Below are positions 1 through 64,000 of a stretch of 64,000 nucleotides of DNA, piece by piece; position 1 is the first letter of the stretch; every line of letters starts with the position of its first letter. The position numbers were made by a program, and so were the translations under genes. Source of the DNA: Candidatus Aenigmatarchaeota archaeon (GTDB taxonomy: Archaea; Aenigmatarchaeota; Aenigmatarchaeia; CG10238-14; SCSR01); contig JAVZHQ010000001.1 in NCBI GenBank assembly GCA_038998335.1, positions 704,001-768,000 of the forward strand. The letters run 5' to 3'. The notes under the pieces are model-generated. The model searched no databases. It saw only the letters and a program-made list of their open reading frames with translations, and was not told where the DNA came from.

Positions 1-26
1 GTTTGTATAGATTTTAAGGTAGTTTG

Positions 27-779
27 ATGGTAGTTTGTGTAATTCATGCAGGTGGAAAAGGAGAAAGACTTTTACCTTTAACTTTAACAACACCAAAACC
101 TTTGATAGAAATTGGTCTAGAGAAAAAACCTTTGATTTACTGGAGCATGCTTCCTGCCATAAGCTATGGAATAAAAAAGTTTGTTATAACAACGAATTAC
201 TTAAGCGAGAAAATTGAAGAGTATTTTAAGAGAGAAGAATGGAAGGATTTTGAAATAGTAATTTATAGAGAAAAAGAAAAATTAGGAAGTGCAGGAGCAA
301 CAAAGTATTGCATAGAAGAAGGAATCCTAGACAAAAAAGAAACTGTTCTTATGCAAAATGCTTCTGACATAACAAGAAATTTTATAGCAGAACTTCTTAA
401 ATATCACAAAAAACAGGAAGAAAAAGGTTTCGAGTTAACAATAGTATGCGCTGAAAGATGCGTGATACCTTCCAGCAAAGTAGAATATAATATAAAAACA
501 GGAAAAGCTTTAAGCTTGAAAAGAAAGCCAATTCATGTTTGGGATAAGGGAAGTGCAAGCCATACAGGAAGTTTTGTTTTTAGCCCAAAAGCTTTAGGAA
601 AGTTTGAGAACGTTAAAATACCTTCAAACCCTGAGGATAGTGTTGTTCAAGATTTGATAGAAGAAGGGAAAGCTTGTGTTTATGTTACTGATACATGGAT
701 ACCGATAAAATATTATTCAGATATAGAAGAAGCAAATAAAATTGATTTAAGAGAATTTATACTTGGAAGGCAGGGGTAG
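27..779 (+). CDS. sugar-phosphate nucleotidyltransferase (NTP_transferase family)
   Basis: N-terminal HAGGKGERLxPLT..PKPL signature and later EKLGSAG; ATG at 27. Confidence 0.85.
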   Translation: MVVCVIHAGGKGERLLPLTLTTPKPLIEIGLEKKPLIYWSMLPAISYGIKKFVITTNYLSEKIEEYFKREEWKDFEIVIYREKEKLGSAGATKYCIEEGILDKKETVLMQNASDITRNFIAELLKYHKKQEEKGFELTIVCAERCVIPSSKVEYNIKTGKALSLKRKPIHVWDKGSASHTGSFVFSPKALGKFENVKIPSNPEDSVVQDLIEEGKACVYVTDTWIPIKYYSDIEEANKIDLREFILGRQG

Positions 780-855
780 CCAAGTCTGGTCAAAGGCGCA
801 GGCTTCAGGAGCCTGTGGCTTAGTGCCTTCCTGGGTTCAAATCCCAGCCCCTGCA
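770..855 (+). tRNA. tRNA-Leu(CAG)
   Basis: GCAGGGG/CCCCTGC acceptor stem, CAGGC/GCCTG anticodon stem with loop TT-CAG-GA, long variable arm, CTGGG-TTCAAAT-CCCAG T arm; CCA not encoded. Confidence 0.95.
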
Positions 856-924
856 CTAATTTAATTTAAAAGAGTTAAGATTATGATCATGCACCAAAGA
901 TTAAGAAAGTTTTAAAAAGTAGCT

Positions 925-1425
925 CTAGATTAAATCGACCATATAGTCATATTTGTACTCTTCTATGATTGAAGATGTTTCGTAATCCTTAATTATTCCA
1001 GGAAACTTCTTCCTAATTTCACTTATTATTTCATCGAAATGTTTGAGATTTTTAGCAGCGATGTTTATTATGAAATCCCATTTTCCTGTAGTTTTTGCTA
1101 CATACACTATATTTGGGTGTGTAATTAAAAATGAAATAAAGGATTTTTCAAGTTCTTCGGTCAGGTTAGAAAGAGTTATATTAACGAAGGCATACACAGG
1201 ATAACCTAAAATTAAGGGATTTAAAACAGTATGAAAAAATCTTATTACTTTAAGTTTTTCCATTCTTCTAATCCTGTATAAGATTGTATCTCTTTGGATA
1301 CCAGTCTTTAAGGAAATATCACTAATTGGAAGCCTTGCATTCTTGTCCAATACTTTTAATATTTTTTTATCCTTTTCGTCAAGCTTAACCACTCTACCGG
1401 GTTCTGTTAAGTAATCTTTTTGCAT
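925..1425 (-). CDS. Lrp/AsnC family transcriptional regulator
   Basis: LDEKDKKIL..L.KNAR HTH, LGY linker, TTGKWDF RAM-domain motif. Confidence 0.9.
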   Translation of the reverse strand: MQKDYLTEPGRVVKLDEKDKKILKVLDKNARLPISDISLKTGIQRDTILYRIRRMEKLKVIRFFHTVLNPLILGYPVYAFVNITLSNLTEELEKSFISFLITHPNIVYVAKTTGKWDFIINIAAKNLKHFDEIISEIRKKFPGIIKDYETSSIIEEYKYDYMVDLI

Positions 1426-1530
1426 ATTTTCTTATTTAAAAAAATAAATTGATAAATATTTCGTTTTATAAGAAAAAATTTTTAGAAAAATTTATTAATT
1501 AAAAAAATGCTTTTTTAAAAGGCGAATAAC

Positions 1531-1917
1531 ATGAGCAGAAGAAGAGAAAGAATAAGATTATCTTCAGGTGTAGAATGGTATTTAGAAGAAAACAGTACTC
1601 GAAGAGAAAACTGTCTAGCCATTTTAGCACGCAGAACGGAAAACTGTTTGTTTGAATTAACACCAGCTACTATTTGGGAAGAGTTAATGAAGAATAGCAA
1701 GTATGCTAATGTTTATAATCTCTCAAGCAGACCAATTGAAAATGAAGAAAGCGTAGCCTATATGCTATTTGACCTACCTCCAGAATTTTCTAGGCAGTTG
1801 CTTCAAAGATATAGAAAAAAAGGATACTTGGAAAGAAAAGATGTAGAAGAAGTATACAATTCTGTTTGTAAATCCCAACACAAAAAAGTCTTCTTTAAAA
1901 ATTCAGAAATCGTTTAG
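1531..1917 (+). CDS. hypothetical protein
   Basis: 128-aa ORF with ATG, divergent from the Lrp gene; no recognisable motif. Confidence 0.6.
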   Translation: MSRRRERIRLSSGVEWYLEENSTRRENCLAILARRTENCLFELTPATIWEELMKNSKYANVYNLSSRPIENEESVAYMLFDLPPEFSRQLLQRYRKKGYLERKDVEEVYNSVCKSQHKKVFFKNSEIV

Positions 1918-2168
1918 AGTTAGCTTGTTATCTAATACTGGAGCGCTGAAAAGATGAGTTCAGAAACATGTTCATATCTAAATTTATTTAAAAGCTGTAA
2001 TTTCCTTTATTAAATTTAAACTTTATCCGAAAACTTTAAAAGAAAGAAACCAGCACAACTTCCTTAAAAACTTATCGGTTAATTTTATATTCTCGATTTT
2101 TTATGCTGTTAATAATAGATGATTCCTTTGATTTAAAAGGATGAAAAAAATCCTTAGGAGGCGAAAAA

Positions 2169-2228
2169 ATGCCAAAGAAAAAGAAGGAAGAACCAAAACC
2201 TGAGGAGCAAACAACTCCTCCTGCCTAA
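2169..2228 (+). CDS. candidate 19-aa small protein MPKKKKEEPKPEEQTTPPA
   Basis: GGAGG at 2157-2161, 7 nt before ATG; stop TAA embedded in a hairpin followed by a T tract. Confidence 0.4.
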   Translation: MPKKKKEEPKPEEQTTPPA

Positions 2229-2260
2229 GTTATAGGCAGCCTTTTTTTCTTTTTTATTTT
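2221..2260 (+). terminator. hairpin plus oligo-T terminator-like element
   Basis: CTGCCTA-agtta-TAGGCAG perfect 7-bp stem followed by CCTTTTTTTCTTTTTT. Confidence 0.55.
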
Positions 2261-2280
2261 TTTAAAACCAATATCATATA

Positions 2281-3465
2281 ATGTTAGACATTTACCAAGC
2301 TTCCATGATAATTTTTTTTGTTATACTTGCGATTTGGGCATACTTTGACAGGAAGAATATTGAGTTTAAGTATATAATTCTTCTTAGAAAAACCAAGAAA
2401 GGGTTAAAAATTTTGGACAAGATTGCTAGTTTTAAAAGATTCTGGAAGGTTGTTGGAGCAATAGCAATAGTTTCTTGCTTTTTAATGATGGTTGATGGAC
2501 TAAGAGGTATTGTTATAGCATCTTTTATGATAATTTCTGGGCAAATAAAGGAATCCCTAGGAGGTTTAGTTTTACCAGTTCCAAGTGCTACTCCTGTTTT
2601 TGGCCCAGGCTTCATAGGTTTGCCTTTTCTTTTCTGGATAATTATTTTGCCAACAATTTTATTCCCTCACGAGATTGCCCATGGAATAATGTGCAGGCTT
2701 GAGAAAATTAAGATAAAGTCTATGGGAGTAATATTGCTTCTTGTTTTACCAGGAGCTTTTGTTGAACCTGATGAAGATGAAATAAAAAAATCAAGGCTTA
2801 TAACCAAGCTAAGAATATTTAGTGCAGGAAGTTTTGCAAACCTTTTAGTTGCTTGCTTAATTTTTACTCCTTTTTTTGGAATTGGATTACTTCCAAATCT
2901 TATCTGGTCTAATATAGCTACAGGCTACTTAAAAATAACTGAGGTTAATTCAACTTCACCTGCTGGAAGGGCTGGTTTAGAATCAGGAATGATAATAACA
3001 GAAATTAACGGGAATAAAGTGGAAATAAGTTATCTTGATTTTCTATCAGCTAACTATTTGACAAAATATATCAAAAAAATAAAAGCTGGGGATACGATAA
3101 ACATTACTGCCAACGGAAAGTTATACGAAATTCCTGTAGAAGAAATAAAAATAAACAATGTAACAAGACTTTTTATAGGAATTAATAATGAAAATGTTTT
3201 GCCTGATCCAAAATGCGATGAAGCAACTTTTTACTTTGTTTCTAACCTTTTTACCTGGATGTGGATCTTAAATTATGCTGTTGCTGTTTTCAACATTTTA
3301 CCGGTTTATCCTTTGGATGGTGGCTTAATTCTTAAGTCATTAACTGAGAAAATTTCAAAAAAATATTCAGACCAAATCGTAATCTCAATCACAACATTAG
3401 TTTCCCTACTTGTTTTATTCACGATAATAGGTCCTTACATCATGAGAGTACTTCAGTTTTTCTAA
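2281..3465 (+). CDS. site-2 protease (peptidase M50) with PDZ domain
   Basis: HEIAH zinc motif, GAFVEPD, SPAGRAGL PDZ, NILPVYPLDGG. Confidence 0.92.
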   Translation: MLDIYQASMIIFFVILAIWAYFDRKNIEFKYIILLRKTKKGLKILDKIASFKRFWKVVGAIAIVSCFLMMVDGLRGIVIASFMIISGQIKESLGGLVLPVPSATPVFGPGFIGLPFLFWIIILPTILFPHEIAHGIMCRLEKIKIKSMGVILLLVLPGAFVEPDEDEIKKSRLITKLRIFSAGSFANLLVACLIFTPFFGIGLLPNLIWSNIATGYLKITEVNSTSPAGRAGLESGMIITEINGNKVEISYLDFLSANYLTKYIKKIKAGDTINITANGKLYEIPVEEIKINNVTRLFIGINNENVLPDPKCDEATFYFVSNLFTWMWILNYAVAVFNILPVYPLDGGLILKSLTEKISKKYSDQIVISITTLVSLLVLFTIIGPYIMRVLQFF

Positions 3466-4003
3466 CCTCAAAATTCCTTATAGGATAAACTTTTCTTGCT
3501 TCCTGCATAACTCTGTTTTTTATTGAATTGTCTATGAGCTTTTTAACAAATTCAGAAATCTTTGATTTTTCCACTTCTTCTTTTATTATCTCACTGATCT
3601 TCTTTCTCATAAACTTTTTTGTCTTGCTGTTTATTTTCCTTGAAACTATGGCTAAACCTTTTACCCTTATTTTAACTCCATCGCTAGTGGTTAAGTCTTG
3701 AATTGTATCTATCCTCCTTATTTTCCTCAATACAAGCCTTGAAATGTAATCGCGCAAACATTCAGAACCGTCAAAATCGGCAAAAGCCTTTTCTCCTTCA
3801 ACCCTTTTTATCTTGAAAGTAAACTTCATATAATATTTTGACAAATCGTTTGTTAGCTCGACTAAATTGATTGTTATTCTTCTCCCTATCAAAGAATTTG
3901 GCTCTTCTGCTAAAGTTTTCCCTATTTCCTTATTTTCTAGGTAATCAGGAGCTATTACTGCAAACCAATGCTTTGCCTTAGCTTTTTTCACCAAGCGCTT
4001 CAC
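3440..4003 (-). CDS. rps3ae: 30S ribosomal protein S3Ae (eS1)
   Basis: W..V.AP..., LIGR.I...L.ELT.D, DYISRLV, C-terminal VYPIRNFEVRK.E; in the rps15-recJ-rps3ae cluster. Confidence 0.92.
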   Translation of the reverse strand: MKRLVKKAKAKHWFAVIAPDYLENKEIGKTLAEEPNSLIGRRITINLVELTNDLSKYYMKFTFKIKRVEGEKAFADFDGSECLRDYISRLVLRKIRRIDTIQDLTTSDGVKIRVKGLAIVSRKINSKTKKFMRKKISEIIKEEVEKSKISEFVKKLIDNSIKNRVMQEARKVYPIRNFEVRKTEVLS

Positions 4004-5342
4004 CCAATAACTTTTCTATTGTTTCTATAAATTTTTCTTCTTTTCCCTTTGGTATTATTCCACCTGCTGCTTTTTGATGGCCTCCACCTTCTCCCTCAAG
4101 CTGTGAAGTCGAAACTCTAATAATTTCTTTAAGGTTTATCGAGTTAAAAAGCTTCGGTATTCTTGCCGAAATTTTTACTTCATCATCAGAGTAAGCTAAA
4201 CCAAACAATGGCTTGCTATCTACTAAGGAAGAATTTAAAAGTATTGAAGTTATTGTTCCTATGAGAGTGTCTGGGATTTTATCTTTTGCTATCAAAAAGT
4301 TTGCGTGCTTTTTCTTGATTATAGGGTTTTCTTCCTTTATCCAAGCTAAAATCCTGCTTATTTCTTTTCTGTATTCTTCGAATATTTTCAAGGCTTCTTC
4401 TAAGGCTTCTTTATTTCTTAAACAAACTTTTATCGCTATATCTGTTCTTCCTAGCCTTCCGCAAGCGTTTATTAAAGTTGCAAACTCTCTTGCGTCTTGA
4501 ATTTCTTCAGGCCTTTCAACCAAAGTGTAAATATCGCCAAAAATGTCTTCCGCGTTTTCAAGTTTAAACCTTTCGGCTATTAAAGCAGAAGCAAGCTTTC
4601 TTTGCTCTTCCATGCTTAAATCTTTAAGCTTTCTCCATTTTCCGTTTTCTTTCAAAGGAATCCCTATTTCAGACAAAAGTTGAACTGCATTGGATTCTGA
4701 GCCACTTATTCCTGGGATGTAAGGATCAAAGGAAAGTTCTAAGGCTTTGTGAATAGCTCTTGTGTTTCTTCCGTAAAGTCTTAAACCTTTTGTTATTCTT
4801 ACTTTCCCAAGGTTTTCCGCTTCTTCTAAAACTTTTTTTGCTAAACCTTTAAGCTCCCATTTTTCATCAATCATATCACCAATTGCTCCAACTATAGCTA
4901 AATCTATAAGCTCAGAATTTCTTATATCAAAAAATTTCGCAAAGAAATAACAAACTATTGATGTTGACACTTCTTCTTCTCCAAAAAGAATTGGGTTTAA
5001 ATGATAAAGGTTAAAATGAGAAAAATCTTTTGGTTGATGATGATCTATAACAAAAACTTGAGTTTTTTCCAAAAATTTTTTTAACAAGTCAAGCTGCCCG
5101 CTACCCAAATCAAGAAAAAGCAAAATTGTTTTCTCATCAAAATCAAGTTTTTCAACTTCCTTTGCAGTAAGCTGCTTGATTATTCTTAAAATAAAGTTTT
5201 TATTTTCTCTTAGAAGCATTTTAGCTATAATCGAAGCAGAAGTTAAGCCATCGCAATCAAAATGAGAAATTATAGCTACACTTTTCTCTTTTATCATCCC
5301 TTTAAAAACTTTAGAAAACCTCTCAACATTTTCTAAAAACAA
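3978..5342 (-). CDS. RecJ-like DHH/DHHA1 phosphoesterase (archaeal ssDNA exonuclease family)
   Basis: SHFDCDG, DLGSG, IDHH, GAIGD, GGGHQKAAG motifs. Confidence 0.9.
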   Translation of the reverse strand: MFLENVERFSKVFKGMIKEKSVAIISHFDCDGLTSASIIAKMLLRENKNFILRIIKQLTAKEVEKLDFDEKTILLFLDLGSGQLDLLKKFLEKTQVFVIDHHQPKDFSHFNLYHLNPILFGEEEVSTSIVCYFFAKFFDIRNSELIDLAIVGAIGDMIDEKWELKGLAKKVLEEAENLGKVRITKGLRLYGRNTRAIHKALELSFDPYIPGISGSESNAVQLLSEIGIPLKENGKWRKLKDLSMEEQRKLASALIAERFKLENAEDIFGDIYTLVERPEEIQDAREFATLINACGRLGRTDIAIKVCLRNKEALEEALKIFEEYRKEISRILAWIKEENPIIKKKHANFLIAKDKIPDTLIGTITSILLNSSLVDSKPLFGLAYSDDEVKISARIPKLFNSINLKEIIRVSTSQLEGEGGGHQKAAGGIIPKGKEEKFIETIEKLLGEALGEKS

Positions 5343-5346
5343 GCGA

Positions 5347-5772
5347 TCACTTCTGCACCAAAAGCTTTGCTTCTTCCGGAGAATACTTCCAATCTTTTGG
5401 CAAAATTCCTTTTCTTATGTAATACTTTGCTAACTTTCTTATTCTTGATTCTAAAAGTTGCAAACCTCTTAAAGAATGTTTATCAGCTTTATTCTTTTCT
5501 AAATGCTCTCTAAGTTTTACTGCCCTTCTAAAAAGACTTAGTAAATCTTCTGGATAAGAAGGATAAAGCTTATGCTCTTTCATTATTTGCGTTATGCTTT
5601 TTCCTGTTATTGCTTTAACGTCAGGAATTCCGTACTGATCTCTTAAGATTAATCCTATTTTTGCAGAGGTGTTTCCTTCCTTAGCCAATTTTACTACCAA
5701 TTCTTCAACTTCCTCTTTCTTAAGCTTGACCCATTTTGGAACAAATCTTATTGGTAAGCGTTTAGAAGCCAT
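5347..5772 (-). CDS. rps15: 30S ribosomal protein S15 (uS15/S13e)
   Basis: [39 protein letters not shown]. Confidence 0.95.
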
Positions 5773-5777
5773 ATAAA

Positions 5778-6017
5778 TCACTTAAAGACCCAGATAAAAA
5801 TCAAAGTCACTGTTGAGAGAAAACTTAAAGAAGCTCCTACCATAGCTAAAATCGCAGGAAAACCTTGAGGTGAAACTATTGTTAAGCCTATGCCTAAGCT
5901 AAAGAAAATTGCTCCTAAAAATATCAACAATATCGAAATGTTTTCTGCAGTTTCAATTCTATTCTTTCCCTTTATTTTTTCTTTCCATATATCTTGCACG
6001 CCTTTCAATTTCTTCAA
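5778..6017 (-). CDS. small two-TM hypothetical membrane protein
   Basis: two hydrophobic segments; fills the gap between bud32 and rps15; start uncertain (overlaps bud32). Confidence 0.6.
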
Positions 6018-6600
6018 CCTTCCTCAAAACTTTTTCTGCATCCTTATATTCTTTTTTATAACCTTTAACTATATTATTCCAGCAAAGCTTTAAAACTTTA
6101 AAATGAGCTGATTTTATAGCTTCATAAAGCAAGTTTAGATCAACACCAAAATCTTCTATTCTTTTTGAAAAATCTCCTAGGCTAAAATCTAAAAAATAAA
6201 TTTTATCGTCTTTTAAAATCATGTTGCTTGTTGTTAAATCGCCATGAACGATTCCAGAAGAATGAAGCTTTCCTATTAATTTACCGAGCTCAAAGCAAAC
6301 TTTTTCTATTTCTTCTTTTTTTGCTGAGTTTAAAAACTCTTTAAGCCTTATTCCTTCTATAAATTCCATTATTATCTTATGATTTTTCTCGTCAACAAAA
6401 AGAACTTGTGGAGTTGCTATTCCTATGCTTCTTGCTTCTCTCAAAAGACTGACTTCTTTTCTTGTCCTCACTTTTCTCAATTTTGTATCTATTTCTTCAA
6501 TTCTGTATTTTTTCTCTATTCTTTCCTTGACTAAAACCTTCTTTCCTTCAAAATAATCAAGATAAAGAATTGCCTCTGCTCCTCTGTAGATAATTTCCAT
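5959..6600 (-). CDS. bud32: KEOPS complex kinase/ATPase Bud32
   Basis: RGAEA, K.R..K.YR, HGDLTTSNM, DFSLG, EDFGVDL. Confidence 0.95.
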   Translation of the reverse strand: MEIIYRGAEAILYLDYFEGKKVLVKERIEKKYRIEEIDTKLRKVRTRKEVSLLREARSIGIATPQVLFVDEKNHKIIMEFIEGIRLKEFLNSAKKEEIEKVCFELGKLIGKLHSSGIVHGDLTTSNMILKDDKIYFLDFSLGDFSKRIEDFGVDLNLLYEAIKSAHFKVLKLCWNNIVKGYKKEYKDAEKVLRKVEEIERRARYMERKNKGKE

Positions 6601-6609
6601 AGAATCAGC

Positions 6610-9600
6610 TTAAGGGTCTTTTAAACCATTTTCTGTAATCTTAAAAACACATTCTCCTTCTGGTAAATCAGGAGCATCTACTAATCTAGCAATTCTTGCC
6701 CCTTCTTTTCCTCTTCTCAAGTAAATTCTATAAGTTGAGTTATGAACTAAATAACCGTTTGCCAAGAAGTTTGCGCAATCTGTTTCTATATCTATTAATT
6801 TTTCATTGTTTTGCAACTTTTTTATCGAGTAAATTTTTTCGAAGTTTAAGCCTAATAAACTACCAAAGATTTTGTTCACTTCTTCATACTTCTTACACAA
6901 TTCTTCAAGCTCAGGATAGCTAACGTTATTTTCTAAATGCTTGAAATCATAGCTTATTCCAATTTCTTTAAGTAGTTGCATGAGCTTTTTCCTTTTCAAA
7001 GGAATTTTTTCTTCTTTTCTTAGCTTTCTATCTTCAAGCTTTTTGTTTTTTCTAGAAGATGTGAAACCAATCTCTTTAAACTTGTTTGGATTAACCATCA
7101 ACCTATAATATATTCCATGCTTATTTCGAACTATAGAGATAGTTGAATGAATACCAAGTCTTAATAGCAAAAGTTTAACGAAAACAAGGAAATCCTTATC
7201 TTTCATCGTTAAGTTAGCCATGCTGTTTATGCTTCCTTCTGCGTCAAACAAACCTTTAACAAAAGCTTTAATTACGCTTTTTCTTTCAAAGAACAACTCA
7301 TAAATATTCTCAATTAGAAACTTGAAAACATTAGCTACATACTTGTTTGCAAACTTGAGCTCAAAACAATTTTTATTCTTAACCTTTGAAATTTTTGGTT
7401 CTACGTTAAAAACACTTTTGAACAAGCTAGCATAAAACTCTAGAACTTCCTTATTTTCATCTTTTATTTGGATAGAATTGTTATAAAAGTCCTTAGAACC
7501 ATCGCCGACAAAATATCCTAAAATCTGAGCTAGCTCTTCTGTCAGCTCTCTAACTTCTTTAACATCCTTATGCTTAACTGTTTCTTTAACTTCATACTCA
7601 ATTTTTCCTATAAACCTTTCGATTCTTCTTATAATCTTTAAGGAAGTTGGAAGTGAAGAGTTTAAAATTCCTCTAAGATGTCTAGCTCCTATTCCTAAAA
7701 AGTTTTTGCATTCAGCATTATGCTTAATTGAGAAGATTTGTTGAAGTCTTTTTTTAACTTTCTCTGGGTTTTTGATTACGTATACCTTTTCTGGATTAAA
7801 CTTCTTTATCTTAAGCTTTTTCTCAGGAACATCGATTAATTTTGGAAGAATAAGATAATCTCCAGTTTTTAAATCCTTACTTTTAACTTCTTTAAAACCT
7901 TCTTCTGTAAAGATAAAAACAGTATGGTCTGGTGAAACTCGAAGGTTATGATTAATTTCTAATATTGTTGGCCTTTCAGTTTCAACTTTTTCCACAACTT
8001 TATAAAATCTAAAACCATCTTTATAACCAAGTATATTCATAGGATTATGAACATCTTTTATCTTCTTCATTCCTTCGTTTGTTACTATTAAAGAGTTAGA
8101 ATCCACACAAAGATGCCCAAGCACATGACCCCCTACAGGAGCTGTTGGGTCGCCAAATAAAACATCAGGCCTTGCCATTACCTGATTGGTAATATAAACT
8201 GCTAAATTGTAAGCATCAGCAAGCTTTTGTAAATGATGCAAATGTTTGTTTAATTTTTGCTGTCTTTCAGCAAGCTCTCCTCTTCCTATGAATTCTGCTC
8301 TGAAATGAGAAGTAAGAGAATTATGAACCAAAAAACCGTTAGCTACATAACACTCATAGCCTGGTACTGTCATATCATAAACAAAAGTTGGTAGTTTTTT
8401 CAGTTCTTTTACTTTTTTTATCTTGAAAAAACCTAAGTTAGAGTTAACTATTTTCTTCAAGAATTCTAATTCTTTACAACTTCCAATTTTTTCAAAATTC
8501 TCTATAAGTTTTTTGAGAGTAGGTCTTTGTGGATAGTAGAATTTTCTGTAGGTTGAAAGCCCAAAACCAAATTTATTTTGAACCGTATAAACTGAAACTC
8601 CAAGTTTTTTTGCTATAACTTCTATTACATCCATAGAAATAGGAATAGGATCTTTGTGTAAGAATTTCTTATTTAAGAATTCAACCATTTTATTGAGCTT
8701 AGCGAGCTTCTTTTTGTGATTAAAACTAATGAATTTTTGAAAATTCATTATACTTTGACAATCTATTATTCTAATTTCATAAGTTTTTCCCCAACGATTC
8801 TTACAGGTCTTAATTTCTGTACTTTCTATACCAAACCTTAATAATGCATACTTTACTTGTTCTACTAATTTTTTACTTGCAGAAGCAAATATGATATGAT
8901 GGATTCTGGCCTTTCTGGTAATTTTTTCCTTCCCTCTTCTGAAAATGGTATTATAAGGCTTTCCAAAATATACCGAACCTTCTGCATCAAATAAACCTCT
9001 CAAAAAGGCTCCTAATTCTTCATCAGTAGAAGTTAGAATTTCCTTTGGAATTTCTTTTTCTTTTGAACTTTTTCTTAAACCCAAACTCGTAAGAAATTCT
9101 ATAAGTTTAACAGAATTTATATCGAAATAATAACAATTTTTGTTCTTAGCTCTTTTAATAGGCCTTGGAGAGAAAGAAAGTTTTCTAGCCAGAAAATGGT
9201 AATATTTTAAGAGTGTTTTGTTACTGTCCCAAAAATCTATCTTATTCCTACTTATCCCACCATCTCCCAAGAAATAACCTATAAACTCTAGCCATTCCTT
9301 CCCCAAAAATTTTTTCCCTTTAACCTCTAATTTTTTAATTCCAACAACATAATCTCCTCTTTTTAACTCTTTAGCAAATTTCTCTTTTATCCCATCTTCA
9401 TCTAAAACAAAAAACCTATGGTTTGGTGTAACTTTAATCTTTCTCGTACCAACATCTATTTCTACCATCTTTTCAGGTAGCTTCTTGTATAAAGCTGAAA
9501 CAAAAGCTGGTTCTTGAGAAAAATTGTTTAGGTCAACTGATAATAACGGATTTTCTGACATGACTTGTATTGGTTTAACGATATGACCATTAGCTGTTAT

Positions 9601-11469
9601 TATATTTGTTTCAGGATGCACGCAATCGATGACTATTAAACCAATGTTTTTCTCTTCTATTAGTTCGTTAGCCTTTTCTACTAAAAGCATTTGATGCTCT
9701 GCGTTAAAAGCTCTTGCAACGAAAATGTTTTTAAGTGTTTCTTGTGGTTCAAGCTTTAAAGCTTTTGCTATGTTTAAAATTCTAGAAGGCGAAAAAGTAT
9801 TTTCTGTATCTATCCACAAACAGCTTCTTTTAAGTCCACCTTTTTCTTCAGGAAGTTGAACGTTAACTGCAAGCTGAAAGCCTAGTTGTGTCTTTCCTGA
9901 GTTATGAGAAACTAAACTGTTTGCTATAAAATTGTGTGTTCCTGGCACTTCTAGATCATAGACCTTTCCGTCGGGAGTAGAAATTTCAGAAATGTTAACC
10001 ACTTTAAGATAGTTAGAACGTGGAAGATTTCTTTCTCTTTTATAGCTTTTTACAACTTCAATTATTCTATCCTTTAACCTTATCGAAAACTTTCCAATCT
10101 CTTCCAAGAAACGGATTATGGAGTTTCTATCCCTAATACATAGTCTTAAATAAGTTACTTCTTTACCATTCCTTTTAGTTTTTTCTTTGTTTATGCGTGA
10201 AAAAATGCCGAACTTAGCTAAAAGAAGTTGTACATCCTCTATCAACCTACAGCTAGAACTTCTAAGACTAACTTCCCTTGAATAGGCTGGTAAGGTATAA
10301 ATGTAAGATTTTATACCTTCTTTACAAACTCTTATATGTTTTCTTGTTCTTTCTCTCATATCCAATACTACACTACCTTCACCGTCAAACAAGGCTGATA
10401 AGAATCTTGCTATCACATCTTTTGGTGATTGAAAAATTTGCTCAGGCACGTGTTTTTCTGAAGAACGATTAAAAATTCCTTCAAATTGCCTTAGAAACTC
10501 TCCTACCACAACAGAATTTATATCAACTATTTTTACTTTTTCTTCAGCCTTTCTTCTACTCGTATCTATACCAAAAACAGACTTAACCAAGTACTCAAAC
10601 CTTTCGATAATATCCTTGTTCTTATTGACAATAGAAACTCTGGAAATTGTATTGGTCTTGCTTTGTGTTTCTTTCCATCCTTCCGAGATTATAAAACCTA
10701 AAATTTCTGCAAGTTCTGGAGTTAAAAAGGATGGCAACTTTGGTTTAGATAACTTACTTATTGGAGTATTCTTAGCAAGTTTAATTTGAGTGTTTAGTCT
10801 AACGTATTCTTTTGGAAATATACAGTCTGAAACCATCAATACAGCATCACCAACATGCATATTTTCTGCATTTTTCCAACCAAAAGGAGTTAAAAGAGGA
10901 TGATTTGGAGTTACCGATAAAGTAATGCCATTCTCGAACAAAATTTTCAAAACTTTCTCGCAAGAATACACATGTAATTTTGTAGCAACCGTTGGTTTGA
11001 CAGACCCATTTAAAGTTAATATGGGCAGCCTTATAGGATATACTCCTTCAGGAAGATTCTTAGCGATGGAAGAAATTGGTACAATTCTACCATCACCTAG
11101 AGTTATTTTAGTATTTCCTACCAAACATCCATAAGCCCCGTACGTTTCTGTTATGGCTTGAGTTTGAATTCCTCCTCCCAACAAATTGTCAAGATTCTTG
11201 CTTCCTGTTGTTATTCTTAAAGCCTTTTCCTTTCTTTCAAGAATTTTGTCAGCAGACTCAAAACCAATATCGAGCATTTGTCTTACTGCGTTTATTATCT
11301 TAGCAGCTTGACCCTCGCCAATTTCAGCTATTCTTGCAAGCTCAGAAGGAGAAGTTACAGCAATAACCATAGGGTCAACATAACCTACTTCCCTAAGCTT
11401 TTGAGCTATTTTCTCTCCAACTCCAGGAATATCCTCAAGCTTAATTTCTTTCTTCATTCTTTTTCCCAT
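6610..11469 (-). CDS. radA: DNA repair and recombination protein RadA containing three inteins (318-aa extein)
   Basis: N-terminal LEDIPGVG HhH; Walker A GAYG|SGKTQ; IDTENTF; Walker [31 protein letters not shown]...[15 protein letters not shown]. Confidence 0.97.
6739..8109 (-). mobile_element. RadA intein 3 (457 aa) with LAGLIDADG homing endonuclease
   Basis: starts [21 protein letters not shown] and [10 protein letters not shown], ends ANGYLVHN followed by Ser. Confidence 0.95.
8320..9624 (-). mobile_element. RadA intein 2 (435 aa) with LAGLIDADG homing endonuclease, at Walker B
   Basis: starts [21 protein letters not shown] and [10 protein letters not shown], ends ANGFLVHN followed by Ser. 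Confidence 0.95.
9901..11127 (-). mobile_element. RadA intein 1 (409 aa) with LAGLIDADG homing endonuclease, inside Walker A
   Basis: starts CLVGNT, block [16 protein letters not shown] and [10 protein letters not shown], ends [11 protein letters not shown] followed by Ser. Confidence 0.95.
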
Positions 11470-11502
11470 ATTTCTTTTCTTCTTATATTTAAATATATTC
11501 TC

Positions 11503-12513
11503 CTATCTTACTTCCTCGGGTGGTAAATTTATTTTCTCGATCAAATTTTTAATCTCTTGTTCAACATTCAACTCTTCAAAATCGTTAACTATTAACTCAA
11601 GCCTATCAAAAATTTTATTCTTCTTTATCCTTCCTCTTATTATAAGCTCCTTTCCCAAAAGTTTTTCCTCAACTGTTCTAAAACTTTCTTCTGAATTTTG
11701 AAGCTCTTTTGCGCTTAAACCTAAAAGCTTTTCTGCATTATCCCTAAAAAAAACTGTTCTTACAGTTGAAGTACCATCGTCAAGGATACAAGAAATTACA
11801 AGCTCTGGAACTGCTTCTACTTCACCATGCTCTTCACACTTGTTTTCCTCTATTGTTTCACTACAAACAGGACAAACATAAAAAAATAGCTTGTTTTTAA
11901 AAACATGAACTATTGTTCCTTTAACCTCAAAATTTCCTGGTTTTATATCCTTAAGCAAAATTCTTTCTGTTTTTTTGAAAGAATTTAAAATTTCTTCTAG
12001 GCTTGGTAAATCTTCAGCTTCAACCTCCTTTATACTTCCATATCTTCCTAGGGAAATTTCAACATCACCAAAAATGTTTTCTTTTGCTATTCCATTTATT
12101 ACTTGAACTGCAATTCCAGGAGTTATTAATCCTTCTTCTATTATTTTTACTTGATCATTCCATAAAGGTAATCTTATAAAGCCTGTATTATCAGCAAGAA
12201 AAATGCTTGCAACTTTTCCTTCGTTACCATCAGCTCTTTTAAACTTGATTATTTCTGAAACCTTGAAAACCCTTCCTATTATGTTAACGTTTCTCATTCC
12301 AGCTACTATGTTCTTTATTTCTAGTCTTCTTTTTCTTGGTTCAAGCTCAATTCCAAGCTCTCTTGCAACTAAGTAAGCTGCTCCTTCCCTAGAAATTAAA
12401 CCAGAAAGCTCTTCTTGTTTAGAAAAAATCATTTTCTCTATTTCTTCCCTTGAAATGTTGCTTCTTTTAATTATTTCTTCCAAAATTTTCTCGTACTCTA
12501 GCATAAAACTCAA
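11503..12513 (-). CDS. rpa: replication protein A (OB folds plus Zn finger)
   Basis: LISREGAAYLVARELG N-terminal domain, D.TG.IRL.LW OB fold, CPVC...CEEHG Zn finger, LDDGT; probable ATG at 12504. Confidence 0.88.
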   Translation of the reverse strand: MSFMLEYEKILEEIIKRSNISREEIEKMIFSKQEELSGLISREGAAYLVARELGIELEPRKRRLEIKNIVAGMRNVNIIGRVFKVSEIIKFKRADGNEGKVASIFLADNTGFIRLPLWNDQVKIIEEGLITPGIAVQVINGIAKENIFGDVEISLGRYGSIKEVEAEDLPSLEEILNSFKKTERILLKDIKPGNFEVKGTIVHVFKNKLFFYVCPVCSETIEENKCEEHGEVEAVPELVISCILDDGTSTVRTVFFRDNAEKLLGLSAKELQNSEESFRTVEEKLLGKELIIRGRIKKNKIFDRLELIVNDFEELNVEQEIKNLIEKINLPPEEVR

Positions 12514-12590
12514 ATAATTATTCTAAAGTAAAAGATAAATCTTTCGCTTAGCTTAAACTATTTTAAATTAAATTCTTTAATAAGGATAAA

Positions 12591-13955
12591 ATGAAAGTTT
12601 TATTAATAAACCCTCAGTTTGTTGAAGGTTATATACATTCTGCTAGATGGGATTCTTTAACAATTTCTGGAAGCCATTGGTATCCGATTTTTCTTGCGTA
12701 TTGCACAGGACTTTTAGAAAAGTATGGACATGAATGTAAGTTAATCGATGCAGAAGCAGAAAATCTTAGCGACGAAGAGGTTGTAAAAATAGCTGAAAAA
12801 TTTCAACCAGATTTTTCTGTTATTTATGTTTCTGAAAGAGGATTAAAACAAAACTCTGAATTGGCAAGAAAAATAAAAGAAATTACCGGAAGCAAAATAA
12901 TTTTTGTTGGTCCTTGGTGTTCTATAGCAAAGAATGAAATGATGAAAATTAATTTTTTAGATCATATAATAGAGGGAGAGTTTGAATTCGTAGTTAAAAG
13001 TATAGTTGAAGGAAAAGAGAAGAGAAGATTCATCATTTCCTCAAGGCTGACAAAAGAACAAATCGATGAACTACCATGGGTAACAAAAGTTTATAAAAAG
13101 CACTTAAACATAAAAAATTATAAAGTAAGCTCGCTATGGTATCCTTTTGTTGATTTGTTCACAGGAAGAAAATGTTATTGGGGGAAATGCACCTTTTGCC
13201 TTTGGCCTTTCACTATTTTCAAAGGAGGGACTTATGTGTTAAGAGATATCGAGGATGTTTTAGACGAAATAGAATGGGTTTCAAAGAATCTTAATGTAAA
13301 AGAAGTTTTTATTCAAGACGATACACTTTCTGGGCCAAGAGCAAAGCAAATAGCAGAAGGTATACTTGAAAGAGGAATAAAAATAAACTGGTCTGCTTAT
13401 GCGAGAGGGGATTTAAGCATGACTCCAGAAATTTTAAAGAAGATGAAAGAATCAGGATGCCATTGCTTACATGTTGGTTATGAAAGTGGAAATGATGAAA
13501 TCCTTAGAAATGTAAACAAAGGAGTTACAGTTAAAGATTTGGAAAAATTCACGGAATGGGCAACAAAAGCAGGAATAGATATTCATGGTGATTTTATGAT
13601 TGGTTTGCCAGGAGAGACAGAAGAAACTGCAAGAAAAACCATAGATTGGGCAAAAAGGCTTAACATAGTAACTTACCAGTTTGCGCCACCAAAACCTTAT
13701 AAGTGCACCCCTTACTGGGAATGGCTTGAGAAAAACAATTTGATAGACGAAAACGGAAATCCAAACCTTCCTAACATGAGTTATGAGAGAATGGTTGAGC
13801 TATGTAAAATTGCTATGAAAGAGTGCTACTTTAACTTAGGGTTTGTTAGAAGAGTTATTTTCAAGCCAAAGGAAATTTCAAGACTCATGCGCTCAGCGTT
13901 TCATCTTTTACCTTATATTTTCTCAAAGAAAATGGATATACCGATGGGAGAATGA
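12591..13955 (+). CDS. cobalamin-binding radical SAM protein (HpnJ-like)
   Basis: N-terminal B12-binding-like domain (WYPIFLAY), CYWGKCTFCLWP, GYESG, IHGDFMIGLPGET. Confidence 0.85.
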   Translation: MKVLLINPQFVEGYIHSARWDSLTISGSHWYPIFLAYCTGLLEKYGHECKLIDAEAENLSDEEVVKIAEKFQPDFSVIYVSERGLKQNSELARKIKEITGSKIIFVGPWCSIAKNEMMKINFLDHIIEGEFEFVVKSIVEGKEKRRFIISSRLTKEQIDELPWVTKVYKKHLNIKNYKVSSLWYPFVDLFTGRKCYWGKCTFCLWPFTIFKGGTYVLRDIEDVLDEIEWVSKNLNVKEVFIQDDTLSGPRAKQIAEGILERGIKINWSAYARGDLSMTPEILKKMKESGCHCLHVGYESGNDEILRNVNKGVTVKDLEKFTEWATKAGIDIHGDFMIGLPGETEETARKTIDWAKRLNIVTYQFAPPKPYKCTPYWEWLEKNNLIDENGNPNLPNMSYERMVELCKIAMKECYFNLGFVRRVIFKPKEISRLMRSAFHLLPYIFSKKMDIPMGE

Positions 13956-14944
13956 AAGAAAAATCTGTAACTGTTTTAATAACTGTTAAAAATTCAAGAA
14001 GCACTATCAAGGATTGTATAGATTCTATTCTTAGATTAAACTACAAGAACTACAAGGTTTTTGTAGTTGATGCTTTTTCAATAGACGGAACTTATGAAAT
14101 ACTTAAAAGTTATGGCAAAAAGATAAAAGTTGAGCAGTATAAAGGAAACCCACCAAAAGCTTATAACTATGCTATTAAAAAAATAAACACAGAATTTACC
14201 GCTTTTACTGATGGGGATTGTGTAGTTGATAGAGATTGGCTTAAAAATCTTGTTTCATCTTTCGAATCGGAAGAAATTGGAGCAGTCGTAGGCTTTTGCA
14301 AAACTCCAGAAAAGGTAAATTTTTTACAAAAGCTTATTGGGGTAGAGTTGGAAGCTAGGTTTAAAAAATTTCCAAAGTTTATTTCTAGAGGCCCTACTAT
14401 GAATCTTTGTGTTAGAACCAATATCGCTAAGAATTTAAAATTTGATGAAAATTTGGATGTGAGCTACGATGCAGATTTTGGTTATAGAATGATTGAAAAA
14501 GGAAAAAAGATTGTTTATCAACCAAAAGCAATCGTTTACCATTACCATAGAGCAAGTTTAAAAGGATTTTTCAAACAACAACTAACTTATGGAAAATTCG
14601 TTCCCTTGCTTTATTTAAAGCACAGGAAAATGGTAAAAGGAGATCATATTTCTAAACCTTCAATGATGGTTCAACCTTTTATCTTTTACTTTGCAATTTT
14701 ATTTTTAATTCTATCTTTCTTCTTTTCTAATTTTTTAGAGTTGAGCATAGCCATTTTTACACTTTTATTCTTAATATATCTCTTTGATTTCTTAGAACTT
14801 AAAACAAAAAAAGTTTATTTTTTCCCTTATCTTTTTATCTTCTTTTTAAGAACACTTGCTTGGTCTCTTGGCCTAGCTTTAGGATTAAAAATAGTTTTAG
14901 ATTTTTTAGGAAAAAATAAATTAAAACAAAAAAGATATTTATGA
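13952..14944 (+). CDS. glycosyltransferase family 2 with C-terminal TM helices
   Basis: VVDAFSIDGT, FTDGD, YHYHR, hydrophobic C-terminus. Confidence 0.9.
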   Translation: MKEKSVTVLITVKNSRSTIKDCIDSILRLNYKNYKVFVVDAFSIDGTYEILKSYGKKIKVEQYKGNPPKAYNYAIKKINTEFTAFTDGDCVVDRDWLKNLVSSFESEEIGAVVGFCKTPEKVNFLQKLIGVELEARFKKFPKFISRGPTMNLCVRTNIAKNLKFDENLDVSYDADFGYRMIEKGKKIVYQPKAIVYHYHRASLKGFFKQQLTYGKFVPLLYLKHRKMVKGDHISKPSMMVQPFIFYFAILFLILSFFFSNFLELSIAIFTLLFLIYLFDFLELKTKKVYFFPYLFIFFLRTLAWSLGLALGLKIVLDFLGKNKLKQKRYL

Positions 14945-16014
14945 AAGTTTTACTTACTCATGAGCTTTTTTTACCAGACCATCCAATTGGCGGAGAATTA
15001 GCTGTTTATGAGATTGCAAGAAGGTTAAAAGAAAGAGGAATAGAAATAACTGTATTAACAACAGGAAATCCAAAGATAAAAGAATACAAGGGAATACCAA
15101 CGATTCGCATTCCTGTTCATAGGTATATGATGAATCTTGCTTTACCTTTTATATTGAAGTATGCAAAAAAAGTTGATTTAATTCAAACGAACAATTATAA
15201 TGCTTGTTTTCCGTCTTGGGTTGCTGCAAAAATTCTTAAAAAACCTGTGGTTTGTATAGTTCATGGGATGTATGGTAATGGTTGGATCGAGATGAGAGGC
15301 CATATTCTAGGAAGGATTTCAAAAATAGTAGAAAAAATTCAGATAATTCCTAGCTATGATAAAGTAATTTTTTTGAGCGAGTATGCAAGAAGAGAAGGAA
15401 TAAAACAAGGAGTTAAACCGGAAAGAACAGAAGTTTTATTGCCAGGATTACTTAAAAAAGTAAGTTATAAAAAAACAAAAAAAGAGCCTTTTGTCTTGTT
15501 TGTTGGAAGAATAGCAAAACAAAAAGGAATAGATTATTTGATTGAAGCGGCAAGGAAATTGCCAGAAATAAAGTTTGTTGTTGTTGGTAAAGGAGAAGAG
15601 GAAAGAAGAATTAAAAGCATTAGCCCTGAAAACGTTGAGTTTTTAGGTTTTGTTAGCGATGAAAAACTTGCTGAACTTTACTCTAAAGCTTTAGTTTTTT
15701 GCTTGCCTTCTGTTGGAGAAGGATTTGGTTTTGTTTTGTTGGAAGCTATGGCTTCAGGCTGTGCAATAGTCTCTACTGTCCCTTTGGATTTTTATGGTAT
15801 GCATGTAAAGTTTGGTAATGTAGAAGAGTTGGCTAACTCGATTAAGTGCTTGATTGAGAATAAGGAAAAAGCAAGAAAAATGGGAAAGAAGAATAAAGAA
15901 AAAGTTAGAGTATATGATTGGGATGTTTTTATAAATAGGTTGATTGAAATTTACAAAGAAGTTTTACAAAAGAAGTTAAGTATTAACTCAAAAATTTCTT
16001 TTTTGCGGCTATAA
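14941..16014 (+). CDS. glycosyltransferase family 4
   Basis: FVGRIAKQKG, PS..EGFG.VLLEAMASG. Confidence 0.92.
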   Translation: MKVLLTHELFLPDHPIGGELAVYEIARRLKERGIEITVLTTGNPKIKEYKGIPTIRIPVHRYMMNLALPFILKYAKKVDLIQTNNYNACFPSWVAAKILKKPVVCIVHGMYGNGWIEMRGHILGRISKIVEKIQIIPSYDKVIFLSEYARREGIKQGVKPERTEVLLPGLLKKVSYKKTKKEPFVLFVGRIAKQKGIDYLIEAARKLPEIKFVVVGKGEEERRIKSISPENVEFLGFVSDEKLAELYSKALVFCLPSVGEGFGFVLLEAMASGCAIVSTVPLDFYGMHVKFGNVEELANSIKCLIENKEKARKMGKKNKEKVRVYDWDVFINRLIEIYKEVLQKKLSINSKISFLRL

Positions 16015-16192
16015 CATCTTCTCCTAGAATTGTTTTTCTTCCTGCATGCCTTGCTAATAAAGCTGCCTCTTTCGCTACCTCATAGACCTTTTCTTCCATA
16101 ATTCTTGCAAATTCTTCCATGGCTCCTTTCGAAACCCTTTTTGCTCCTGCTTTTTTCAAAATTCTTTCAAACGGAGCTGCTGAAAAAGTCAT
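15983..16192 (-). CDS. archaeal histone
   Basis: APFERILKKAGAKRVS...A.LLARHAGRKTI..ED histone fold. Confidence 0.95.
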   Translation of the reverse strand: MTFSAAPFERILKKAGAKRVSKGAMEEFARIMEEKVYEVAKEAALLARHAGRKTILGEDVIAAKKKFLS

Positions 16193-16202
16193 ATTCTCAC
16201 TA

Positions 16203-18344
16203 TTAAAATATTACTTTATAGATTTTTAATTCTGCGTTTCCATAAACATACTCAAAATGCTTTAAGCCTTGGCCATTCCAGAAGAACATTCTTGTGAATA
16301 AACAATCTCTAACTTTTGGAGGCATAAAAATAACATAGCTATAACTTGAATCAACCCAAAGCAAACCATTAATTAATTGAGCGTTAGTCTGATTTGCATA
16401 ACTAACATACTTATAGCCTTGATAAGTAGGATAATAAATTTCTTCGATTAAGTATCTGTTATTTAATATTGGATAAAGAGTGCAATTTTCTCCTGCTAAA
16501 CATTGACTAAAAGATTTTCCTGGAGAAGGAGTTAAAGCAACACCAATGTCTCTACTGAAATAGTAGAGTGGGTTTCCGGAAGGATCAAAATCAGAGAAAG
16601 TAGTTTGCCAGAAGCACCAGACATAAGTGTTAGCAGGCTCAACATAGCAAGCTCCGGGTGAGCCTGGAGGAGCTCTAAAGCCGCCAAAGAAATTCATCCA
16701 AACATATTTCCCAATCAAATCAGCGCTTGCTATTATGTACATATCGCTAACAGGGTTGCAAGCATCTTTCGGAACTTTATCGCCAAAAGCTTTTTTTACC
16801 TTTTCACAATCTTCAAAACTTAATTCCTTGTATTTTTTAAGAATGTCAATTGCTTCTTCTTCACTTGAAGTTGAAAAAATTCTTCCCATGTCTTGAATTC
16901 TTATGTTATGGTTATAAGGGATACACATTCCTGGAGTACAATGTGCTCCATCTGCATGAACTTTTAAAGGCTTACCTTTATCGTAAGAATAACCTGCAAT
17001 TATATGACCAGGATCCCACCAGGTCACTATCAAAGAATCTTTGTCTGCGTTTTTAACTAACCAGTCTAAAGCGTTAATCCAATTTTGGCTTATTTCCATC
17101 CCTCTCGAAGCGTTACCTACTTGAATTGCGGTAGAAACAAAAATTAAAGAAAGAATTGCTATTGCTCCAAAGATTGTTGCTCCAATAAAATCTCTTTTCA
17201 AATATTTTACTAAATTTCCTACAACATAGCCTGCTGTCGCAGCTGCTGCAACTGAAAAAGAAAGCGCAAACCTTATTCCGCTTAAAATCATGTAAAAAGT
17301 TGCGAAGTACCATAAAATTAGAAAAATTTCTGTAAGTTCAAGCTTGGATTTTCTGTAAAGTTTAAGGATCAGTAAAGGAATAATTAACAAAGAAATAAGA
17401 AATGGAGCGTAGCCTATTCTTCCTACGATTTCTAAAAATCCTGAAGGTGAGAAAACGTTTATTCTTTGAAGTTCTGCTACCGAAATGTTAACTAGCAAAC
17501 CTCTGCTAGGGTCCATAAAACCAAGCATCACAAAAAACGCAGAGAGTATGTTACCCCAACCCAAAAGAAATGCTACGATGTTTGTTGGAATTAAGATTAT
17601 GAAATAAGGAATTAAAAGACCTTTAATTTCTTGAATCGGCTTTCCTATCTCGATTATCAATTTTCTTTGATGTATCATTTCCTCTATGATTCTGAAAAAG
17701 AAAAGAAACACTAAGCAAGCAGTAAGAAGAATTAAAATAAACCAACCTCCACCCCAGTTCCAAACAAAAAGTAGGTTAGAAACTATTGCGAAAATGTAAA
17801 AAGGGATTGATTTTTTCTTCAGGGCAAGGAAAATTGACAGAACGCAAAGAAAAGTGTAAAAAACTACTACAGGATCGTTATCACAATAACCTGCCATACT
17901 TACGCCAATAAAAGTTGGAGTTAGAACAGCAAACAAAGCAGTAGCCAAGCCTCCCCATTTATTTGACAAAGATTTACCTAAAAGAAAAGCTACGATTGCT
18001 CCTAAAACAACCATTATCAAAGGGGAAATTTTAGCTATGTAAATAAAGGAAATGCTACCAAATAAAAATTGTGCAATTTTGTAAAATAAGATCATTGTGT
18101 ACATAAAACCTAATTGGAAGTCAAAAGGTCTTCCTGGAGGATAATAACTCTGAATATCCCATTTTAAAGGGAAAAAATTATTTTCCATTATTAATAGGGA
18201 ATATCTATAGTACCACCAAGGATCGTAATCTAAAATTGTCTGAGCATCTAAGGTAGAAAGTCTGACATAAACTGAAAGATAAATGATTAAAAATAACACA
18301 AAAAAAACTATCAAATTTTTTATTACAGAATCTCCGATTAACAT
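16203..18344 (-). CDS. aglB: oligosaccharyltransferase AglB (STT3 family)
   Basis: DYDPW, GYCDND, ISVAELQ, many TM helices, TWWDPGH, DLIGK. Confidence 0.92.
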   Translation of the reverse strand: MLIGDSVIKNLIVFFVLFLIIYLSVYVRLSTLDAQTILDYDPWWYYRYSLLIMENNFFPLKWDIQSYYPPGRPFDFQLGFMYTMILFYKIAQFLFGSISFIYIAKISPLIMVVLGAIVAFLLGKSLSNKWGGLATALFAVLTPTFIGVSMAGYCDNDPVVVFYTFLCVLSIFLALKKKSIPFYIFAIVSNLLFVWNWGGGWFILILLTACLVFLFFFRIIEEMIHQRKLIIEIGKPIQEIKGLLIPYFIILIPTNIVAFLLGWGNILSAFFVMLGFMDPSRGLLVNISVAELQRINVFSPSGFLEIVGRIGYAPFLISLLIIPLLILKLYRKSKLELTEIFLILWYFATFYMILSGIRFALSFSVAAAATAGYVVGNLVKYLKRDFIGATIFGAIAILSLIFVSTAIQVGNASRGMEISQNWINALDWLVKNADKDSLIVTWWDPGHIIAGYSYDKGKPLKVHADGAHCTPGMCIPYNHNIRIQDMGRIFSTSSEEEAIDILKKYKELSFEDCEKVKKAFGDKVPKDACNPVSDMYIIASADLIGKYVWMNFFGGFRAPPGSPGACYVEPANTYVWCFWQTTFSDFDPSGNPLYYFSRDIGVALTPSPGKSFSQCLAGENCTLYPILNNRYLIEEIYYPTYQGYKYVSYANQTNAQLINGLLWVDSSYSYVIFMPPKVRDCLFTRMFFWNGQGLKHFEYVYGNAELKIYKVIF

Positions 18345-18362
18345 AAATTATTATTCCTTCGT

Positions 18363-19079
18363 TTAAATATTAAAATCCTTTATTTTTCTAATTCGCATCG
18401 TTAGAAATGCAGTATAGCATGGAAATAACTCAGAAAAAATTTTATTAAGAGTTGGTGGTAAAAAGAGAAAACCGTAACCTTTCAACTTTTCAAGCTTAAA
18501 ACCATAAACTTGAGCCAAATCTTTAAGTGAAGAAATAGTGAAAGCTTTCATATGGCTTGGCCAACTTAGTTTTGTGCCCCTCAAAAAATTTCCAAGCTGT
18601 ACGTCAGTTAAATGAAGAGTAGTTGGTTGTTGTCCTAGCAATATGAAAAAAATGTTATGAATTGAAGATAAATTTGGAACCGAAATAACAGCGTAACCAT
18701 CTTTCTTTAACACCCTATTTACCTCCTTAAAAAAGTTTGGAGTATTCCAAAGATGTTCTAAAACCTGGTTTGCTGAAACTACATCAAAAAAATTGGAAGG
18801 ATAAGGAAATTTATGATTTAAATCGCTGATTTTAACTTTTATACCTTTTTTTCTCGCAACATTAGCGCTCTTTTTATCCAATTCAATACCATAAAGATTG
18901 GTTGAATTTAAAGTTTGTCCTATTTTAAGAGTTAAACTACCATTACTACAACCTAAATCTAAAATTTTTGGATCTTTCTTTTCTTTAATAAAAAATGATA
19001 AGAAAAATTCTTGATTTTGTTTATAGAGGAAGTCCGAAACAACAAAAAATTTGCATTTTTCCCAATCTTTCTTTAGCAT
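18363..19079 (-). CDS. class I SAM-dependent methyltransferase
   Basis: ILDLGCSNG, FDVV...QVLEHL, RVLKKDG, SVPN. Confidence 0.9.
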   Translation of the reverse strand: MLKKDWEKCKFFVVSDFLYKQNQEFFLSFFIKEKKDPKILDLGCSNGSLTLKIGQTLNSTNLYGIELDKKSANVARKKGIKVKISDLNHKFPYPSNFFDVVSANQVLEHLWNTPNFFKEVNRVLKKDGYAVISVPNLSSIHNIFFILLGQQPTTLHLTDVQLGNFLRGTKLSWPSHMKAFTISSLKDLAQVYGFKLEKLKGYGFLFLPPTLNKIFSELFPCYTAFLTMRIRKIKDFNI

Positions 19080-20002
19080 TTTAATCCTTTATAAAAATTT
19101 ACAGTTCTTTCTATAGCTTCCTTTATGCTTACTTTTTGTTCCCATCCAAGCCTCTTAATTTTATTAACATCGAGAAGCATTAAATGAACATCACCTTTCC
19201 AACCAGCTTTTCCACCAGTAAATTTAAATTTTGGTTTTAAATTCATTTTTTCACAAACTATTTCAGCTATTTCCTTAACAGTTATCCAATCTTCAGAACC
19301 TATGTTAAAAATTTCTAGCTTTTTGGAAGATTTTCTTGCTCCGATTAGCATAGCATCTATACAATCACTTATATAAATGTAAGATTTTTTTTGTTTACCA
19401 TTTCCTAGAATTTCTAATTCGTTTGGATTTTTCTTTAATTTGTTAAAAAAATCAAAAATTACTCCGTGAGAAGACCTTGGACCAATAACGTTTGCTAACC
19501 TAAAAATTACAGATTTAAAACCAAAAGTATTACAATAAGCAGAAATTAAAGCTTCGCAAGCTAATTTTGTTGCTCCATATAAGGAAATCGGTTCAAGAGG
19601 AGAATTTTCTGGGGTTGGTATTTTTTTAGCTAACCCGTAAACTGTTGAAGAAGAAGTAAAATAAATTTTTTTCACGTCATTTTTTCTCATAGCTTCTAAA
19701 ACATTATAAGTTGCTAAAAAATTTTGTTCTATATCTATTTTTGTATTTTTTAAAGCAGCTCTCACATCAGGATTGGCAGCCAAATGCCAAACTTCTTCTA
19801 CATTTTTAAAATAACTATCAATGCTATCCTTAACTATATCCACTTTAAAAAATTTGAATTTTGAATTGGTTAAGTTGTGTTGAATGTTTTCTTTTTTACC
19901 TGTACTTAGATTATCTAAGACTATTATTTCGTTATTCTTTAAAAGAACATCAACTAAATGTGAACCAATAAAGCCTGCCCCGCCTGTAATTAAAATTTTC
20001 AT
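19073..20002 (-). CDS. NAD-dependent epimerase/dehydratase (UDP-glucose 4-epimerase-like)
   Basis: MKILITGGAGFIGSH (ATG at 20002), SSSTVYG, YGATK, GWKGD. Confidence 0.92.
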   Translation of the reverse strand: MKILITGGAGFIGSHLVDVLLKNNEIIVLDNLSTGKKENIQHNLTNSKFKFFKVDIVKDSIDSYFKNVEEVWHLAANPDVRAALKNTKIDIEQNFLATYNVLEAMRKNDVKKIYFTSSSTVYGLAKKIPTPENSPLEPISLYGATKLACEALISAYCNTFGFKSVIFRLANVIGPRSSHGVIFDFFNKLKKNPNELEILGNGKQKKSYIYISDCIDAMLIGARKSSKKLEIFNIGSEDWITVKEIAEIVCEKMNLKPKFKFTGGKAGWKGDVHLMLLDVNKIKRLGWEQKVSIKEAIERTVNFYKGLKC

Positions 20003-20070
20003 AATAAAATAAAGTTTAAGAACATATTTAAAAGGAGATGAATAAATCTTAAAAAATAAGTTTACTGGTT

Positions 20071-20217
20071 TTAAATTTTTCTTAACACAATAACTAACTC
20101 TTGACAAGGAAAGAATATCGGAATTTCCTCGTAAATAAACGGAAGTTTATTAGCAAACCATTCTAAGAATTTTCCGTATGTTGAAGCTAATACTTTACCC
20201 CTTAGGTTTATTTCCTT
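20071..20217 (-). pseudogene. orphan 3' end of a methyltransferase homologous to 20334..20936
   Basis: translates KEINLRGKVLASTYGKFLEWFANKLPFIYEEIPIFFPCQELVIVLRKI*; no start codon. Confidence 0.8.
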
Positions 20218-20477
20218 TAACTTGATTTTTCATTTCTGTTTTAGTTTCTCTAAATTTTTAGTTATACCGCTTGTTAAAAATAATAAGAAAGCTAAAGTAG
20301 ACAGAAGAAGAAAACTATTTTTGGTAGATGTAATTAAATTTTTTTCATTATTACTACCAAATCAGGAATTGGGAAAAATACAGGAACTTGTTCATAAATA
20401 AACGGAAGTTTATTAGCAAACCATTCTAAGAATTTTCCGTATGTTGAAGCTAATACTTTACCCCTTAGGTTTATTTC
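20132..20477. repeat. 83-bp identical direct repeat (20132-20214 and 20395-20477)
   Basis: both copies read TAAATAAACGGAAG...CTTAGGTTTATTTC. Confidence 0.93.
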
Positions 20478-20936
20478 TTTTCTTTGCCAATCATGATATT
20501 CAAATTTTCTCTTTAAAATTTTAAAATGAAAACCAAAGTCGATAAAAAATTTATTGTTTTTTTCAAAGTATTCGAAAGTCTCGTAAGAAATAAAATGTTT
20601 ATGTGTGGGATCTCTAAATGAACCTTTATGCTTAAAATGAGGTAATCTTGCAAACAAAAGTCCTTGGGGTTTTAAAACTCTATGAATTTCTTTCATTACC
20701 GATACTAAATCACTAGCGTGCTCTAGAAAATGAGAAGCAAAAACAATGTCATACTCGTTAGATTTAGCAAATTCCCAAGGGATTTTATCCAAATCGTAGT
20801 TTATATCTGCGGGTGAATACTTATCTACCGATATTATTCTTATTTTGTTTTTAAACTCGATAAAATCTTTAAGATAGGTATACAAATATTCATTTGTTAC
20901 TTTGAACTTACCACTACCTATGTCCAACACTTTCAT
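20334..20936 (-). CDS. class I SAM-dependent methyltransferase (Methyltransf_11-like)
   Basis: MKVLDIGSG (ATG at 20936), SHFLEH, EIHRVLKP.G, DPTH. Confidence 0.88.
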   Translation of the reverse strand: MKVLDIGSGKFKVTNEYLYTYLKDFIEFKNKIRIISVDKYSPADINYDLDKIPWEFAKSNEYDIVFASHFLEHASDLVSVMKEIHRVLKPQGLLFARLPHFKHKGSFRDPTHKHFISYETFEYFEKNNKFFIDFGFHFKILKRKFEYHDWQRKEINLRGKVLASTYGKFLEWFANKLPFIYEQVPVFFPIPDLVVIMKKI

Positions 20937-21924
20937 ATATTTTTTCATGTTGTCTTGCAAAATTTTCCCATGTAAATTTTTTTGCATATTTCATACCTTC
21001 TTTAGCTATATATTTATATTTTTTCTTGTCTTCTGTAAGTTCTAAAATTTTCTTTACCATATCCGTTGGGTCCTTACAGGCAATAGCTTTTTTCCTCGTT
21101 TCTTTAGGTATTTTTGCGTCTCTAAGAATTAAAGTTGGAATACCGCAAGCCTGTGCCTCAATAATTGGAAGACCAAATCCTTCGTACAAGGAAGGAAAAA
21201 TAAAAAAATCAAATGAATTGTATAAATCGACGAGTTTTTCTTCCTCTATATTACCAAGAATTACTATATCTTTCAGGTTTTTTGGTATTTGCTTATCTAT
21301 ATATGTTTGAAAAAACGCAGGAGAAGTACCACCTGCTAAAATTAATTTACAGTCTATTTTCTTTTTAAGTATCTTAAATACTTCTATTGCCTTATCAACA
21401 CCCTTTCTGATCGAAAAATTAGAAAAGAAACCTAAAGTAACTTTCTCTTTTTCTATGCGTTTTGGTTTGAATTTTTTATCTACACCAGGAGGAATTATAA
21501 TAGATTTACGATTGAAATATTTTTTGACTTCTTCAGCAGTTTGTGAAGAATTTGCAATTATAATCTTACATTTTGAGGCCAATCTCCACATCGCTTTTGT
21601 ATAAAACTCTGAAATAGAAGAGAACTTATACCTAAATTTTTTGCCAAACTCAAAAGGAATAAAATCATGAAAGGTAACTATGGTTTTTTTCCAAGGGATA
21701 AATGGTAGAAAAGAAGCACTTTCTGGAACAAGGGAATGGACTATATCTGAAGTGCTCAGTAACTCTTTTAAAGGAACTTTAATTAAATTATCCCAAATTA
21801 AAGGTAAATCTCCATAAACCTCAAAGATTTCTTCATACTTTACTCTTTTAATAAGCTCTGAGGAAATTCGAGCTATTCCTTTAAATTTTGGGACATCTAA
21901 ACTAGGAACGATAAGAAGAACCAC
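20914..21924 (-). CDS. glycosyltransferase family 4
   Basis: RKG, FPSLYEGFGLPIIEAQACG, KFTWE; GGTGA SD upstream. Confidence 0.92.
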   Translation of the reverse strand: MVLLIVPSLDVPKFKGIARISSELIKRVKYEEIFEVYGDLPLIWDNLIKVPLKELLSTSDIVHSLVPESASFLPFIPWKKTIVTFHDFIPFEFGKKFRYKFSSISEFYTKAMWRLASKCKIIIANSSQTAEEVKKYFNRKSIIIPPGVDKKFKPKRIEKEKVTLGFFSNFSIRKGVDKAIEVFKILKKKIDCKLILAGGTSPAFFQTYIDKQIPKNLKDIVILGNIEEEKLVDLYNSFDFFIFPSLYEGFGLPIIEAQACGIPTLILRDAKIPKETRKKAIACKDPTDMVKKILELTEDKKKYKYIAKEGMKYAKKFTWENFARQHEKIYESVGHR

Positions 21925-21928
21925 TATA

Positions 21929-22010
21929 TCACCTTAATAAATATTTTATTCCAAACAAAACTCCAAGAGTTTGACCTATTACTCTTAAAAAATAGAAAAA
22001 AATACCTTTT
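21929..22010 (-). pseudogene. possible C-terminal remnant of a GT2 membrane glycosyltransferase
   Basis: reads GIFFYFLRVIGQTLGVLFGIKYLLR*, resembling FIFFLRTLAWSLGLALGLK of the GT2 at 13952. Confidence 0.4.
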
Positions 22011-22068
22011 GACTTTAAAGCTTCTTGTTCAGGCCATCTGCTTTCTCTGCTTATCTTGAATTTAAAGG

Positions 22069-23814
22069 GTGGGTTTAAAAATAAAACTTTCATTTTCTCT
22101 ACCTAAACTTTATAATAATAAAGGAGTAGAATTTAAAAAGATAAACTTGAAGGAAATAGAACTAACAATAGAGACAAAACATTTAAGAATTATTTCTTTG
22201 TTTGGAATTTTGATAGCTTTGTTAGTAGCTGAAATAGTTTGGCCTTGGAATACGCCAATAAACTTTGGTGACGAAGGCTACCATACAATACTTATTCAAT
22301 GGCTCTCTAACAAAAAAGAATTTCCAGTTTGGACTCCTTTCTTTTCTACAGAAACAACAAAAAGTGGGATAACAGGAGCTTATCTTTACCATCTAGCAAC
22401 TGCTGGTTTTATGCTTTTTGGTTTTCAAGAAGGTTTTGTTAGGTTTATAGTTCCTTTTTGTGCCATTCTTTCAGGCTTAGCTGTTTTTGTCCTTGCAAAA
22501 AGGATTTTTAACGAAAACGTTGGCTGGTTTGCTGCAATTATTTTAGTAACATTTCCTTCTTTCGTAACCTATTCAGTTTTTCTTTATAGAGATGCCTTCT
22601 TTACTTTTTACCTAACAGTTTTCTTCCTAACTTTCATTCTGGCCATAAAAGAAAATAGCAAAAAGTATTGGCTCTTATCTGGAGTCTTTGGAGCATTTAC
22701 CATATTCTCAAAAACTGCAGGTTTCGGGATTTTATTCTTCGTTGCTTTTGTTTTTCTTTATGAGATTTTTACAGAAAAGAAATTTTTCCAAACTTTTAAA
22801 AAGTACCTGATTTGGTTTGGTGTCGTGATTTTAATTCTAGCTTTGCCATACTTAAGAAACATTTATTATTTTAAAAGTCTTTGCTACTATCCTTATTACC
22901 CAAGCTTTTTCGACAAGTTTCCTTTACTTAACAATAAAGGTTGTAACATAGATTTATATGAGGAAAAGCATCAGTTTGCAGGAAGGGTTGAGCAGGTAGG
23001 AACAGAAGCAAATGTTTTTGCTATTGGCTTAACTTCTTATCTTGAATTTGCATACGGAAATCTTTTTATCTTATTTTTCCCTTTCTTGGCAGGGGTTTTT
23101 CTCCTTTACTTTTGGAGAAAAAAAACTGACATTCTAGTTTTGTTGATTTTGCTAAGCTTAATTCCAATATTTTTCATTTCAGTAGGAAGGGCTGAAGACA
23201 CAGCAAGGTATACTTTAGGATGGGCTCCAATAATAGCTTTAGTTTCTGGCCTTTGGTTCGATGAAGCAAACAAATTCTTGAATAAATATTACAAGTATCT
23301 TGGAGTTATTGTTTTTGTTTTAGTCTTGATTTATTCGATTTGGGGTTTAAGATTTTTAGGAATAAGTGGTTATGGTTTTCTTGACAGAGTTAATGTTTTA
23401 CTTCAGGTCAGACAATTTTCTTCTTTATTCTTTGATGCTTGTAAATGGGTAAAAGAAAATTTGCCAGAAAACGTTAGACTTATGACAATTTGGTGTTATA
23501 GGGCTGTGTATAATTGTCAAAGAAACGCCGCGGGTAATCTTGCAGATATTGCCCTAAGCAAAGATTTAAACACTACTTTAGAAGCAGCAAAAGCTAATGG
23601 TATAACTCATATTTTCATTCAAAAGTTTAGCATCGATCCAGCAAACAAACATTACTTGGAGCATTATGACTTAGAGTTTGTTCAGTTTTTAGAAGCTAAC
23701 CCAGAACATTTTGTTAAAGTTTATGAGAATGGTCCTTCCTTACAAGAATGCCAACTCTACTGGCAAAGGGGCTATCAGTGTGATGGAAATATAATTTATG
23801 AAATTAAGTATTAG
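22069..23814 (+). CDS. GT-C fold glycosyltransferase (GT39/ArnT/PMT-like)
   Basis: FGDEGYH in first external loop, many TM helices, ARY.L, W...NLP C-terminal soluble domain. Confidence 0.8.
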   Translation: MGLKIKLSFSLPKLYNNKGVEFKKINLKEIELTIETKHLRIISLFGILIALLVAEIVWPWNTPINFGDEGYHTILIQWLSNKKEFPVWTPFFSTETTKSGITGAYLYHLATAGFMLFGFQEGFVRFIVPFCAILSGLAVFVLAKRIFNENVGWFAAIILVTFPSFVTYSVFLYRDAFFTFYLTVFFLTFILAIKENSKKYWLLSGVFGAFTIFSKTAGFGILFFVAFVFLYEIFTEKKFFQTFKKYLIWFGVVILILALPYLRNIYYFKSLCYYPYYPSFFDKFPLLNNKGCNIDLYEEKHQFAGRVEQVGTEANVFAIGLTSYLEFAYGNLFILFFPFLAGVFLLYFWRKKTDILVLLILLSLIPIFFISVGRAEDTARYTLGWAPIIALVSGLWFDEANKFLNKYYKYLGVIVFVLVLIYSIWGLRFLGISGYGFLDRVNVLLQVRQFSSLFFDACKWVKENLPENVRLMTIWCYRAVYNCQRNAAGNLADIALSKDLNTTLEAAKANGITHIFIQKFSIDPANKHYLEHYDLEFVQFLEANPEHFVKVYENGPSLQECQLYWQRGYQCDGNIIYEIKY

Positions 23815-24815
23815 TGGGGGTTATGAGCGATTCAATCCTTATCAATTTATTTTTGTTGATAATTTCTACTTCTTTTTTTGCAACGTTTTTCCTTACAAAA
23901 TTGTGGATAAGAATTGCTAAAAAATCAAGGCTTGCAGGAAAAGATTTAAACAAGTATAACAAACCTGAAATTCCTGAAGCTGGGGGAATAGCTTTTGTTA
24001 TTGGAACAACATTTGCAATTCTTCTTTACATTTTCATAAAAACTTTTTACTTGTTATCAACATCAAACTTGGTTGAAATTTTAGCTGTTCTTTTAACTTT
24101 GCTTTTAGCTGGATTTCTCGGGTTTATTGATGACATTTTGGGTTGGAAGAAAGGTTTAGCCCAATGGCAAAAACCTTTGCTTACCATTCCAATAGCTATT
24201 CCTTTGATGGTAATTAACGCTGGAAATTCAGTTATGAGCATTCCTTTTTTTGGACGGGTAGATTTTGGAATTTTATATCCTCTTTTAATAGTTCCTGTAG
24301 GAATTGTAGGTGCTGCTAACGGCTTTAACATGCTCGCAGGCCTTAATGGATTAGAAGCTTCTATTGGTTTAATAATTCTTAGCACCTTAGGAGTTTTTAC
24401 TTGGCTTTTAAATTCTTTATGGGTTGCTACAATTGCTTTTTCGGCAGTTTTTAGCTTAATCGCTTTCTTGATTTTTAACAAGTATCCTGCGAAAGTATTC
24501 CCTGGTAACACTCTTACTTATGCTACAGGAGCTTTAATCGCTTGCATAGCAATCTTGGGAAACATGGAAAAAATAGCTGTTTTTCTCTTTATTCCTTACT
24601 TTCTTGAGTTTTTGATAAAAGCAAAGAATAAGTTTAAAACTGAATGTTTTGGTATACCACAAAAAAACGGAAGCTTAAAAGCTCCTGAAAGAATAGGCTC
24701 TTTAACTCATGTTTTTCTAAAATTTGTTAGAAGCGAAAAAGGAGTTGTTTTTTCTATTGTAACAATAGAATTACTACTTGTTTTTCTAGCCTTTATTTTC
24801 TTCAAGCCGTTTTGA
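23814..24815 (+). CDS. UDP-GlcNAc:dolichyl-phosphate GlcNAc-1-phosphotransferase (AglH/MraY/WecA superfamily)
   Basis: G.DLNK..KPEIPEAGG, GFIDD, NGFNMLAGLNGLE, PAKVFPGN. Confidence 0.9.
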   Translation: MGVMSDSILINLFLLIISTSFFATFFLTKLWIRIAKKSRLAGKDLNKYNKPEIPEAGGIAFVIGTTFAILLYIFIKTFYLLSTSNLVEILAVLLTLLLAGFLGFIDDILGWKKGLAQWQKPLLTIPIAIPLMVINAGNSVMSIPFFGRVDFGILYPLLIVPVGIVGAANGFNMLAGLNGLEASIGLIILSTLGVFTWLLNSLWVATIAFSAVFSLIAFLIFNKYPAKVFPGNTLTYATGALIACIAILGNMEKIAVFLFIPYFLEFLIKAKNKFKTECFGIPQKNGSLKAPERIGSLTHVFLKFVRSEKGVVFSIVTIELLLVFLAFIFFKPF

Positions 24816-26306
24816 TAAAAAGCTTGCAAGTTTAAAGAAAAGGTTTTTGAAAAAAGGCGATCTTCTTCCTAAATAGTTTAGAATTCTAACTTCTTCTTTT
24901 TGGTAGAATTTAAGAGGAATAAGTAAAAGGAAGTAAAGTAAGCCTGAAAAAACAAGAACCGAAAGCTTTAGGTAAACTCTCAGGAAAAATATTTCTGAAG
25001 ATAGGAGCAAAAGTGCAAACGCAGAAGAAGCTAAGATAATCTTCATAAAAGGTTTTGCTAATTGTTTTACTCTAAGCAGTTTTTTAACGAAAGCATAGGT
25101 TACAAACAAATAGAAAAGCATAGAAAGAAAGTAAGCTAAAGCTAGGCCCCAAGAAGAGAAAAGGTATGTTAAAGGTATAGCTAATGAAAGGAACAAAGAA
25201 GTAAAAATAAGTGAAACATTTCTTGCAAGTTCTGTTTTTTTAATTCCATACAAACAAGTCAGGAAAAAGTTTCCAACACCAAAGAGTATAGAAGCCAAAG
25301 TAAGAATTGGTAAGAATTCAGAAGATTGAAGATAACTTTTACCAGCAAAAAATAGCACAAGCTCTTTTGAAAATATGGAAAAAACAAGAACAGAAGGAAT
25401 GGAAAACAAAAGAATGTAGCGAGTAACTATGCTTGTTAAGTAAGATTGCTTTTGCTCTTTTCCTTTAACAACAGAAAGCTGGGAAATTATTGGGAAAAAA
25501 GAGGCAGAAAAAATGTTTGGGATTAGAGTTATGACAAAAGAAGCTGTTAAGGCTGTACCAAAAATTCCTGTTGCCTCTGGATTCTGAACAAAAGTTAAGA
25601 TTACATACTGAGAGTTGTTTATGAACAAAGAGAAAATTCCCATAAAAAATGCTGGTAAAGCATAATTTTTAAGTATAAATTTTTTGTCTATGGAATTGGA
25701 AGAAAAAAACCATTTCTTTTCAAACCTTATAAAAAATCCTATTACATAGCTTAAGGCAAAGGGAATTAAAGCTCCTAGATAGCCAAAACCTAGGAAAAGA
25801 AGTAGAAAAGTGAGTAAAAATTTTAGGAAGTAGCTTACAGCATCTGAAACAAAATATTTTTTCATGTTTTGTAAACCGTAAAGAAGAGAGCCAGAAATTC
25901 CGTAGATTATTATTAGAAAGATAGAGATTAAAGCTAAAGCAAAAGAATCAAAAGGAAGCTTGAAAATTGAAGGAAAAGATAAATAGAAAAATGATATTGC
26001 TGCTAAGAAAAAGAGAAAAAGAATAGACGAAACAATAAGAGAAAATTTAAGCAATGTGCTAATTTTATCAAATTGTTTCTTTTGATAATATTCCGAAATA
26101 AGCTTTACGTTTGCTGTTCCAAAACCCAGAAAACAAATGTTTGAAGCTAGTAGAGAAAAGTTGGTAGCTGTCGCTGCTATTCCATATTCTCCTGGAGGTA
26201 AAAACCTCCACATTGTTAGGACATAAAAAAGGCTGAACAAGTTTATTGAAAACAACTGTAAGAAAAGGTAAAAAGCGTTTGAAAAAAGTTTTTTTTCTTC
26301 TTTCAT
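24786..26306 (-). CDS. oligosaccharide flippase (Wzx/MOP superfamily)
   Basis: ~14 TM helices, R.L.P.EYG, FFPIIS, glycosylation-locus context. Confidence 0.85.
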   Translation of the reverse strand: MKEEKKLFSNAFYLFLQLFSINLFSLFYVLTMWRFLPPGEYGIAATATNFSLLASNICFLGFGTANVKLISEYYQKKQFDKISTLLKFSLIVSSILFLFFLAAISFFYLSFPSIFKLPFDSFALALISIFLIIIYGISGSLLYGLQNMKKYFVSDAVSYFLKFLLTFLLLFLGFGYLGALIPFALSYVIGFFIRFEKKWFFSSNSIDKKFILKNYALPAFFMGIFSLFINNSQYVILTFVQNPEATGIFGTALTASFVITLIPNIFSASFFPIISQLSVVKGKEQKQSYLTSIVTRYILLFSIPSVLVFSIFSKELVLFFAGKSYLQSSEFLPILTLASILFGVGNFFLTCLYGIKKTELARNVSLIFTSLFLSLAIPLTYLFSSWGLALAYFLSMLFYLFVTYAFVKKLLRVKQLAKPFMKIILASSAFALLLLSSEIFFLRVYLKLSVLVFSGLLYFLLLIPLKFYQKEEVRILNYLGRRSPFFKNLFFKLASFLSKRLEENKG

Positions 26307-26462
26307 CCTTATTCACTATAAATCTTAAACCTTTCTTTTGTCGTTTTTTAAGTAGATGCTTCTAACTCTTGATTCCTCCTTTTTGGATAATTTTCTTACG
26401 TAAGATTTTTCATAAATTATTATTTATGATTTAAAATAGTTTTTAACATTCACTAATCATCC

Positions 26463-27782
26463 TTAAACCCATTCTAAGAGCCACTTCCAGAGAGGTAAAC
26501 AAGCAATTGTTTTATTGTTAGTTTTAATTTCATCTTCATAGTCCCATGTTATTAACAATAAATTTTTGCATTTTAACTCATTACTCGCTCTTATTAAAGC
26601 ATCAATCTCTCTTTTTTCAATTTCTCTTTTGTTAGAAGCATACGTTACTTGAATTAGTTTCTTAACATTCATGTTTTCTTTAACAACAAAATCTACTTCT
26701 CTTCCAGTATAATCTTTCCAGTAGAATATTTCGATTAGTGGGTTTTCAACATGTTTTCTTAGCAGTTCAAGGAAGACAACATTTTCAATCAACCTTCCAA
26801 TGTTTTCTGAAAACCTTAATCCCATAACGTTCGAAATCCCTGTATCTATGCAGTAAACCTTCCTAGGGGCCTTTTCTTGCATTTTAATAGATTTAGAAAA
26901 CACTTTGATGAAAAATATTAAAAAACTCGATTCAAGGTAGTAAGAAAACCTCTCTATCGTGCGCAAGGGCATACCTAAGAAGTTTTTAATTTTACCGAAT
27001 GTTATGAGATTAGAAATGTTTGTCACGTAGAATTTTGCAAGAGTTCTTAATTTTTCAACTTCCTTTATTTTAAATTTATTAACAATATCCCTTGTAAGTA
27101 TATCCTCATAATAATTCTGCAATATTTTGACTTTTTCTGTTTTCAAAACCACTTCAGGGAAACCTCCAAACTCTAAATACTCTCTAAGCAATTTCTTTAT
27201 TTCAATTCTTTTAGCTAGAAGTTCAAGCCTATCCTTTATCTCCAAACCTTTGAAGTTCAAGAAAGACTTAAAATCGAGTGGAAAAACAAACAAAGAAAGA
27301 TGCCTACCTGTTAAAAGAGTTGATAGCTCTTTCGTGGAAAGCTGAGAAGTTGAGCCTGAAACTACAAGAAATGCTTCTTTTTTTTCATGTAAACTCCTTA
27401 CGAATTTTTCCCATTCCTTAACCTTATGAACTTCATCTAAAAATATGTACGGCTTTTCTTTTGTCTTTTTGATTCTTTCTAAATAAACTTCAAGTATTTG
27501 TTGCAAGAGTTGAAGCGAAAATTCTGTGAACCTCAAGTCCTCAAAATTAACTATTAAAGTATCTCTTGAGTCAATATTTTTTTCTCGAATTAAATAATCT
27601 ACAAACTGTTTAAGGATTGTTGATTTTCCGCTTCTTCTTACGCCTATTACATCGACTATAAATCCTGTACTAACAAGTTTTTCCAGTCTTTTTAAATATT
27701 CAACACGCCTAATTCCAACATCTTGTTCCTTAACCCAAAAGTTCCAATCTAAAAGTATTGTCTCTATTTCTTCTTTTTTCAT
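26463..27782 (-). CDS. ATP-binding protein, AAA_14 plus DUF4143 (nuclease-like C-terminus)
   Basis: GVRRSGKST, FLDEVH, GGFPE, KVYCIDTG, EVDFV, LIQV. Confidence 0.9.
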   Translation of the reverse strand: MKKEEIETILLDWNFWVKEQDVGIRRVEYLKRLEKLVSTGFIVDVIGVRRSGKSTILKQFVDYLIREKNIDSRDTLIVNFEDLRFTEFSLQLLQQILEVYLERIKKTKEKPYIFLDEVHKVKEWEKFVRSLHEKKEAFLVVSGSTSQLSTKELSTLLTGRHLSLFVFPLDFKSFLNFKGLEIKDRLELLAKRIEIKKLLREYLEFGGFPEVVLKTEKVKILQNYYEDILTRDIVNKFKIKEVEKLRTLAKFYVTNISNLITFGKIKNFLGMPLRTIERFSYYLESSFLIFFIKVFSKSIKMQEKAPRKVYCIDTGISNVMGLRFSENIGRLIENVVFLELLRKHVENPLIEIFYWKDYTGREVDFVVKENMNVKKLIQVTYASNKREIEKREIDALIRASNELKCKNLLLITWDYEDEIKTNNKTIACLPLWKWLLEWV

Positions 27783-27811
27783 ACTTTTAAGTTAATGAGT
27801 TAATATATTTA

Positions 27812-27839
27812 AATTTTAGCTCACAAGTGAGCTAAAATT
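27812..27839. promoter_or_regulatory. perfect 13-bp inverted repeat, operator-like
   Basis: AATTTTAGCTCAC-AA-GTGAGCTAAAATT, 30 bp upstream of the ATPase start and abutting a TATA-like TAAATATA. Confidence 0.6.
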
Positions 27840-27972
27840 AATTTATAAGTACAACGTTCGTAAGTTTTGTTCTCTAACAAATGTAAACTCTAGGAAGATA
27901 AAATTTCCATACAAATTTTTTAGTTACGTTTCTTTTTTTCTTTTTAAAAGATTGAAAAAAGTTTGTCTCTTC

Positions 27973-29082
27973 TTATTCACTATAACTCTTAAAAGTTTCT
28001 CTTATCATTTTTTCTAAAGTAAAGTATTTTAAAACTCTTTTTCTTGCGTTTATTCCCATTCTTTTTCTTAATTCTTCGTTCTCTAAAAGGAAGAGAATTG
28101 CTTTCGCTAAAGCTTGAGGGTTTTTTGGCTCAACAACTAAGCCTGTTTTCATATGTTGATTAACCCAAGGTACTCCTGAACCTTTTAGGTTAGTTGAAAT
28201 TACTGGCTTACCACAAGCCATCGCTTCAAGTTGAGAAATACCGAAAGCTTCTGACTTGTGAATAGAAGGGAGAATAAAAATATCGCACAAATTATAGTAT
28301 TTAACTGCTTTTTTATCTGAAACTTTTCCGGTAAACTCAACAAAATTATTTATTCCTAAATTTTTTGCAAGCTTTTCTAGTTTTTTTCTTAGCTTACCTT
28401 CACCAACTATTAAAAGTATAAAGTCTTTTCTTTTTTCAGAAATGATTTTTATCGCTTCCAAAAGATATTCCAAACCTTTGTAGGGAAAAAGCCTTCCCAA
28501 AAAAAGTAAAACATTCTTTTTTGGTTTTTTGACCTTAATTGGTTTAAATTTTCTCGTGTCAACACCTAAAGGAATTATTTTAACTTTTCTCTTAAACTTT
28601 TTAAGAACAAGAGAACCTTCAACATAGTTTTGACTTGTAGCAATTATTTTTCTTGAAACTTTAAGTAAAGGAAAAAGGTAGATTCTTCGGAAAATTTCTC
28701 CCAAGAAATGAAAGAAAGTGTAGTAGATTATATCTGAATGATACGTTACAACAATTTTTGCCTTCCTATAGACTAAAGAATAAAGAAATAAGTTGAATTC
28801 GAACCATGGATTTGGAATGTGCAAGTGAATTATGTCTGGGTTAATTTTTTTAATTAGACAAACAAAAGGTGGAGTAAAAGGTAAATGAAGATAGTAAAAA
28901 ATTCTTGGCAAGCGAAAAACTTTTATTCCCTTAATTTTTTCATATTTGAATTTTTTGGAAGTATTTGAAACTACTACATAAACTTCATGTTTTTTACTTG
29001 CTTCTTTTGCTAAAATGTAAGTATAGTTTTCTATTCCCCCCTTTTCTGGATAAAAGTATTTACCCAAGTGTAAAATTTTCAT
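27973..29082 (-). CDS. glycosyltransferase family 4
   Basis: GKYFYPEKGGIE, GRLFPYKG, SEAFGISQLEAMACG. Confidence 0.92.
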   Translation of the reverse strand: MKILHLGKYFYPEKGGIENYTYILAKEASKKHEVYVVVSNTSKKFKYEKIKGIKVFRLPRIFYYLHLPFTPPFVCLIKKINPDIIHLHIPNPWFEFNLFLYSLVYRKAKIVVTYHSDIIYYTFFHFLGEIFRRIYLFPLLKVSRKIIATSQNYVEGSLVLKKFKRKVKIIPLGVDTRKFKPIKVKKPKKNVLLFLGRLFPYKGLEYLLEAIKIISEKRKDFILLIVGEGKLRKKLEKLAKNLGINNFVEFTGKVSDKKAVKYYNLCDIFILPSIHKSEAFGISQLEAMACGKPVISTNLKGSGVPWVNQHMKTGLVVEPKNPQALAKAILFLLENEELRKRMGINARKRVLKYFTLEKMIRETFKSYSE

Positions 29083-29088
29083 ATTTGA

Positions 29089-29238
29089 TTATTTTGTACA
29101 AATAAATAAAATGTTCATATACACAAACCAGAATCTCCCTATCTTGTATTCTTTAATTTTAAGGTCTACTTTCGTTAAAAGCTCACACATGCATTTGGGA
29201 GAGTAAAACCTTATATGAAGAGTCTTAAAACAAAAAAT
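29089..29238 (-). pseudogene. C-terminal remnant of a class I methyltransferase
   Basis: reads LHIRFYSPKCMCELLTKVDLKIKEYKIGRFWFVYMNILFICTK* with an in-frame stop just upstream. Confidence 0.5.
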
Positions 29239-29369
29239 CTAAAATAGGTTTATCTTTGAAATAACTTAAGGTAGAGGAAATAGGAATTGGTAGTAGTGGG
29301 TTAAAGATTATTAAACTAATGTTTAACTCGTTTGAATTAATTTAACTTTATTTAAAATAAAATTTTATT

Positions 29370-30533
29370 ATGAAAATCTTAATGATTACTGAAAGTTTCC
29401 CACCAGAAATGAGTGGTAGTGCTATTTATGCTTATGAAATGGCAAAAAGATTTGGAAAATTAGGTATTGAAACAACCATTATAACCAGGAAATTTGGTTC
29501 CAACTATAAAGATGAGAAGATAAAAAATGTAAAAGTAATAAGGATAAATGTTCCTTCGTATGAAGCAGCAGGTAAGAAAATAAATCTTAATAGATTTAGA
29601 TTCATATTAGCTCTAATTAAAACAATTCTAGCTATTCATAAAAATTATGATATTATTCATTTACACTCTGGTCTAGCTTCTGAATGTGCTGCCTGGGCGC
29701 TCAAAAAAGTTTTTAGAGTAAAGACACCGATAGTAATGACTCTTCATGCTACTTTTGCTGGCTATTGGAAATTACTTTATCCTTTTCCTATCTACATTCT
29801 TTTTGATAGTATAAGCAAAGAATTGATAGCTGGTAGTAATTGTGATAGGTATTTTGTAGTGGACGATGGAATGGGTGGGGATGTATTTCTCAGAAAGAAT
29901 GGCGTGTCGTCTAAAAAAATAAAAAAACATTTTCATGCTGTCGACACAAATATTTTCCGACCTATGAATATAAAGAAAAGTAAGAACACTATTGCCTACA
30001 TAGGAAGATTAGACCCTTTTAAAGGAGTAGATTTGGTTATAGAAGCTATGAAATTCCTACCAGAGCCAATAAAACTAGAAATATACGGAAATGGTCCTCT
30101 TAAAGAAAAACTTATTGACTTAACGAAAAAATTAAATCTTTCCAAAAGAGTAAAATTTCATAACTCAATACCACATAAAAAAATTCCTTACTACTTAAAT
30201 AGATTTGAAATTTTAGTTCTTACTGACATAAGAGGAGAAAAAAATAGGAACGGATTAGGTTTGATTATGTGTGAAGCCATGGCATGTAAAGCTCTTTATT
30301 TGACTTCTTTTTTCCCCAGAAAAGAATGGAAATGTAAAACATGGATAAGTGTTTGTAAAAATGACCCAAAACAAATAGCAAATAAAATCTTAGAGTATTT
30401 CAAGAATAAGAAAAAATACGAAAGAATAAGAAAGAATGCAAGAAAAATAGCATTAAAATATTTCAGTTGGAATAAAATTATTAATCTTTATTTAAATGAA
30501 TTTAGAGAACTTAAAATTATAACATCATTATAA
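29370..30533 (+). CDS. glycosyltransferase family 4
   Basis: MKILMITESFPP, YIGRLDPFKG, EAMAC, FSW. Confidence 0.9.
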   Translation: MKILMITESFPPEMSGSAIYAYEMAKRFGKLGIETTIITRKFGSNYKDEKIKNVKVIRINVPSYEAAGKKINLNRFRFILALIKTILAIHKNYDIIHLHSGLASECAAWALKKVFRVKTPIVMTLHATFAGYWKLLYPFPIYILFDSISKELIAGSNCDRYFVVDDGMGGDVFLRKNGVSSKKIKKHFHAVDTNIFRPMNIKKSKNTIAYIGRLDPFKGVDLVIEAMKFLPEPIKLEIYGNGPLKEKLIDLTKKLNLSKRVKFHNSIPHKKIPYYLNRFEILVLTDIRGEKNRNGLGLIMCEAMACKALYLTSFFPRKEWKCKTWISVCKNDPKQIANKILEYFKNKKKYERIRKNARKIALKYFSWNKIINLYLNEFRELKIITSL

Positions 30534-30553
30534 AAGTAATATGAAAAAAATTT

Positions 30554-31282
30554 TTATTGTTTTTTAATTGGTAAAGTACATCTAACCCATATCTCAGCAC
30601 AATACTCAGGGGGTAATTGCTTACCTAATTCATAAAATGCATCTATAATTTTTGAGTTAAACATTTCCATTTGTTTATTAGAAAGTGGTTTAAAAAATAT
30701 TCCGCCAAAGCTTTCTATTTTTAAACCGCTTTTAATTATATCTTTTCGAAGCATTTTTAAATCATAGTATCTTTTATGATTAACTGCAATATCTTGTTCG
30801 GTTAATTCGTGGAGATCTGAAATAACTCCCATAATCTTTCCAATCCGACGATGTATAGACTCTGCGTTTGGTACCACTATAACTATATAACCATCTTCAT
30901 TAATAAATTTCTTATATTTTTTAAGAATTGAAATTGGATCTTCTACATGTTCTAATATTCCTGACATTAGTATAGTATCGAAAAGATAAGTAGGATTAAA
31001 ATCTTCAAAAAGAGAGATGAAAAATTTCACTTTATTTTTAAACAATGACACTCGTTTTTGGGCTCGCTCAACACGAATTTTAGAACCATCAACAGCCACT
31101 ACCTCATTAAAATTTTTTAACAATTCCAACGTGATTAAACCGTCACCACATCCTAGCTCTAGAATTTTAGGACCTTTACATAGTTCAACAATAGTCCTAG
31201 CTCTATATTTTATTAACATCTTGTTGAATCCCTCGTCATGTCTAACTTTTTTTGCGATTTCGTCTAATCGTTCTTTTAACAT
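30554..31282 (-). CDS. class I SAM-dependent methyltransferase
   Basis: ILELGCGDG, ILEHVEDP, VPNAESIHR. Confidence 0.9.
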   Translation of the reverse strand: MLKERLDEIAKKVRHDEGFNKMLIKYRARTIVELCKGPKILELGCGDGLITLELLKNFNEVVAVDGSKIRVERAQKRVSLFKNKVKFFISLFEDFNPTYLFDTILMSGILEHVEDPISILKKYKKFINEDGYIVIVVPNAESIHRRIGKIMGVISDLHELTEQDIAVNHKRYYDLKMLRKDIIKSGLKIESFGGIFFKPLSNKQMEMFNSKIIDAFYELGKQLPPEYCAEIWVRCTLPIKKQ

Positions 31283-31372
31283 TTAAAATCTTCCTATAAA
31301 TTTTTTTGGAATAATTATTTAAAATTTTATTAAAAGCATATCTTTATTTTTCAATTCACAAATAAGTAAAAT

Positions 31373-32368
31373 ATGAAAAAAGTAAGAGTTGCTGTTATTG
31401 GCGTTGGAAATATGGGAAAACATCATACCAGAATATATTCTAAATTGCCTAATGTGAAATTGGTAGCTGTTTCTGACATCAATAAAAATATTGGAGAAAT
31501 GGTAGCAAAAAAATATGGTTGTAAATTTTATCGCGATTATAAAGAAATGTTAAAAAAAGAAGAAATAGACGCTGTATCAATTGCAACACCGACAACACTC
31601 CATAAGGATATTGCTCTTGATGCCATAAACACTGACAAACATGTTTTAATCGAAAAACCTATCGCAGATACGGTAGAAAATGCAAAAAAAATTATTAAAG
31701 CAGCAAAGGAAAAAAATGTAAAATTGATGGTAGGACATATAGAAAGATTTAACCCAGCTGTCAGAAAGTTGAAGGAAATATTAAATAAAGGAAAATTGGG
31801 AGACATAAAAACAATTATTATAAGAAGAGTTGGTTTATTCCCACCCCAAATTAAAGACACTAATGTTATCATAGATCTTGCAGTACATGATATTGATATT
31901 TGCAATTATTTACTTGGTAGAGAGCCAGTTGTACTCTATGCAACAGCTGGAAAAGCATTAACAAACAGACAGGAAGATTATGCAGATATTTTTTTAAGAT
32001 ATGGTACAATAAATGTTTTTATTCAAGTAAATTGGATCACTCCGGTTAAAATTAGAAATCTATCAATAACTGGAACCAAGGGTTATGCTGAATTAAACTA
32101 CATAACTCAAGACTTAAAAATTTATGAAAGCATTTTCGAAAAATCGAGAGACGAAACATTCGAAGAAATTGTTAAATTTGGACAACCCAAAGAAATTCAT
32201 ATTAGTGTAAATAAAAAAGAACCTTTAAAAGAAGAACTTAAATCCTTTATTTCTTATATAAATGGTGGTGTATGCGAAGCATCTGGTGAGGAGGCGTTAA
32301 AGGCTCTTGAAGTAGCCACTGAAATTATCAATTTCTATAGAAAACAAAAATTATTTCTTAAAAAATAA
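31373..32368 (+). CDS. Gfo/Idh/MocA oxidoreductase (UDP-HexNAc(A) 3-dehydrogenase, WbpB/WlbA-like)
   Basis: VIGVGNMG, EKPIA, GHIERFNPA, DLAVHDID, NWITPVKIR. Confidence 0.88.
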   Translation: MKKVRVAVIGVGNMGKHHTRIYSKLPNVKLVAVSDINKNIGEMVAKKYGCKFYRDYKEMLKKEEIDAVSIATPTTLHKDIALDAINTDKHVLIEKPIADTVENAKKIIKAAKEKNVKLMVGHIERFNPAVRKLKEILNKGKLGDIKTIIIRRVGLFPPQIKDTNVIIDLAVHDIDICNYLLGREPVVLYATAGKALTNRQEDYADIFLRYGTINVFIQVNWITPVKIRNLSITGTKGYAELNYITQDLKIYESIFEKSRDETFEEIVKFGQPKEIHISVNKKEPLKEELKSFISYINGGVCEASGEEALKALEVATEIINFYRKQKLFLKK

Positions 32369-34064
32369 TTTTTATTAATTGTGAGATAGTATCAATAACC
32401 TTATCAGCTCCAAATTTTTTAGAATGCTCTTCATCAATATTTTTGGATAAAATTCCAACTGATTTAATGCCACAATTCTTTGCTGCCATAATGTCATATG
32501 GATGATCGCCAACAACAAGCGCTTGAGACGGTTTTACATTCAAGTACTCAAGAATTTTATGCAAACCTTCAGGGTGTGGTTTTTGACTTTTTACATCGTC
32601 CCTCGTAACAATTATATCGAAATAATTTCTCAATCCAAATTTTCTTAAAGATTCTACAACTGCATCTTTTCCATTTCTTGAGAATAATGCCAATTTAATA
32701 CCTAACTTCTTTAATTTTTGCAGAGTTTTTTCTGCGCCATATACCATTGTTGATTTTTTTACAGCGTCTAACTCATATTTTTCCAATGTTTTATATGCCA
32801 GAAGAGATATTTTTGTCGCTGTTGTAGCTCCAAAATTATTTTTTATTAAAGAGATGGAATTATCTATAGAAGTTAAAAGAGGTTTAAACTCGCTTTTAAT
32901 ACCAAATTTTTTAAATATTTTCTTAAGTTCTCTTCTCAGAGCTTTATAGTTAATAGGAAGATGTAATATGGTTCCGTCAAGATCAAAAATAATCAATTTC
33001 GGTCTTTCGTTTAATTTTTGAACAACACTAAATTTAAACTCCTCCTCTTTAACTAAAATTGGTCCAGAATCCATGTGTCTTATCCAATAAAGACCTGCAG
33101 GTAAAGCATTATATTTTGGTAATTTTGGTATACGTTCTCCATAAGCCAGTTTCACATAATAATACGGCATATTTACTCCTGCAAATGAAAAAAAGTAGCT
33201 TGTAGTAAAGAATCTACCAGCATTTATTTCGGTTGGACATGGCAGGCCCTCATAATTTTCTTTCAAATCCACACAAAACACTCCTGTTGCGTTAGGGTCT
33301 ATAGCTAAAACACAATCTGTAGCAATTTTGTTCACATCCTCTCTCTGTACAGTCACTGCTACACTGGGGGTACCAGTAACTCCAGACGGTGCAAGATGTG
33401 GATAGATATACTCTATTCTTTCTCTGGCTTGGGATGTAACTATTTCACCGTCTTTCCAAATACTTTGAAACGCTATGTTTTTACCGGGTAAATATTCTTG
33501 CGCTAGAAAGTCCCAATTCATCTTTCTTAGGCGCCAATATTTAATCCACGCTTTTCCTTGTTCAATATTTTCCACTCGTGTGCTTCCCCTTCCACCAGCA
33601 CCCTCAACAGCTCTCAACCAAAATGGCAAACCAAGCTCATCAACAACCTTACCTAAATCATCTTCCTCCTTAATTAAAAATGACTTTGGAACTGTTATAC
33701 CTTTTTTCTTCCAAATTTTCGCGGATTTCCATTTGTTTTGACAAATCTCTATCGTTTTTTTACTAGGCAAAAAAGTAAAAGCATGTAACTTCTCTCTATT
33801 TTCTGAAATTACTTTAACTTCTACGTCTGGTTGTGGATGTAAAAACTCACATTTGGTTTTTCTTATTATTTCATTCAGTACATCAATATAACTTGGATCT
33901 GTAGATTTGGGAACCAAAAAACGCTCATCAATTTCCGGAAGTTGTAAGTAGTATTTATTCATATCAGTACCAACAATAAAAAATTTTTCTGGAGCAATTC
34001 TCAGAGATTTAACGAAATTTACTCCAGCCGGTCCACCACAACCTGTGATAATTATTCTTTTCAT
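32358..34064 (-). CDS. ATP-grasp ligase fused to a C-terminal HAD-family phosphatase
   Basis: ITGCGGPAG, GAGGRG, QEYLPG, TEINAGRF; then FDLDGT, KPHPEG, VGDHPYDI. Confidence 0.85.
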   Translation of the reverse strand: MKRIIITGCGGPAGVNFVKSLRIAPEKFFIVGTDMNKYYLQLPEIDERFLVPKSTDPSYIDVLNEIIRKTKCEFLHPQPDVEVKVISENREKLHAFTFLPSKKTIEICQNKWKSAKIWKKKGITVPKSFLIKEEDDLGKVVDELGLPFWLRAVEGAGGRGSTRVENIEQGKAWIKYWRLRKMNWDFLAQEYLPGKNIAFQSIWKDGEIVTSQARERIEYIYPHLAPSGVTGTPSVAVTVQREDVNKIATDCVLAIDPNATGVFCVDLKENYEGLPCPTEINAGRFFTTSYFFSFAGVNMPYYYVKLAYGERIPKLPKYNALPAGLYWIRHMDSGPILVKEEEFKFSVVQKLNERPKLIIFDLDGTILHLPINYKALRRELKKIFKKFGIKSEFKPLLTSIDNSISLIKNNFGATTATKISLLAYKTLEKYELDAVKKSTMVYGAEKTLQKLKKLGIKLALFSRNGKDAVVESLRKFGLRNYFDIIVTRDDVKSQKPHPEGLHKILEYLNVKPSQALVVGDHPYDIMAAKNCGIKSVGILSKNIDEEHSKKFGADKVIDTISQLIKIIF

Positions 34065-35149
34065 CTTTTACCCTCAAAAAATTCTTTTATAGAATCAACT
34101 ATAAATTGTAAATCTTTTTTTGTCAAAGCTGGATGAACAGGTAAGGATAAAACTTTATTGCTAAGTTGTTCTGCTACAGGTAGAAAATCTTTGTAGCCTA
34201 ATTGTTGATATAATGGTTGTTTATGTATCGGCAAAGGATAATAAACCACAGTTTGAATTCCTTTTTTATCTAAAAAATCCTTCAATTTGTTTCTTTTATT
34301 CGTTTTAATTGTATATTGGTGATAAACATGTTTTACATTCTTTGCGACAAAAGGCACTTCCAATCCTTCAACAAATTTAAGTTTTTTCGTTAAAAATTTA
34401 GCATTCTTAATCCTTTTGCTATTCAAACTTTCAAGTTTCTTAAATTGAATAAGACCAATTGCCGCAGCTATCTCGGTCATCCTGTAATTATAACCAAGAC
34501 AATCAACAAAATATCTTTGATACTCTCCATGATTTCTTATTTTCCTACATCTCTCGGCTATTTTTTCATCGTTTGTAGTAATCATTCCACCTTCCCCTGT
34601 TGTAATGTTTTTGGTTGGGTAAAAGCTAAATATGCCACAAACACCAAAGGAACCAACTTTTTTTCCTTTGAATTCTGCACCAATAGCTTGGGCTGCATCT
34701 TCTATCAAAAGTAAATTGTGACTTTCGCAAATTTCAAGTAAACTTTCTATGTCAGCTGGCTGGCCAAACAAATGAACTGGTAGTATAGCTTTAGTTTTTT
34801 CGGTTATTTTTTCTTCAATTTTTGTTGGGTCTATATTAAATGTCCTTTCATCTACATCCACAAAAACTGGTTTTGCTCCACAATATAAAATTGAGTTCGC
34901 CGTAGCAATAAAAGTGAAAGGTGTTGTTATTACCTCATCGCCTGGTCTAATTCCAATTGCAATCAAGGCCGTATGTAAGGCAGTTGTTCCGGAAGATGTA
35001 GCTATTGCATAGTTTACTCCAGTATATTCAGCTATCCTTTCTTCAAATGTCTTTACATTTTGTCCTTGAGCAAGCATCCCAGACTTTAAGACTTTTTCTA
35101 CGGCTATAACTTCTTCTTTACCGATGGATGGTGAAGCTATGTTAATCAT
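34061..35149 (-). CDS. DegT/DnrJ/EryC1/StrS PLP-dependent sugar aminotransferase
   Basis: SSGTTALH, IEDAAQAIG, SFYPTKNITTGEGG, GYNYRM, LSLPVHP. Confidence 0.93.
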   Translation of the reverse strand: MINIASPSIGKEEVIAVEKVLKSGMLAQGQNVKTFEERIAEYTGVNYAIATSSGTTALHTALIAIGIRPGDEVITTPFTFIATANSILYCGAKPVFVDVDERTFNIDPTKIEEKITEKTKAILPVHLFGQPADIESLLEICESHNLLLIEDAAQAIGAEFKGKKVGSFGVCGIFSFYPTKNITTGEGGMITTNDEKIAERCRKIRNHGEYQRYFVDCLGYNYRMTEIAAAIGLIQFKKLESLNSKRIKNAKFLTKKLKFVEGLEVPFVAKNVKHVYHQYTIKTNKRNKLKDFLDKKGIQTVVYYPLPIHKQPLYQQLGYKDFLPVAEQLSNKVLSLPVHPALTKKDLQFIVDSIKEFFEGKR

Positions 35150-35197
35150 TCTCTCTATTTTATTTTCTAAATAAATAAAACTATAAAAATTAAAGAT

Positions 35198-35926
35198 ATG
35201 ATAAAATTTATGGAAAATACACTTAAAATTTTAATAGGTTCCCCAATTTCAAAAAAGAGTGTATATGCTCTAAATAAGTTTATAAGGAACCAACTCAAAA
35301 TCTATAAAAAAACAAAACATAAATGCTTAACTGTTTTTGCCTCAGAAGATATTAAAAAATTACCTGTAAAAAACAAAAATTTTGTTTTAATCAATTTTAA
35401 ACCAATAATCAAAGGAAAAGATAGAGTGTGGAAAATAGTTGGCGCTAGAAACGCTATTAGAGAATATTTTTTAAGCAAAGACTTTGACTATCTTGTTTTT
35501 TTGGACAGTGACATGACTTTCGAACCGGAAATAATCAATAAACTTGTAGAAAAAGCAAAAGAAGGTTATGATGTGGTATACAATATTTACAGATTGAAAA
35601 ATGGACAGGTTGCCTATTCTGGTTTTGGTGGTACTTTAATAAAAAGATGGGTAATGGAAAAAGTTAAGTTTAGATGTTATGAAGATGTAAAAATAGTTGT
35701 TGATGAAATAAACTGTTTTAAAAAAGATTTGTTCAAAATAAAAGCTAAAATTTGGAGAGGTTTAATAGTAAAAAGTATTCATCATGATAAAAATAAAGAA
35801 TGGATAATGAACAAAGAATTAACAACGAAGGAAAAAATATTTAATTGGGTTAGTGATAAACTTCTTTCAATTTTACCAGAAACTTTTTTTGTAAGACTTG
35901 TTAAATTTAGTAGGGGATTTTTATAA
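35198..35926 (+). CDS. GT-A fold glycosyltransferase (GT2-like)
   Basis: ARN.IR, YLVFLDSD DxD motif, GFGGTLIKR. Confidence 0.7.
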   Translation: MIKFMENTLKILIGSPISKKSVYALNKFIRNQLKIYKKTKHKCLTVFASEDIKKLPVKNKNFVLINFKPIIKGKDRVWKIVGARNAIREYFLSKDFDYLVFLDSDMTFEPEIINKLVEKAKEGYDVVYNIYRLKNGQVAYSGFGGTLIKRWVMEKVKFRCYEDVKIVVDEINCFKKDLFKIKAKIWRGLIVKSIHHDKNKEWIMNKELTTKEKIFNWVSDKLLSILPETFFVRLVKFSRGFL

Positions 35927-36019
35927 AAATCAAAGTTGATTACAATTAAGTAAGTATACAAGTCTGGATATCGGATAAACATAGAGCCTACCACATACTT
36001 AAGATTTTTACAATGTTTT

Positions 36020-36170
36020 TTAAAAAAAGGAAATGCCTTGAAAATACCTTATAAAGATAATTTTTTGATAAGGTAATTTGTATAGATGTTATTGAGCACA
36101 TAGAAGATGATGAAAAAGTACCGAAAGAAATTAAAAAAGTTTTTGAAAAAGGGGAGAATAGTATTTTGTC
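36020..36170 (+). pseudogene. frameshifted class I methyltransferase fragment
   Basis: GNALKIPYKDNF / DKVICIDVIEHIEDDEKVPKEIKKV / LKKG across two T-run frameshifts. Confidence 0.75.
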
Positions 36171-36385
36171 CTGGCACTTTAAACCCAACAATAGGACATT
36201 TTCATTCTTATAATTTTCATCAATAGATTTGAAATTAAAAATTAATAACTTATAGAAGTATTTTAGATAAGATATTAATCCCCTAAGAAAACCAGCAAAT
36301 GCTTTCCATCAAGACATTCCCTAATTCGCATTCTTCGTTAAACTCACTATTATTTTTAATCGTCTTTATTCCTATAAAATATTTA

Positions 36386-37948
36386 ATGAAAAGAATAAAA
36401 CCAAGCATTACTAAAATTTTCTTGATATTTTTAATAATTTTTTATTCAACTTTTTGGTTTTACTTAGCTGAAAAAACAAGTATAGAGTTTGACGAAACAA
36501 CTCATTCTTTGCTTGCGATATTTTATAAAGATTTAATAAAGTATTCAATTTCACACTTAAATTTTAAGGAAATTTATGACTACGCCTATTCTTACTTAGT
36601 TTATTATCCAAAACTTTCAGTTTACTACCCTCCGTTAATTCATTTAACCATAGCTTTTGTTTTTAGTTTTTTCAACCCAAGCTTTTTACTTGCCAGGTGT
36701 GTAATAATATTTTTTTCGGTGCTTTTCATTCTTTTGATCTTTAAATTTTCAAAATTTATTCTAAAAAATGAAAAAACCGCTTTACTAACCGCTATTTTAT
36801 TCTGTAGTAGTCCAATGACTATTTATTTATCAAGAGGTGTTTATCTGGATTTACCATTAGCATTTTTCTTTACACTTGCTATTTTTCTTTATTTAGTTGC
36901 TTTAGAAACAAACAAGAAAAAATATTACTTTTTTGCTTCACTAATTTCCACACTGGGTTTCTTAGTAAAATGGTTTTTTATCCTTGCACTTCCTATAATC
37001 TTCTTTTATACACTTCTTGAGCATAAAAGGAAATTAAAATTCCTTTTAATTTCCTTCATTTTATTTAGTTTTTTAATATCACCTTACGTTTTTTTACTCC
37101 TTAAGATGGATCTTATATCATTTCAATATAAATCAGCAATACCCCTAGGCACTGGTGGGATGCCGGGAGTTACAGATTTTTTTAACTGGGTATTTTATCC
37201 TTATGTAATCAACAAACACTATTTTGTTTTTCCCTTATCTCTCATACTACTATTTTCTGTTTACAAATATTGGAGAAATAAAAAACCGTATTGGAAACTT
37301 ATGCTGGTATGGATTGTATTCTTATATTTATTTTTATCTCTTTTCCCAAACAAAGACTCGAAATATTTTTTCATAGCAATAGCGCCTTTTTGTATAATTA
37401 CTGCTGACTTTTTAAGTGAGCACATTAAAAAAATTCTGAGTTTTATTCTAATTGGAACTTTACTTATTATAAACTCTTTAGTTTCTTTTAACATAATTCC
37501 ATTTCACAAATTAGAGTCTTTGTACGGCAAACCTTCTTACGCACTTCAATTTTATAAAACTTACGGAAAAGAAATTTCTGATTTTATTATCTCAAATCCT
37601 TACCCAACTTACTTTGCTTCTGAAACAAGTAGAGCCTTACCTTCGGAAACTATGTTCTACCTTGCAAGTCAAGGAAAGTTTATAAAAATTTTAAGGCCTT
37701 GCGCTGGTGATTTTGACATTAACAAAACTTTATATGAAACTGGAGTTAAATGGGTTATTTATGACACAAAAGACAAAAATAACTCTTACATACTTAAGTT
37801 AAAAGAAAAAAACCTAGTAACTTTAGAAAGGAATATAGATGAAATAGAAATATATAGATATAACTTCTTTAACCCAAACCTCAAGGAAAATTGTAATATA
37901 GTTTGTTTAATCGAAGAGAAAGTTTGCGAAAAAGTTAAATTAAGTTAG
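36386..37948 (+). CDS. GT-C fold glycosyltransferase (GT39/ArnT-like)
   Basis: FDE first loop, YYPPL, many TM helices, NKDSKY; ATG at 36386. Confidence 0.8.
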   Translation: MKRIKPSITKIFLIFLIIFYSTFWFYLAEKTSIEFDETTHSLLAIFYKDLIKYSISHLNFKEIYDYAYSYLVYYPKLSVYYPPLIHLTIAFVFSFFNPSFLLARCVIIFFSVLFILLIFKFSKFILKNEKTALLTAILFCSSPMTIYLSRGVYLDLPLAFFFTLAIFLYLVALETNKKKYYFFASLISTLGFLVKWFFILALPIIFFYTLLEHKRKLKFLLISFILFSFLISPYVFLLLKMDLISFQYKSAIPLGTGGMPGVTDFFNWVFYPYVINKHYFVFPLSLILLFSVYKYWRNKKPYWKLMLVWIVFLYLFLSLFPNKDSKYFFIAIAPFCIITADFLSEHIKKILSFILIGTLLIINSLVSFNIIPFHKLESLYGKPSYALQFYKTYGKEISDFIISNPYPTYFASETSRALPSETMFYLASQGKFIKILRPCAGDFDINKTLYETGVKWVIYDTKDKNNSYILKLKEKNLVTLERNIDEIEIYRYNFFNPNLKENCNIVCLIEEKVCEKVKLS

Positions 37949-37997
37949 ACATACCTTAAAATGGACATAATTATAAAAATCAAGAAATTAAGGAAAC

Positions 37998-38981
37998 TTA
38001 TTTTAAGCTTTTCATCATTTTCTTAACAATATCAAAACCATAAACCTGAGGAATAATTATTGCACCAATAGAATTTTCGCATAAGTGAACAAAAAATCTA
38101 TAAATCAAAACTGCTGAAGTTGCTTGAGGTACAGGAAAACCTAAAAAAGACAAAAGCAAAACCATGATTGCTTCTATAGACCCTAAACCACCAGGAATTA
38201 AAGTTAAAACTCCAAGCAAAATTGATAGTAAAGGCAAAGCAAAAAAGGAAAATGGTAAATCAATTCCAACTGCCTTTGCTGAAAGTAAAAATATTATTCC
38301 CTCAACAACCCAAATTAAAAATGTTAAGAAAAAAATTTGAAAAAGAAACTTAGATTTTTTAAGTTGAGCAAAACCAATAGAAAAATTTTTTGCCATTTCC
38401 TCTATTTTCTTGCTAAACTTTTTTATTACTAGTAATCTTGAAATCAACTTAAAAAATTTCAAGGTTAGTTTTTTGCTGTTAAGAATTAGCAAAACTGAAA
38501 GAGAGATTAGAAAGAAAATCAGCATACCGACAAATGCAAAGAAAGTGATGTAAGAAGGTAAGAAGCTTATGACAGCCTGGAGAGTTAATAAGGAGAATAG
38601 AATGTAAACAAAAACGTCCAAAGCTCTTTCTGTTAAAACCAAAGGAACTGTTTTAGAAAAGGAATAACCAAACTTTACTTTTAAAAAATAACCTCTTATC
38701 GGCTCTAAAGCTTTGAAAGGAACCAAGTTTCCTAAAAACATAGCAGAGTTAAAACTATAAAAAGCGTGAGGAAAAGGAACTTTCATCTTTACAGATTTTA
38801 AGAAAATTTGCCATCTTAACGATTTCAGAAAAACAGAAAAAAGAAACGTTAGAAAAGCGAGAAGAATAAAAATTGGGTTTGAGGCCAAAACTGTTCTGAG
38901 AACTTCTTCTATTCCGGAAAAATAAAGGATTAGAAGAAGTAAAATAACTCCGGCAGAAATACTTAGTAATTTTAAATTCAT
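37998..38981 (-). CDS. lysylphosphatidylglycerol-synthase TM domain / UPF0104 flippase-like protein
   Basis: LRWQ, ERALD, PGGLGSIE, LIYR. Confidence 0.88.
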   Translation of the reverse strand: MNLKLLSISAGVILLLLILYFSGIEEVLRTVLASNPIFILLAFLTFLFSVFLKSLRWQIFLKSVKMKVPFPHAFYSFNSAMFLGNLVPFKALEPIRGYFLKVKFGYSFSKTVPLVLTERALDVFVYILFSLLTLQAVISFLPSYITFFAFVGMLIFFLISLSVLLILNSKKLTLKFFKLISRLLVIKKFSKKIEEMAKNFSIGFAQLKKSKFLFQIFFLTFLIWVVEGIIFLLSAKAVGIDLPFSFFALPLLSILLGVLTLIPGGLGSIEAIMVLLLSFLGFPVPQATSAVLIYRFFVHLCENSIGAIIIPQVYGFDIVKKMMKSLK

Positions 38982-39064
38982 AAAAGATATATTACTTCAT
39001 CAAGATTTAAAAGTGAAACACGAAAGTTATAATTTTTAGAAGGAGGTCTTCCAGGTTTAGCTAA

Positions 39065-39131
39065 AAAGAAGATCAACATACCAAAAAAAAGCCAAAAAAG
39101 TGATGTAAGAAAGTAAAAATCTTATAATGGC
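39065..39131 (-). pseudogene. degenerate copy of an internal segment (38511-38576) of the UPF0104 gene
   Basis: AAAGAAGATCAACATACC..AAAGTGATGTAAGAAAGTAAAAATCTTAT versus AAAGAAAATCAGCATACC..AAAGTGATGTAAGAAGGTAAGAAGCTTAT. Confidence 0.65.
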
Positions 39132-39187
39132 ATAGGGGAAGAGGTTGAAATAAAAATCTTAGGATAGAGCTTTTCAAGCTTTGTTAG

Positions 39188-40273
39188 GTGAAAAAGTTGA
39201 AGTCTAAAGTTGTTTTTGTTAAAGTAAAATATGAGGAAAATGGTGTGCAAAACGCTGTAAAAAAAGCTATGAAACTAGCAAACTGGAAAAGATATGTTAA
39301 AGGAAAGAAAATTTTTGTTAAGATAAACGGGATTTCTGACCAATTAGTTCCTGGTCAGTGTACTTCGCCTTGGGTTATTGATGGTGTACTTTCTGAACTA
39401 AGGAAAATTTTCCCTAAAACAAAAATTTACATGGGTGATGCAAACTTAGCTGCTGCTGAACAATTAAACAGAGCTGCAAAACTTTGGGGGTTCTATGAGC
39501 TTGCAGAAAAGTACAATGCAGAATTTGTAAATCTTTCAGAACAACCTTTAGTTAAAACTGATTTTAAGGGAAAAGTTTTAAGAGAAATGGAAGTGCCAAA
39601 AATTCTTTTGGATGTTGATTGTATAGTCAATTTACCAGTAGCCAAAACTCATTGTCTAACCACAATTACATGCTGTCTTAAAAACCATTGGGGTTTGCTC
39701 CCTCGCTTCCGCCATCAGTATCATCTAGTTGCAAATCAAGCAATTCCTGATGTTAACAATTTCTTCAGAAAGACAACTTTTAATGTTGTCGACGCTACTA
39801 TATGCATGGAAGGTAATGCTCCAAGAACAGGAATTCCTTTGATAAGAGACGCTATTTTTGCAGGCCATGATAGAGTTGCTATAGATTCTGCTGTTGCAAC
39901 TTTCTTTGGTTTTAACCCCAAAAAAATTGAACATATAGTAAACGCAGAAAAAATAGGACTTGGAAATATAGATTTTGAGATTGTTGGTGACAAAAAGGAA
40001 TTCAAGCCAAAAAAAGTTAAACCTCCTGAACCAAACAAGCAACCAATATTTCTACTCGAAATGAATCTGAGAAAAGTCCCTATACTGAACTTCTTAATTT
40101 TCAGAACAAAGATATTTGATTTCTTTGCTTGGGGTGCTACCCAGTATAATACAGTTTGGTGGTACAACTTCCATGGAAAAAAATATGCAAAAGAAATAAT
40201 CTACAATACATGGTACGGAAATGAATTTAAAGACTTATGGGAAAGGACTGGAGGAAAGGGAAAAATTAAATGA
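39188..40273 (+). CDS. DUF362 domain protein
   Basis: VKIN, TSP.V, NLPVAKTH, LKNHWG, DAT.CMEGNAP..G, DRVAID. Confidence 0.85.
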   Translation: MKKLKSKVVFVKVKYEENGVQNAVKKAMKLANWKRYVKGKKIFVKINGISDQLVPGQCTSPWVIDGVLSELRKIFPKTKIYMGDANLAAAEQLNRAAKLWGFYELAEKYNAEFVNLSEQPLVKTDFKGKVLREMEVPKILLDVDCIVNLPVAKTHCLTTITCCLKNHWGLLPRFRHQYHLVANQAIPDVNNFFRKTTFNVVDATICMEGNAPRTGIPLIRDAIFAGHDRVAIDSAVATFFGFNPKKIEHIVNAEKIGLGNIDFEIVGDKKEFKPKKVKPPEPNKQPIFLLEMNLRKVPILNFLIFRTKIFDFFAWGATQYNTVWWYNFHGKKYAKEIIYNTWYGNEFKDLWERTGGKGKIK

Positions 40274-40308
40274 AAGCCATAACGCTTATAAAAAAGATAA
40301 AATTTTTC

Positions 40309-40974
40309 TTATCTTAACCCAAGCTTTAACTCAAGAATAAACCTCAAAGTTCTGAACCCTTCTCTAAAAGTTCCTTTTGATTTACCCAACTTCCTTTGTT
40401 CAAAAATTATAGGCACTTCTGTTGTCTTGAAACCAAACTTTTTCGCTTTATACAAAATTTCAGTGTTTATTTTAAACCCTCTTGGGTTAAGCTTAATTTT
40501 CTCAAAAACTTCTCTTCTGATTGCAGCAAAGCCAGACATGTTATCTTTTATTTTAAGCCCAAGAATCAGCGAAGCAAATAAACAATAAACTCTGCTTATA
40601 AAAATCCTGTAAAGTTTATCTTCTGTCTTTCCTCCTTTCACGTATTTCGAACCAATAACTATATCGTATTCTTTAGCTTTTTCTATAAGCTTTGGTAAAT
40701 CCTCAGGCCTATGACTTCCGTCTCCGTCCATGGTAACTATTATCTCGCCTTTAGCTAATTTTAACCCTTCCAGAATTGCATTTCCTAAGCCGTTGCTTTT
40801 TTGTTTAATAACTCTTGCTCCTTTTAATTTCGGCGTAACCTTACTTTTATCCACGATTATTATCTCAAAATCAAAACCAGAAAGAGTTTTATAAATTCTA
40901 TTGACAAGCTCTTGAATATAAGGCTCCTCTTTTGTTGGTATAATGATCGATACCTTTTTCAAATTTCTTTGCAT
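40309..40974 (-). CDS. dolichol-phosphate hexosyltransferase (Dpm1-like GT2)
   Basis: SIIIPT, GLGNA..EG, MDGDGSH, IGS.YV.GG, D.MSGF, EVPI.F..R..G.SK. Confidence 0.9.
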   Translation of the reverse strand: MQRNLKKVSIIIPTKEEPYIQELVNRIYKTLSGFDFEIIIVDKSKVTPKLKGARVIKQKSNGLGNAILEGLKLAKGEIIVTMDGDGSHRPEDLPKLIEKAKEYDIVIGSKYVKGGKTEDKLYRIFISRVYCLFASLILGLKIKDNMSGFAAIRREVFEKIKLNPRGFKINTEILYKAKKFGFKTTEVPIIFEQRKLGKSKGTFREGFRTLRFILELKLGLR

Positions 40975-41014
40975 AAATAACTTATAAACAGATAAAAATC
41001 TAAAGTTGATTAGT

Positions 41015-42613
41015 ATGATAAAAAACATAAGGTTTTTAGTGCTCTTAGCTTTTCTTATAATTTCTGTTTACTTTTTGCTTGCTCCTTTACTTTTTATACC
41101 TAAAGGAGTTGTTGTAGTTTCTTTAGACGAGAACAACAAATGCGAAGGAATAAGGGAAGGAAGTATAATAACCGAAATGCGTGGCACTGCAATTTCAAGC
41201 GAAGAAGATTTTGAAAACTATTTGAAAAATGTTAAGCAAGGGGAATACGTAAGCATGGTAATAAACAACTTGCCAGGAGGATGCATAGCTTTAAATGATA
41301 GTTATCTTGGAATAACAGTGAAAAATTTTGAAAGAAAGGGTTTAAAGTTTGGAATCGATTTAGCTGGAGGAAAAGCTTCATTTTTTTCTTCAACCCAAGA
41401 CTTAAAAAAAGTAAAGGAAATTCTTGAAAAAAGGATTGAAGTTTTCAAGTTTCCTGATGCTAGCGTTTCTGTTTCTGATAAAACAATAAGAATAGTAAGT
41501 TTAAGAGATGAGAAGCTTGAGCCTTTGTTGATAAGAGGAAAATTTGAAGCAAGGATTTCAGAAGAAGTTAAACTAAAAAACAACACAGGAAAATTGCCTT
41601 TGGGTAAAGAAGATTATACCATAACTCTTGAAAATGAAAAAATAAAAATAAACGAAAGTTTTTACGGAGAAAACGAAAGTTTTGTTTTGCAAGGAATAGA
41701 ATTTAAAATAATAAACATAACAAACTCAAGTGTTTTACTAGAAGCTTTAATTTTTACAAAAAAAGATATTAAACAAATTTCTTACAGTTTTGTTAAGTAT
41801 GAACCTTTAGCTAAACGCTACGAATTTAACATTCCGGTTGAAATTTCTGAAGAAGCCTCGGAGAGATTTTCAAAAATTATAGATAGAATGCCAACAACTA
41901 CTGAATCTGGTTCAATAGTTTTAAGTGGAAGGTTGTTGTACTATCTTGATAATAAAGAAATGAGCAATCTTGCTATACCCTTTTCTCTTGTTGGAAGAAA
42001 AATAAGCTCAATCTCTATTTTTGGTTTAAGGGAAAGTGAGGAAGCAGCAATTCTAGATAAAAACAGAATTGAAGCTTCCTTAAAAACAGAGGATTTGGAA
42101 CCTCTTAAACCGATTAAAACAGAAAATTTGGAAGCAACTTATCCTATGCTTACAACTTACTTCTTTGCTGCTTTGATAACTATTGAAATTTTGTTTTCTT
42201 TGTTTGTTTTTCTAAGGTACAGAAAAAAAGAACTTTTGTTCTACTCGTTAACTCTTTCTTTAATCCAGGCTTTTTTAATCTTTGGTATTAACGCAATTGC
42301 TCAAAACCTAGTTCCAAATAGTTGGTTAATAAACTCAAACACTCTTCTTGGAATTTTAACAATAACAATTTTCACATTGTTCCAATTTGTTCTTGTTCTT
42401 GAAAAAAGAGTTAAAAAAAGAGAGTTAAGCTTAAGTTTTAAACTTAAAAAATTAATTGGTCTTTCAAACTTTTTGAACATTTTAATAGTAATTTCTTCCT
42501 TTGTACTCCTTTTTGTTTTTAAAACTTTTGGCTTAAGTTTACTAACAGGCTTTGTTTTTGGTTTCTTGTTTTTAATTCCTCTTTTTGAGGAAAGGGTAAG
42601 AAAATTCACTTGA
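41015..42613 (+). CDS. divergent SecD-like protein with PDZ-like insert
   Basis: N-terminal TM, LKFGIDLAGG, ILEKRI, GKFEARI, A.ERF, C-terminal TM bundle. Confidence 0.65.
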   Translation: MIKNIRFLVLLAFLIISVYFLLAPLLFIPKGVVVVSLDENNKCEGIREGSIITEMRGTAISSEEDFENYLKNVKQGEYVSMVINNLPGGCIALNDSYLGITVKNFERKGLKFGIDLAGGKASFFSSTQDLKKVKEILEKRIEVFKFPDASVSVSDKTIRIVSLRDEKLEPLLIRGKFEARISEEVKLKNNTGKLPLGKEDYTITLENEKIKINESFYGENESFVLQGIEFKIINITNSSVLLEALIFTKKDIKQISYSFVKYEPLAKRYEFNIPVEISEEASERFSKIIDRMPTTTESGSIVLSGRLLYYLDNKEMSNLAIPFSLVGRKISSISIFGLRESEEAAILDKNRIEASLKTEDLEPLKPIKTENLEATYPMLTTYFFAALITIEILFSLFVFLRYRKKELLFYSLTLSLIQAFLIFGINAIAQNLVPNSWLINSNTLLGILTITIFTLFQFVLVLEKRVKKRELSLSFKLKKLIGLSNFLNILIVISSFVLLFVFKTFGLSLLTGFVFGFLFLIPLFEERVRKFT

Positions 42614-43136
42614 AAATTTTTTCTAGAATTTTTGATGAAGTTTTTTCTGTTAAAACCCTTGGAAAAATTAAACCTATAAGCGAGCCAACTATAACATCCG
42701 AAGGATAATGCACACCAGAATAAATAGAAGAAAGAGGGATTAACACTAACAAATAAAAAGCAGAAAGTTTTTTAAGCCAACTTGGAAAACTTTCAGGGAT
42801 GAAAAAGAAAGAAAGGTAAGCTATAAAAGCATGGGAAGAGGGAAAAGAGGGGTCTGCTTTTTTAAACACAACGTTTATTTCTTGACTAGCATCATAAGGT
42901 CTTTCTCTTCCAACTAAATACTTAAGTGAAACCACAAAAATATAACCAATAACAGCAACAACAAAAAGATGAAAAAGCTTTTTGTGTTTTTTTGTTCTAA
43001 ACAAGTCAAAAGCAACGTAAATCAAGTAAACATAAACCGAGTAGATTATAAAAATTGCAAGATAAACTAGATAAACAGAAAAAAAGTTTGAGTTTAAGAA
43101 TTTAACTATTTCTAAGTCTAGCTCGTTTAAATTCAT
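42606..43136 (-). CDS. PAP2 family (lipid pyrophosphate) phosphatase
   Basis: K...GRERP, SFPSSH, GVHYPSDV.VG. Confidence 0.9.
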   Translation of the reverse strand: MNLNELDLEIVKFLNSNFFSVYLVYLAIFIIYSVYVYLIYVAFDLFRTKKHKKLFHLFVVAVIGYIFVVSLKYLVGRERPYDASQEINVVFKKADPSFPSSHAFIAYLSFFFIPESFPSWLKKLSAFYLLVLIPLSSIYSGVHYPSDVIVGSLIGLIFPRVLTEKTSSKILEKIFK

Positions 43137-45820
43137 AGCTTAACATACCTCCCTCTTGCTTCGCCAAAATAAAATAGAACTTCTCCCCCACAAACAGAAC
43201 ATTTTCCTATCAAAGGAACTCTTCTAAAAGTCTTATTGCATTTGTTACAGACAAAGCCTTCAAAATCATTTAAAACTTCCTCTTGTTTTTTGTGGTTAAA
43301 AGCTTCAGAAATAGATAAAAGCCTTCCAAAACTTATTAGCTCAGATTTCTTTATTCCTAAAGCATCGAAAACTCTTTCTAAAGGTGGTAAAACTTGACTT
43401 TCAATGTAATATCTTGAATCAATCTTTAAGTTATGAGCTTTTACATATTCTGGATCCTCTGCTCTTTCTGAAAGCATTTGTGTACCTTGAACTATAACGT
43501 AACCTATTCTGTCGCCAATCCCAGGAGCTCCTGCTGGCGACCTTTTTCTTAACTTTTTAACAAGCTCAATATGGGGCTGAATTCCTTTGTATTCTTTTAA
43601 AGATTTTGTGATTCCTCTTGTTATAACCAATTCTTCAATAGGAATCTCATTCCTGTTTAACTTCCCTAAAACTTCTCTAACATATTTTAAAGCTTTTTTG
43701 GGGTTTTGCTCTTTTAGAATTATATCTATAACCTTGTACAAGGTTTTGGAAACTAAATCACACCAATCTCTTCTAACAGTTTCTATTCCTTTCATCACTA
43801 TCTTATCTTTCCATTCACCATTAGATTTTTCAAAGTTCCAGCCTGCATACCTTTTTTTGGTTAAAACGAGCAATGTTTTGAATATTCCTTCGATTTTCAT
43901 TTTAACTATGCCTTCATGCTCTTTATTTATAAAATCAGAAAGCTCTTCCCCAAGTTTCAAAGCCTCTTCTAGATCAAGAGTTGGGAGCTTAACCATTATA
44001 GAATCTGTGTCACCATAAACAACTTCATAGCCCTTTTTGGTTTCAACTATTTTTTTCGTTTTTTCTATTAGAAATCTCCCGCAACTTGTTATTGCATTAG
44101 CAATTTCCAAAACATAAAGCCTTGCTCTTACATAACCAGTATAACCATAAAAAGCGTTTGCCATTATTTTCAAAGCATACTGTTTTGAATCCAAAACCTT
44201 TTTTTCATTTTCGTTCTTAGCTTTTTCCATCTCTTTTTTAACCTTATCTCTTTCTTCTATTAAAAATTTTAAAATTTTTGGAATTATTCCTTCTCTTACT
44301 TCCCTTTTAACAAACAAAGCTCCAGAAGGTGTTTTTATAGTTTCTCCCTCACTCTCTTTGATAACTAAGGTTGTCGGGCAAATGTTAAAGGAGATGAAGA
44401 TTGAAGGATACATGGAACGAAAATCTAAGTAAGCAACGCAATTTGTGTGTAAGCCAACTTTTGGTTCAAGAACCAAAGCTCCTTTCAAACCTTTTGCTTC
44501 CCTTTCTTCCATTCTTTTAAAAACCTCTTCAGAAGAAGGTTTTGTTGGAATCACAAAACCTCTTTTGTTGAACTCTCTTAACAATAAATTTTCTACTCTT
44601 GCGCTTTCTCTACTATCCAAAACATCTTGTAAAAGTAAGCCAGAAACTTTTGAAAGTTCAATGAACTTACTCAGCATATCCTTTTCGAGTAAAAGTTTAA
44701 GTGTAAGCTCTGCATCCTTTCTTGCATAGTTTATTAGCTCATGTTTCTGCTCCTCTGAACCATTCCAGTATTTTGAAATCTCACTATGGGTTATGTCTAT
44801 TTTCTCCTCTTTTAACAATTCCTTAGCAACATCTCCTAAGCCGTATCTCTTAAGCCTCAACAAACCCTTTTCAACAGCCTCCTTAACAAGTTCATAAACA
44901 TCAACTACAATTCTTCCAAAAGAGGAATGTCTGTACCTTATTCCAACTTTTTTGGAGTTCGTGGATTTTTGCTGACATCTTCCCAAAAGCCTTGGAATTT
45001 TATTCACTCTTAATCTTTCGAGAATGTAAGGTAAATCAAAATTATTTATGTTATAACCAACTATTATATCTGGATCAAAATTTTTCACTATCTCGATAAA
45101 CTCTTGCAACATTTCACTTTCATTAGAAAAAACGAGGACATCCTTTTCAAACCTTTTTATTGGTTTAGAAACAAGAACCAAAGTGTTATTATTCTCGTAA
45201 GCTGGGAAAAAAGAAAGACTTATTATTATTATTGGGTCTTTAACTGGATTTGGGATACCTTCTTTACCTGGAGCAACTTCTATATCCAAACTCAAGTACT
45301 TGAAACTAACGTTTGTTTTCTCTTCTACTTCTTCAAATTTACTCGCGTTTATTATTTTGTCTGCCTTTACAAGAATTGTGTTCGCGCTTTCACCTTCTAC
45401 TTTTATCCAACCCATTCCAGAAATGTTAAAGTCTGCCATAAAACGATATTTAAAGAGAATGTCTGCTTCAAAAATTTTTTCAATAAAATTTTTTTTGTTT
45501 AACTCTTCCCTAATCTCTGGAACTTTTGAAGGGTCGTTAACAGTTACTCTCAGCATTTTTGTTTTGTTTTTGGTAAAACCTATGGGCAAGAATTTTTCCT
45601 CTTCCCTTATTTCTACTAGTAAAGAAGAAAATGTTTTTTTCATGAACTCAACAAATTCTTCTTCACAATTTTTCTTTGGTAAGACATAAAAATACGGTAA
45701 AAACTTATCATAAAATGCGCAGACAGTTTTACCTTCTTTTGTCTTACCAAAAACTCTTAAGACTGGTTTATTGTTCAAAGGAATATAATCACAATCAAGA
45801 ACCTGAAAAGTCACTTCCAT
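43133..45820 (-). CDS. polB: family-B DNA polymerase with intact exonuclease and polymerase motifs and a C-terminal Zn finger
   Basis: DIE, GYNINNFDLPY, YARKDA; LDFRSMYPS, KIMANAFYGY, YGDTDS, KKRY; C-terminal CNKC..FRRVPLIGKCSVCGG. Confidence 0.96.
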   Translation of the reverse strand: MEVTFQVLDCDYIPLNNKPVLRVFGKTKEGKTVCAFYDKFLPYFYVLPKKNCEEEFVEFMKKTFSSLLVEIREEEKFLPIGFTKNKTKMLRVTVNDPSKVPEIREELNKKNFIEKIFEADILFKYRFMADFNISGMGWIKVEGESANTILVKADKIINASKFEEVEEKTNVSFKYLSLDIEVAPGKEGIPNPVKDPIIIISLSFFPAYENNNTLVLVSKPIKRFEKDVLVFSNESEMLQEFIEIVKNFDPDIIVGYNINNFDLPYILERLRVNKIPRLLGRCQQKSTNSKKVGIRYRHSSFGRIVVDVYELVKEAVEKGLLRLKRYGLGDVAKELLKEEKIDITHSEISKYWNGSEEQKHELINYARKDAELTLKLLLEKDMLSKFIELSKVSGLLLQDVLDSRESARVENLLLREFNKRGFVIPTKPSSEEVFKRMEEREAKGLKGALVLEPKVGLHTNCVAYLDFRSMYPSIFISFNICPTTLVIKESEGETIKTPSGALFVKREVREGIIPKILKFLIEERDKVKKEMEKAKNENEKKVLDSKQYALKIMANAFYGYTGYVRARLYVLEIANAITSCGRFLIEKTKKIVETKKGYEVVYGDTDSIMVKLPTLDLEEALKLGEELSDFINKEHEGIVKMKIEGIFKTLLVLTKKRYAGWNFEKSNGEWKDKIVMKGIETVRRDWCDLVSKTLYKVIDIILKEQNPKKALKYVREVLGKLNRNEIPIEELVITRGITKSLKEYKGIQPHIELVKKLRKRSPAGAPGIGDRIGYVIVQGTQMLSERAEDPEYVKAHNLKIDSRYYIESQVLPPLERVFDALGIKKSELISFGRLLSISEAFNHKKQEEVLNDFEGFVCNKCNKTFRRVPLIGKCSVCGGEVLFYFGEARGRYVKL

Positions 45821-45829
45821 ATTTCTTAA

Positions 45830-47008
45830 TTATACAAAATCTATTTTAATAGTTTCTCTTGTTTTCAAGTTTACCAACCAAAAAGTAGGTTCAGTTAAAA
45901 AACTTCCGGTTGTTAAAATTGTAGTTCCTTTATAATTTAATATTGAAGGAATATGAAAATGACCGGAAGCAACAATATCTGGAATTAAATCTATAAGGAA
46001 TGGGTTGTTTACATAAATTTCTTTACTTGAAGTTGGAATTTGTCTTTTTCTTAAAAAGTTCAACAAAATTTTGTTCGGTTGGATATTTGTGAAAGAAAAA
46101 GGGAAGTTAAAGTTTGGGTGAAGAAGTAAGAAATTCAGAGATTTTTCAATTTTAAGTGAAGTTGGATTTAAAAATGAGTTTTTATTTTCTGGGTCGATTT
46201 CACCTTTCAACCAAGTGTAAGAATAATTTTTTGGTAAATTATTAAACAATTTTTCGATATCTTCAAGTTTTGAAGATATATCGCCAAGAATAAAAACATA
46301 AAGTTTTTTGTAGTAGGAGTTGTTAACCCAATCTAAAAATTTCTCATAACTTTTTTTATTAAAATTTTTTTCATCCATATGAAAATCCGAAACAAAAAGG
46401 CAAAAAATTTCTTCTGTTGTTTTGTTTATCTCTTTTTTTAAAGGAATGTCTGGTAAAACGATTTTTTTAACAAAAATTCTTTCCCCTTCTTTCTCACAAA
46501 CTAAACCTAGAATTTCATCTTCTAAAATAAACTTAAAATCTTCCTCTAAATTTTCAAAATAAACAGCTTGCTCGCCTGTAAAATCTTCAACAACCAAACT
46601 TTTTTCTTCTTCATTTTTTTCTTTAACCATAACTATCAAAGAAAACTTCCTTGTTCTCTGTGAAATCTTGTTTATAGAAATCAAGTTTACTAGATCAAAA
46701 TGTTTGGTTAAGAGTTTTCTTATTTCCTCATATTTTAAGGAAAGAAAGTTCGTATAATCTGAAACGCTTAAAATTTTTTCTTCCTTCTTAGGAGTTTTCA
46801 AGATATCGATTTGATAAAAAATTTTACTTTCTATTTCTTTTAAAATTTCGGTTGTTATTATCAAAGGGTAGTTTGGTAATTTTTTTAGTTCTTCTAAGTA
46901 GTATTTTATGTTTTTTCTTTCAAGTAAATACTCTAAAGCTTCAGGATGTAGTTGAAAACCATTTTTTAAAAACTCTTTTATTATTTCTTGTCTTTCCATA
47001 GAATCCAT
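45830..47008 (-). CDS. DNA polymerase D small subunit (DP1)-like protein with degenerate phosphoesterase site
   Basis: helical N-terminal domain (IIKEFLKNGFQLHPEALEYL), OB fold (VEDFTG), FVSDFH, LGDI, NP, FLRKR, IPDIVASGHFH, YKGT. Confidence 0.85.
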   Translation of the reverse strand: MDSMERQEIIKEFLKNGFQLHPEALEYLLERKNIKYYLEELKKLPNYPLIITTEILKEIESKIFYQIDILKTPKKEEKILSVSDYTNFLSLKYEEIRKLLTKHFDLVNLISINKISQRTRKFSLIVMVKEKNEEEKSLVVEDFTGEQAVYFENLEEDFKFILEDEILGLVCEKEGERIFVKKIVLPDIPLKKEINKTTEEIFCLFVSDFHMDEKNFNKKSYEKFLDWVNNSYYKKLYVFILGDISSKLEDIEKLFNNLPKNYSYTWLKGEIDPENKNSFLNPTSLKIEKSLNFLLLHPNFNFPFSFTNIQPNKILLNFLRKRQIPTSSKEIYVNNPFLIDLIPDIVASGHFHIPSILNYKGTTILTTGSFLTEPTFWLVNLKTRETIKIDFV

Positions 47009-47015
47009 AGAATTA

Positions 47016-47273
47016 TTATCTTTTTAATATATAAACTGTAAGACCTTTCTTACCTTCTTTTTTAGAGTGAGGAGTAGGAATGGATTCTACTTTACCAACT
47101 TCAACTAACTCCTCTAAATATTTAGAAATAGTATTCCAGCTTACTTCCTTTCCAATTCTTTTGCTAACCATGTTACGAATTGCGTTTATTGAGATTGGAG
47201 TATTTATTTCTCTCAAAACTTCTATTATAAGGTTTTGAACTTCAAACCTTTTACTAGGTCTGCCTCTTTTCAT
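47016..47273 (-). CDS. winged-helix DNA-binding protein
   Basis: IIEVL..PISI.AI..., VSWNTISKYLEELVE.GKV, beta wing. Confidence 0.8.
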   Translation of the reverse strand: MKRGRPSKRFEVQNLIIEVLREINTPISINAIRNMVSKRIGKEVSWNTISKYLEELVEVGKVESIPTPHSKKEGKKGLTVYILKR

Positions 47274-47359
47274 CTTTTCCCTTAAAGATTTTTTATAAAT
47301 TTTCTAAATTAAGTATGAATAAGTAGTATAAAAAAGTTTAATTTTTAGAGTGAGGTTAT

Positions 47360-47432
47360 TTCATAAAAATTTTCTGAAAGTTCATAATTATTGTTTGAAA
47401 GTTCATAAAAATTTTCTGAAAGTTCATAAAAA
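47360..47432. repeat. 3.5 tandem copies of a 21-bp unit TTCATAAAAATTTTCTGAAAG
   Basis: units at 47360, 47381 (variant TTCATAATTATTGTTTGAAAG), 47402 and partial at 47423. Confidence 0.9.
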
Positions 47433-47509
47433 ATATTAGTTATATTTTTTGGTTTTATTTTTAAACAAACAAAAACACTTACAGTTTATTCAAACTTTTT
47501 TCTAAAAAT

Positions 47510-47893
47510 TTATAAAAATTTCATCAAACCATTTATCATGAAAAATTTAATTATAATTGCTCGAACAAAATTTTCCTTTCCTTTTAGTGGTTCATAACTT
47601 GTTGGGTTAGAATGTTTTACCTTAATTAACAAGTTCATCTTAACTAGTTTATTCAATCTTTTTCTCAACGCTTCTATACCTATCTTAAAATGATGAGTAT
47701 TTTTCAGTTCACTATAAAGAAGTGGAAAACAATAAGGTTGGGTATCGTTTGGAAATTCTTTTCCAGTCATATAAAATTTTCTTAGAATTTGGATGTCAAC
47801 AAAATCTAAACGTTCGATGAAATTCAGAATTTCATCTTTTATTTCTGTATTTTTTTCCAAAGAAATGTTTATAAACGAATCCACACTATTCAT
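47510..47893 (-). CDS. hypothetical winged-helix protein
   Basis: LDFVDIQILRKF, ALRKRLNKLVKMNLL, SNPTSY wing; GGGGT SD. Confidence 0.7.
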   Translation of the reverse strand: MNSVDSFINISLEKNTEIKDEILNFIERLDFVDIQILRKFYMTGKEFPNDTQPYCFPLLYSELKNTHHFKIGIEALRKRLNKLVKMNLLIKVKHSNPTSYEPLKGKENFVRAIIIKFFMINGLMKFL

Positions 47894-47979
47894 TTTTACC
47901 CCATTTTTCTCTTATACTAAAACAAAATTGTGTTAATTTTTTTCTCTTTAATAATAAATACATTTCGGTAATTCAGAAT

Positions 47980-48666
47980 TCATATCAAACTAATTATTTT
48001 CACGTCAACTTTTCCGTTAATAACATCAATTATTCCACAATAACCCTCAGGAAATCTCCCAGGATTAATTATTTTTGTGGTTTCAATCTCATCCAAACCT
48101 CTTGCTTCATGTACATGTGAGCAAATAGCAACCTTAGGTTTATAATTTTCTATAAATTTTCTAACAGCTTCTGATCCTATGTGCGCTCCTGTATAAGCAA
48201 TATCAACTTTTGAATTGAAAGGAGGAACATGGGTTACTTGAACTTTTACTTCACAATTCTTTACTTTTTCATAACCTTTTTTTAAACCTTCTTCAATTTC
48301 ATTTTCACTAGGTTCTAAAGGCGTGTGAAAAGGAGTTCTTGCCCCACCAAAACCATAGAAACCAATATTTTCTATTATTTTTCCTTCTCCATGTAGGTTT
48401 ATCCCTTTTTCTTTAAACAATTCTATCAAATCTCTATCAAAATTTCCTGGGATTGCTAGCATAGGCTTCTTAAAAGTCTTAAACTCTTCAATAATAAGCT
48501 CGCCAATATCTCTGGCTTCAAAACCCTTTGGAAGATTGTAGTCTGTAAAATCTCCAAGCAAAACTATAACATCAAAATTTATAAAAGAAATTTTATCAGT
48601 ATAAGTGATTATGTTTTCTACATCGTTATGTATGTCGCTAACTGCTAAAATCCTCATCAAACTCAA
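47980..48666 (-). CDS. calcineurin-like metallophosphoesterase
   Basis: SDIH, GDFTD, PGNFD, THVPP, SHVHE, NPG. Confidence 0.9.
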   Translation of the reverse strand: MSLMRILAVSDIHNDVENIITYTDKISFINFDVIVLLGDFTDYNLPKGFEARDIGELIIEEFKTFKKPMLAIPGNFDRDLIELFKEKGINLHGEGKIIENIGFYGFGGARTPFHTPLEPSENEIEEGLKKGYEKVKNCEVKVQVTHVPPFNSKVDIAYTGAHIGSEAVRKFIENYKPKVAICSHVHEARGLDEIETTKIINPGRFPEGYCGIIDVINGKVDVKIISLI

Positions 48667-48695
48667 TATATTAAATCTTTTATAAAAATAAATTG

Positions 48696-49025
48696 ATGGT
48701 AGTTAGCAAAAGAAAAGGCTACAGGGTTGAAAGAAAAATAAGAAAAATTTTTGAAAGTTATGGTTGGAAAGTAGTTAGAGCAGGAGGAAGTCTTGGAGAA
48801 GCAGACCTTATTTGCATAAAAAATAAAAAATGTATTTTACTTCAAATCAAGTCAACAAACAAAGGTGTTTTATACTATTATGGTTATTCTTCTGATAAGT
48901 TTGAGGGGTTTCCATTTTATTTAATAGTTGACTTTGGTTACGGAAAAATAAAAATAACAAAACCAAAAGAAAAGATTACTTTGGAAGATGGGAAAGATTT
49001 AGAAACTTTTTTAAAAAAATATTAA
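48696..49025 (+). CDS. hjc: archaeal Holliday junction resolvase
   Basis: KG...ER, GW.VVRAGGS.G..DLI, QIKST. Confidence 0.8.
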   Translation: MVVSKRKGYRVERKIRKIFESYGWKVVRAGGSLGEADLICIKNKKCILLQIKSTNKGVLYYYGYSSDKFEGFPFYLIVDFGYGKIKITKPKEKITLEDGKDLETFLKKY

Positions 49026-49060
49026 AATAGAGTAAGCTATAATATTAAAGGGAAGATTTT

Positions 49061-49609
49061 ATGCCTGTGTTAGTTAAGGACATAATGAGCAAGCCTGCAG
49101 TGACAATAGAAGAGAATAAATCAGCAAGGGTTGCAGGCGAGCTAATGAAAAAAAAGAGGAAAGGAGCCTTAGTAGTCGTGAAAAACGGAAAACCTGTAGG
49201 TATTGTAACAGATAGCGATTTAATAAGGAAGGTTGTAGCAAAAAACCTGAAGCCTTCTGAAGTTAAAGTTAAAGATATAATGTCTAAGCCTTTGGTAACA
49301 ATTAGCCCAGAGGAGAATATAATCGAAGCAAGCAGGAAAATGAAAAGAAGCAACATAAAAAGGTTGCCAGTAGTGGAAAATGGAAAAGTTGTTGGTGTGC
49401 TTTCCTTAACAGACATAGCAAAAACTTCTCCTGAAATGCTTGATTTGCTTGAATATAGGTTAAGAATGAGGGAAGAACCTTTTGGTATAAAAGAAAAATT
49501 TACTTCAGGGATTTGTGAAAATTGTGGGAATTATAGTGAGCATTTAACCGAAGTTAACGATCAATGGATTTGTGAAGATTGTAAGGATGAGCTGGAAAGC
49601 GAATATTAA
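49061..49609 (+). CDS. CBS-pair protein with C-terminal Zn ribbon
   Basis: two CBS repeats, GICENCG...WICEDC. Confidence 0.9.
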   Translation: MPVLVKDIMSKPAVTIEENKSARVAGELMKKKRKGALVVVKNGKPVGIVTDSDLIRKVVAKNLKPSEVKVKDIMSKPLVTISPEENIIEASRKMKRSNIKRLPVVENGKVVGVLSLTDIAKTSPEMLDLLEYRLRMREEPFGIKEKFTSGICENCGNYSEHLTEVNDQWICEDCKDELESEY

Positions 49610-49618
49610 AATGGTATT

Positions 49619-50089
49619 ATGCTTACTGATCAAATTAGAGAAATTCAAAAAGAAGTTCTGAATTTTAAAGAAGTACCGATAATAGTCGAAGGAAAAAAAG
49701 ATGAAGAAGCTATAAGAAAGCTTGGCTTTCAAAAAATTGTAAAAATTTCTGGAAAACCCTTGGAGAAAGTTTTTGAAGAAGTTAGCAATTACAAATCTGT
49801 GATTATTCTTTCAGATTTCGATGAGGAGGGTAAAAAAATTTTTGCAAAATTGAGGGAATTACTCTCTTCGCATAGAATAAAAGTTCACACCTTTTTAAGG
49901 AACAAGATTAAATCAACCCTCAAAATCAAAAAAATTGAGGAAATCAACTCTTTAATAAAATTTATGGAGGATGATTACTATGGCAAAACTTGCTCAATCT
50001 ACGATAAAATATTTAATAGAAGTAGAGTTTTCCTGCGACGGGATGGTGGAAAAACCAGACGTAATAGGGGCAATATTCGGGCAAACTGA
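49619..50089 (+). CDS. small TOPRIM domain protein (RNase M5/primase-like)
   Basis: IIVEGKKD, ILSDFDEEG; 3' end overlaps dnaG. Confidence 0.8.
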   Translation: MLTDQIREIQKEVLNFKEVPIIVEGKKDEEAIRKLGFQKIVKISGKPLEKVFEEVSNYKSVIILSDFDEEGKKIFAKLRELLSSHRIKVHTFLRNKIKSTLKIKKIEEINSLIKFMEDDYYGKTCSIYDKIFNRSRVFLRRDGGKTRRNRGNIRAN

Positions 50090-50843
50090 AGGTTTGCTTG
50101 GTCAAGATTTGGATTTAAGGGAATTGCAAAGAAGTGGAAGAATAGGAAGAATTGACGTTGAACTTAACGTGACTGAAGAAGGAAAAACTATTGGTAAGTT
50201 CTTCGTTCCTTCAAGTCTTGATTCATCAGAAACAGCTTTACTAGCAGCTTCTTTTGAGACTATAGAAAGAATTGGGCCATGCAACGCAAAGGTTAAAGTT
50301 AAAACAGTAAAGGATGTGAGAAATGCTAAAAGAGATTATGTTCTTAAAAGGGCGAATGAACTTTTAGAAAAACTTTTGAGCGAAGAGATTCCTTCAACTT
50401 CAAAGATTACTGAACTAATAAGGGAAAACGTGAGAGCTGCACAGATAACAGAATTTCAAGGCTTGCCAGCAGGCCCTGATGTTCAAAATTCAGACGAAAT
50501 AATAATAGTCGAGGGAAGAGCAGATGTTGTTAACCTCTTGAAAAATGGGATTAAGAATGTTATCGCAATTGGAGGAGCAACGATACCTAAAACAATAATA
50601 GATTTGACAAAAGAAAAAGTGACAACTTTGTTTGTAGACGGTGATAGAGGAGGAGAACTAATAATCAAAGAGCTTCTTAACCTCGGTGAAATTGATTATA
50701 TAGCAAGGGCACCAGAAGGTAAGGAAGTGGAAGAACTAACAAAAAAAGAAATTTTTAAAGCTTTGAGAGAAAGGGTTTCTATCGAGCAGTATAAACCAGA
50801 AGTCAAAACTAAAGAGTTAACTGAATTTACCAAACAATTATAA
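49980..50843 (+). CDS. dnaG: archaeal DnaG (primase-like, exosome-associated), short form
   Basis: VEKPDVIGAIFGQTEGLLG..LDLRELQ.SGRIGRI, VEGRADV, DGDRGG, GKEVEEL. Confidence 0.93.
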   Translation: MAKLAQSTIKYLIEVEFSCDGMVEKPDVIGAIFGQTEGLLGQDLDLRELQRSGRIGRIDVELNVTEEGKTIGKFFVPSSLDSSETALLAASFETIERIGPCNAKVKVKTVKDVRNAKRDYVLKRANELLEKLLSEEIPSTSKITELIRENVRAAQITEFQGLPAGPDVQNSDEIIIVEGRADVVNLLKNGIKNVIAIGGATIPKTIIDLTKEKVTTLFVDGDRGGELIIKELLNLGEIDYIARAPEGKEVEELTKKEIFKALRERVSIEQYKPEVKTKELTEFTKQL

Positions 50844-50888
50844 AAGCGTTACTTAAATTTAATAAATCAAAATAATTTTAGAAGAGAT

Positions 50889-51179
50889 ATGACCAAAGAA
50901 AATGAAAATGGGTACAAAGTTTTAATCTCAACCCTGATAAAATGTGAAGAAAAAATAGTAGGTAAAGTTGCTATTACTATAGCAAAAGAAATTGAAGGTT
51001 TAGAAATTGACAACAAGGGTAATGTGGTAAAAGTTGTTAATGGTGAAGAGGCATTTGATGCCCTTTACCAAGAGTATAAAAAATATGGTTTTGGACTTGT
51101 TACAGCTATAATAAAACCACACATAAAAGAAGTTTTGAAAAAATATCCAAACCTTAAAATCCCTGAAGAATTAAGGTAA
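50889..51179 (+). CDS. hypothetical protein
   Basis: 96-aa soluble ORF, typical composition. Confidence 0.65.
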   Translation: MTKENENGYKVLISTLIKCEEKIVGKVAITIAKEIEGLEIDNKGNVVKVVNGEEAFDALYQEYKKYGFGLVTAIIKPHIKEVLKKYPNLKIPEELR

Positions 51180-51227
51180 AAGTTAACTTTTAAGGTTGCT
51201 GAGTTTAATAATATTTAAGGAGTAGTT

Positions 51228-52112
51228 ATGCAAACGAAAGAAAAAGTTTTACTCATCTTAGGTTTACTTAACTTTTTGGTTTTTGTTCAAGGTTTGGCTT
51301 TAAAAATTCCTGATTACATTCGAAGTTTACCTTTTAGAATTCCTGAACAAAGGCCAGAGTTAATTTCAGCTATGGAAATGTTCACACCTTTTGAAGTCTC
51401 AATTCAACTTTTAGTATTTTTCTTTTTCTTCATTACACCAGGTTTTATATTTACTCTAGCTTTTTTCAAAGAGCTGACAAAATTGGAGAAAATTTTTCTA
51501 TCTTTTACAATTTCCACACTTATTTTCGGGATTTTTGATAATATTGGAGCTGGTATGCTAGGTCCTATGAATTATTATTCTATTTGTAGTACTACTTCTC
51601 TAATTTTTATAGTAGCTTTTTCTGTTTTAGGGCTCATTTTCTTGTATGTTAAAAAAATTGGTTTGGGAGGTAAGCTATTTAAACTAATTTTTATAGTCAC
51701 TTCAATTCTTTTCTTTTTATTACCTCTTTTAACCCTCAAAAACATTGAGTTTGGAACTTTGTTAAAGTTTGAAAAAACAATACCTTGGTGGTTTAACCCA
51801 CCCTGCATTTGTTCTGAAGTTAACTTTTTGGTTGGGGTTGGCAGTTTATTAATTGTTCTCTTTTTGTTGAATTTTGTGGTTAAACTTAAAAGGGAACTTA
51901 TCTTAATACCACTTTTACTTCTTTTGGGTTTTGTCTTCTTTTCTTCATCTAAGTTTTTAGACACTTACCATGGGATGCTTTCTTTTAGTTCACCAACCTT
52001 CTTAGTTTGGGTAGAAGATTTGGCTAATAAATCTGAGTTGTTAATGTTAATAAGTCTTTTAATCTTGCTTTTATTGAACCTGGAAATGTTGAGAGTGGTG
52101 AGAAAAATATGA
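51228..52112 (+). CDS. multi-pass membrane hypothetical protein
   Basis: AGGAG SD; about 8 hydrophobic segments; F.PGF motif reminiscent of DUF1616-type N-termini. Confidence 0.65.
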   Translation: MQTKEKVLLILGLLNFLVFVQGLALKIPDYIRSLPFRIPEQRPELISAMEMFTPFEVSIQLLVFFFFFITPGFIFTLAFFKELTKLEKIFLSFTISTLIFGIFDNIGAGMLGPMNYYSICSTTSLIFIVAFSVLGLIFLYVKKIGLGGKLFKLIFIVTSILFFLLPLLTLKNIEFGTLLKFEKTIPWWFNPPCICSEVNFLVGVGSLLIVLFLLNFVVKLKRELILIPLLLLLGFVFFSSSKFLDTYHGMLSFSSPTFLVWVEDLANKSELLMLISLLILLLLNLEMLRVVRKI

Positions 52113-52390
52113 TGGTAACGATAATAAACTTAGTTTTGGCGTTTCTTTTATCGATAGTTTCGTTTGTAAATCTTCTTATAGTAAAGAAGAAAACAAAAGA
52201 AATTCCACAAACTTGGAATTATTTGGCAATAGGTTTCTTCTTTTTATTTCTTTCTCAAATAGCTATTTTTTTCAGAACGCTTTACCAACAACCTGCTTAT
52301 TTCTTACAATTTTATAGCGAAGCCATCGCAATAGTTGGTGTATTCTTTGTATTGAGAGGGATTTTGATTTACCTTGGGAAATCAAGGTAG
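52109..52390 (+). CDS. small three-TM hypothetical protein
   Basis: ATGA overlap with the upstream gene; three hydrophobic segments. Confidence 0.6.
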   Translation: MMVTIINLVLAFLLSIVSFVNLLIVKKKTKEIPQTWNYLAIGFFFLFLSQIAIFFRTLYQQPAYFLQFYSEAIAIVGVFFVLRGILIYLGKSR

Positions 52391-52936
52391 TGCTTCTTTT
52401 ACAAAGCTACTCTCATGAATAATGGAATAAGTAGGGCCAGCTCTGTTTAATTCGCTTTTTATCAGTTGTATTCTATCTATTTTCATAGCCCCAACCCTTA
52501 GATTACTCATTTCTTTAATTTTTTTAATTACAAGCTCTCTTTCTTCGATTGTCTTTACTCGGCATAAGGTGATATGAGGTGGTTTAGAATCTCCACCTAT
52601 GTTTTTTACTACCATTTTTCTTAGACTTTCTATTTTTTCGTTCTCGTCTTTTACATCAAGAGCTATAACTCTCAAAAACCTCTCGTTTGGAATTAGTTTT
52701 ATTCCCTCAACAAAAACTTCAAATGGTTTGAAAGTTGAAGATAGCGTATCAAGAATCTTTTTTATCTTTTCCACTTCATTTTCTTTTATCTCTCCAAGAA
52801 AACTCAGACAAATATGAAGGTTATGTTCTTCAACAAACTTACACCTTATAGGCAACTTTTTTATTTCTTCCATAATCTTTTTTATGTTTTGGCGTAATTT
52901 TTCTGGAACCAATATGCCAACGAAGCATCTAACCAT
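52382..52936 (-). CDS. thpR: RNA 2',3'-cyclic phosphodiesterase (2H family, ThpR/LigT)
   Basis: R.FVGI, NLHICLSFLGE, PHITLCRVK, S.L...GPTY. Confidence 0.9.
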   Translation of the reverse strand: MVRCFVGILVPEKLRQNIKKIMEEIKKLPIRCKFVEEHNLHICLSFLGEIKENEVEKIKKILDTLSSTFKPFEVFVEGIKLIPNERFLRVIALDVKDENEKIESLRKMVVKNIGGDSKPPHITLCRVKTIEERELVIKKIKEMSNLRVGAMKIDRIQLIKSELNRAGPTYSIIHESSFVKEALP

Positions 52937-53001
52937 AATTTTTATCTATTGTGAAAGAATAAAAATAATAATTACCAATAATTTTATAGGTGGTTTTAAA
53001 A

Positions 53002-53268
53002 ATGGCAGAAGAAACAAGAATAAGGGCTGCTGATATTATTGGCAAGAATGTGGTAAGTGAAGAGACAGGAAGAAAGTTTGGAGTTGTGGCTAATGTTGAC
53101 TTTGTCACAGAAAGTGGGGAATTGCTTAACCTAGTTGTTGACGAACCAACAAAGTATCTTTTAGACATGAACCTTAAAACTGACGAAAAAGGAAGAGTTT
53201 TAATTCCTTTCAGCGCAGTAAAGTCAGTAGGAGATTTTGTCATAGTATCAGAAAGTGAACTAGTTTAA
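53002..53268 (+). CDS. PRC-barrel domain protein
   Basis: IIGKNVV...G.KFG.V, IPFSAVKSVGDFVIV. Confidence 0.9.
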   Translation: MAEETRIRAADIIGKNVVSEETGRKFGVVANVDFVTESGELLNLVVDEPTKYLLDMNLKTDEKGRVLIPFSAVKSVGDFVIVSESELV

Positions 53269-54254
53269 ACCCAAGTAACTTCAACCTCATCTATTCTCCA
53301 TTTTGGCTTAATTCTATCTTTAAAAGTAGGTTTCCATCCAGATTTATAAGCTAGTAAGCCTACCCAGCCAATCATAACCCCGTTATCCCCAGAGTATTTT
53401 TCTGGGACAACATAAAGCTTTGCTCCTCTTTCTTCGCACATTACCTTCATCATTTCTTGCAATCTTTTGTTTGCTGCAACTCCACCAACTAGTAAAACTT
53501 CTTCTTTCCCTGTATGGGCTAAAGCTCTTTCTGTTACTTCTGTTAGCATCGCAAAACAAGTCTCTTGAAGGGAATAGGCTAAATCTTCTTTCGATATCCC
53601 TTTTCTTAACAACTTAAGAGCTGCTGTTGCTATACCAGAAAAAGAAACATCCATTCCTTTAACAATGTAAGGCAATTCAACATAATGCTTTCCTTCTTTT
53701 GCTATTTTTTCTATTTCTGCTCCACCAGGCATGGGTAGCTTCATTTCCCTTGCAACAATATCTAAGCAATTTCCTAAGGGAATGTCTTGAGTTTCACCAA
53801 ATATTCTGTATTTTCCTTCAACAAAAGCGATTATTTGTGTGTTGCCTCCAGAAAGATAGACAAAAATAGGGTCTTTTGTTTTAGTTGTTAGTTTACCTAT
53901 CTCTAAATGCGCGCAACAATGGTTTACAGGTATTAAAGGTTTTTTACATTCTTTTGAAATTTTAACAGCAAAGTTTGCAGTAAAAGTTAAAGGAGGAGGA
54001 AGCCCTGGGCCTGCGGAATAGCTTACCAAATTTATTTTTTCCAAACTTAAACCAGAAATTTTCAATGCTTTTTCTAGAAGTTTCGCAGCAACTTTTTCGT
54101 GATGCTCTTTTGCTTCATTTGGAACTATACCTTTTCCAATCTTTGGTATGTAAGTATCTCTTTCATCAGCCAAAATATTTCCTTTTTCATCTATTATACC
54201 AACACCAAAAGTGTGGGCTGTTCCTTCGAAACCAAGGGAGATTTTCTCGAACAT
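53265..54254 (-). CDS. kae1: tRNA t6A biosynthesis protein Kae1 (KEOPS)
   Basis: EGTAHT, GPGL, NHCCAHLE, SGGNTQ, GET.DI, GGVAAN, DNGVMI. Confidence 0.95.
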   Translation of the reverse strand: MFEKISLGFEGTAHTFGVGIIDEKGNILADERDTYIPKIGKGIVPNEAKEHHEKVAAKLLEKALKISGLSLEKINLVSYSAGPGLPPPLTFTANFAVKISKECKKPLIPVNHCCAHLEIGKLTTKTKDPIFVYLSGGNTQIIAFVEGKYRIFGETQDIPLGNCLDIVAREMKLPMPGGAEIEKIAKEGKHYVELPYIVKGMDVSFSGIATAALKLLRKGISKEDLAYSLQETCFAMLTEVTERALAHTGKEEVLLVGGVAANKRLQEMMKVMCEERGAKLYVVPEKYSGDNGVMIGWVGLLAYKSGWKPTFKDRIKPKWRIDEVEVTWV

Positions 54255-54333
54255 AATCAACAATTAACTTTTTTTAAATTGTTTTTATTAAAACTTAAAA
54301 AGAGTTTGTGTAACTTAAGATTAAAGTGTGTTT

Positions 54334-56493
54334 ATGAAAGACGAAGAAATTATAAAAAAAGTCTTGGAAGTTTCAAAGTTTGAAAAGCTTAATCCTGTGC
54401 AAGAGGAAGCTATAAAGAAAGGTTTGCTTAAGGGAAAAAATTTAGTAATATTTGCACCTACTGCAAGCGGAAAAACACTTTGTGCAGAACTTGCAGCTAT
54501 TAAAACAATACTTGAAAAAAGGGAAAAAGTTGTTTATATGGTTCCTTTGGTTGCCTTAGCAAACGAAAAGTATAAGGATTTTAAAGAAAAGTATTCTAAG
54601 CTTGGAATAAAAGTTGCTCTATCTGTTGGAGACTTAGACAGTTCTGACCCATGGCTTAAGAATTATGATTTAATTGTTGTTTCAAACGAAAAAATGGATA
54701 GTTTAATAAGGCATGGAGCTGATTGGATTGCAGAAGTTGGGTTAATAGTTGTTGATGAAATCCATCTCTTACAGCAAGCTGACAGAGGGCCAACTTTAGA
54801 AGTAGTTCTAACTCTTCTAAGAAAACTTATTCCAAACGCACAGATTATCGCTTTATCTGCCACGATAAAAAATGCAGAAGAATTAGCTGAATGGTTAAGC
54901 GCAGAAACCGTTATTTCTGAGTGGAGACCTGTAAAGCTTTATAAAGGGGTAAGCTTTCCCTATAGGATAAAGTTTTTGGAAAAAAGTGGTTATGAGTTAG
55001 ACTCTAGCTTACCTTTGGAAGCTTCAATCATAAAAAACACCTTAGAATCAAGGAAACAGGCTTTGTTTTTTGTTTCTACTAGAAAAAGTGCAGAAAGCTT
55101 GGCAGAAAAGTTAGGAAAAGTTGTGAGTCAATACCTAGGAAGAAAAGAGAAAGAAGATTTAGAGGATTTGGCAAGCCAAGTTGAAAGTGTGCTAGAGATT
55201 CCAACGCAGCAATGTAAAAAATTGGCAAGATGTATTGGGCAAGGAGTTGCCTTTCATCATGCCGGCCTTCTCTTCCAGCAAAAATCTTTGGTAGAGGAGA
55301 ATTTTAGAAAAGGTTTGATTAAGGTTATAGTTGCAACTCCAACCTTAGCTTATGGTGTCAATTTACCTAGCTGGCGTGTAATAATGAGGGATTTAAAGAG
55401 GTATCAACCAGGAATAGGTGCTGTTTTTGTTTCAGTTTTAGATGTTCAACAAATGCTTGGAAGGGCTGGAAGACCACAATACGATGATTTTGGTGAAGGC
55501 ATAATTTTGTCAAAAAGTGAAGAAGAGGCAGAAGAAATTATAGAATATTACATTTATGGTGAAGCAGAAGAAATTCAGTCGAAGCTTGCAGCAGAACCAG
55601 CTTTGAGGATGCACACTTTAGCTTTAATAGCAAACGAATTTTGCAAAACAGAAAAATCTTTGATAGAATTTTTTTCAGAGACTTTTTTTGCTTATCAGTA
55701 TGGGGAAGTTTCAATGATAAAGGAAAAAATTTTAGAAATTTTGAAATTACTCGAGGAATGGAAGTTTATCGAGAGAAAAAAAGAAAAACTTAGTGCTACA
55801 ACAATAGGAAGGAGGGTTTCTGAACTTTACATCGACCCTTTAACCGCAAACTATTTTATCCAATCTCTTAAAAAAGCAACAAAAAAAGAAGTTCAACCTT
55901 TCAGCTTTTTACAAGTTATTTGCAATACTCTGGAAATGAAACCTTTGCTAAACATAAGAACTGGCGAATTTTCAGAATTAAACGAAAAAATTGCTGAAAG
56001 GGAAAGTTTGTTTTTACAAAAAATACCAGAAGAATGGGATTTGGAGTTTGATGATTTTTTAAGAAGTGTTAAAACAGCTTTAATGTTTGAAGCTTGGATA
56101 AACGAAGCAAGCGAGGAAGAAATTTTAACAAAATTTAAAGTTGCACCAGGAGAATTTTACGGAAGAAGAGAAATAGCAGATTGGTTAATTTATTCTTTGC
56201 AGGAGCTTGCCCTTCTTCTAGGTTACAAAAAATTGCTTTTGCCCATAAGAAAGCTTAGGATTAGACTTGAGTACGGGGTAAAAGAAGAGCTTTTACCTTT
56301 GGTAAGACTTAAAGGAATAGGAAGGATAAGAGCAAGGAAATTGTTTAATTCTGGAATCAAAACTATTTCTGACTTGAAAAAAATTCCTTTGGAAAGTTTG
56401 GCTAGGCTTGTTGGAGAAAAAACAGCGTATAAGATTAAAGAACAGTTAGGGGAGATTAAGAAAAAAGAGGAAAGGCAAATTACTTTAAGATAA
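54334..56493 (+). CDS. hel308: Ski2-like DNA helicase Hel308/Hjm
   Basis: [29 protein letters not shown], Hh[10 protein letters not shown]. Confidence 0.93.
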
Positions 56494-56531
56494 CTTTAAG
56501 AGTTTGTAACGCAACAAAATTTTGTGAGAAC

Positions 56532-57116
56532 ATGAAAAAAACAATCGAAAATCTTGCAAAGGCTTTTGTTGGTGAAAGCCAAGCAAGGAATCGTTACACT
56601 TTTTATTCAAAAGTTGCAAAGAAAGAAGGTTTTGAGCAGATAGCTGAGATTTTCTTAATTACAGCAGAAAACGAAAGAGAACATGCGAGCTGGCTTTTCA
56701 AGTTGATTAATGAGCTAAAGAAAAAATCAAAAGAGAAAATAGAAGAAATAAAAGTTGAAGCAAGTGTACCAACAACTCTTGGAAGCACAGCAGAAAATTT
56801 GAAAGCAGCGATAGCAGGAGAGAATTACGAGTACACGAAAATGTATCCTGAGTTTGCCGAAATTGCTGAAAAGGAAGGTCTAAAAGAAATTGCTAAAAGG
56901 TTGAGAGCAATAGCTATAGCAGAGAAACATCATGAAGAGAGATACAAAAAAATACTCGCAGAAGTGGAAAAAGGAACGGTTTTTAAGAAAGAAAAAGAAG
57001 TTTGGTGGGTTTGCAGAGAGTGCGGCTATGTACATTTCGGAAAAGAGCCTCCAGAAAGATGTCCTTCTTGCGACCATGAAAGAAGCTTTTATCAGTTAAA
57101 GTGTGAAGAGTATTAG
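56532..57116 (+). CDS. rbr: rubrerythrin
   Basis: [33 protein letters not shown]. Confidence 0.95.
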
Positions 57117-57124
57117 GGAAGAAA

Positions 57125-57499
57125 ATGACAAAACGAAAGCAAATTTATAGGTGCAATGTTTGCGGTAATATAGTTGAAGTTCTAGACGCAGGAGTTGGTC
57201 AATTAGTTTGTTGTGGTCAACCGATGGAATTGCTGGAGGAAAAAACAGAAGATGTTGGGAAGGAAAAGCACGTTCCAGTAATAGAAAAAACAGAAAAGGG
57301 AATAAAAGTGAAAGTTGGCTCAGTACCACATCCTATGGAAGATTCTCATTACATAGAATGGATAGAGTTAATTGTAGGCGGGAAATATTGCAGAAAATTC
57401 TTAAGACCAGGAGAAAAGCCAGAAGCAGAATTTGAAGTAAAAGCAGAAAAGGTTGAGGCAAGGGAATACTGCAACATTCATGGCCTTTGGAAAGCCTGA
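57125..57499 (+). CDS. dfx: desulfoferrodoxin (2Fe superoxide reductase)
   Basis: CNVCGN..CCGQPM, EKHVP, HPM..HYIEWI, CNIHGLW. Confidence 0.95.
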
Positions 57500-57611
57500 A
57501 TTATTTATACAACAAGATAGAAGATTAAGTAGAGAAAAATTTAAATATTCTTTAGTTTCTTTTTTAAATACCAGATGACCTTTTCTTTTTTTTGGGATTT
57601 AAGAAAGAAAG

Positions 57612-58370
57612 GTGGAAAGTATAAGCGAGAACTACTATATAGTTGAAGGAAACTATCAGTTTATGACCGAAGAGGATGTAAGAAATGGAAATTACAAACT
57701 CAAAAAACTAAAAATTGGACCTTTTTTCATAGTTACAGAAGAAGGTTACAAAGGTTTAACAAAAGTAGGAAAAATACCAAGAGTTGTATCTAGGTTTACA
57801 AAAAATTTGTACAAAGAACTTAACCTTTCTAGTAGCTATAATTCTATCGAAGAAATAATTAAAGAGATAGGGAAAAACAATGTCTCACAAAAAAATGTTG
57901 AAGAAAGAAACAAACTTCTTTACAAGTTAATTCTTGAGAGTAACTTACAAACATGGAGAAAGGCTTTTGGAATTTTTCCTATCTTATACAAATCAGAAGA
58001 TTCTTACCAAATTTTTTCATTTTTAACAAGCGTGCTTGAGAAAAAAGGCTTGTTTGAAACCTTCTCTTTAATAGCAGATGAGGAGAGTTTTCCGCATGAT
58101 AAACTCGATTTTCAGCGCAAACAACATGCTTATCTTCTAAACGAGAAGTATAGGTTTATTAACTTAAGTAAAGATGAAAAAGGAAGAACTGTTTGGGTTC
58201 CTAATAGGTTTGATTCTTTCTTTTCCTTTAACAGAAATCTGAAGAGAATTCTTGAAATTGAAAAAGCACCGGCAGAAATTTTAAAAATTGTGGAAATGTG
58301 GGAAAAAATCCTATTTGAAGAGAAAAGGAAAATAGAAGAGTTTGAATTGAGGTTTGCACTTAAAACTTAA
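57612..58370 (+). CDS. hypothetical protein
   Basis: 252-aa ORF, no recognisable motif; start uncertain. Confidence 0.6.
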   Translation: MESISENYYIVEGNYQFMTEEDVRNGNYKLKKLKIGPFFIVTEEGYKGLTKVGKIPRVVSRFTKNLYKELNLSSSYNSIEEIIKEIGKNNVSQKNVEERNKLLYKLILESNLQTWRKAFGIFPILYKSEDSYQIFSFLTSVLEKKGLFETFSLIADEESFPHDKLDFQRKQHAYLLNEKYRFINLSKDEKGRTVWVPNRFDSFFSFNRNLKRILEIEKAPAEILKIVEMWEKILFEEKRKIEEFELRFALKT

Positions 58371-59140
58371 AACATCTTTGCAAATTTCCCAGTTTTTCTT
58401 GAGTAATCAAACCCAAATTTATAGGTTAAAATACTTATGAAAAAATAAATAAGACCAACAACAACAGAAAAAACCATTTCTTGAAAGTATGGTTTGCTTA
58501 ACAAAAGATTCCTTAAACTTTCAAAAAGATTACCATAAGGCATTATTCTTGCTAAAACTTGCGCTTGATAAGGCAAAATTTTTAGCGGTGATAGAGGGAA
58601 AGAAAGAAGTATAAAAAACTGAAGGCTTGCCCAAGCAAGCCATGCGTAATCTCTTCCTAAAATAAAGTATAAACCTGCTATTAGGATTGCTAGTGTAACC
58701 GAAAGAAACACTGTTAAAACAATAAAAGGTATTATCTCCAAACTTATTTGTGCCAGGTTAAAGAAGAATAGATTAGTTACCAAAAGCATGAAAAATAGGT
58801 TTAAGGAAGAAATTAACAAACTAAAAATTATTCTTCCAAGCAAGTATTCCCACTTTCCAACTCCTGTTATAAATATATGGTGAGCCTCACTATGCCAAGC
58901 ATCTTCATTAATACTCAAGTTTATCGTTGATTGAACCACATAAGCATAACTCCAGAAGACGTTTATAACCAAAACAATCTTTCCTGCTTCACTCGCAAAT
59001 TCTCCTGTCCAAATAGCAAAAAGACCCCAGATTATTATTGAAGTTATGGGGAAATAGAAAAGCTCAAGCCATCTCCATCTAGATTTGATGAAAATTAAAT
59101 AGTCTCTATAAACTAGTGCCTTTAACCTTGAAAATTTCAT
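58367..59140 (-). CDS. ABC-2 type transporter permease
   Basis: six TM helices, LP..AQ.LA..MP motif, coupled to the ABC ATPase. Confidence 0.85.
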   Translation of the reverse strand: MKFSRLKALVYRDYLIFIKSRWRWLELFYFPITSIIIWGLFAIWTGEFASEAGKIVLVINVFWSYAYVVQSTINLSINEDAWHSEAHHIFITGVGKWEYLLGRIIFSLLISSLNLFFMLLVTNLFFFNLAQISLEIIPFIVLTVFLSVTLAILIAGLYFILGRDYAWLAWASLQFFILLSFPLSPLKILPYQAQVLARIMPYGNLFESLRNLLLSKPYFQEMVFSVVVGLIYFFISILTYKFGFDYSRKTGKFAKMF

Positions 59141-59838
59141 CCTCCCAACCTCAACCAATAATTTTCTAAGGTTTTGTACTTTTTCAAAAGTTTACTTTTT
59201 TCTTCAACTTCCAAGATTTTTCCATCTTTTATAAAAGCTATTTTATTTGCTAATCTTTCAACCTCAACCATATCATGACTTGCAAAAAATATTGTAGTTC
59301 CATTCCTGTTTAACTCTTTTAAAAATGTGTGAATTTCTCTTTTGGTTTTTGGGTCAAGACCAAATGTAGGTTCATCTAGAATTAAAACCTTAGGTTTATT
59401 TAGTAAAGCCTTTGCTAGAGCAACTTTTGATAGTTCTCCTGTCGAAAGTTCCCACCCTTCACTTTCCCTTAAATAAGAAATTCTAAAATCTTTCAAAATT
59501 TTTTCGACTCTTCTTTGTTCAACCCCATAAAGTTTTGCGTAACAATTAAGAAAGTCTTTAACCTTAAGATGGGATGATGGTTTTTCGGCAGGTACATAGT
59601 TAACAATTTGAAGAATCTCTTTATCCTTGAATGGGTTTTTGCCAAGGATTTTTATTTCCCCCTTATCAGGAATGATAATTGTTAAGAGAATGTTAATGAG
59701 AGTGGTTTTCCCAGAACCATTCGGCCCAAGAAGCGCAAAGAATTCTCCTTCCTCTACTTCAAGATTAATGTTTTTGAGAGAGAAACTTTCTTCTCCCTTA
59801 AAGGTTTTGTACAAATCTCTTATTTCTAGAGCTTTCAT
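59137..59838 (-). CDS. ABC transporter ATP-binding protein
   Basis: GPNGSGKTT, LSTGE, LILDEPT.GLD, SHDM. Confidence 0.93.
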   Translation of the reverse strand: MKALEIRDLYKTFKGEESFSLKNINLEVEEGEFFALLGPNGSGKTTLINILLTIIIPDKGEIKILGKNPFKDKEILQIVNYVPAEKPSSHLKVKDFLNCYAKLYGVEQRRVEKILKDFRISYLRESEGWELSTGELSKVALAKALLNKPKVLILDEPTFGLDPKTKREIHTFLKELNRNGTTIFFASHDMVEVERLANKIAFIKDGKILEVEEKSKLLKKYKTLENYWLRLGG

Positions 59839-59880
59839 ACTTTTTAAATTGTTAACTAATAAATTAGAAGATTTTTTTGA

Positions 59881-59967
59881 TGGGGTTGCTGGGATTTGAA
59901 CCCAGGTTACGAGCGCCCGAGGCTTCCACTAATTTTCGTGTCCTAGACCAAGCTAGACGACAACCCC
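59881..59967 (-). tRNA. tRNA-Pro(CGG) with a 12-nt intron at position 29/30 (intron 59924-59935)
   Basis: GGGGTTG/CAACCCC acceptor stem, CTGGG-TTCAAAT-CCCAG T arm; removing AAATTAGTGGAA restores stem CGAGC/GCTCG with loop CT-CGG-GC. Confidence 0.9.
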
Positions 59968-60876
59968 AGACAAAAGATTCTTCCACCTTAATCTTGCATA
60001 TTTTGCCACCATACCTCCTTTTAATTTTTCGATAGTCAGCAGTACAGAAGGGAAAACATGGCAACCGCATTTTTCACATAAAACATTTTCTCCTAATACA
60101 CATGGCTTCTTTATTTTGCCATATGCGTCTATTGATAAAGTGCACCAGTTTGGGCATCTTTTTGTCCAACCCGAATTTCTCATCATTTCCAATTCTTCCG
60201 TAGTATTGGCGATAAAATCGTAATATTTTTCTTTAAGTTTTATTAACAAATCAATATCTCTATTTCTTTGTTGATAATCAACCCAAAGGGGGTCGTTATT
60301 CGAAAAAGGCGTGTACCAATTAAAAGCTATTGCTCTTAAACCCAAGTCCATTGCACTTTCAACTATTTCTGTGATGTAGTTATGATTTATTGAGTTGAGA
60401 GTCGAAGTTCCAACGATACAATCAGTCGGGGAAGATTTTATGTTTTTTTTCATTTTATCATAAACACCTTTCCCTCTCAATTTATCATGGATCTTTTTGT
60501 TTCCATCCAAACTAACAATATATAAAACATCAAAATCTGGGAGTTCTTGAGTACCATTTGTAACTATCCAAGTAACCCAAAATTTTTTAACAGCTATTTC
60601 ACACTTTTCTATAGATTTATTATTTAGCAACGGTTCACCATCTGTCAAAGTGCACTGGACTATTCCTTTCTTCAAAAGTAAATCAACCAAACTACTAAAT
60701 TGATCTATCGATAATTCTTTCTCTCTTTTAAGGCGATTTATTCTTTCGTAACATCCAGGACATTTCAAGTTGCATTGTGCGGTTGGAGCTAAAGAGCATG
60801 CAAACGGTTTTCTATCTTTTAGATATTTGACTTTAAAAAATCTATAGTATGCATACAATTCTTTAAATCCAAACAT
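59953..60876 (-). CDS. radical SAM protein with Cys-rich (twitch/SPASM-like) C-terminus
   Basis: CNLKCPGC, DGEPL, TNG, VSLDG..HD.LRG, C-terminal PC...CEKCGC. Confidence 0.88.
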   Translation of the reverse strand: MFGFKELYAYYRFFKVKYLKDRKPFACSLAPTAQCNLKCPGCYERINRLKREKELSIDQFSSLVDLLLKKGIVQCTLTDGEPLLNNKSIEKCEIAVKKFWVTWIVTNGTQELPDFDVLYIVSLDGNKKIHDKLRGKGVYDKMKKNIKSSPTDCIVGTSTLNSINHNYITEIVESAMDLGLRAIAFNWYTPFSNNDPLWVDYQQRNRDIDLLIKLKEKYYDFIANTTEELEMMRNSGWTKRCPNWCTLSIDAYGKIKKPCVLGENVLCEKCGCHVFPSVLLTIEKLKGGMVAKYARLRWKNLLSGVVV

Positions 60877-61055
60877 GATTAAGTTTTATTTCTAAAGTTA
60901 TTTAATTTTTGTTTCTGATTTTTAATTTTTCAATTAAATCTTATGGCTGTTTGAATTTAAACAGCCTAACTATTGGTGGGGAAAATGTTGTACAACCAAC
61001 TGGAGATAAACCTTAAAAAGTATAAAGCTGCATGGAAGGAGAAATTTTTGTAACA

Positions 61056-61646
61056 TTATTTTACTTCAATCGTTATCTTAATTTCAGTTCCAAGGGTTTT
61101 TAATTTTTCTACAAGCTCTCTTTTCAAATCACAGGCAGCTTTATTAGAAAGTATAGCTAAAGTTCTGTTATCAATAAAGTCAGACTTTCTAACCACAATA
61201 TCTTCTACATGGCTTAGCTTTAAGGCAGGTGAACCGTAGGCTATTACCTTATCTTCTATTCCTCCAGCCGAAATTGTTATCTCTACTTTTTTCCCTTCTT
61301 TTAAGGCTTCCTTTATTTCTTTGCTTAAATCTTTGCATGATTTATTTGCCTTTACCCCAATTATACAATCAGCATCTTTTTTTATTTCTCCAGATTTTGT
61401 GATTTCAAAAGTTGTTTTATGCATGGCAGAAATGTTTGGATGACCATAAGCTATTATTTCTTCCTTTACAGGCTTAATTTCCATCAAAAGTTTCCAACCT
61501 CTTTCTGTTGGTATGTAAGCTCCTGTTTCTGTGTAAAAAACCATACCTTTTGCTTCCAAGGCTTCAAAAGTTGCTCTAATCATTTCAGGAGTTATTGCTG
61601 GCAATTCAGGCTCAATTTCTCTCATTTCTTTTGTTTCTTTTTTCAT
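61056..61646 (-). CDS. DUF371 domain protein with N-terminal extension
   Basis: GHPNI.A.H.TTFEITK, DCIIGV.A, VRKSDFID.RTL. Confidence 0.88.
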   Translation of the reverse strand: MKKETKEMREIEPELPAITPEMIRATFEALEAKGMVFYTETGAYIPTERGWKLLMEIKPVKEEIIAYGHPNISAMHKTTFEITKSGEIKKDADCIIGVKANKSCKDLSKEIKEALKEGKKVEITISAGGIEDKVIAYGSPALKLSHVEDIVVRKSDFIDNRTLAILSNKAACDLKRELVEKLKTLGTEIKITIEVK

Positions 61647-62386
61647 TTTTCTTTCCTCCCAAAAGTTAACCAACCAGTATGCATTATACCAACAGTTTTC
61701 GGTCTTGTATACTTTTCAACTTGCCATTCCCTTACTATATTTTCAACAGTTTTTATATTACAAAAACCTTTCTCTTTCATTTTTTTTGTTACAGAGGAAA
61801 CCTGCTCTATATAAGGAGAGTAAACAACCAGCCAACCCCCTGGTTTTAAAGCCTTGAAAGCATGCTCTATAACTTTTTCAGCATCTTTTAGATCTAAAGT
61901 TATTAAGTCAACGTTTTTTTCATCAATACCTTTTGTTATATCCTTTTCTTTTAGCTTAATGTTTTTTAATCCTGAAAGCTTGATATTTTTCTTTGCAATT
62001 TTTGCAAATTTTTTATTACTTTCATAAGTAACAACTTTTCCAGGAGAAAGATAACTTGCAAGAAATATAGCTAAAAAACCAGAACCTGTACCTGCATCTA
62101 CAACCAAACTTCCTGGTTTAATTCCTGTGTAAGCAAGAATTAAGGCAGCATCTTTTGGCATAATTATTTGTGGTAATCTTTCAAGTTTTTCGAGCAAATC
62201 TACTATTGTTGGGTTAACTATTACAAATTCTTTATTCAAGTGAGTTTTGATTTTTTCACCAAAACTTTTTTTAAAAAGTTCTTCTAAGTTGAAGATTCCA
62301 TCTTTTGTGTGAAATTTTCCTTTTTTCACTTTTACCAAGTAAGAGCTTTCTTTTGAAAGAAGTAAAACCGGCTGATTTTTCTTCAT
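61643..62386 (-). CDS. trmI: tRNA (adenine-N1)-methyltransferase TrmI
   Basis: PQIIMPKD, DAGTGSG, LDL, YSPYIEQV, HTG.L.F.RK. Confidence 0.92.
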   Translation of the reverse strand: MKKNQPVLLLSKESSYLVKVKKGKFHTKDGIFNLEELFKKSFGEKIKTHLNKEFVIVNPTIVDLLEKLERLPQIIMPKDAALILAYTGIKPGSLVVDAGTGSGFLAIFLASYLSPGKVVTYESNKKFAKIAKKNIKLSGLKNIKLKEKDITKGIDEKNVDLITLDLKDAEKVIEHAFKALKPGGWLVVYSPYIEQVSSVTKKMKEKGFCNIKTVENIVREWQVEKYTRPKTVGIMHTGWLTFGRKEK

Positions 62387-62482
62387 GGTTACTCACCTAT
62401 TTTTTAATTTTCTCATTTTAAGTCAAACAATTAAAAAGTATATATTTTAAATATTTTTTCATTTGATAAAGTATAAAATGGT

Positions 62483-62953
62483 GTGCATATGAGAATGAAA
62501 GAAGTGAAGGCATTTATTAAATCTCTATACAAGAGAAATGACGAAGATTTTACTAGGGCAATTTTTGGTGGGCTTTCTTATTACGAAGTACTGAATAACA
62601 TAACAGGTGATACTTTTAAATCATTTGATTGTGTCGAAAGACTTTTACCCAAAATAAATTCAAGTTTAGAAAATAAGGGGTATGTAATGAAAAAAATTAG
62701 TACTAATCCGCTCACTTATGATCCTGTGGAAAGTCCTGATTTTGTAGTTAAAAGTAAGGGTTTAAGAGGATTCTTTCAATATGTTAACGGGCTTTTAAGT
62801 GTTCTTGCATATCCTGCTGAAATTAAAGTTAGAGGGGTGGATAAAAGTATATACATTCAAGAAAAGCACAAGACAATTTTACCTGAGATGGAAATTCTTG
62901 CTAAAGAACTGGAAGAGAAAATAGGGAAAAAAGTTGAAATTTCAGTTATTTAA
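62483..62953 (+). CDS. hypothetical protein
   Basis: 156-aa ORF, divergent from trmI. Confidence 0.6.
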   Translation: MHMRMKEVKAFIKSLYKRNDEDFTRAIFGGLSYYEVLNNITGDTFKSFDCVERLLPKINSSLENKGYVMKKISTNPLTYDPVESPDFVVKSKGLRGFFQYVNGLLSVLAYPAEIKVRGVDKSIYIQEKHKTILPEMEILAKELEEKIGKKVEISVI

Positions 62954-62964
62954 TCCCCTACTAT

Positions 62965-63876
62965 TCACATGCTCCTCAGAATTCTTATGCGCTCTTCTAT
63001 TGGTGGGTGGGTTGCGTATAACTTATCCAAAGGGCTTTTATTAGGGTCTACAAAAAATAAGTGACTAACTGCTTCACTAACTTTCATCTTCCCTTGATTT
63101 ATTTTCATGATTTTCTCTAAAGCAGAAGCTAGACCTTCAGGATATCTCGTTAACTCTACTGCGCTCGCATCAGCAAGAAATTCCCTTCTTCTTGAGATTG
63201 CAAATTGAACAAGCCTAACAGCAATAGGAGCTATTAAAGCAAGAATTGCTCCTATTACAATAAGTAAAAGAATGCTTCCCCCACCTTTTCCACTTCTTCT
63301 ATCCCTACTGTATAAACTATAACGAAGAGATCTTAGTAGCATGTAACTTAAAATAGCAACCAACCCAACCATAACAGCAACTATTGTCATAAACCTTATG
63401 TCATAGTTTTTGATGTGAGAAATTTCATGTGCGATTACTCCTTCTATCTCATCTCTTTTTAAATTTTTAAGTAAACCTGTTGTTACTGCTATCGAAGCAT
63501 TCTCAGGGTTTCTTCCTGTAGCAAAAGCGTTTATTTCCTCGCTTTCTATAATGTAAATTTTTGGTTTTGGTATGCCTGCAGCTATGCTCAAACCTTCAAC
63601 AGTATTCACAAGATGAACATAATTTTTATCATTTTCATCTATAGGCTTTGCGTTTGTTGCGGCAAGAACAACTTTATCCCCATACATGTAGGTTCCATAA
63701 GTATAAAGGGAAACAAAGAATAACGCAAAAACAAGAAAAAACAAGGAAAGTTCTGGTAGAAAAATCTCACCTATAATGTAGATTAAGGCGGTAAGGAAAG
63801 CAAAAACAATAAGAGCTAAAAGAAGAGAATTTCTTCTATTTTTAGCTATCTGATCATAAAAGCTTATTCTTTCCAT
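62965..63876 (-). CDS. htpX: M48 zinc metalloprotease HtpX
   Basis: NAFATGRNP, HEISH, SRRREFLAD, THPPIEERI. Confidence 0.93.
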   Translation of the reverse strand: MERISFYDQIAKNRRNSLLLALIVFAFLTALIYIIGEIFLPELSLFFLVFALFFVSLYTYGTYMYGDKVVLAATNAKPIDENDKNYVHLVNTVEGLSIAAGIPKPKIYIIESEEINAFATGRNPENASIAVTTGLLKNLKRDEIEGVIAHEISHIKNYDIRFMTIVAVMVGLVAILSYMLLRSLRYSLYSRDRRSGKGGGSILLLIVIGAILALIAPIAVRLVQFAISRRREFLADASAVELTRYPEGLASALEKIMKINQGKMKVSEAVSHLFFVDPNKSPLDKLYATHPPIEERIRILRSM

Positions 63877-64000
63877 CAGAATTCCACTTTAACTGGTTTT
63901 CTTTCTTCTTCTGTAATTTCAAAGTATTCTTTTGGCTTATCTTTTCCCATAATTTTTGCGAACCAAATGCCAGGAATTGTTGAAATTGTATTGTTAAACC
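63876..64000 (-). CDS. lemA: LemA family protein, C-terminal part (runs off the window)
   Basis: reads FNNTISTIPGIWFAKIMG...EYFEITEEERKPVKVEF*; TGATG coupling to htpX, the usual lemA-htpX pair. Confidence 0.8.
   Translation of the reverse strand, partial: FNNTISTIPGIWFAKIMGKDKPKEYFEITEEERKPVKVEF

Follow-up and report, generated by a model that had tools for sequence, protein, structure and literature searches.

The locus considered here raises the question whether a family-B DNA polymerase (PolB) of an Aenigmatarchaeota archaeon and the DP1-like protein encoded directly upstream of it together form a replicase of eukaryote-like build, and whether that DP1-like protein is a spare copy kept beside an ordinary PolD or the only DP1 that the organism has. 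The reading favored by our analysis, to which we assign a probability of roughly 0.85, is that the locus encodes a two-subunit replicase common to most Aenigmatarchaeota, in which a PolB with a DP2-type tail would be paired with the sole, degenerate DP1 as its B subunit, DP2 having been lost. The features on which this reading draws (Table 1) lie within a window of 64,000 nucleotides, the whole stretch of DNA that was analyzed.

Table 1. Features of the PolB/DP1 locus, in window coordinates
Feature	Position	Strand	Remarks
PAP2-family phosphatase gene	42606..43136	(-)	Start overlaps PolB stop by 4 nt
PolB, family-B DNA polymerase, 895 aa, B6-aenigma1 type	43133..45820	(-)	ORF, Pfam, NCBIfam, homolog alignment, solved-structure matches
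C4 zinc finger CNKCNKTFRRVPLIGKCSVCGG, PolB residues 858–879	43184..43249	(-)	Homologous to Zn-III of PolD DP2
DP1-like gene, 392 aa: N-terminal domain, OB fold, phosphodiesterase (PDE) domain without motif III	45830..47008	(-)	Profile and structure matches
Winged-helix protein, 85 aa, N-terminal MKRGRP arm	47016..47273	(-)	Opens the packed unit, 7 bp ahead of DP1
Direct repeats, 21-bp period, TTATGAACTTTCA x3	47360..47429	(-)	About 90–155 bp upstream of winged-helix gene

The polymerase and its C-terminal zinc finger

The initial annotation had described an intact PolB starting 9 bp after a DP1-like gene on the same strand, and this description is confirmed by the open reading frames, by Pfam (DNA_pol_B, E 3.3e-121; exonuclease domain, E 4.8e-37), and by the 9 nt that separate the DP1-like stop from the PolB ATG on the minus strand. 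Among 12 homologs, the residues of Exo I (D179/E181), Exo II (N259/F261/D262), and Exo III (Y365/D369) are invariant, as are those of polymerase motifs A (D466/Y471), B (K551/N555), and C (D604-T605-D606). The top relative among solved structures is the catalytic subunit of human Pol delta (E 1.7e-121), followed by Thermococcus PolB (E 9e-111). In the proposed replicase this protein would be the catalytic subunit, a family-B polymerase with a working 3'-5' exonuclease of its own. A second PolB, encoded elsewhere in the same genome, carries no such tail.

The last ~40 residues of PolB would constitute a single C4 finger derived from Zn-III of DP2. Four cysteines (C858, C861, C874, C877) together with R867, G872, and K873 are invariant in the 12 homologs, and residues 856–883 match two NCBIfam models of DP2, one with an E-value of 1.2e-5 (model positions 1042–1069 of 1125) and the other with 5.3e-5. 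When the last 65 aa were compared with PDB chains, residues 1120–1149 of P. abyssi DP2 came out on top (E 7.2e-6), T. kodakarensis DP2 was also matched (E 2.4e-4), and both outranked all other chains. A word-based protein search with the tail matched only 10 close PolBs and no DP2, and was thus uninformative as to where the tail came from. Judged by these profile and chain matches, the resemblance of the tail to DP2 exceeds chance, and the finger is indeed of the DP2 type that had been suggested for it. The motif had correctly been placed at the end of PolB, although its boundary at 43190 fell 6 nt short of the position given in Table 1; all other coordinates were exact. The tail comprises one CxxC...CxxC motif followed by only 16 residues; it is considerably shorter than the C-terminal domain of DP2, and the helical bundle found there after the finger is absent. 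A 2025 paper describes the Aenigmatarchaeota tail as a degenerate DP2CTD whose predicted structure differs (PMC12680538).

A degenerate DP1 as probable partner

The partner protein is recognized by the NCBIfam DP1 model (E 1.3e-42), albeit at 146 bits against a cut-off of 445 bits, by solved DP1 chains (E 3e-16), and, through a profile of its own family, by T. kodakarensis DP1 (E 2.5e-37). Pfam DNA_pol_E_B (PF04042) has no match genome-wide at E <= 0.01; since it misses even the DP1-like gene, this model is too insensitive for the family. Scores against the Pfam metallophosphoesterase models likewise remain under their cut-offs.

Residues 269–272 occupy what we take to be motif III of the nuclease site, canonically G-N-H-D. 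Here they read G-E-I-D and face PGNHD of T. kodakarensis DP1, in a stretch of the alignment that is not significant, and the Asn at this position occurs in just two of 38 family members. The surviving ligands are kept in 22–35 of the 38, with D243 (22/38) and H350 (27/38) pointing to relaxed constraint on the nuclease ligands, while residues E141/D142/T144/G145 of the OB groove are retained in 36–38 members and thus exceed them in conservation. These patterns support the nuclease degeneracy that had been ascribed to this gene. It is also conceivable that the protein has remained active as an Mre11-like nuclease, serving as a second proofreader or acting independently in repair, and is not a dead scaffold; the present copy does retain six candidate metal ligands (D208, H210, D243, H297, H350, H352), which is why the loss of nuclease activity is something we infer. 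Replacement of the motif III Asn/His by Glu/Ile, the variability of D243 and H350, the metallophosphoesterase scores, and the intact exonuclease that PolB itself possesses argue against such a nuclease and make it very unlikely. In the favored replicase, the partner would be a DP1 shortened to 392 aa, from whose nuclease site the motif III Asn/His have disappeared.

No DP2 found in the genome or in most of the sampled phylum

The initial annotation regarded the DP1-like gene as a paralog beside a canonical PolD. This proved wrong. The assembly of this small DPANN archaeon (1.01 Mb, 90.4% complete, 9 contigs) contains this single DP1-like gene and no second DP1, and profile searches of this 90.4% complete genome did not find DP2: a full-length DP2 model matched only the PolB tail and one further stretch of 31 residues at E 0.0019. 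As neither DP2 nor another DP1 was found in the genome searched, the gene is its sole DP1 and not a paralog. The contrary arrangement, a sole DP1 pairing with DP2, was also checked, and only its first half holds, for the gene is indeed the sole DP1 but DP2 was not found.

That DP2 is present but escaped assembly, its partner being this DP1-like protein in an ordinary PolD, would be compatible with an assembly of this completeness and contig number. A sample of 151 Aenigmatarchaeota genomes, 89 of them of high quality, renders it extremely improbable, since DP2 is unmatched in 143 of the 151, in 86 of the 89 high-quality genomes, and in 30 of the 31 belonging to the same family. The N-terminal domain of DP2 is found in the remaining eight, namely all seven sampled members of one family (f11) and a single 3-kb contig. 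DP1 reading frames in those DP2-bearing f11 genomes span 460–523 aa, as against the short, degenerate DP1 described above.

Within the same sample, the DP1-like profile matches 146 genomes, and the PolB tail occurs in 138. The tail profile itself matches 145, seven of these matches covering only the zinc part, within f11 DP2 genes. In each of the five f11 genomes that were read (of seven sampled) there is a single PolB, which has no zinc tail and is nearer to the tail-less PolB of the present genome (434–461 bits) than to the tailed one (208–247 bits). A zinc-tailed PolB and DP2 were thus never encountered in one genome, in that all seven f11 matches to the tail profile fall inside DP2 genes and the five sets of PolBs that were read lack the tail.

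Linkage and predicted binding of PolB and DP1

Linkage of the two genes is strict. PolB lies directly downstream of DP1 in 14 of 14 related loci fetched, nine of them from Candidatus Aenigmatarchaeota, which also provides the closest relatives of the pair, and the finger is present in all 11 complete PolB tails from these loci.

Binding between the two proteins, by comparison, is either predicted here or taken from the literature. Prediction of the PolB/DP1 complex gave a score of 0.70 against 0.00 for the best of three controls, although a similar complex, that of PolD, has already been solved, so that the score may reflect model memory. The mark calibrated for such scores is attained by 58 of the 80 complexes with solved structures, as against 2 of 110 mismatched pairs, in a calibration that, unlike the present prediction, used neither custom alignments nor a zinc ion. 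The runs had at least 83% of contacts in common, with a partner pLDDT of at least 64. In the predicted interface, PolB R866–G872 lies against DP1 residues 85–93, 127–129, and 141–146, making the RRxP loop of the finger the predicted docking element; the groove residues that it meets on DP1 are the best conserved of the family.

This predicted interface agrees with the published one of PolD, where the KxRRxP loop is seated in an acidic OB/PDE groove of DP1 and a Zn-III peptide of 20 aa binds DP1 with nanomolar affinity (PMC6355029). For the Aenigmatarchaeota themselves, yeast two-hybrid assays and AlphaFold3 models reported in Nat Ecol Evol in 2025 indicate that DP1 binds PolB-DP2CTD, and in the two-hybrid assays DP1 bound the tailed PolB but not tail-less PolBs (PMC12680538). 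It might still be argued that the two genes are merely co-transcribed and their products form no stable complex, a view to which the missing helical bundle of the PolB tail lends some weight. We consider this improbable in light of the gap between the complex score and its controls, the conservation of the docking groove above the nuclease ligands, the two-hybrid data published for the phylum (PMC12680538), and the failure of zinc-tailed PolB and DP2 to occur together among the sampled f11 genomes. The PolB:B-subunit-like heterodimer joined through a DP2-type finger, as originally proposed, is thus supported by the Zn-III match, the linkage in all 14 loci, the complex prediction, and the two-hybrid results from the same phylum.

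In the proposed two-subunit replicase, the basic RRxP loop and the extreme C-terminus of PolB would dock on the acidic OB-fold groove of DP1, much as Zn-III does in PolD. Since the finger would dock on a nuclease-degenerate DP1, the latter would act as a non-catalytic B subunit, DP2 having been lost. DP1 may have been kept as a scaffold joining the polymerase to the replisome, for instance to GINS via its N-terminal domain.

Neighboring genes and upstream repeats

The PAP2-family gene follows PolB in five of the 14 related loci and is likely an operon passenger, outside the polymerase. An origin next to the locus is not claimed, the sole full orc1/cdc6 match lying on another contig (C2:76312-77340). 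No sign of a mobile element was seen around the locus, where GC content is 0.31–0.32 over the PolB gene, matching most of the window, and gene order is conserved; GC dips only over an AT-rich upstream stretch, to 0.25 at 46001–48000.

At the upstream end of the unit, the winged-helix protein is conserved more strongly than DP1. Its fold resembles generic DNA-binding regulators (Zur/Fur, PadR/LmrR; best E 8e-4), and the 21-bp repeats ahead of its gene are candidate operator or promoter-like boxes. The gene is lineage-restricted; families f1, f3, f5, and f6 possess it, and f13 and f21 give sporadic matches. An obligatory third subunit, similar to the N-terminal part of Pol32, was considered and rejected as a general role, because the winged-helix profile occurs in 43 of the 151 phylum genomes versus the 138 with a tailed PolB, and because of the generic regulator fold. 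A tentative and rather doubtful suggestion is that the replicase operon of one branch gained a dedicated first gene, whose winged-helix product, with its AT-hook-like MKRGRP arm, may bind the TTATGAACTTTCA repeats and control or physically join PolB–DP1. Neither the tight DP1–PolB operon nor the winged-helix gene and repeats at its upstream end are mentioned in the main texts of PMC7544198 and PMC12680538.

Relation to known polymerases and implications

On the strength of its motifs, tail, and host phylum, the pair is provisionally assigned to the published B6-aenigma1 PolB with inactivated DP1, with which it shares the phylum, one DP2 Zn-III-like motif, the absence of DP2, an inactivated DP1, and a PolB exonuclease, and from which it shows no essential difference. 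A place within PolB clade B6 is putative, and is favored indirectly by Pol delta being the top solved relative. The initial annotation had looked for novelty in the adjacent degenerate DP1 and in the module as a whole. Neither is new, as Kazlauskas et al. (2020, NAR) had already described for Aenigmarchaeota a one-motif PolB tail, absence of DP2, and an inactivated DP1, and had proposed the same replacement scenario (PMC7544198). The PolB3-DP2CTD of Baldrarchaeia is comparable in that a PolB ends in a fused C-terminal domain of DP2 origin, DP2 itself is lost, and DP1 is retained and bound, but there the domain is of full length, with two motifs and the helical bundle, as opposed to one finger and ~16 residues (PMC12680538).

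Archaeal PolD (P. abyssi, 6HMS/6T8H) shares with the present pair the Zn-III KxRRxP docking module and the DP1 domain order (N-terminal, OB, PDE). It differs in that the catalytic subunit here is a family-B enzyme and not the two-barrel DP2, that the DP1 nuclease site is degenerate, and that DP2 was not found in this genome. Eukaryotic Pol alpha, delta, and epsilon resemble the pair in that a family-B subunit carries a C-terminal metal-binding module, which in the present case is predicted to tether it, as in eukaryotes, to a DP1 homolog that has been inactivated, and among solved structures its PolB core is nearest to Pol delta. In contrast to the eukaryotic C-terminal domains, it has a single metal motif where these have CysA and CysB; the helical bundle is missing, and we identified no additional accessory subunit.

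As this eukaryotic parallel was stated in 2020 and tested in 2025, the present locus is only one more example of it. Its additions are the tight operon, a sampled family that retains DP2 but lacks a tailed PolB, and a winged-helix gene of lineage-restricted occurrence that is preceded by repeats. If the role suggested for that gene is true, its product would, in this lineage specifically, regulate a eukaryote-like polymerase or belong to it as a third component. The pair of zinc-finger PolB and dead DP1 would itself represent a living archaeal parallel of the eukaryotic replicative polymerase build, and a useful model for the transition.

The polymerase and its gene cluster

Four genes are closely packed on the minus strand, encoding a winged-helix protein, a DP1-like protein, the family-B polymerase (PolB) and a PAP2 phosphatase (see table). 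The adjacency of PolB to the DP1-like gene, pointed out in the initial annotation, extends beyond this genome, the PolB start lying directly 3' of DP1 in 14 of 14 related loci. Nine of these come from Candidatus Aenigmatarchaeota, to which the best-matching named homologs of PolB and the DP1-like protein also belong.

Features of the polymerase locus and its surroundings
Feature	Position	Strand	Remark
PAP2 phosphatase gene	42606-43136	minus	start overlaps PolB stop by 4 nt
PolB, 895 aa	43133-45820	minus	9 bp after DP1-like gene
Zinc-finger motif CNKCNKTFRRVPLIGKCSVCGG	43184-43249	minus	PolB residues 858-879
DP1-like gene, 392 aa	45830-47008	minus	7 bp after winged-helix gene
Winged-helix gene, 85 aa	47016-47273	minus	
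Repeat array with partial fourth TTATGAACTTTCA box	47360-47429	minus	
Three exact TTATGAACTTTCA boxes, 21-bp period	47375-47429	minus	upstream of winged-helix gene
Metallophosphoesterase, 228 aa	47980-48666	minus	two genes upstream of degenerate DP1
Hjc-like resolvase, CBS protein with zinc ribbon, Toprim ORFs	48693-50843	plus	divergent from metallophosphoesterase
Two overlapping ORFs	49619-50089; 49971-50843	plus	one Toprim domain each

PolB matches the Pfam DNA_pol_B (E 3.3e-121) and exonuclease (E 4.8e-37) domains, and its exonuclease and polymerase motif residues are invariant in an alignment of 12 homologs: D179 and E181 (Exo I), N259, F261 and D262 (Exo II), Y365 and D369 (Exo III), D466 and Y471 (motif A), K551 and N555 (motif B), and D604-T605-D606 (motif C). 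The nearest solved structure to this core is human Pol delta (E 1.7e-121), with Thermococcus PolB slightly behind (E 9e-111). Close relatives (L007:7179-9570 and L013:672-2861; proteins P0125, 1251 aa, and P0134, 1256 aa) contain an intein after approximately residue 473, just past motif A; these inteins carry the homing-endonuclease domains PF14528 and PF14890, and the window's PolB has no intein. The genome encodes a second PolB of 830 aa, lacking the cysteine tail, on contig C2, and its only full orc1/cdc6 match (G000:C2:76312-77340) likewise lies on a contig other than that of the polymerase operon.

The zinc-finger tail and its proposed DP1-like partner

That PolB ends in a DP2-type zinc finger, as initially proposed, is borne out by database comparison. 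In two NCBIfam DP2 models, positions 1042-1069 (of 1125) align with PolB residues 856-883 (E 1.2e-5 and 5.3e-5), and the best PDB match to the last 65 residues is P. abyssi DP2 residues 1120-1149 (E 7.2e-6), T. kodakarensis DP2 (E 2.4e-4) also ranking above all non-DP2 chains, of which the next are CTCF fingers (E 1e-3 and worse). On these matches the tail is identified as Zn-III, the C-terminal zinc domain of DP2. Only 16 residues follow the motif, in which C858, C861, C874, C877, R867, G872 and K873 are invariant among the 12 homologs. Three of the 14 related PolBs run past contig ends, and the finger is present in 11 of 11 complete tails, four of which (L012, L015, L018, L020) have CxC (GKCxCGG) in place of the second CxxC pair.

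The DP1-like protein matches the NCBIfam DP1 model with E 1.3e-42, although its score of 146 bits stays below the model's cut-off of 445; solved DP1 chains are matched with E 3e-16 by the single sequence and E 2.5e-37 by a 38-member profile. Calcineurin-like phosphoesterases follow the motif scheme DxH / GD / GNH(D/E) / H / GHxH. The window's protein retains the candidate nuclease ligands D208, H210, D243, H297, H350 and H352, with G-E-I-D opposite the G-N-H-D of DP1 in a weakly aligned stretch. Among the 38 family members these ligands are kept in 35, 31, 22, 28, 27 and 28, respectively, and the motif-III Asn in two; the nuclease ligands drift across the family, and the degenerate neighbor of a tailed PolB described in the initial annotation is real. 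Residues of the OB-fold loop VEDxTG are kept more often (E141 in 36, D142 in 38, T144 in 37, G145 in 36), and the docking surface is therefore more constrained than the active site. The metallophosphoesterase encoded nearby passes Pfam cut-offs (E 2.8e-18).

In PolD, the KxRRxP loop of Zn-III (R1131, R1132) is reported to dock in an acidic groove at the interface of the OB and phosphodiesterase domains of DP1, and a 20-residue Zn-III peptide to bind DP1 with nanomolar affinity (Raia et al. 2019, PMC6355029). A complex was predicted from the DP1-like protein, given an alignment of 38 rows, and the 75 C-terminal residues of PolB, given one of 12 rows, together with a zinc ion. The basic finger loop came to lie in the conserved acidic groove of the OB fold, like its counterpart in PolD, and the score was 0.70 (runs 0.70, 0.75, 0.68) versus 0.00 for the best of three controls. 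Among 80 solved complexes 58 reach this mark, compared with two among 110 mismatched pairs. Contacts agreed between runs by at least 83%, with partner pLDDT of at least 64, and the confident interface joined PolB R866-G872, V881-F883 and Y892-L895 to DP1-like residues 75-93, 127, 129, 141-146 and 163-164. Since PolD complexes have already been solved, this pass may reflect what the predictor learned from them, and the model shows likeness to PolD rather than binding by these copies.

The proposed PolB:DP1-like heterodimer is well supported, and the system is already known. Group B6-aenigma1 was described by Kazlauskas et al. 2020 (PMC7544198), and a later study (Nat Ecol Evol 2025, PMC12680538) names Aenigmatarchaeota and Baldrarchaeia as the only archaeal lineages keeping DP1 without DP2, reports from AlphaFold3 and yeast two-hybrid that in both DP1 binds PolB-DP2CTD and not tail-less PolBs, and terms the aenigmarchaeal tail degenerate and shorter. 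In Thermococcus, Gins51 is reported to bind the DP1 N-terminal domain (PMC9023282); by analogy, a GINS contact may be a reason for retaining DP1 here.

The upstream winged-helix gene and repeats

The 85-aa protein is a confidently predicted winged helix (pLDDT 85.7) resembling generic DNA-binding regulators (best E 8e-4), with a conserved MKRGRP N-terminal arm that we take to be AT-hook-like. Across loci it is more conserved (47-88% identity) than DP1 (29-87%). In a sample of 151 genomes of the phylum, own included, in which related genomes do not count as independent and genes may be missed in incomplete ones, 43 match its profile (30/31 of family f1, 7/7 of f3, 0/10 of f2 and 0/7 of f11), in 39 of them directly upstream of DP1 by coordinates. 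The two nearest relatives (L007, L008) have three TTATGAACTTTCA boxes each in the same place, one mismatch allowed, and L010 has looser variants; at least three box matches arose in 4 of 100 shuffles within the window. The reverse complement of TTATGAACTTTCA resembles a promoter-like GAAAGTTCATAAAA element right before the winged-helix start in relatives. The main text of Kazlauskas 2020 (PMC7544198) does not mention the gene context of the DP1-PolB pair, and main-text remarks on gene neighbourhood in the 2025 paper (PMC12680538) concern other genes, though the supplements of either may show it; this context, the winged-helix gene and the repeats might be a modest novelty.

DP2 and the tailed PolB across the phylum

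The genome assembly (1,009,365 bp, 9 contigs, 0.33% contaminated) is 90.4% complete, and within it the DP2 N-terminal domain has no match. Searched with a full-length DP2 model, the genome yields the tail of PolB (E 1.4e-6), a single stretch of 31 residues (E 0.0019) and nothing more. The DP1 model matches the DP1-like gene and no other, which is therefore the sole DP1 of the genome and not the paralog it had been called; the separate canonical DP1 and DP2 that were to be checked for are both missing from this assembly.

Of the 151 genomes, 146 match the DP1-like profile, 145 the tail profile and eight the DP2 N-domain, these eight being all seven of f11 and one (G090, of the same family as our genome) on a 3-kb contig. 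This contig (C64, locus L021) also bears a DP1 fragment, while the DP1-like gene and tailed PolB of G090 sit on other contigs; the finding reflects contamination or else a truly mixed state. In f11 the tail profile matches in its zinc part only, within frames encoding DP2, six of them 1102-1605 aa long and the seventh shortened to 246 aa, whereas in the other 138 genomes it matches a tail, with the full profile in most, in frames mostly of ~870-930 aa. Each of the five f11 genomes inspected contains a single PolB of ~770 aa that lacks the tail. At 37-42% identity (434-461 bits) it lies closer to our tail-less PolB than to our tailed PolB, with which it shares 29-34% identity (208-247 bits). 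With DP2 accompanied by a tail-less PolB in these f11 genomes and tailed PolB found elsewhere, the two thus substitute for one another across the phylum sample.
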